NCBI GenBank assembly: GCA_964016885.1
Contig: OZ024740.1
Coordinates: forward strand, 392,832,001 to 392,896,000
Direction: 5' to 3'
DNA: 64,000 nt
Origin: Eledone cirrhosa
Lineage: Eukaryota
Shown: piece by piece, positions 1 through 64,000 of the stretch
Numbering within the stretch: the first letter of the stretch is position 1
How the letters are laid out: each line of letters opens with the position of its first letter
Notes under the pieces: model-generated
Told to the model about the DNA's origin: nothing
The model's input: only the letters and a program-made list of their open reading frames with translations
The model's database searches: none
Program-made: the position numbers and the translations under genes

Positions 1-1703
1 TCAAGGTACGTCCAATATTCTATCATATATCTCAACACACAACCCAAGAAATGCGGAAACTTACAAAACTATTCACAAGAACATCCCACTATTGAAACAA
101 GACCCAAGAATGAAAAAAGCCCTTGAAACACACAAAATAATCAAAAGCAAAAGACAACCGAAATCACTAAAAACATTACTCATCAACGCCAAATTACCTA
201 CCACAAACCCACAACCAACTGTCAAAAAATGTGGTCGCTCTAATTGTGGAACCTGCACTCACCTCATTGAAGACAACACGTATACATTTCAATCAGGACA
301 AAATTTTGCTGTAAAAAAATCACTTCACTTGCTCATCAAAAAATCTACTTTATGCCATTAAATGTAAAGGATGCAATAAAGATTATATAGGACAAACTAA
401 ACTCACACTCAGAAACAGAATGACAGTTCATCGCCAACAATTACGAGATCTTACCACAAGAAAGATGCCACTCAGTGCACATCTAGACATATGCGCAAGT
501 AATAAGACACCCAAATTCCAAGTCTTCCCATTTTATCTTTGTGCTGCCAATACAACAGAACAAATACGAATAAATAAGGAAAATATGTTTATTCAAAAAT
601 ATAGACCAGCATTAAATATAGTTTAATATACATTATGTCAACACCATAACATTCTAACCATCCAAACAGACACATACATACACACACACATAACACCTTC
701 TAATTTAGAAAATAAAAACCAGAACTAAATAAACCTTAACATACGTTAATTCTCTAACACCTTAACAAGCTAACCCCCCCCCCCCCCCCCACACACACAC
801 ACATAACTCCCTCCCCCATTTCTACTTACGGAATCATTTTCCTACACACACACATACAAAAAAAATATATATATATTCTCTCCATCTTAACATGCTAACC
901 ATACTCCCACACACGCATACACTCACACACACATAACACCCATGCACACACACACAACTCCCTCCCCCATTTCTACTAATAGAATCATTTTCCTACACAC
1001 ACACAAGCACATAAATAAACATACATATCTCTACTTTCTTTATTTCAATAGAAAGTCTGAGTTTTGACACCCCACCACACCAGCCATATTAACTGAACCA
1101 GAACAATTCTCCCCATCCCGTTTTTCTTGACCATTACCTTTTGTTTGGCACAAAATTCTCTAAAAGGCTACAAAATAAGTTCCCAAATACGGGCGCGAAA
1201 TTTAATGTACTTGTTCACGTGACAGTCACAATTCCATTTATAACCAATCAAATTACATTTATAAAAAAAAAGCCTTTGTGAGCCACCTTTTTTTTTAAGT
1301 AAAAAGAAATTCAAACACAAAGTGGCGCGAAAGCTGATGTGCTTATTCACGTGACTGCATCAACCAACCAAACTTCACTCATGTATGAAAAAACAACTTG
1401 ATCCCCCCCCCCCCCTATTATTTTTAAGGCAAATATAATAAGAACTTTGTAACGCGAACTGGCGCGAAATTTATTATACTTATTCACCAACCAACCAAAT
1501 TACTTCTCTAAAAACCTAGCATTTTGAGCCACTTTTTTTCCCATATAAAACAGAAGTAACATTCAAAAACCAATGTGAGAAAAACCACAAACCCTCCATC
1601 TCAATTCTACTTTTAAGCAGAACTGCGAAACCGGTAAAGGAACCAAATAAATATATATATAAAAAAAAAGACTCCAGTTGCATTTTCGATTTCATCTTTT
1701 TTC

Positions 1704-1708
<5 letters not shown>
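1..1708 (+). mobile_element. Penelope-like element 3' part: frameshifted GIY-YIG endonuclease plus 3' tail/pLTR
   Basis: ORF pieces join across a frameshift near the A-run at about 315: KKCGRSNCGTC...CSSKNLLYAIKCKGCNKDYIGQTKLTLRNRMTVHRQQ...ENMFIQKYRPALN (stop 626). The tail at 1575-1708 recurs at 40155-40352(-) and 48570-48772(+) and ends in a TA array. Confidence 0.85.
1192..1490 (+). promoter_or_regulatory. Three degenerate ~135-bp repeats carrying an E2F-type site and an E-box in the Penelope tail
   Basis: GGCGCGAAA at 1192, 1324 and 1461; TCACGTGAC at 1215 and 1347; CCAAT at 1244. Confidence 0.45.
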
Positions 1709-1765
<57 letters not shown>

Positions 1766-1870
1766 AGGTGAGTTTTATTGTAGTACACTATGTTGATTTA
1801 AAACTGAATATGTTGATTTAAAACTGAACTATCCACCAGTGTTTTTTAACCTTCATATCATGTCCTCCTG

Positions 1871-1937
1871 TTTTATCTGATGAAAACACAAATATTATTG
1901 CATGATGATATTTGTTTTTGAAATGCGCATAATAAAA
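1871..1937 (+). ncRNA. Type I hammerhead ribozyme (solo Penelope-type tail between TA arrays)
   Basis: ttttat CTGATGA aaacacaaata..tatttgttttt GAAA tgcgca TA ataaaa. Stems I and II pair; stem III is palindromic. Confidence 0.8.
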
Positions 1938-2264
1938 TACATGGAACTCTTTTAACCATCTTTTGTTCTTATATATTATATATATATATATATAGTTCTA
2001 ACCGAAGAAAAAAGATTTCGTAGGCATCTGATTTGTATATTAATTATCATCACCGTAGATTATAAGATAATATTTGAAGCAATGTCCCCTTTTTCCGTTT
2101 TACATTGTTTAGGACAGTTCAGCATATGAAGTTTTATTGCTAAACATGAGTACTGCCAGACTTGTAGCCATAAATGTTACACCTTTAGAAAAGAGCAAAT
2201 ATACATTGTGGATTCCAATCTCTCTATCTTCAATTCGGTATTCGTATCAACCCTTACATAGGGT

Positions 2265-2630
2265 CATGAATCGTGAGCAATGACCGAAAGAATACAATCA
2301 CGAATACAAGCGGTCGAAATGGGGTTCCCCCGAAGGGTCTTTGGAGTAATGTTACTCGATAGAATGCGTAGCTCGGAGATCAGAGAGTCACTCTAGATAG
2401 AGACGCTACTTCTCCGAATTGAGAGATCACAGCTCCGATATTATGGGCATGTGGTTAGACTGTCTCAAGAAATCCAGGGGTAGACCCCGAACAAGATGGT
2501 TTCGTTTGGGCATCCAGCTGGATCAGTTAGAGATGGTTGCTTCTGACAGGACCTGCTGGAAGGAGTGTTTGAGGACTCTGCCCCCACGACCCTCTCAGAA
2601 ATAAGTGGGCGAAGAAGAAGAAGAAGAAGA
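2265..2630 (+). mobile_element. RTE-type LINE 3' remnant
   Basis: RIQAVEMGFPRRVFGV..DRMRSSEIRESL...RSQLRYYGHVVR...RGRPRTRW followed by a (GAA)n tail. Confidence 0.75.
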
Positions 2631-2956
2631 ATTGAAACGTAGAGCATCGTTTCATTCCATTGAGGCTGCCACGTTATAGAGATGCTGCATAATCGATTTG
2701 AATAGACACCAGCGTTCCAATTATTTTATCAACCACAGTGTGATGAAATGAGCAGTCTTTCAAAATAATAGTAATACGTTTAAACCCTAAATTGTTTCCT
2801 ATGCAGCAATGATTTGGGTTAGATACTTTTAATTAGATGTAAGTCAGCTTTATACCTAGTAAAATATAATACAAACTCAGCCTTGTTTGAGCGGATTCAT
2901 CTTTATCCGAATGTTACTTTGACAAAGAATGAAATATAAAGAAAAAGAAATCTCAC

Positions 2957-3145
2957 CTAAATCATTTACTTTTCGAAAGTGCATGGAAACAGTAACATTT
3001 ATTATGTTCTCATTTGTCTTCCAAAAAGGATCCAGAATAGATTTCAGTATTTGGGGTCGAATTTCCAAAGCTGCCTGCATTTCAACCACTGGTCGGCTTT
3101 TAAGTACAACAACTTGATCCGAAAGGTAAGCTCCAACTGCAACAT
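2957..3145 (-). CDS. Integrin alpha subunit exon (end of FG-GAP 7, start of thigh domain)
   Basis: ccag|AT...TTAG|gtgag, 189 nt, phase 1-1. Encodes DVAVGAYLSDQVVVLKSRPVVEMQAALEIRPQILKSILDPFWKTNENIINVTVSMHFRKVNDL. Confidence 0.93.
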
Positions 3146-3757
3146 CTGGTTAAATTGGTATGAAAAACTGAGATATTTTACAAATTGTGAAATGCAAAAA
3201 AACTATTTTTCATGAAAATATGACTAAACACTGATAAAAATTACTTGAAAGGAAACAATAGTGTATTGAGTTAGAATTACTGTTAGGGATTTAGTGATAT
3301 CAATCAAATATTGACTATTATTTTTGTATATTTAAAGCACACTCTCCTGATTACAAACAGAATATAGCATTACCTAATTCATAAACATAGTTATTGTTGC
3401 TGCAGGTCGCTAGTGATAATGACTGCTTATATAGATATTCAATTGCACTTCTCCAGGCATTTTAAAGAGTGTGTGTGTACATTATCATGAAGAGAACTTG
3501 CAGGCGTTTTTTTTTTAGCAGTGACAACTCTTGAAAGGGATTAGCGACAGGTAACTTGTCTCTGTAAGATTCCATGCAAACATTGAACTCTCAACGTTGG
3601 CACGTGATATGGTTTATTTTTCTTTTAGTCATTGGCTACTCTCGAATACACGTATAGAACCCTATTAAGTAACTTTGTGTGTCCTTCATTCTGTTCGGAA
3701 GAAGAGGGCGAAATTTTATGTCTTTGGTCTTTTCATTCATATCAATGAAATGTAGAT

Positions 3758-3809
<52 letters not shown>

Positions 3810-4339
3810 TAGCCAAGGCTTTTTGGCATATTACTCCTTTGCTTTTGTTCTCACATGTTTCTCTGTCATTCCTAAAGGATCATAATTTTTCCTTGCTATT
3901 TTCTCTATTATTTCAACTAATATATCCATTTAAGCACTTAGCAATAAGGAATTGGACATTTTAGGGGTGTATTTATTCATATCAAGTCCACAATTTTTCT
4001 TTAAATAGCAGTTATGTTTTTAGCATAATTCCGGCCTGTTCGAGAATGTAAAATAATCACTGCAAGTTAAAGAAACACTCACAAATTTACACTTCTGCTG
4101 ATTGCAGTAATGAATTAGCATAGTATCTATTTGCATATTAGTAAGAATTACAGAAATGTTAACATGCAGTGACAGTGATAAGATGTTAACCAGATTTTTA
4201 TATGAACTTCAATACGTCATCTTCGAATTCTTTAGGTTTGTTAAGTTGTCAAGATTATTGTTAATTATAAAAGTAGGAATATGGAGTGTAGCTAGAAGTG
4301 TAATGAATTAAGATATACGGGGAAAATCCATGGACTTAA

Positions 4340-4500
4340 ACACTGCTAGGTGGTTATGAATTTCGCTTTACAGTGACTAGGTATTAGGTTCAATGTCATT
4401 GCGTGGCATCTTGCGCAAGTGTCTTTACCATAGAATCGAGTCGACTCACGACTTGTGAATGAAATTAGGTACACGGGAACAGCGTATAAGCCAGTCGGAT
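4340..4500 (+). mobile_element. Degenerate tRNA-derived SINE (CORE-like; copies at 15742-15910, 36222-36360, 7600-7716 minus)
   Basis: Shared motif gttc..tcc.actgcgtggca.cttg.gcaagtgtcttt.c.atag..tcgagtcgac..ttgtgaatgaaattagg. Confidence 0.6.
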
Positions 4501-4708
4501 GGACTGTCGCTTTTGATCTAGTTGAGGAACTGCATTGTTTTGTGAATATTCAGTGACTTATACGTTAATTTAATGTATGCAGTTTGTTGAAATTGAGGGC
4601 GGATCCATCATGGGGTGTTTGTATGCCGTTAGCTATGTTTAGCCGACTGAATGACAGATAAAAAGATGGTGTAGCACACAGAGTATACATTGGTAAAGCA
4701 TTTCTTAC

Positions 4709-4894
4709 CTGGGTATCCATTTTGGTCAATATCAGCAGTTCGGGAAAAAGATATCCCGAAAGACCTAATGCTGGAATGTATGTTAATACCTACAATTCTT
4801 TGTGAAGGTGTTTTCTCAAGTTTACCTCCGTAACTGTTAAATATATATATACATCCGATACCATCATTTTCATAAGGAGCCCCAACTAAGATAT
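4709..4894 (-). CDS. Integrin alpha subunit exon (FG-GAP 6-7)
   Basis: ctttcag|AT...CCAG|gtaag, 186 nt, phase 1-1. Encodes DILVGAPYENDGIGCIYIFNSYGGKLEKTPSQRIVGINIHSSIRSFGISFSRTADIDQNGYP. Confidence 0.95.
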
Positions 4895-4974
4895 CTGAAA
4901 GAAAAATAAATAATGAACGAAAATGTCAACGCTGTTTTACGAAGTACAAGTGTTACTATTCAATTTGTGAGAAA

Positions 4975-5467
4975 ACCAAAAAACGAAGGAGAGGCGGTTT
5001 TCCTTTGTGTGATAGCTATGGCGAAAGAGGTTGTATGGTGGACGAGGTTAAAAGGGCTGAAGTCAGACACCTTTCTCTCCGGCCAACAACTGATTCTTTT
5101 TTTCAAATACCACTTTGGAAGAAGACAGGATGGAGAGAGAGGTGCTGTACCCCAGCAAGTTTTATGAAAGGTGGGTGAAAGTGGCGAGAATGGCCCGAGC
5201 GAATGGGCCTTCTCTCTATATCAGCCTGTAGGTTGAGGAAAAAGAGGAAGAGAGGAAAGGGGTACAAACTCTTCGTACTCCTGGAGATGAGGGTTGCACA
5301 TTTTTCGGGGATATGTGTTACCCATATGTAATGTCTCCCCCTATTGGGGAAAATCGATTAATTTTTAAATTGCATTTGTGATAGTATTTTACACGTTTTT
5401 ATTGTATGTAAACTTTCCCCTTTGTATTTGTCCCCTTCTTTTGTGCCCCTGTGGCTAATAAAGAAAC
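4975..5467 (+). mobile_element. L1/Tx1-like LINE 3' end
   Basis: EAVFLCVIAMAKEVVWWTRLKG..LILFFKYH resembles an L1/Tx1 ORF2 C-terminus; the 3' UTR ends in AATAAAGAAA. Confidence 0.55.
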
Positions 5468-5473
5468 ATATCT

Positions 5474-5690
5474 ATAATTGTTTCCACTTTAGACGCAAGG
5501 CCAGCAATTTGAAGGGAGGGGTAAGTTGATTGAATTGACCCCAGTGAGTTACTGATACTTCATTTTATCGACCTCTTAAGGATGAAATGCAAAGGTAACA
5601 TCGGCAGTATTTGAATTCAGAACGTAAAGACGCTGAACAAATGCCGCAAAACATTTTTTCCAGCGTTATATCGACTCTGCTAATCCACAA
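5474..5690 (-). mobile_element. Nin-domain tRNA SINE, older copy
   Basis: Reverse complement reads ttctgaattcaaat..ctttgcatttcatccttaagaggtcgataaaatgaagtatcagt. Confidence 0.7.
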
Positions 5691-6289
5691 TCCATTTATA
5701 AATACGAATTTCTGTGAGTGTGTGCCAGTATAGCATTTATCTACGGTAAATATAAGTATTATATCTAAGTATTAAAATAAACGGCAAAATCAAATATGTT
5801 GTTGCATGTTTGTATTGGTGGGACATCACAAAAGAAATTAGCCTTTTAATTATAAGCGATTCTTTACACTGTGAATTCATACAATAGAGTTGATTAAAAA
5901 AATTGTTTTATTCTAAAATCAGCACGGGCTTGAATATCATCGAAGGTGCTGTGCTGGGCTGTTTTAATCATATCTCTGCTTATTCCTTGTTCATATTCCA
6001 TCTTTGCTTAATTAAGTGGATGAGGGAGGGGTCATCATTTTGTAGAATAAATAAACCGCAAGATGAAATATTGCGATACGAGTTCGCATCATTGTTAAAC
6101 ATTGCTAGATAAATTACGAAACACATTCATGCACATTCCTAAACAAGTAGAAAACCACCCAGAAGGTTGTAGTACTACTAGTAAATAATAAACATTTCAA
6201 CGCTGTTATACGAAAAGTATTTGCTATTCTGTTAGAAAGCCACTTTTATTCATTTAGTTATAATAAATCAGTATAATATATATTTAAAG

Positions 6290-6616
6290 TTTTAACGAGT
6301 GTTGGTCCTGCGTTGATTCGGTGACGAGTGTTCCAGTTGTTTGATCAACGGAACTGGCTGCACGCGAAATTAACGTGCAAATGGTCGAGCATTCCACAGA
6401 CACCCTTAACATAGTTCTCAGGGAGATTCAACATGACACAGTGCGTGGCATGACTAACACTTTGAATTACGGGTACAGCTCCTCTTTTGCAGCTGATTGG
6501 AGGAGAATAACGTGAAATAATGTCTTGTTGAAGGACACAACACGCCGCCGGGAATAGAACTCATGACATTATGATTGTCAGTCAAACACCGTAACCACGA
6601 AGCTACGTGCCCTCAC
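6290..6616 (-). mobile_element. tRNA-derived SINE
   Basis: Minus strand has gtggttacggtgtttgact..gagttctattcccggcggcgtgttgtgtccttcaacaagaca (tRNA-like A/B boxes plus body). Confidence 0.6.
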
Positions 6617-6938
6617 GAATGTTTAAATAACACAGAATCCAATAACAACAATTACGGCTGTAGAATTTCCAACTATTTTAATTCATCGTGCCAACGATGG
6701 AGTCTACAGCCAATGAGGAAACCGCTCGACCTGCTACAAATAGCAACCAAATAACCTTCAAATCTTATTCCACAATCTTAGAAAAGGCCTTGCTGGATAA
6801 TGTAGTAATATACATCATGCACACTGGAAAAATACGAGTTGATCACGATTAGAAAGCCTTTTTTAATAAGTCTACATGATCAGCAATTTACATCCATTGT
6901 CGAGTGGCATTATATGATACCATATATGATACCATATA

Positions 6939-7250
6939 GGGCGGTGGATTGGCAGTATCGGTAGAGGGTCGGGCGCCATGCTTTGAAGCATAGAGTTACC
7001 TCCCTTTATGATCTGAGTCAAATCCCGCCGAGGTTAACTTTGCCTTTCATCCTTACGGGGTCGATAAAATAAAGTACCAGTAATGCACTGGGATAATTGC
7101 TGGCCTGGTGCCAAAAGTAGAAACAATTATATGATACCATATCAAATCCCACCGAGGTTAACTTTGCCTTTCATCCTTACGGGGTCGATAAAATAAAGTA
7201 CCAGTAATGCACTGTGTAATTGCTGGCCTTGTGCCAAAAGTAGAAACAAT
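6939..7250 (+). mobile_element. Nin-domain tRNA SINE with tandem 3' partial duplication
   Basis: Full copy 6939-7130 and partial copy 7142-7250, each followed by the target motif atatgataccata, which also lies upstream. Confidence 0.85.
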
Positions 7251-8484
7251 TATATGATACCATAATTGACCCCAAAAAAGATATCCGAAACGTCCACTTC
7301 TCCCCTCTTCTGCTTTTGCTCGTTCCTTCTTTTTCCACATTTCATAAGTTATGTATATTGTGGTGGCCTCTAGCTTTGGTCCTAAAATCTCCCATAGACA
7401 AGTAAATGGATTTCCGTCAGTTTCGGTGATGATTATTCAACTGAATAGACTAAATTATGATGATTATTCCATTGAATGGACTAAATTACGCATTGAATTA
7501 GAGTGTATGTGGCTGAGTATTCCTTAGACACAGATACTTTTTACGTAATTCTCAATCCTAACCAGATTATCCAAGTGTATGACTGATAAGATTTATTCGA
7601 TAACCTCCCGTACTGCTTCTACCTATCCAATTTTACCAAGGGCTTGGTCGACTCGGGACTATGGTAAATGACACTTGCTAAAATGTCACACAGTAGGATT
7701 GAACACAAGACCTTGGGATAGTTACGTCCCTGTTTATAGACAAATAATATATATACATGTATATACTTGTAACAAAGCAATCCCTGACAGTGACAATCGG
7801 TGCAGAAATTGTGGCCCACCAAATAGAAAATTAGTAAATTTAAGACACTATGAAGGAAACATACCAGAAAAAACAAATAACTATGCAGAAAAAATCAATT
7901 CCTCGGAGAAAAAATTAGCAATGCACACACCAAATATGACCATCCATCATATGGCGGATATCCTGATACAAATTAGATGTAAACCAAATCAGAACATATA
8001 CCAAGAAAGCCTCACTTACATATCTGTAGGATTAATAACGTTATAAGAAGCACTGAAAAGCCACCAACCAACATTACCAACAGCACCACCAGACCATATC
8101 AATTTGATAACCAAATTCAACAAAATTGAAAAAGACATAATATCATTAAAAGAGCTAATTAAAAACACCAACAAGTCAAATACTCATAAAGATAAGATCA
8201 GACGGAATTAAAACAAGCCATAGATAATAACAGCAAACAAACTGCAAATATTTGGACAAGAAAAATAAGCCCAAACAGAACACACCGCTCAAGAAAAAAC
8301 AAAAAAATAGACAGCTATATCTTATTTAAATTCAACTCTATTCCAGCACAACACCTTGCCTATCACGATAAAGACAAATAGTACTCCACTATAACGTATC
8401 TTTTGGAGAAACATACTCGGAGTAATAATTTACAACATAAAACTGATAAAAATATAAAACAAACTCTTTACAAAAATCACGCTA

Positions 8485-8592
8485 GCAATACTCAAGCACC
8501 AAGAGGAACACTGCAAACGCTGCAATACTCAAGCACCAAGAGGAACACTGCAAACGCTGCAATACTCAAGCACCAAGAGGAACACTGCAAAC
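8485..8592. repeat. 37-bp tandem repeat x2.9
   Basis: gcaatactcaagcaccaagaggaacactgcaaacgct starts at 8485, 8522 and 8559. Confidence 0.95.
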
Positions 8593-8850
8593 ACACAATA
8601 GCAGAATGCCTACATACGTAATAGTGGTACACAGAGAGCGTAAGGACATTGATAAGCACTTCCTGGTAATAGGAATTGAAGGGTACAAATCCCACTCAGT
8701 AAAATTTCTAGTAAAAAAAATAAAGTAAACAAGCAATCAACTCATGGCAGCATTAAATTGAACTGATAAACAATCCCAAGATTTTCTACTCAATCAACGG
8801 TACACTGATCTCAACGTAGATTATAAAGGCAGTATTGAAGAATTCATTTA

Positions 8851-9020
8851 CGAGGGTCGGACACCCTGCTTTGCAGCAAAGAGTTACGGTCCTTTACGGC
8901 TTGAGTTCAAATCCTGCCGAGGTTAACTTTGCCTTTCATCCTTACGGGGTCGATAAAATAAAGTACCAGTAATGCACTGAGATAATTGCTGGGCTTGTGC
9001 CAAAAGTAGAAACAATTATT
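8851..9020 (+). mobile_element. Nin-domain tRNA SINE (5' truncated)
   Basis: Closely similar to 6965-7130. Confidence 0.85.
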
Positions 9021-10603
9021 ACAGAAACCACCCTGTAAAAAATTGTCCTAAGGCAAAGTGCCACCCATACAATAAAGCCCACCCCTACAACAAACACTAT
9101 GAAACTGAAAAAAACAATACAACAATCCCCACAACACCAGAAGACCAATTTCCTAACAACAATGTATCCAATAAACACCAAAATGACTAAAATCAAATAC
9201 AAACACCGAAAAAAATCAACAATAAAAATATGCAGCATCAATTTAAACAACAGTGTGATATATTTCTCTTTCAAGGACCCCCCCCCCCCAACTAAATGAT
9301 TTGAACTAGTATATACACAGGATATACAATTTCTATATCCAACATGCTATTATGAAGCATCGGGGTGTCTCACAGTGATTAGATAATCAGAATTAATCTC
9401 TAAATTCGATATAATACAAAAGAGGTGTAACTCCATAGATACTGTGTATATGTACATAAGAAAGCTAGACTTCTATTTAATAAATATTTATAACTTTCCC
9501 AAAAGCACAGAGACTATAACAAAAATTGAAGATTTTCTAGACAAATCTAATCCACAAAGCAAAACTCTAATTTCAGGGGATTTTAATGCACCTCATCCAT
9601 TCTGGAATACCGACATTAGAATAAAGAAACTATAAAAGGAGAATCAATGCAACTTCATTTTACATAGTGTACCAGATTCCCCTACCTACATAATCTCAAC
9701 AATAGATCATTTGTGGTCTTCTCTCTCAGCTTCTACTTTTATAGAAAAATTGGGAGCCAAACCAAGATGTGGATATAGGTTCGGATCATGACACCAGCTC
9801 TTTTAATATAGCAATTCCTTTAACCAACGAAAACACTAACAATTGCCAAACTCCCAAAATATAGCCTGAAGTAAGAAAATATCAATTTCACAAGACTGAC
9901 TGGACTAACTTTACTAATTATTTAGAACTATCACCCCGCGATAAATGTTACAAGATCCAATCACCTGAAGAACTAAAAACAAGTCTACAAATATTTATCG
10001 ACAAAATACAAGATACAATCACTGAGAAAGTACCTTTTACTTATGGCAATCCAAATAAAAATAATAATAATAATAACAACTACAAGAAGGTATGATGGAG
10101 TGAAGAATTAAAATAACTAAGAAGGGAAATGACCCAATCTTTAAAAAAGTGGAAATACCATTCAACAGATTCCAATTATGAAAATTATAAAGGGTTAAAC
10201 AAAAAGTTTAAAAGACAAATAAAACAAGCCCAAAATGATTTCAGGTCTAGCAAAGCTAACCTGGAGTCTATAGGCGATATATGAAGCATATACACATGAA
10301 TGTTCACCCTCCCCCCACTCTCCTTCCCACAAAAAACTTAAGAACTATTAATTTATGATCACATTCTTGAGTTGATCTCAGGCACTTCCAAACTTTCATC
10401 AGTATTTTCAGAATCGTTTTTCGACAACTTTTCATTTACAAAACCCAATACAACAAAACTCCGACTCCTACCACTTCAAATGTAGCCTTCCCTCCATTGA
10501 ACAGGAGCTACTAGCAGTTAAGGATGAATTAAAAGAGGAAATGGCCACAGGTCCAGATAGAATATCTAATTTAATCATAAATGAAACATGGAGTTTAATA
10601 TAA

Positions 10604-10755
10604 ATAATTTTTTCTACTTTTGGCACAAGGCCAGCAATTATCCCAGTGCATAACTGGTACTTTATTTTATCGACCCAGTAAGGATGAAAGGCGGGATTTG
10701 AACTCAGATCATAAGGGGCCATAACTATGCTGCAAAGCATGGCGTCCGACCTTCT
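10604..10755 (-). mobile_element. Nin-domain tRNA SINE inserted in the decayed LINE
   Basis: Reverse complement of the 6939 family, with an internal deletion. Confidence 0.8.
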
Positions 10756-11879
10756 TAGTGATAAACTTCTTTAATAGTATAATTAAATATCAGCATCATC
10801 CAGATATATGGAAATTTACCCATACGTTAGCAATATCTAAACGAAATAATGAGATCTGTCACTCTACCATATCATATCGTCCAACAGCTCTACTAAGTAA
10901 TCTATCGAAACAACTAGAAAGGATTATAATTATTGGATTATCAATGAACATTTTCCACAAATCTCAGTTTGGATAAAAACACTGAGAGTGGTGTACATGA
11001 AATAACCACACTCATCAGAAACTCAAAACTTTTGAAAAACGACAAAGAGTTTGATCCCATTAGATATAAAGGGAACTTATAATTACATAGTTCATGACAC
11101 TCTGCTCATAGTTAAAAATTACATCAATTTGAAATTCCCAAATATCTTTGCAACTGGGTTGAATGCTTTCTCTCTAATTGAAGTACAAGTCTGATTCTTG
11201 GAAGCGAGAAAAGCAAAATTATTTACCCTTTTAAGGGTCTCCTACAGGGTTCTTCATTCTCACCCATTCTCTTTCTATATTACTAAAGAGACGTGGAAGT
11301 GTTTAAATTTCTAAATAGATTTGTGGAAGTATCAGGTTTTGTAGATGATATCAACTTATATACTTCAACTAATATCAACAACAACAACACAACCATATTA
11401 TGCACAGTCCTATGAACTGCAACTGAATGGGCATAAACACAATTAATTTACTTCCATAATCCCGATGTGATGAAATATGCTTAATGAACCAACTATTGAA
11501 ACCGCAAAAATCCATAAAGATACTTGGTATTTGGTTACAAACTGATTTGAAATGGGGAAACTCATCTCAAGAACTGGCTTAAACATGGCATGTAATTAAA
11601 GTTATTTCAACAAATTTTACTGCCTAACATTAGAAATTGTATAATAAGGAAGTCATCAACGCTAAATCAGCTCGTGGGGCCACAAGCACGAGCTAACTTC
11701 AAGATACCGAAAGATTTTGTACTCAAATTGGCAAAAATATATTACAGCTTTTTTTAATTTAAATTTTTATTTTTATATTCATTAATCTATATATCTTTTT
11801 TTTTTTGTTTCTTAACTTTAAGAAGTGCTAAATACTTCTAATACTTCTTAAAGTTAGTAGAAGTATTAACATAAAAACG

Positions 11880-12295
11880 AGTTTCCTATCATTTGAAGGC
11901 TAAGAACTTCGATACTTACATCCAACCAGTTGTGTTAATTGGACGACAAGGTCACTTCAGAAGCTCTCTACATTCCAGAACCACACCATAAGACTTATGA
12001 CTGGCAAGCGGCTCAGCGATCGTATCTGTATCAGTGGGCTGTTCAACATCACTAGCCTTAGACCAATCACATCACATCGGTTGTCAGGTCAAGTGTACTT
12101 CAACTGTATGGTCATATCAAAAGATCAACTCATGGTGTGAGTAAGTTATGCCTAGAAGGTAAGAGAAGCCGAGGTCGGCAGCCAAAACGATGTCTTGATA
12201 ATGTCAACTTATGGACTGGACTTGGCCTTTGCTCTTTAAACTCTGCTGTTGATCGAACTTTGTGATGCGCAGTCTGCAACTGGCGGACTTAGCGT
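11880..12295 (+). mobile_element. RTE-type LINE 3' remnant
   Basis: LQLYGHIKRS...LEGKRSRGRQPKRCLDNVNLWTGL. Confidence 0.65.
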
Positions 12296-12520
12296 CTAGA
12301 ACGAAATACTTCTAGTCTATCATTGTTTACTAACTCTATACGGACGATTACATTAATTGAATATATATATATATACACCTCCTTTTGTGGTATTTTTCTC
12401 TTGGTTGTATGAGGCTTAGCTCTGTTTCTTGACTGCTGTATCACGTGATAAGTTCCCCCTCCGCCTTTCGGGATTCTATCTCGCGTCCTACGGACGTGTT
12501 TTGAAACTCTAAATGAGGTA

Positions 12521-12612
12521 TCCTCTTGATAAGTCGGCAAACCTCAGAAAAATACTGCATCTCTATGATGTAATGTTTTTGCATAATAGCCACGAAACTA
12601 CGTAGTCGAGGA
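12521..12612 (+). ncRNA. Type I hammerhead ribozyme, U3:A8 core variant
   Basis: tcctc TTGATAA gtcggc..(aaaaatactgcatc/gatgtaatgttttt)..gccac GAAA ctacgtag TC gagga. Perfect stem I, palindromic stem III, GUC cleavage triplet. Confidence 0.8.
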
Positions 12613-12679
12613 AAATGAAGGAATTCAGGTATATTATATCTTTTTATTTATATCTAATGTTTCTTCTTTCTTTATAATG

Positions 12680-12747
<68 letters not shown>

Positions 12748-12759
12748 CGTATATATATG

Positions 12760-12977
12760 TCAACTAGAAATTGATTGACATATATATATATTTAAAATAA
12801 ACACATGAAACAATCACAGGGGATAATTTGTAAAGTGTGTAATCACACATAGCTATGTAGGTAACTAATTAGTTACCTACATAGATATGTGTTATTACAC
12901 ACTTTACAAATTATCCCCTGTGATTGTTTCATGTGTTTATTTTAAATATATATATATGTCAATCAATTTCTAGTTGA
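12760..12977. repeat. ~218-bp near-perfect palindrome (fold-back insertion)
   Basis: Arms tcaactagaaattgattgac.../...gtcaatcaatttctagttga, centred on taactaattagtta; adjacent to a TA array. Confidence 0.9.
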
Positions 12978-13092
12978 TATAAAATGCTTGGATCTATTCA
13001 TTGAAATCTTTGAGCTTATTCTACGGTGGATATGGCGCATGTCTCGGACATGACTCCCTTAATTTAATTTAATTAAATTAATTTTATATATA

Positions 13093-14292
13093 TGTGGTAA
13101 CACAACAGTTAGTTCACCATACCGAGAACAATTGTTTCACTTTAGCGGATCCTCAGCTCGGACTGGTCATGGTTATACGGAACAGGAAGAACAACCGTAT
13201 GAACGCGCATGCGCAGAAACGGTCGCTTCACCCAAGCGATACAATGCCACAGGCGAAAGATGAAAGGGAGATAACTGCGAAAGTCCGAAAAGTAGTTTGA
13301 GTTGATAAGAAAATTAGAATGATGTTATTCACTCCGGAGCCTTGTAGTTATGTAAGAGGTGTTTCCAGACATGTGAACAACGTGTGAAGATTTCATTTCT
13401 TGAATTTAGGCAATCGTTATTGCGTAATCTCCTTGGAATATTTATCCGTTCAGCAATACACAGTCCACAAGACGGTCTGCCCCTTGCGTATAGCTTGGAC
13501 TTAGTAATGGCTTTCCATTGAATGGAGTAGTCTATACTTGAGTCCTTGAGGGACCATACGTGGCTCGCGAGTTTCGTGGATGATCGTTTGTCCGGGTACC
13601 TAAAGGTCGACTGATGGTTCAGGAAGCGTTCCTTAAATCGGCCCTCCGCCATACCCACATGGGATTTCACCTCCTGTGGTTCATTTGGTCGGCTGGAAGT
13701 GACCACAGCTTCATAAACCACAGCGGCTGTGTTGCATTGCTGTTGAAGGGGACAAGCTTCAGGCTTTCGGCAAGAGTACCTTAGTGGGGTGCTGATCTTA
13801 GGGCTGTTGGTGATGTGGGCTTTCATATTCTTAGCGCATAAGTACCCTAGTTTTACTCTGTGTTTGTTAAAGATGGAGCGGTATTTGTGACCCATGGGAA
13901 TGTGTCTATCTAAGAGGGCTAAAAATGTTTTTCCTACATTAGTTTTAACGTTGAGTGACAATGGAGGAGAGAACCAGATAGTTTGTCTATTGTTGCGATT
14001 TCCTTTCTTATTGCTGTTGTTGTTAGTGGGAGAGTAAGTAATTGATTGCGAGAAGCCGCTGTTAGTTAATACCGTGTTATAGTAGGGTGCCGCTCTGTCA
14101 AAGATAGCCTTATTAGAGGAGAAGTTAGAGATTCTAGTACTGATATTATTTACGAAGTTTCTACAAACAGTAGGAGGGTGGCATGAGTCCTTGTGAATGT
14201 AATTAAGTTGCCACCCTCCTACTGTTTTTAGAAACTTCGTAAATAATACCAGTACTAGAATCTCTAACCTCTCCTCTAATAAGGCTATCTTT
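13093..14292 (-). mobile_element. 5'-truncated Penelope-like element (RT C-terminus + GIY-YIG + tail) with inverted 5' duplication
   Basis: YIHKDSCHPP...IWFSPPLSLNVKTNVGK...CRKPEACPLQQQC..AVVYEA..HVGMAEGRFKERFLNH..CGLCIAE..LNSRNE..CSH (stop 13329). 14207-14292 is the reverse complement of 14100-14183. Confidence 0.9.
13122..13161 (-). ncRNA. Minimal type I hammerhead ribozyme in the Penelope 3' tail
   Basis: ccgag CTGAGGA tccgctaaagt GAAA caattg TT ctcgg, about 170 nt downstream of the GIY-YIG stop on the same strand. Confidence 0.85.
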
Positions 14293-16698
14293 AGGTAGGT
14301 GTAAGACTATCAGTTGCTGGAAAATCGGTGTTATATGTATTTCAAGTACATTGGAAATAGTGCAAAATATCAAATTCTTAAATATTCGCAATCACCAGGA
14401 TCCTCAATGGGGAACGAAGACTTTAACCTAATATTGAGAACTTGGATATGGAACTAGTCTTTATTCAAAGTAATAAATTGTGTAAGGGAAATGAAATAGC
14501 TACGACCAGTGATCGAAACCGAATTGCAATCTCTTCATTATCAGCTTATCTTTGGTCATGGCATTTGTCACATCGAGCTAAGTATCACAAATTATTTTAA
14601 CATTTATTTAAAATGTCTAATATGACATTCTATTATTGCATCAACTAAACGGAAGCCTTAATAAGTAAAAACAAAACCATAAGCAAATAAAATTATCTTG
14701 TTTTTAGTTTCATGAAAGCCACTTGAGAATACTAACTCACACAATCTGGGAACCAAAACATCCTACACTTTCCTTAATGCAGCAACAACAAAAACTAAGC
14801 ACTAATATAACACACATATAAATGTGTATCCTTTCCCTATCTCTTTCATTCACTCACTTTCCCTCTATCACACGCACACACGGAGTACTCAACCGTACAT
14901 ACGCGCTCAACGACAATAACAAAACAGAAATATAACAAGTAACATGCTGATAGATAAATACGCTCACACATAAGTTGGTGTAAATTGTGTAAAGAAATAT
15001 CTTTAACGCATGAAGTCTTTCAAATGTTAAATGATGAAGCATTTCAAGAAGTTTACTTGGACTCTTCTGAAAGTCAGCTTAAAAAATACTAGTAGCGATA
15101 CTAACATTGATCAGAGAATCAATGGAACTTCTTCCCAGCAACAGCTATTATCAGTGTCTACAACACTAAATACACACTAAGTACGAGAGAAAGATAAAAA
15201 GAGAGAGTGTGTGTGTGAGAGAAAGAGGGGCGAGAGAGAGATAAAGAGAGGATGAGAAAGAGAGAGAGAGAATCCAGAATTCAAATGAGTTGGTGGCAAC
15301 CTGTGTAAATATAAACTATTCCGATTATAAGATAGCTGAGATGAGGGAAAATTCCAACGGTTAATATAAAGAGAATAACTTGTTCAGAAAGTATGTCTGA
15401 ATTTTGTATCAAAAAATGACATTTAAAGAAAAAAAAATAAATAAAAGGATCTTTTCGTTTTCTATTCTTTTTTGTGAGGGCTTCTCCAATGTCTTCCTCA
15501 AATTGATAGGCTGACAAGGTGAATGAAGGAGCGATGGACTAAAAGTCAAAGCAGAATATGAATACACACACACACAGAAACACTGACAGAGCATGCACAC
15601 GATAGCTTTGCACAGAAAGAGAAGAAAATAATGTGAATAGAATTTACTAAAATATTATGATATATACTTAAGGATTTCTTTCCAGAGAGCTTTAACTGAA
15701 GCATTTATTAAAAGCTTTCCGAGTTTCATTTAAATTGGGAATAGACGCAGGTATGGCTTAGTAGTTAAGAAACTTGCATCAATCTTGGATTCCTGAATTC
15801 GGTCCTACTGCGTGACGCCGTGGACAAATGTCTTTACCATAGCCTCGAGTCGACCCAAGATTTGTGAATGAAATTAGGTTGACGAAAACGGTATGGAAGC
15901 CCGTTGGATGGATGAACTGTACTTGTAACTCAAAGGTCCAACATTGTTACACGCTGGCATGACTTGGGAGTTACGTTATGGGTACAGCTATCTGGAATAC
16001 TGAACCACTTACATGTTCGTTCTTGAGTTGATCGAACAACTGTGAGCTCATCGTCAAATCCGACGGAAGATCCATCAGCTAGTTAATGGATGGGTGACTT
16101 CATTAGACAGTATTGCCATGCAATAAATTATACTTTATTAATATGGTTAATACCAATAAATCATTACCCAACACACACGCATTTTTTATGCGTGTGTGAT
16201 AAGCGGTGTCAATTGGTTTCACTTATCTGAAACCAGTTACCTTTTCCCATAATTCGCCATCGGAGAGGTGGCAAGCCAGTACAGTTGTTAGAACGCCAGA
16301 CAGAATATTATGCCGTATTCGTTCTGGTTCTCTGTGCCCTGATTTTAGAATGCCACTAAAATGAACATTGCCTTTTGTCTTTGCCTTCTGTCTTTGCCGA
16401 ATCGATAAATATTAAATCACCAATCCAGTACCGAGGTTCTTTCTTCTTTTCTCTATCTCTTTGTATGTTTCCCATTTTCTCTTTTTAGAAGAAATCGGTT
16501 GTGGTCTGAGTTTAAGCGTAATGAGCTCTAACAAGCTTAAGGTGCCGAAGATATGCAGTAAGTCACAATAATGCCCTCATGACTCCATCAATTGCTAATG
16601 GCATAAGTCAAGTCAAGACAAGGCAAAAATTAGCTTTTCTTTCTTTATGGGAATGTTTTTAACGTTTGACAAGAAAATTCTGCAATCATTTTTATTTC

Positions 16699-16765
16699 CG
16701 TACATTTCAAAAGCCATTGACGTACATTTCAAAAGCCATTGACGTACATTTCAAAAGCCATTGAC
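16699..16765. repeat. 22-bp tandem repeat x3
   Basis: cgtacatttcaaaagccattga repeated three times. Confidence 0.95.
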
Positions 16766-17029
16766 AAAATCATGATTATTACGCAGGTGTTATTTTTCTC
16801 ATCTTATAAATACGTGGTCTCCGGCTCATACTGTCAACTTATAAATAATTAGTGGTGACTGCTGCAGAGTAATAGAATAAGATACCAACCAAACTAATCT
16901 ACGCTATGATTTCCATTTCTGATTTAATTTTGAAAAAGGTTTGAACGAAAATGGAATCAGAATTTTGTTTACTCGAAAGATTTGGACCCTGAAACAACTG
17001 AAAATATAAAAAAGCCGGGATTTTCTTAC

Positions 17030-17141
17030 CTTTATATTTATCAGCATTAAAATCGGAAACAGCAAGAGTTGCTCCAAAATGAGATCTGTAAGCTGGTACG
17101 GATAATATCTCGTTCGTTTTATCAGAAAAGTCATGAAGAGA
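17030..17141 (-). CDS. Integrin alpha subunit exon (FG-GAP 6 start)
   Basis: ttttag|TCT...AAAG|gtaag, 112 nt, phase 0-1. Encodes SLHDFSDKTNEILSVPAYRSHFGATLAVSDFNADKYK and joins both neighbouring exons in frame. Confidence 0.9.
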
Positions 17142-17193
17142 CTAAAATATAAAACAAAAAGAACGTTTCTCGTTGACATTTGAACAAGAATGA

Positions 17194-17265
<72 letters not shown>

Positions 17266-17270
17266 AATAC

Positions 17271-17318
<48 letters not shown>

Positions 17319-17446
17319 GTAGGTCCCGGGTTGAGTCGGGGATAACCACAGTAAGTAACGTACTCAATACATGGTAGAGTAAACATTTTTTATTTTATAG
17401 AAGGAGCTTCCTAAATGTATAAATACCAGAACTTAATATGACACCT

Positions 17447-17497
17447 AGCTTCCTGAAGATTTCATCTGAATGAAACAGTACTAGTCCTGTAGAAGCT
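17447..17497 (+). ncRNA. Type I hammerhead ribozyme within fold-back tail 17318-17510
   Basis: agcttc CTGAAGA tttc atct gaat GAAA cag tactagtc ctg TA gaagct. Homologue at 53737. Confidence 0.8.
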
Positions 17498-17505
17498 CCT
17501 TCTAT

Positions 17506-17542
<37 letters not shown>

Positions 17543-17544
<2 letters not shown>

Positions 17545-17738
17545 CGAAGGAAGTGTGGTAAGGAACCAAGTGGACCATAACGCACCAGAGTACTCAATAC
17601 TTAGGGTAGTAGAGTGGGTAATAGGAAAATGTTCAAGACCCCGGCGGCAGAGCTCAAGCCGTTTCGACGGCTATTTCTCGCGAAATAGCCGTCGAAACGG
17701 CTTGAGCTCTGCCATCGGGGTCTTGAACATTTTCCTAT
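17543..17738. mobile_element. Fold-back Penelope-type tail carrying two hammerhead 3' halves (family also at 17958-18000, 21734-21840, 34480-34677, 40471-40560)
   Basis: Palindrome 17621-17738 centred near 17680; each arm reads approximately tagccgtc GAAA cggc ttgagctct gccg TC ggggt, with single substitutions. Confidence 0.75.
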
Positions 17739-17806
17739 ATATATATATAAATTAATAAAAACAATGAAATAAAAACAAAGAACAAGTTCCTTATATTAAA
17801 AAATTC

Positions 17807-17938
17807 ATTATTTTACGATCGTTTCTAGGATGTATATGTGTGTTGGTATGTATATCATATAGATCTATGTAAAAATATTACAAATTATCAGAGGAAATAT
17901 ACATACCTTCACATATACATGCTGTCTTCAGAAATGAT
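17807..17938 (-). ncRNA. Type I hammerhead ribozyme with long stem II
   Basis: atcattt CTGAAGA cagcatgtatatgtg..cacatatacatccta GAAA cgatcg TA aaataat. Confidence 0.7.
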
Positions 17939-18401
17939 ATATATATATATATATATATAGGAAAATGTTCAAGACCCCGACGGCAGAGCTCAAGCCGTTT
18001 ATATATATATATATATGGGATAACAAATTATCGTTATAGGTAGTCCAGTTAGAGGTTGTGAATACTCTGTATTGTGGGTATATATTTAATATTTTCATGT
18101 TTATACCATCACATCTTTATATTTTAGCCACCAACACCACAACTATTTTCAACAATCATATTATGTTCACTTTTCTTTGCACACATATACATTTTTTATT
18201 TATTTTTTATCATCTTCATTATAACTTATTTATTTTTATTATTTATTTATTATTTATTATTTTTTATTTTTATTTATCTTTTTTCTTTTGTCTTCTTTCT
18301 TTTTCTCTCTATCTTTTTCTTTTTTTCTTTTTCTTTCTTTATTACTGATGTTGTGATTTGAATTTCCCTAGTATATTACAAACGTAGTATATAATTTTAA
18401 T

Positions 18402-18514
18402 CAGTTTTTCTGATAATTTGGTTAAGCATACATTGTATTTTGAATTGAGTGACACAACTTCAAGTGATTAGCAATGTTTAAACAACTTAATCAATGAAAT
18501 AATTGTTAATACTG
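18402..18514 (+). ncRNA. Degenerate hammerhead ribozyme (sister copy split at 32112-32292)
   Basis: cagttttt CTGATAA tttggttaag..cttaatcaat GAAA taattg TT aatactg. Core is mutated relative to the sister (cagtatt CCGATGA tttgatcag; GAAA caattg TT aatac). Confidence 0.55.
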
Positions 18515-18561
18515 TAAATAAAACCCTTTTTGTACTGTTGACCATGTTATTCTTCACTCTT

Positions 18562-18612
<51 letters not shown>

Positions 18613-19573
18613 CAAAGAGATATTTAATTTGCTGGTAATTCAACAAATTTATAACGGATTCGAAGCACTCGACATGATTCCTGGAATATAATGATATTAA
18701 TGAATGGAAACTATATTTATAAAACCATATTTATTTTATTATATATATTTCAAGGGTACCAAACAATATTTGGTACGCCCTCATCAAATAAAATACAAAA
18801 TTTGTTTTATAAATAGTGACATACCCGAGAAACCAGACCTTATCGGTTCAGATTCCGTTTGGATAGTGAAAGAAAAAGAGAAGAATTTCAAATCTTGAGG
18901 ATGGATATGTAAATGATGTATAAGCGTAGACTGAAAAAATCGTTATATTTGGACGCTAGGTAAATTTAAATAATTATTAGGATACTTTATAAAAGAAGAA
19001 GAAGAAGAAAGAAGAAAGATAGACTAATATTAGTATTAAGGTGTAAGTAGATTAAAAAATTAAAAATTAAAAATGTGTTGAAGTAGTAGAATACTAATCC
19101 AAAAATTTAAAATATATAATATATAACCAAATCATGAGTTATAATATTATATAGATAATCTATAAAATTAGATTTTATGAGGAATAAGGTTGTAAGTACA
19201 CTTTAGCTAAAATCACATCTTAAACTATGGAACGATACAAATGAAGTAATATATTGGTTTGCAGACATTAAATTAAAACATAAGAAAAAATTTATTCAAA
19301 TGGATATTACAAATTACTACTCCTCAATTACCCCTAGCTTACTTAATAAGGCACTTATTTAAGAATTCACGATTGTTAATTATGTTACCACCTTCAGACA
19401 GAAAGATAGCAACCAAACACAAAGCGGTTTCCTCTAAGTAAAAATAGTACTTAAAGAGCACCGACATTCGATGAAAAATAAGAGAAGCTACTGGAAACCG
19501 CTTCAAAATTATCTCAATTGTACAGTTGTAGCTCAAGGGTGACAATCCAAATTACAAACATAAATTCGCTTAC

Positions 19574-19729
19574 TGGGGTTCCTTCTGAGTATAAAATATA
19601 AACTCGACCTTCCTCAGGATATTTTTCAGAATAAAATGGTGCACCGACAATAACGTCATCTCTGCCATCGTAATTAACGTCTCCCACGGCAATCGCGGCT
19701 CCAAAGTAACTTCCAAAAGTGAATTTATT
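19574..19729 (-). CDS. Integrin alpha subunit exon (FG-GAP 5)
   Basis: ttttcag|AAT...CCA|gtaag, 156 nt, phase 0-0. Encodes NKFTFGSYFGAAIAVGDVNYDGRDDVIVGAPFYSEKYPEEGRVYILYSEGTP. Confidence 0.96.
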
Positions 19730-20736
19730 CTGAAAATTGATAAAAGTCCATTATTCGTTTTTTGATAACACAAGGCGATTACATAATGAATATCTTTTAC
19801 CAAGAGCAACAAGAAAGTATCTAAAAGACCTGCAATAATACATATATCAGAGAAGAGATATTTAAAGTAGCAACAGTGTGTGTAAAATAATTCAAAACGA
19901 CGTTGTTCTGTCACATAATAGTTCTATTTCAAAAAAGTCATTATCTCTATGGCGGAAAGGAACTCAGTATAAATATATACAGATAATCCCGATCCCCCTT
20001 TATACACCTCCTATTCACACTTACAAGTACATATATAGTGTATATTCTTTAAATAAAAAAGGAGAGCATGTTTCTTCATCTTCAAATGCTTATTCTCAAT
20101 TCGCAGATATGCCTCAACGGAATTGGAGTGATTATGTGTATATATTTACAAATGAAAGAAGAGAGCACTCAGTATATTATATAGAGATTATATTTATTGG
20201 GATTCACTCCATTGTTACTCGAAGTTTCACACTGTAATTTAGACATGTGATAAGTTATCATGTGAAGTCTCATGGTTGAATATGTTAGGATAAACGTATA
20301 GGTGGATTTGACATCTAGAAATACGTAAGTAGCATATACTATTTCATAACAAACAGAATCTAAGACAACCAGTGTAATTATAACCTTATTCCTTGGGATC
20401 GACCGCACTGATCTACACAACTGCAAATTATTTGTGGCTGCCAAGATGGCATAACTCTTCGTAGGTTAAAGGATGTCAAAGTAGATATTATATAAAGGGA
20501 TTAATTAAAAGATTATAACGATTCCAATTGCAAATATATGTAAAGTTTTTCAAACAATTTCCAGTAATCATAATTCTTTTCTTATGCTATAAATGCTGCA
20601 GGCGAAAATGTACTTACTCATATCTAAGTGCTAATCCATATATTGAGTATTAAGTATATATTTTAATTAAAGTTATTTCTGGAACTCATAGCAGTAAAAT
20701 AGATGTACTGAATATATAATATACAAATAACCTTAA

Positions 20737-21733
<997 letters not shown>

Positions 21734-21736
<3 letters not shown>

Positions 21737-23009
21737 AACCAGTAAGACCCCGACAGCTGAGCTCAAGCCGTTTCGACGGCTAATTCTGGACTAAATGAAA
21801 ATTTATCCTGGTATTTAAATAGCCGATCTTCTCAAGGGGTAATTCCATATATGGTCAAAGTGATTGTCAAAAATCAGTAGTAATTCTGTGGTTGCAAATT
21901 AGTAGGGGAGATGGTGGCTAAACCTGCCAGTAGGAGAAAGAGGGGAGGGGGTGGAGTAGACCCAATCAAGCGTTGGTAGTGCCAGCTACAGCTGGGCATG
22001 AGGTCAAAGAAGATACAGGGGAGGGGGAGGGGGAGGAAACCGGAACGGTAGGTAGAACAATGGGGGGTAGAAGTATCTAGGAAAGAAAAAATACTGAGAG
22101 AGAAGAAAAGCAAATAAGTGTAAAGAAAAAAGTAAAGTAAATTAAATTCTACGACCAAGGTGTCAGGCTATTGTTAGGCTAGAATAAAATAAAGAAAGAA
22201 AGAAAGAAGTAAATAAATAAATAAATAAATAAATAACGAAATAAGTAAAAGAACTAGGTGGGACGGATAGGCAAGGACCCTTTTAAGAGGTATAAGTACG
22301 TAAATGATACGGTGACGGGTCAACAAAAGGGGCCAAAATACTAAAGAGACTACCACGAAATAAACAATAAAGGTTTCCATCCCGGGCCAGCAACGACCCA
22401 GTGCAGCAAAGTGAACTTGTACGAGATAATAATTCTGAGTCCCGAGAAAAATATAAACTAATGCTAACTCTAAAAGATCTAAAACAAGCTACAAGAAAGT
22501 TCGTACGAAATAAAGGTAGAATACGGAGAAATAAATTCAGAATCCACCCCGCCCAGAAGAAAAGCGAAGCAAGAAATACTGAAACGAAAAAATAAGGCAT
22601 AAGTGCCACTAAGAAATATAGAGGGCACAGAGAATAGTGGGAGCGGTCGGAAAGAGGGGGCAAGTATCCGGGGTCTAAGCCAACTGCTATAAAGGGCGGA
22701 GTCCGCCAAATCTATCATAGACTAGGGGAGGGGGTGGTGGGGGTACTAAGGCTACATGGGGCTAAAGGGCAGCCTCGGGTGGGCGAGAAAAGAAGCCGAC
22801 AAAGGAGAAGAGCTGGGGTAGAAGGACAAAGGAGAGAGGGGGGAAGGAAATAAAGGAAGCGATAAAAGAATACAAAGAAGATCTTACGTCTTCCTTGGCA
22901 AGCAGGGGTTACCCATTGCAAAATCGGCAAGTGGGGTGTTATAGCCCTAGTCTACCCCCCCGGGTCATTATGGGGTTTGAGGGCGAGGTAAGTCCTACGC
23001 AATCTATGT

Positions 23010-23010
<1 letters not shown>
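21734..23010 (-). mobile_element. 1.27-kb non-coding insertion ending in the U3:A8 hammerhead; probably a Penelope-type 3' region
   Basis: Flanked by TA arrays on both sides, with strong purine skew and no recognisable ORF. Confidence 0.45.
21747..21840 (-). ncRNA. Type I hammerhead ribozyme, U3:A8 core variant
   Basis: acccc TTGAGAA gatcggctattt..aattagccgtc GAAA cggc ttgagctca gctg TC ggggt. Confidence 0.8.
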
Positions 23011-28305
<5,295 letters not shown>

Positions 28306-28351
28306 ACCACCCTCAAATACATGTTTCCTTGTGGTTGATCGGATGATATTA

Positions 28352-28400
28352 ACGTCATTTGATGAATGTCCCAAAAGATCCGAAAATCGATTAAAGATGT
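28352..28400 (+). ncRNA. Degenerate minimal hammerhead ribozyme
   Basis: acgtcat TTGATGA atgtcccaaaagatcc GAAA atcgat TA aagatgt. Palindromic stem III, weak stem II. Confidence 0.5.
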
Positions 28401-28625
28401 TTATCATTTTTATCAATTTACATGAAAATTCGTATTTTCTAGCATGTTTACATGTCTCCAAATTAGACATGTGTATAATTTATATAATTTATACACGTTG
28501 GTGCAATCTCGGCTACACACTTTGTATTTATACAGATTTAACTTAATCATGCACATCGGTTGAGAGAGCACTTCACACACACACACGCACTATCTATTTA
28601 TATATATATATGAAAGTATACCTAC

Positions 28626-28661
28626 CTTAGGAGCAACAATCAATTGTGTATCTATTTGGAT
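28626..28661 (-). CDS. Integrin alpha subunit 36-nt microexon
   Basis: ttttgttttacag|ATC...AAG|gtagg, phase 0-0. IQIDTQLIVAPK bridges YEYGA and NKFTFGSYFG. Confidence 0.8.
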
Positions 28662-28823
28662 CTGTAAAACAAAACAGAGTAGAAATATATATGACCTACT
28701 AAAAATATGAGATAAATTTGATCTCACACTCTACCATCTTAATAAAAGAGGACATATGGGATATTGTAACTGTGATCAAAGTCAGACTTTGACCACAAAC
28801 CTTTTCTATCAAGGAGGTCATGG

Positions 28824-28857
<34 letters not shown>

Positions 28858-29034
28858 CGATTCTTCCAAATTCTTTTCAGCAGATGATTGTAATTTATAT
28901 AATTCTGAAACCTAGACCAATGTCCATATTGGAAAGAAAAGATAAATAAACGAAACATCCAAAACAACAAAAACTAAATTACAAAAGCACTACCACTACC
29001 ACCACCTACGACAACAACAACAACACCACAATAC

Positions 29035-29077
<43 letters not shown>

Positions 29078-29117
29078 AAATTCTAGCGTCGGCAGACGTC
29101 GGGGTATAGTCGAATAT

Positions 29118-29460
29118 AGGCGGCGAATTGGCAGAGTCGTTGGAATGTCGGATAGAATGCTTTATGGCATTTGTTCCGGTTCTCAGCTCTCTGAGTTCAA
29201 ATCCCGCCGTGGTCAACTCTGCCTTTCATCCTTTCGAAGTCGATAAAATACGTACCAGTCTAATACTGGAGTCGATTTTTCCTCTGTATTTCTTTCTCAT
29301 TTCCTCTCTCTCACTTTCTATCTTTCTCTGGAAGAAATCTGCTGTACTCAGGCCTGGAGAAGGATGGTCTCCACTAGGCTTAAAATGTCCAAGAAACGCC
29401 GTATGTCCATATGGATCCCCTATGACTCTGTCAGGAGTTACGGGAGCATACATACATGCA
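29118..29460 (+). mobile_element. Nin-domain SINE with an alternative tail (similar at 16265-16600 and 34190-34437)
   Basis: tRNA head and Nin core followed by ctggaagaaat..aaaatgtccaagaaacgccg..gactctgtcaggagtt and an (ATAC)n end. Confidence 0.7.
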
Positions 29461-31871
29461 TAGGCGATTATATCGGGTACAGTATATTCTTAGTACATTA
29501 TGTTATCGATCTTCGAAAAACAAAAAGACAAATATACAACTAGGTCGGATTTGAATTCATGACATAACTAAACTATAAAAGTTGTTTTGTGTGGCACCTT
29601 TCAGATTCTGCCACTCAAGATAATAATGATTTTGTATATTAGCATGTGTCACACATTCATAGTCGATTGAATTGATTCGTATTATATTACTGGTACTTAT
29701 ATCAGATCGGGAAGGATGAAGCAAAAAATCCATATCACTGTGATAAGAGCAAGAAAAAATGTATTCATATTGCACCATGCCCTCGTTAAAAAGAAGATGA
29801 ATATATTGGATAATATAGTCCTAGATACACAATGCTTCGAAAATTAGACGGGGTAGTCATGGTTAAACAGCAATACAATTTTCTAGCAATGGTGGAATAT
29901 TTTTGAGGTGAGAGTTTAATCAATTATACCAACCCCAGTCAGTTCCAGATTAGCCATTAAATGATAAGGGCAAATAGAGAAAGAATCACCACAAAACGCT
30001 TTCCATTCCGAATTTACCATGGCTAAATTAGAACAATGTTTTATGAATAAAAAGTGTTGAAAATTTGCATTTTTCCTATTGACCTAGTTATAAGTACACA
30101 TTTTTTTTCCTTATTGTATATAGTTATTTAGTGTTTAAAAAATAAAGTTTAACAGCCGCTTATATTAAATATAGTTGTGGACTTTATTAGTTAAGCTACG
30201 AGAAAATGTGATTTTGATGTATTATTTCTCACACATGTCTTATGTCTAAATGATTTGTTAGTTGAACAATTGAAGGGCCGAAGCATCATCATTGTTGAGC
30301 AGGGATTAGGTCATCATTTGACCTTAATCAGGCGCTGACTACAGCAATTTGACCATTACTCATTTTATCAACACCCGGAAGTATGGAAGGCAGAGTCAAT
30401 CGCAACGATATTTGAACTCTAAACGTAAAGTGGCGTAGCTTAATTCTACAAGACATTTAGATTGCTGCTATTGGAATTCTCTGAATTCAACGTCCGTTCG
30501 TAATAACACTATTATTAATAGTATTAATTCTATTATTGGACAAGACCTCACATTTGAGGAGAGGAATATAGATGATTAAATCGACATTAGTACATGCTTG
30601 GTACTTTATTTATGATAAAAAATACAATTGGAATGATGAAAAGCATAGTTAACTGTAGAGGAATTTGAACATAAAGAGTCGTAACTAAATATCACAAAGT
30701 ATTTTGTCTAAGGCTCCAACGATTCTGTCATTTCACTGTCATTCATAACAATATTAATAATATTATTAAAGAATAAATTGAAAAAGGATTTTAAGATATT
30801 GATAAATAGAAGAAAAGCAATTGAGGAATTGTCCAGGTCCTTGGTATTCTTTTTTTATTTTCAATTCATGCATTTTCAAAGACATGAACGCCGCAACGAC
30901 CCATTGCTGGCTACAAAACTGCTTTTAAGTTGGTGTTAAAATATGTAATGCCGTAAGCATTCAAAAACTAAAAAGAATTAATTATGCAATGAAAAAAAAA
31001 CACAATATTAGTCAAACTGATGTTATTTTAATTTTACCAGCAAGCACGGGAGATAACTTCGGAGATGTTTCCGTTTGATATTCTGACCTCATTATCAAAG
31101 CAAATATTTTACTGTACTTGCCAAACTATTTATAAAAGATTAAATAAGATTTTTAGAAATTAAGTAATTAATATATTGTGGAAGAAAAATTAGTTAAACA
31201 GCTTATGCAACACAAATGAACTAATATGATCCAACTGGGAAACAAATCGAAACACAGTTTTAACTCGCAAAGAGTGTACCTACACTATATCCGTATATTT
31301 CGTAGTTGTAGGATGATAAATAGCGAATATTTTCGAAATAATGAAAGTCCGTATGCTGCAATTACAATTTCCTTCGAAACTATGTTTTAAACACATTTAT
31401 CATTTGTTTCAAATCTGTGGAAATGTATCATCTTATAGAATATGATGAACAGATGAATTATTCTAGTGACAAGATTCAGATATGGTAATTTAAATGAAAA
31501 ACATACGTATATCGATACATATAAGTAAAACAAACTCAGAATACCATCAAATAAGATACATTGGATAAAAACGTATCAATCAAAGTAATTTCATATTATT
31601 AAAGCCTGCTTGAGATCAGGAGCCAGTAAGGAATATATTCGAAGCATGTGGGTATGACATAATTCTCAGGTTTAAAACTACAATGGATAAAAGTACAACG
31701 GGAGGAAACATAATAGTAGCACTGATGATGTTGCAGATGTACAACTAAAGAACTTTGATAGACTATATATATATATTTATATCTGTATTTTTAACCGTTG
31801 GTCAGTCAATGATAAACATTGATTGCCAAATAAATTAACTATGGTTATATAAAAGATACAGAAGCGAAAAC

Positions 31872-31931
31872 CATTCGTCGGTGGCGATTGTCAAACTGAG
31901 ATCTCAGTTTGACAATCACCACCGACGAATG
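31872..31931. repeat. 60-bp near-perfect hairpin
   Basis: cattcgtcggtggcgattgtcaaactgaga|tctcagtttgacaatcaccaccgacgaatg, one mismatch. Confidence 0.9.
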
Positions 31932-32362
31932 CGAGAAGGTTCTCCAGGAAAGTTAACCAGGAATCTTTAAAAATCTTCCCACCGAAGTTAACAAAGAACT
32001 TACTAGATCTACCAACTTATAATATTATAATATAAAATTAATTCAAATTGTTTAGAACTACAGGTGAAGTCATTCTTTTCCTTTTTTTTTTCAAATATAT
32101 ATATATATATTGAAAGAGTAAAGAATAGCATGGTCGGCTGTACAAAAAGGGTTTTATTTATTGTATTAACAATTGTTTCATTGATCAGGTGAGTCTAAAG
32201 GCCGCTGATCACTCGAAATTGCGTCACTCGACCTTAAATACAGTGTGCGTCTCTGATCCAGTATTCCGATGATTTGATCAGAGACGCACACTATGTTGAA
32301 GGTCCATTTCCCTTCTACTATTTGTTTTTATATATATAAACTCGTGTGTCACTTTTCTACAT

Positions 32363-32478
<116 letters not shown>

Positions 32479-32650
32479 CAGGTAGACGCACTCCATCATC
32501 CACTTTTTCAAAAAATAATATATCATACACGAAACGCCAGTATAAACAGTTTTCCAAGAAATGACAACATCAATGGACCTGTTATTTTTCTCTAAAAACA
32601 TTTTTTCCAATTCCACCCCGCCCGTTCCTTCAATCTTTCTATTTTCTCAT

Positions 32651-53873: not shown

Positions 53874-56204
53874 GGAAAAAATGAAACGATATTTCATTTC
53901 CCACTCTTAGTACGGCTGTTACTTAAATATAAGTATGTACACGTACATACATATATGTATACCGACGTACAGTAGTATGTATATATATATATACATACAT
54001 GCACACATATATATATGCACGTATGGATTCACCGAACATTTATTATAATGCTCGGTGTGTTTGTAAACAAACATCCCGTATTAAGCCGTAGTGTCTAGCA
54101 ACCACCGTTGCTCGTTTGTTCAACACTGACAAAGGAACGCTGTACTAGTTTCAAGCTTGTTAGCTATCGTCAGCAACGTATACCTTCCTGCCAGATTGTT
54201 GAACGTATATACTTACCTTATGCATATTAACGGCTGAGTAGCCCAATATGCATATCGAGTGGGTTAATCGGCCGGGTGCACCGAAAACGATAAACGGAAA
54301 AAATGAAACGATATTTCATTTCCCACTCTTAGTACGGCTGTTACTTAAATATAAGTATGTACACGTACATACATATATGTATACCGACGTACAGTAGTAT
54401 GTATATATATATATACATACATGCACACATATATATATGCACGTATGGATTCACCGAACATTTATTATAATGCTCGGTGTGTTTGTAAACAAACATCCCG
54501 TATTAAGCCGTAGTGTCTAGCAACCACCGTTGCTCGTTTGTTCAACACTGACAAAGGAACGCTGTACTAGTTTCAAGCTTGTTAGCTATCGTCAGCAACG
54601 TATACCTTCCTGCCAGATTGTTGAACGTATATACTTACCTTATGCATATTAACGGCTGAGTAGCCCAATATGCATATCGAGTGGGTTAATCGGCCGGGTG
54701 CACCGAAAACGATAAACGGAAAAAATGAAACGATATTTCATTTCCCACTCTTAGTACGGCTGTTACTTAAATATAAGTATGTACACGTACATACATATAT
54801 GTATACCGACGTACAGTAGTATGTATATATATATATACATACATGCACACATATATATATGCACGTATGGATTCACCGAACATTTATTATAATGCTCGGT
54901 GTGTTTGTAAACAAACATCCCGTATTAAGCCGTAGTGTCTAGCAACCACCGTTGCTCGTTTGTTCAACACTGACAAAGGAACGCTGTACTAGTTTCAAGC
55001 TTGTTAGCTATCGTCAGCAACGTATACCTTCCTGCCAGATTGTTGAACGTATATACTTACCTTATGCATATTAACGGCTGAGTAGCCCAATATGCATATC
55101 GAGTGGGTTAATCGGCCGGGTGCACCGAAAACGATAAACGGAAAAAATGAAACGATATTTCATTTCCCACTCTTAGTACGGCTGTTACTTAAATATAAGT
55201 ATGTACACGTACATACATATATGTATACCGACGTACAGTAGTATGTATATATATATATACATACATGCACACATATATATATGCACGTATGGATTCACCG
55301 AACATTTATTATAATGCTCGGTGTGTTTGTAAACAAACATCCCGTATTAAGCCGTAGTGTCTAGCAACCACCGTTGCTCGTTTGTTCAACACTGACAAAG
55401 GAACGCTGTACTAGTTTCAAGCTTGTTAGCTATCGTCAGCAACGTATACCTTCCTGCCAGATTGTTGAACGTATATACTTACCTTATGCATATTAACGGC
55501 TGAGTAGCCCAATATGCATATCGAGTGGGTTAATCGGCCGGGTGCACCGAAAACGATAAACGGAAAAAATGAAACGATATTTCATTTCCCACTCTTAGTA
55601 CGGCTGTTACTTAAATATAAGTATGTACACGTACATACATATATGTATACCGACGTACAGTAGTATGTATATATATATATACATACATGCACACATATAT
55701 ATATGCACGTATGGATTCACCGAACATTTATTATAATGCTCGGTGTGTTTGTAAACAAACATCCCGTATTAAGCCGTAGTGTCTAGCAACCACCGTTGCT
55801 CGTTTGTTCAACACTGACAAAGGAACGCTGTACTAGTTTCAAGCTTGTTAGCTATCGTCAGCAACGTATACCTTCCTGCCAGATTGTTGAACGTATATAC
55901 TTACCTTATGCATATTAACGGCTGAGTAGCCCAATATGCATATCGAGTGGGTTAATCGGCCGGGTGCACCGAAAACGATAAACGGAAAAAATGAAACGAT
56001 ATTTCATTTCCCACTCTTAGTACGGCTGTTACTTAAATATAAGTATGTACACGTACATACATATATGTATACCGACGTACAGTAGTATGTATATATATAT
56101 ATACATACATGCACACATATATATATGCACGTATGGATTCACCGAACATTTATTATAATGCTCGGTGTGTTTGTAAACAAACATCCCGTATTAAGCCGTA
56201 GTGT
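53869..56204 (-). mobile_element. Retrozyme-like tandem array, inverted arm: 5.5 x 422 bp with 5 hammerheads
   Basis: Unit starts at 53871, 54293, 54715, 55137, 55559 and 55981. Hammerhead at 54137-54179 and every 422 bp after. Confidence 0.9.
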
Positions 56205-56207
56205 ATT

Positions 56208-64000
<7,793 letters not shown>

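What the first reader, a model, noticed from the sequence alone, without database searches (positions are those of the whole stretch)
56180..56230. The array is head-to-head, with both 3' ends anchored in TA repeats and a microhomology junction inside the ribozyme
Seen: the left arm is inverted. At the junction, gtattaagc repeats 56188-56196 and overlaps (aagc) the start of the right arm in hammerhead stem II. Both outer ends merge into TA tracts at TA-like positions of the unit (ccgttta|ta at 53869; cttatat|at at 63226). Known: Penelope insertions often carry an inverted 5' segment and favour AT-rich targets. Inference: two cDNAs were primed from opposite sides of one TA-tract break on multimeric or circular RNA, suggesting rolling-circle reverse transcription.
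Basis: partly seen in the sequence, partly recalled or inferred. Interest (0 to 1): 0.72.

Follow-up and report, generated by a model that had tools for sequence, protein, structure and literature searches.

The report
Back-to-back ribozyme array, Penelope-type insertion
This is one of thousands of young insertions of a 424-base repeat carrying a predicted self-cutting RNA; its two halves sit back to back in a TA tract and end at two fixed sites, one each, which suggests that a Penelope-type transposon enzyme likely copied small, probably circular, RNAs from both sides of one DNA cut.

Summary
The geometry is real. An inverted arm (53868-56204, 5.5 units) meets a direct arm (56208-63226, 16.6 units) through a 3-nt insert, and both 3' ends lie in (TA)n.

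It is the family norm. Of 84 unique head-to-head insertions, 64 end at the two fixed unit sites, 277 (A) or 219 (B, 58 nt shorter): 63 pair A with B, none A with A. This is the known Penelope-like 'tail on one end only'; a purified Penelope-like enzyme extends both strands from two such start sites (PMC11167929).

The junction 'inside the ribozyme' is chance (20 of 140 ends, 15.8 expected), and TA-likeness does not explain the ends.

Rolling-circle copying has indirect support: rare variants fill every unit of both arms at five young loci, and nothing piles up at the cleavage site. Here, however, the two arms differ in haplotype. That argues against fold-back and for two templates.

No read spans the junction, and no partner enzyme is proven. 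The scan found the same layout earlier for other families in this genome. Verdict: a new member of a known kind, with useful mechanistic statistics.

The parts
53803..53870 (.). Left (TA)n target tract; its last 3 nt are shared with the element end
53868..56204 (-). Inverted arm: 5.5 units of 422 nt, 3' end at site A (unit 277, tail included), 5' end at unit 49; all units C at unit 398 and short internal TA run
53868..53925 (-). 58-nt 'tail' (unit 220-277), present at this end only; contains a predicted hairpin
56188..56196 (+). Donor copy of the 9-nt word repeated across the junction
56203..56211 (+). Head-to-head junction: 2 nt shared with the left arm, 3-nt probably templated insert (56205-56207), 4 nt shared with the right arm
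56208..63226 (+). Direct arm: 16.6 units of about 424 nt, 5' end at unit 409 (first ribozyme copy lacks its core), 3' end at site B (unit 219, no tail)
56612..56655 (+). First complete predicted minimal type I hammerhead (core CUGANGA and GAAA, 4-bp stem II, one-pair stem III with palindromic tetraloop); predicted cut between 56648 and 56649
   Evidence: read from the sequence; no Rfam hammerhead match
57892..57892 (+). First of 13 consecutive units with T at unit 398; the three inner units and the whole left arm have C
63222..64000 (.). Right (TA)n-rich target tract, about 1.3 kb in all, running past the window end; first 5 nt shared with the element end
53610..53803 (.). Separate miniature head-to-head insertion of another hammerhead family (63-nt perfect inverted repeat, about 67-nt tail on the left end only); the big array sits in its right-hand TA flank

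Best explanation
This is a young head-to-head insertion of a non-coding 424-nt hammerhead repeat (a retrozyme) in a TA tract, likely made when a Penelope-like enzyme cut both DNA strands and reverse-transcribed the RNA from each cut end, probably round a circle. Shown: the geometry; two fixed 3' ends 58 nt apart, used one per arm; 5' ends scattered over the unit; joints with microhomology or short inserts; multimeric arms that usually share rare variants. Inferred steps: (1) arrays are transcribed, self-cleave and circularise; (2) a dimeric RT/GIY-YIG complex binds the tail region and makes staggered nicks in (TA)n about 8-14 nt apart; (3) one 3' end starts at site A and the other at site B, each through a 3-5 nt TAT overlap; (4) each copies the RNA for a variable number of rounds; (5) the two antisense cDNA ends are joined by microhomology-mediated end joining, here with a slipped 3-nt insert. 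At this locus the two arms were probably copied from different RNA molecules, with one further template switch in the right arm.
For: A+B pairing 63 of 64 (0 A+A, 1 B+B; p 4e-18 against 50%), and 30 of 30 in loci not chosen by their ends. Genome-wide exact counts: 3,842 A ends, 1,543 B ends, 2,133 ribozyme words. A young coding Penelope-like family in the same genome ends in (TA)n at two sites 60 nt apart, one of each in 5 of 5 head-to-head pairs with both ends in view. In vitro, PAc cleaves and extends both strands and starts at two internal sites that bracket the tail (PMC11167929). No pile-up of 5' ends at the cleavage site (2 of 140, 3.0 expected); 177 of 180 unit joins there are exact. 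Rare substitutions fill all units of both arms at 5 of 15 young multi-unit loci; for two of them no equally long source array exists elsewhere in the assembly. Modal TA-run length matches between arms at 12 of 14. No blunt joints among 13 insert-free young junctions, against 55% expected. Interrupted target duplications of 14, 12 and 8 nt at 3 of 34 loci examined.
Against: No partner enzyme is identified: the coding family shares no significant sequence with the unit. In vitro, hammerhead cleavage was dispensable and unprocessed RNA was the main substrate for PAc (PMC11167929), which favours linear templates. Older long arrays show higher-order patterns (L113, L136), so arrays do expand after insertion, and that could also homogenise units. 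This locus and L047 do not fit a single circle. Missing source arrays may simply be absent from one assembly, and assembly polishing can hide unit differences. 71 of 157 arm calls were single arms; only 4 of 44 checked had a detectable short partner. At a few loci an interruption next to one end is not duplicated at the other. Three of the five fixed-variant loci were fetched because they carried that variant.
Confidence: 0.65

Rival explanations
1. Same two-sided priming, but on linear uncleaved multimeric transcripts; long homogeneous arms come from long source arrays and from satellite-like expansion after insertion, with no rolling circle.
For: Hammerhead cleavage is not needed in vitro (PMC11167929). 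Higher-order repeat patterns in older arrays and arrays up to 58 units. The 13-unit T block here could be one CpG-type change followed by expansion. Li et al. 2026 favour local amplification by unequal crossover.
Against: Variants fixed in both inverted arms (16+7 and 3+5 units) with no equally long source elsewhere. Young arms are rarely mosaic. The 22 units here carry no other substitution, leaving little time for expansion.
Confidence: 0.22
2. Fold-back or self-priming: one cDNA is made and the inverted arm is copied from it, as proposed for Penelope palindromic junctions.
For: Proposed in PMC3846280. About 11 of the listed junctions have both 5' ends at nearly the same unit position or overlap through unit hairpins. 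It is geometrically possible for 51 of 64 insertions and would explain shared variants.
Against: Impossible in either direction for 13 of 64. B is the longer arm in 28 of 64. At this locus the left arm (C, short TA run, 6 of 6) matches neither the inner nor the outer right arm (long TA run in 16 of 17; T from the fourth unit).
Confidence: 0.08
3. Assembly artefact or two independent insertions that happen to abut.
For: No contig from the laid runs was shown to bridge this junction (inconclusive). A 9.4-kb inverted array is hard to assemble.
Against: The joint is asymmetric and has its own insert. It obeys the A+B rule seen at 62 other loci, many under 1.5 kb. No TA tract or host DNA lies between the arms. 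The only plus-then-minus adjacency found is separated by (TA)n. The nearest assembly gap is at 40805-41004.
Confidence: 0.05

Closest known systems
Animal non-LTR retrozymes (Cervera and de la Pena 2020, PMC7229834, passages read; Li, Clavereau and Pollet, bioRxiv 10.64898/2026.07.22.740005, parts 1-3 of 5 read)
   Same: Non-coding tandem unit of a few hundred nt, low GC, minimal type I hammerhead in every unit, strongly folded RNA (z -7.7), many dispersed copies; circles shown for coral, mussel and axolotl families.
   Different: The passages read describe tandem arrays only; 'inverted', 'orientation' and 'rolling' have 0 occurrences in PMC7229834. Here most insertions are two-armed with fixed paired ends. 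Cleavage and circles are untested for this family.
EN+ Penelope-like elements: inverted pLTR and tail on one end (PMC3846280 and PMC8557442, passages read; PMC11167929, parts 1-2 of 4 read)
   Same: Inverted 5'-truncated copy next to the 5' end, head-to-head, tail present at one end, (TA)n or AT-rich targets, two internal start sites, both strands extended.
   Different: No ORF; the tail is 58 nt rather than 30-40; both arms are multimers of up to 20 units; the one-of-each rule is quantified here, whereas in vitro no strand difference in start site was seen.
L1 twin priming with 5' inversion (recalled, not read here)
   Same: Two primers from one target site give a head-to-head inversion joined by microhomology or short templated inserts.
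   Different: In L1 the second primer anneals anywhere inside one RNA and the arms do not overlap in sequence; here both arms start at fixed sites 58 nt apart and copy the same unit repeatedly.

Membership tests
Non-LTR retrozyme | Type I hammerhead motif in each tandem unit | tested here: met
   Core and stems read from the sequence in every full unit. Rfam gave no hammerhead match at gathering or E 1, so this rests on motif inspection.
Non-LTR retrozyme | Short non-coding low-GC unit in dimers to multimers, dispersed in the genome | tested here: met
   422-426 nt, about 38% GC, 2,133 exact ribozyme words on many contigs; no ORF of 250 aa or more listed within the array.
Non-LTR retrozyme | Self-cleavage and circular RNA in cells | not testable with these tools
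   Needs RNA experiments; only indirect genomic signs were obtained.
Penelope-like insertion anatomy | Inverted 5'-truncated copy adjacent to the 5' end (head-to-head) | tested here: met
   84 unique head-to-head insertions in 123 regions; 37 in the 48 regions not chosen by their ends.
Penelope-like insertion anatomy | Two fixed 3' ends bracketing a tail present on one end | tested here: met
   63 of 64 A+B; the tail is 58 nt, longer than the 30-40 nt in print.
Penelope-like insertion anatomy | AT-rich or (TA)n target with target duplication | tested here: inconclusive
   The TA target is met. A duplication is readable at only 3 of 34 loci and hidden in pure TA here.
Autonomous Penelope-like element | ORF with RT and GIY-YIG endonuclease | tested here: not met
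   The unit is non-coding; it works like a PLE passenger but is not an autonomous PLE.
pLTR derivative of a specific PLE | Sequence similarity to the pLTR of a coding PLE in the same genome | tested here: inconclusive
   Only one coding family was compared (5 loci) and gave no significant match; other PLE families exist in the loci.

The most novel reading that the evidence does not exclude
Penelope-type retrotransposition uses an obligately asymmetric dimer that nicks both strands of (TA)n and fires two reverse transcriptases, one from each end of the RNA tail. On a small ribozyme-made circle both run as rolling circles, writing two-armed satellite arrays of up to 20 or more units in one event. 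This locus, with different haplotypes in its arms, would show that the asymmetry lies in the protein-DNA complex, which can hold two different circles and switch between them.
Probability: 0.4. Interest if true: 0.75.

Novelty: new member of a known kind. Interest (0 to 1): 0.5.

Why it matters
How Penelope-like elements make their tandem and inverted structures is stated as unresolved in PMC8557442 and PMC11167929, and circular RNA as the retrozyme transposition intermediate is proposed but, in what I read, not shown from insertions. This family gives thousands of young, countable insertions. The strict one-long, one-short pairing, the random 5' joints and the variant sharing between arms make precise predictions for the existing in vitro assay, and they argue against the published self-priming idea as the general route. 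The single junction flagged is ordinary within its family; its added value is that its arms come from different haplotypes.

Tried and rejected
Reads: no RNA holder was listed. Laying Logan contigs of four runs on the junction showed no bridging piece at 95% or 100% likeness; contigs of such a high-copy repeat are fragmented, the tool filters records, and the sample may be another individual, so this is no evidence either way.

Rfam: no hammerhead match; the AT-hairpin matches to microRNA families lie far below gathering score and were rejected.

Ribozyme-directed junction: rejected. Linear cleaved monomers with template jumps: disfavoured, since there is no pile-up at the cut site and joins are exact. 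TA microhomology as the sole determinant of ends: rejected.

Partner search: one coding family tested, no sequence link.

Junction statistics against a fixed reference were confounded by substitutions (31 of 49 called as insertions), so I repeated them on 25 young loci. Five of 12 insertion calls there (38-54 nt) are anchoring artefacts, three of which resolves as 2-7 nt microhomologies.

L048 was dropped from counts because it overlaps the window, and two tandem duplicates in L051 were counted once. The target duplication at this locus cannot be read in pure TA. A sequence look-up among earlier findings gave only an unrelated 4-of-122-word match.

Full report
Observation. The window holds an inverted array at 53868-56204 (5.5 x 422 nt) and a direct array at 56208-63226 (16.6 x 424 nt), 5' ends facing, 3' ends in (TA)n. 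The 9-mer at 56188-56196 recurs at 56203-56211 and spans a 3-nt insert. Four of 64 possible inserts would give such a word, so templating is likely but not proven by this site alone. The only N gap is at 40805-41004.

The unit. Numbered from the predicted cut, the unit carries a minimal type I hammerhead at its end: the conserved core, a 4-bp stem II, and a one-pair stem III closed by a palindromic tetraloop like that described for an axolotl motif that cleaves better as a dimer (PMC7229834, passages). Rfam does not detect it, so this is by inspection. The RNA folds far better than shuffles (z -7.7). Exact ribozyme words occur 2,133 times in the 3.0-Gb genome. It fits the animal non-LTR retrozymes, which a 2026 preprint links to Penelope-like elements.

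Survey of other loci. I examined 123 regions (130 fetched stretches, some contiguous ones merged, one overlapping the window dropped, plus the window). They gave 86 head-to-head calls and 71 single-arm calls, the latter including fragments of diverged sister families. Of 84 unique head-to-head insertions, 63 had one end at unit 277 (A) and one at about 219 (B), 1 was B+B, none A+A, 17 had at least one non-canonical end and 3 ran into an edge or gap. In the 48 regions chosen without regard to ends, 30 of 30 canonical cases were A+B. Four of 44 single arms checked had a very short inverted partner, always of the complementary type. Genome-wide there are 3,842 exact A ends and 1,543 exact B ends in TA. 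The unit's longer internal TA runs are not the usual ends, so the ends are fixed start sites and not mere TA microhomology.

Junctions. The 140 5' ends of 70 junctions are spread evenly over the unit (chi-square p 0.26); 20 fall in the ribozyme against 15.8 expected, and 2 within 5 nt of the cut against 3.0. The ribozyme position of this junction is therefore chance. Among 25 young junctions, 13 had 1-5 nt microhomology, none was blunt (55% expected), 7 had 1-11 nt inserts and 5 were anchoring artefacts. This pattern resembles microhomology-mediated end joining with templated inserts (recalled). Interrupted duplications of 14, 12 and 8 nt flank three of 34 insertions, most others being pure TA, which suggests a staggered cut.

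Template. In 15 young multi-unit insertions, substitutions were mostly singletons or fixed in all units of both arms (5 loci, three of them fetched for that variant). One variant occurs 19 times genome-wide, 8 of them in one 3+5 insertion and the rest as singles. Another occurs 34 times, 23 in one 16+7 insertion whose next-longest run elsewhere is 5. The T variant occurs 81 times and fills both arms at three loci. Modal TA-run length agrees between arms at 12 of 14 loci, and 177 of 180 joins at the cut site are exact. This suggests a monomer bottleneck with no free 5' end, that is a circle. Against it, older arrays show higher-order repeats, so expansion after insertion happens, and the PAc enzyme did not need ribozyme cleavage in vitro.

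This locus is an exception. The left arm is C with a short TA run in all units; the right arm has a long TA run in 16 of 17, with C in the three inner units and T in the 13 outer ones. It cannot be a fold-back copy, nor the product of one monomer circle, unless both arms were remodelled after insertion without gaining any other substitution. Two templates plus one switch is the simpler reading. Fold-back is also impossible for 13 of 64 insertions on geometry alone.

Enzyme. A coding family with a C-x4-C-x2-C linker before a GIY-YIG-like motif (Neptune-like by the description in PMC8557442; no tree built; Pfam RVT_1 only weak) has at least 150 copies at 97-100% protein identity. Its copies end in (TA)n at two sites 60 nt apart, one of each in 5 of 5 head-to-head pairs seen. 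It shares no significant sequence with the unit, so it is a model for the mechanism and only a candidate partner.

Comparison with print. Inverted 5'-truncated copies, a tail on one end and microsatellite targets are described for PLEs (PMC8557442, PMC3846280; passages). Two-strand cleavage and extension from two start sites is shown in vitro (PMC11167929; parts 1-2 of 4). Seven searches returned no paper that counts the one-of-each pairing or describes two-armed multimeric retrozyme insertions; the library lacks most subscription papers, and I did not read supplements (Fig. S2 of PMC11167929 and the preprint's tables may bear on this). Earlier notes of this scan describe the same layout for 310, 316, 318, 467 and 530 nt families in this genome. 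I had reached my reading before that look-up, and the notes are not independent evidence. One of them calls the genome octopus-type, which I did not test.

Verdict. It is a new retrozyme family with standard Penelope-type insertion anatomy. The family statistics and this two-haplotype locus make an open mechanism testable. Interest 0.5.

Noticed in passing
window 53610-53803: Miniature head-to-head insertion of another hammerhead family, with a tail of about 67 nt on one end only; a longer copy with the same two ends is in L086 (97-98% identical).
   Followed up: partly
window 47915-48324: Decayed relative of the 424-nt unit (75-80% identity), also minus then plus.
   Followed up: no
window 17453-17500: Isolated hammerhead-like core resembling the miniature family.
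   Followed up: no
window 50783-53239 (minus) and 13332-14306 (minus): An 819-aa LINE-type RT frame (Pfam RVT_1, E 4e-30) and a 325-aa frame without a Pfam match.
   Followed up: no
L043 5790-8390; L076 7900-10000: Young head-to-head arrays of an unrelated 310-nt hammerhead unit, the family of earlier scan notes.
   Followed up: partly
L075, L156, L158, L160: Sister family at 81-89% identity with the same hammerhead and an expanded internal TA run; a more distant sister (L075, L131) changes both strands of stem II while keeping the pairing.
   Followed up: partly
L113, L136, L145: Older long arrays (10-58 units); L113 and L136 show alternating or higher-order variant patterns, and the T-variant sites in L145 repeat at 13.5-kb spacing, suggesting satellite-like growth after insertion.
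   Followed up: partly
L051 412-7067: Two whole head-to-head insertions, each present twice in tandem with identical junctions.
   Followed up: no
L119 4784-5489: The single B+B exception to the pairing rule.
   Followed up: partly
L161-L190: Very abundant young coding Penelope-like family with a 60-nt tail; a 12-of-13 nt match exists between the start of its tail and the retrozyme tail hairpin, not at equivalent positions and possibly chance.
   Followed up: partly
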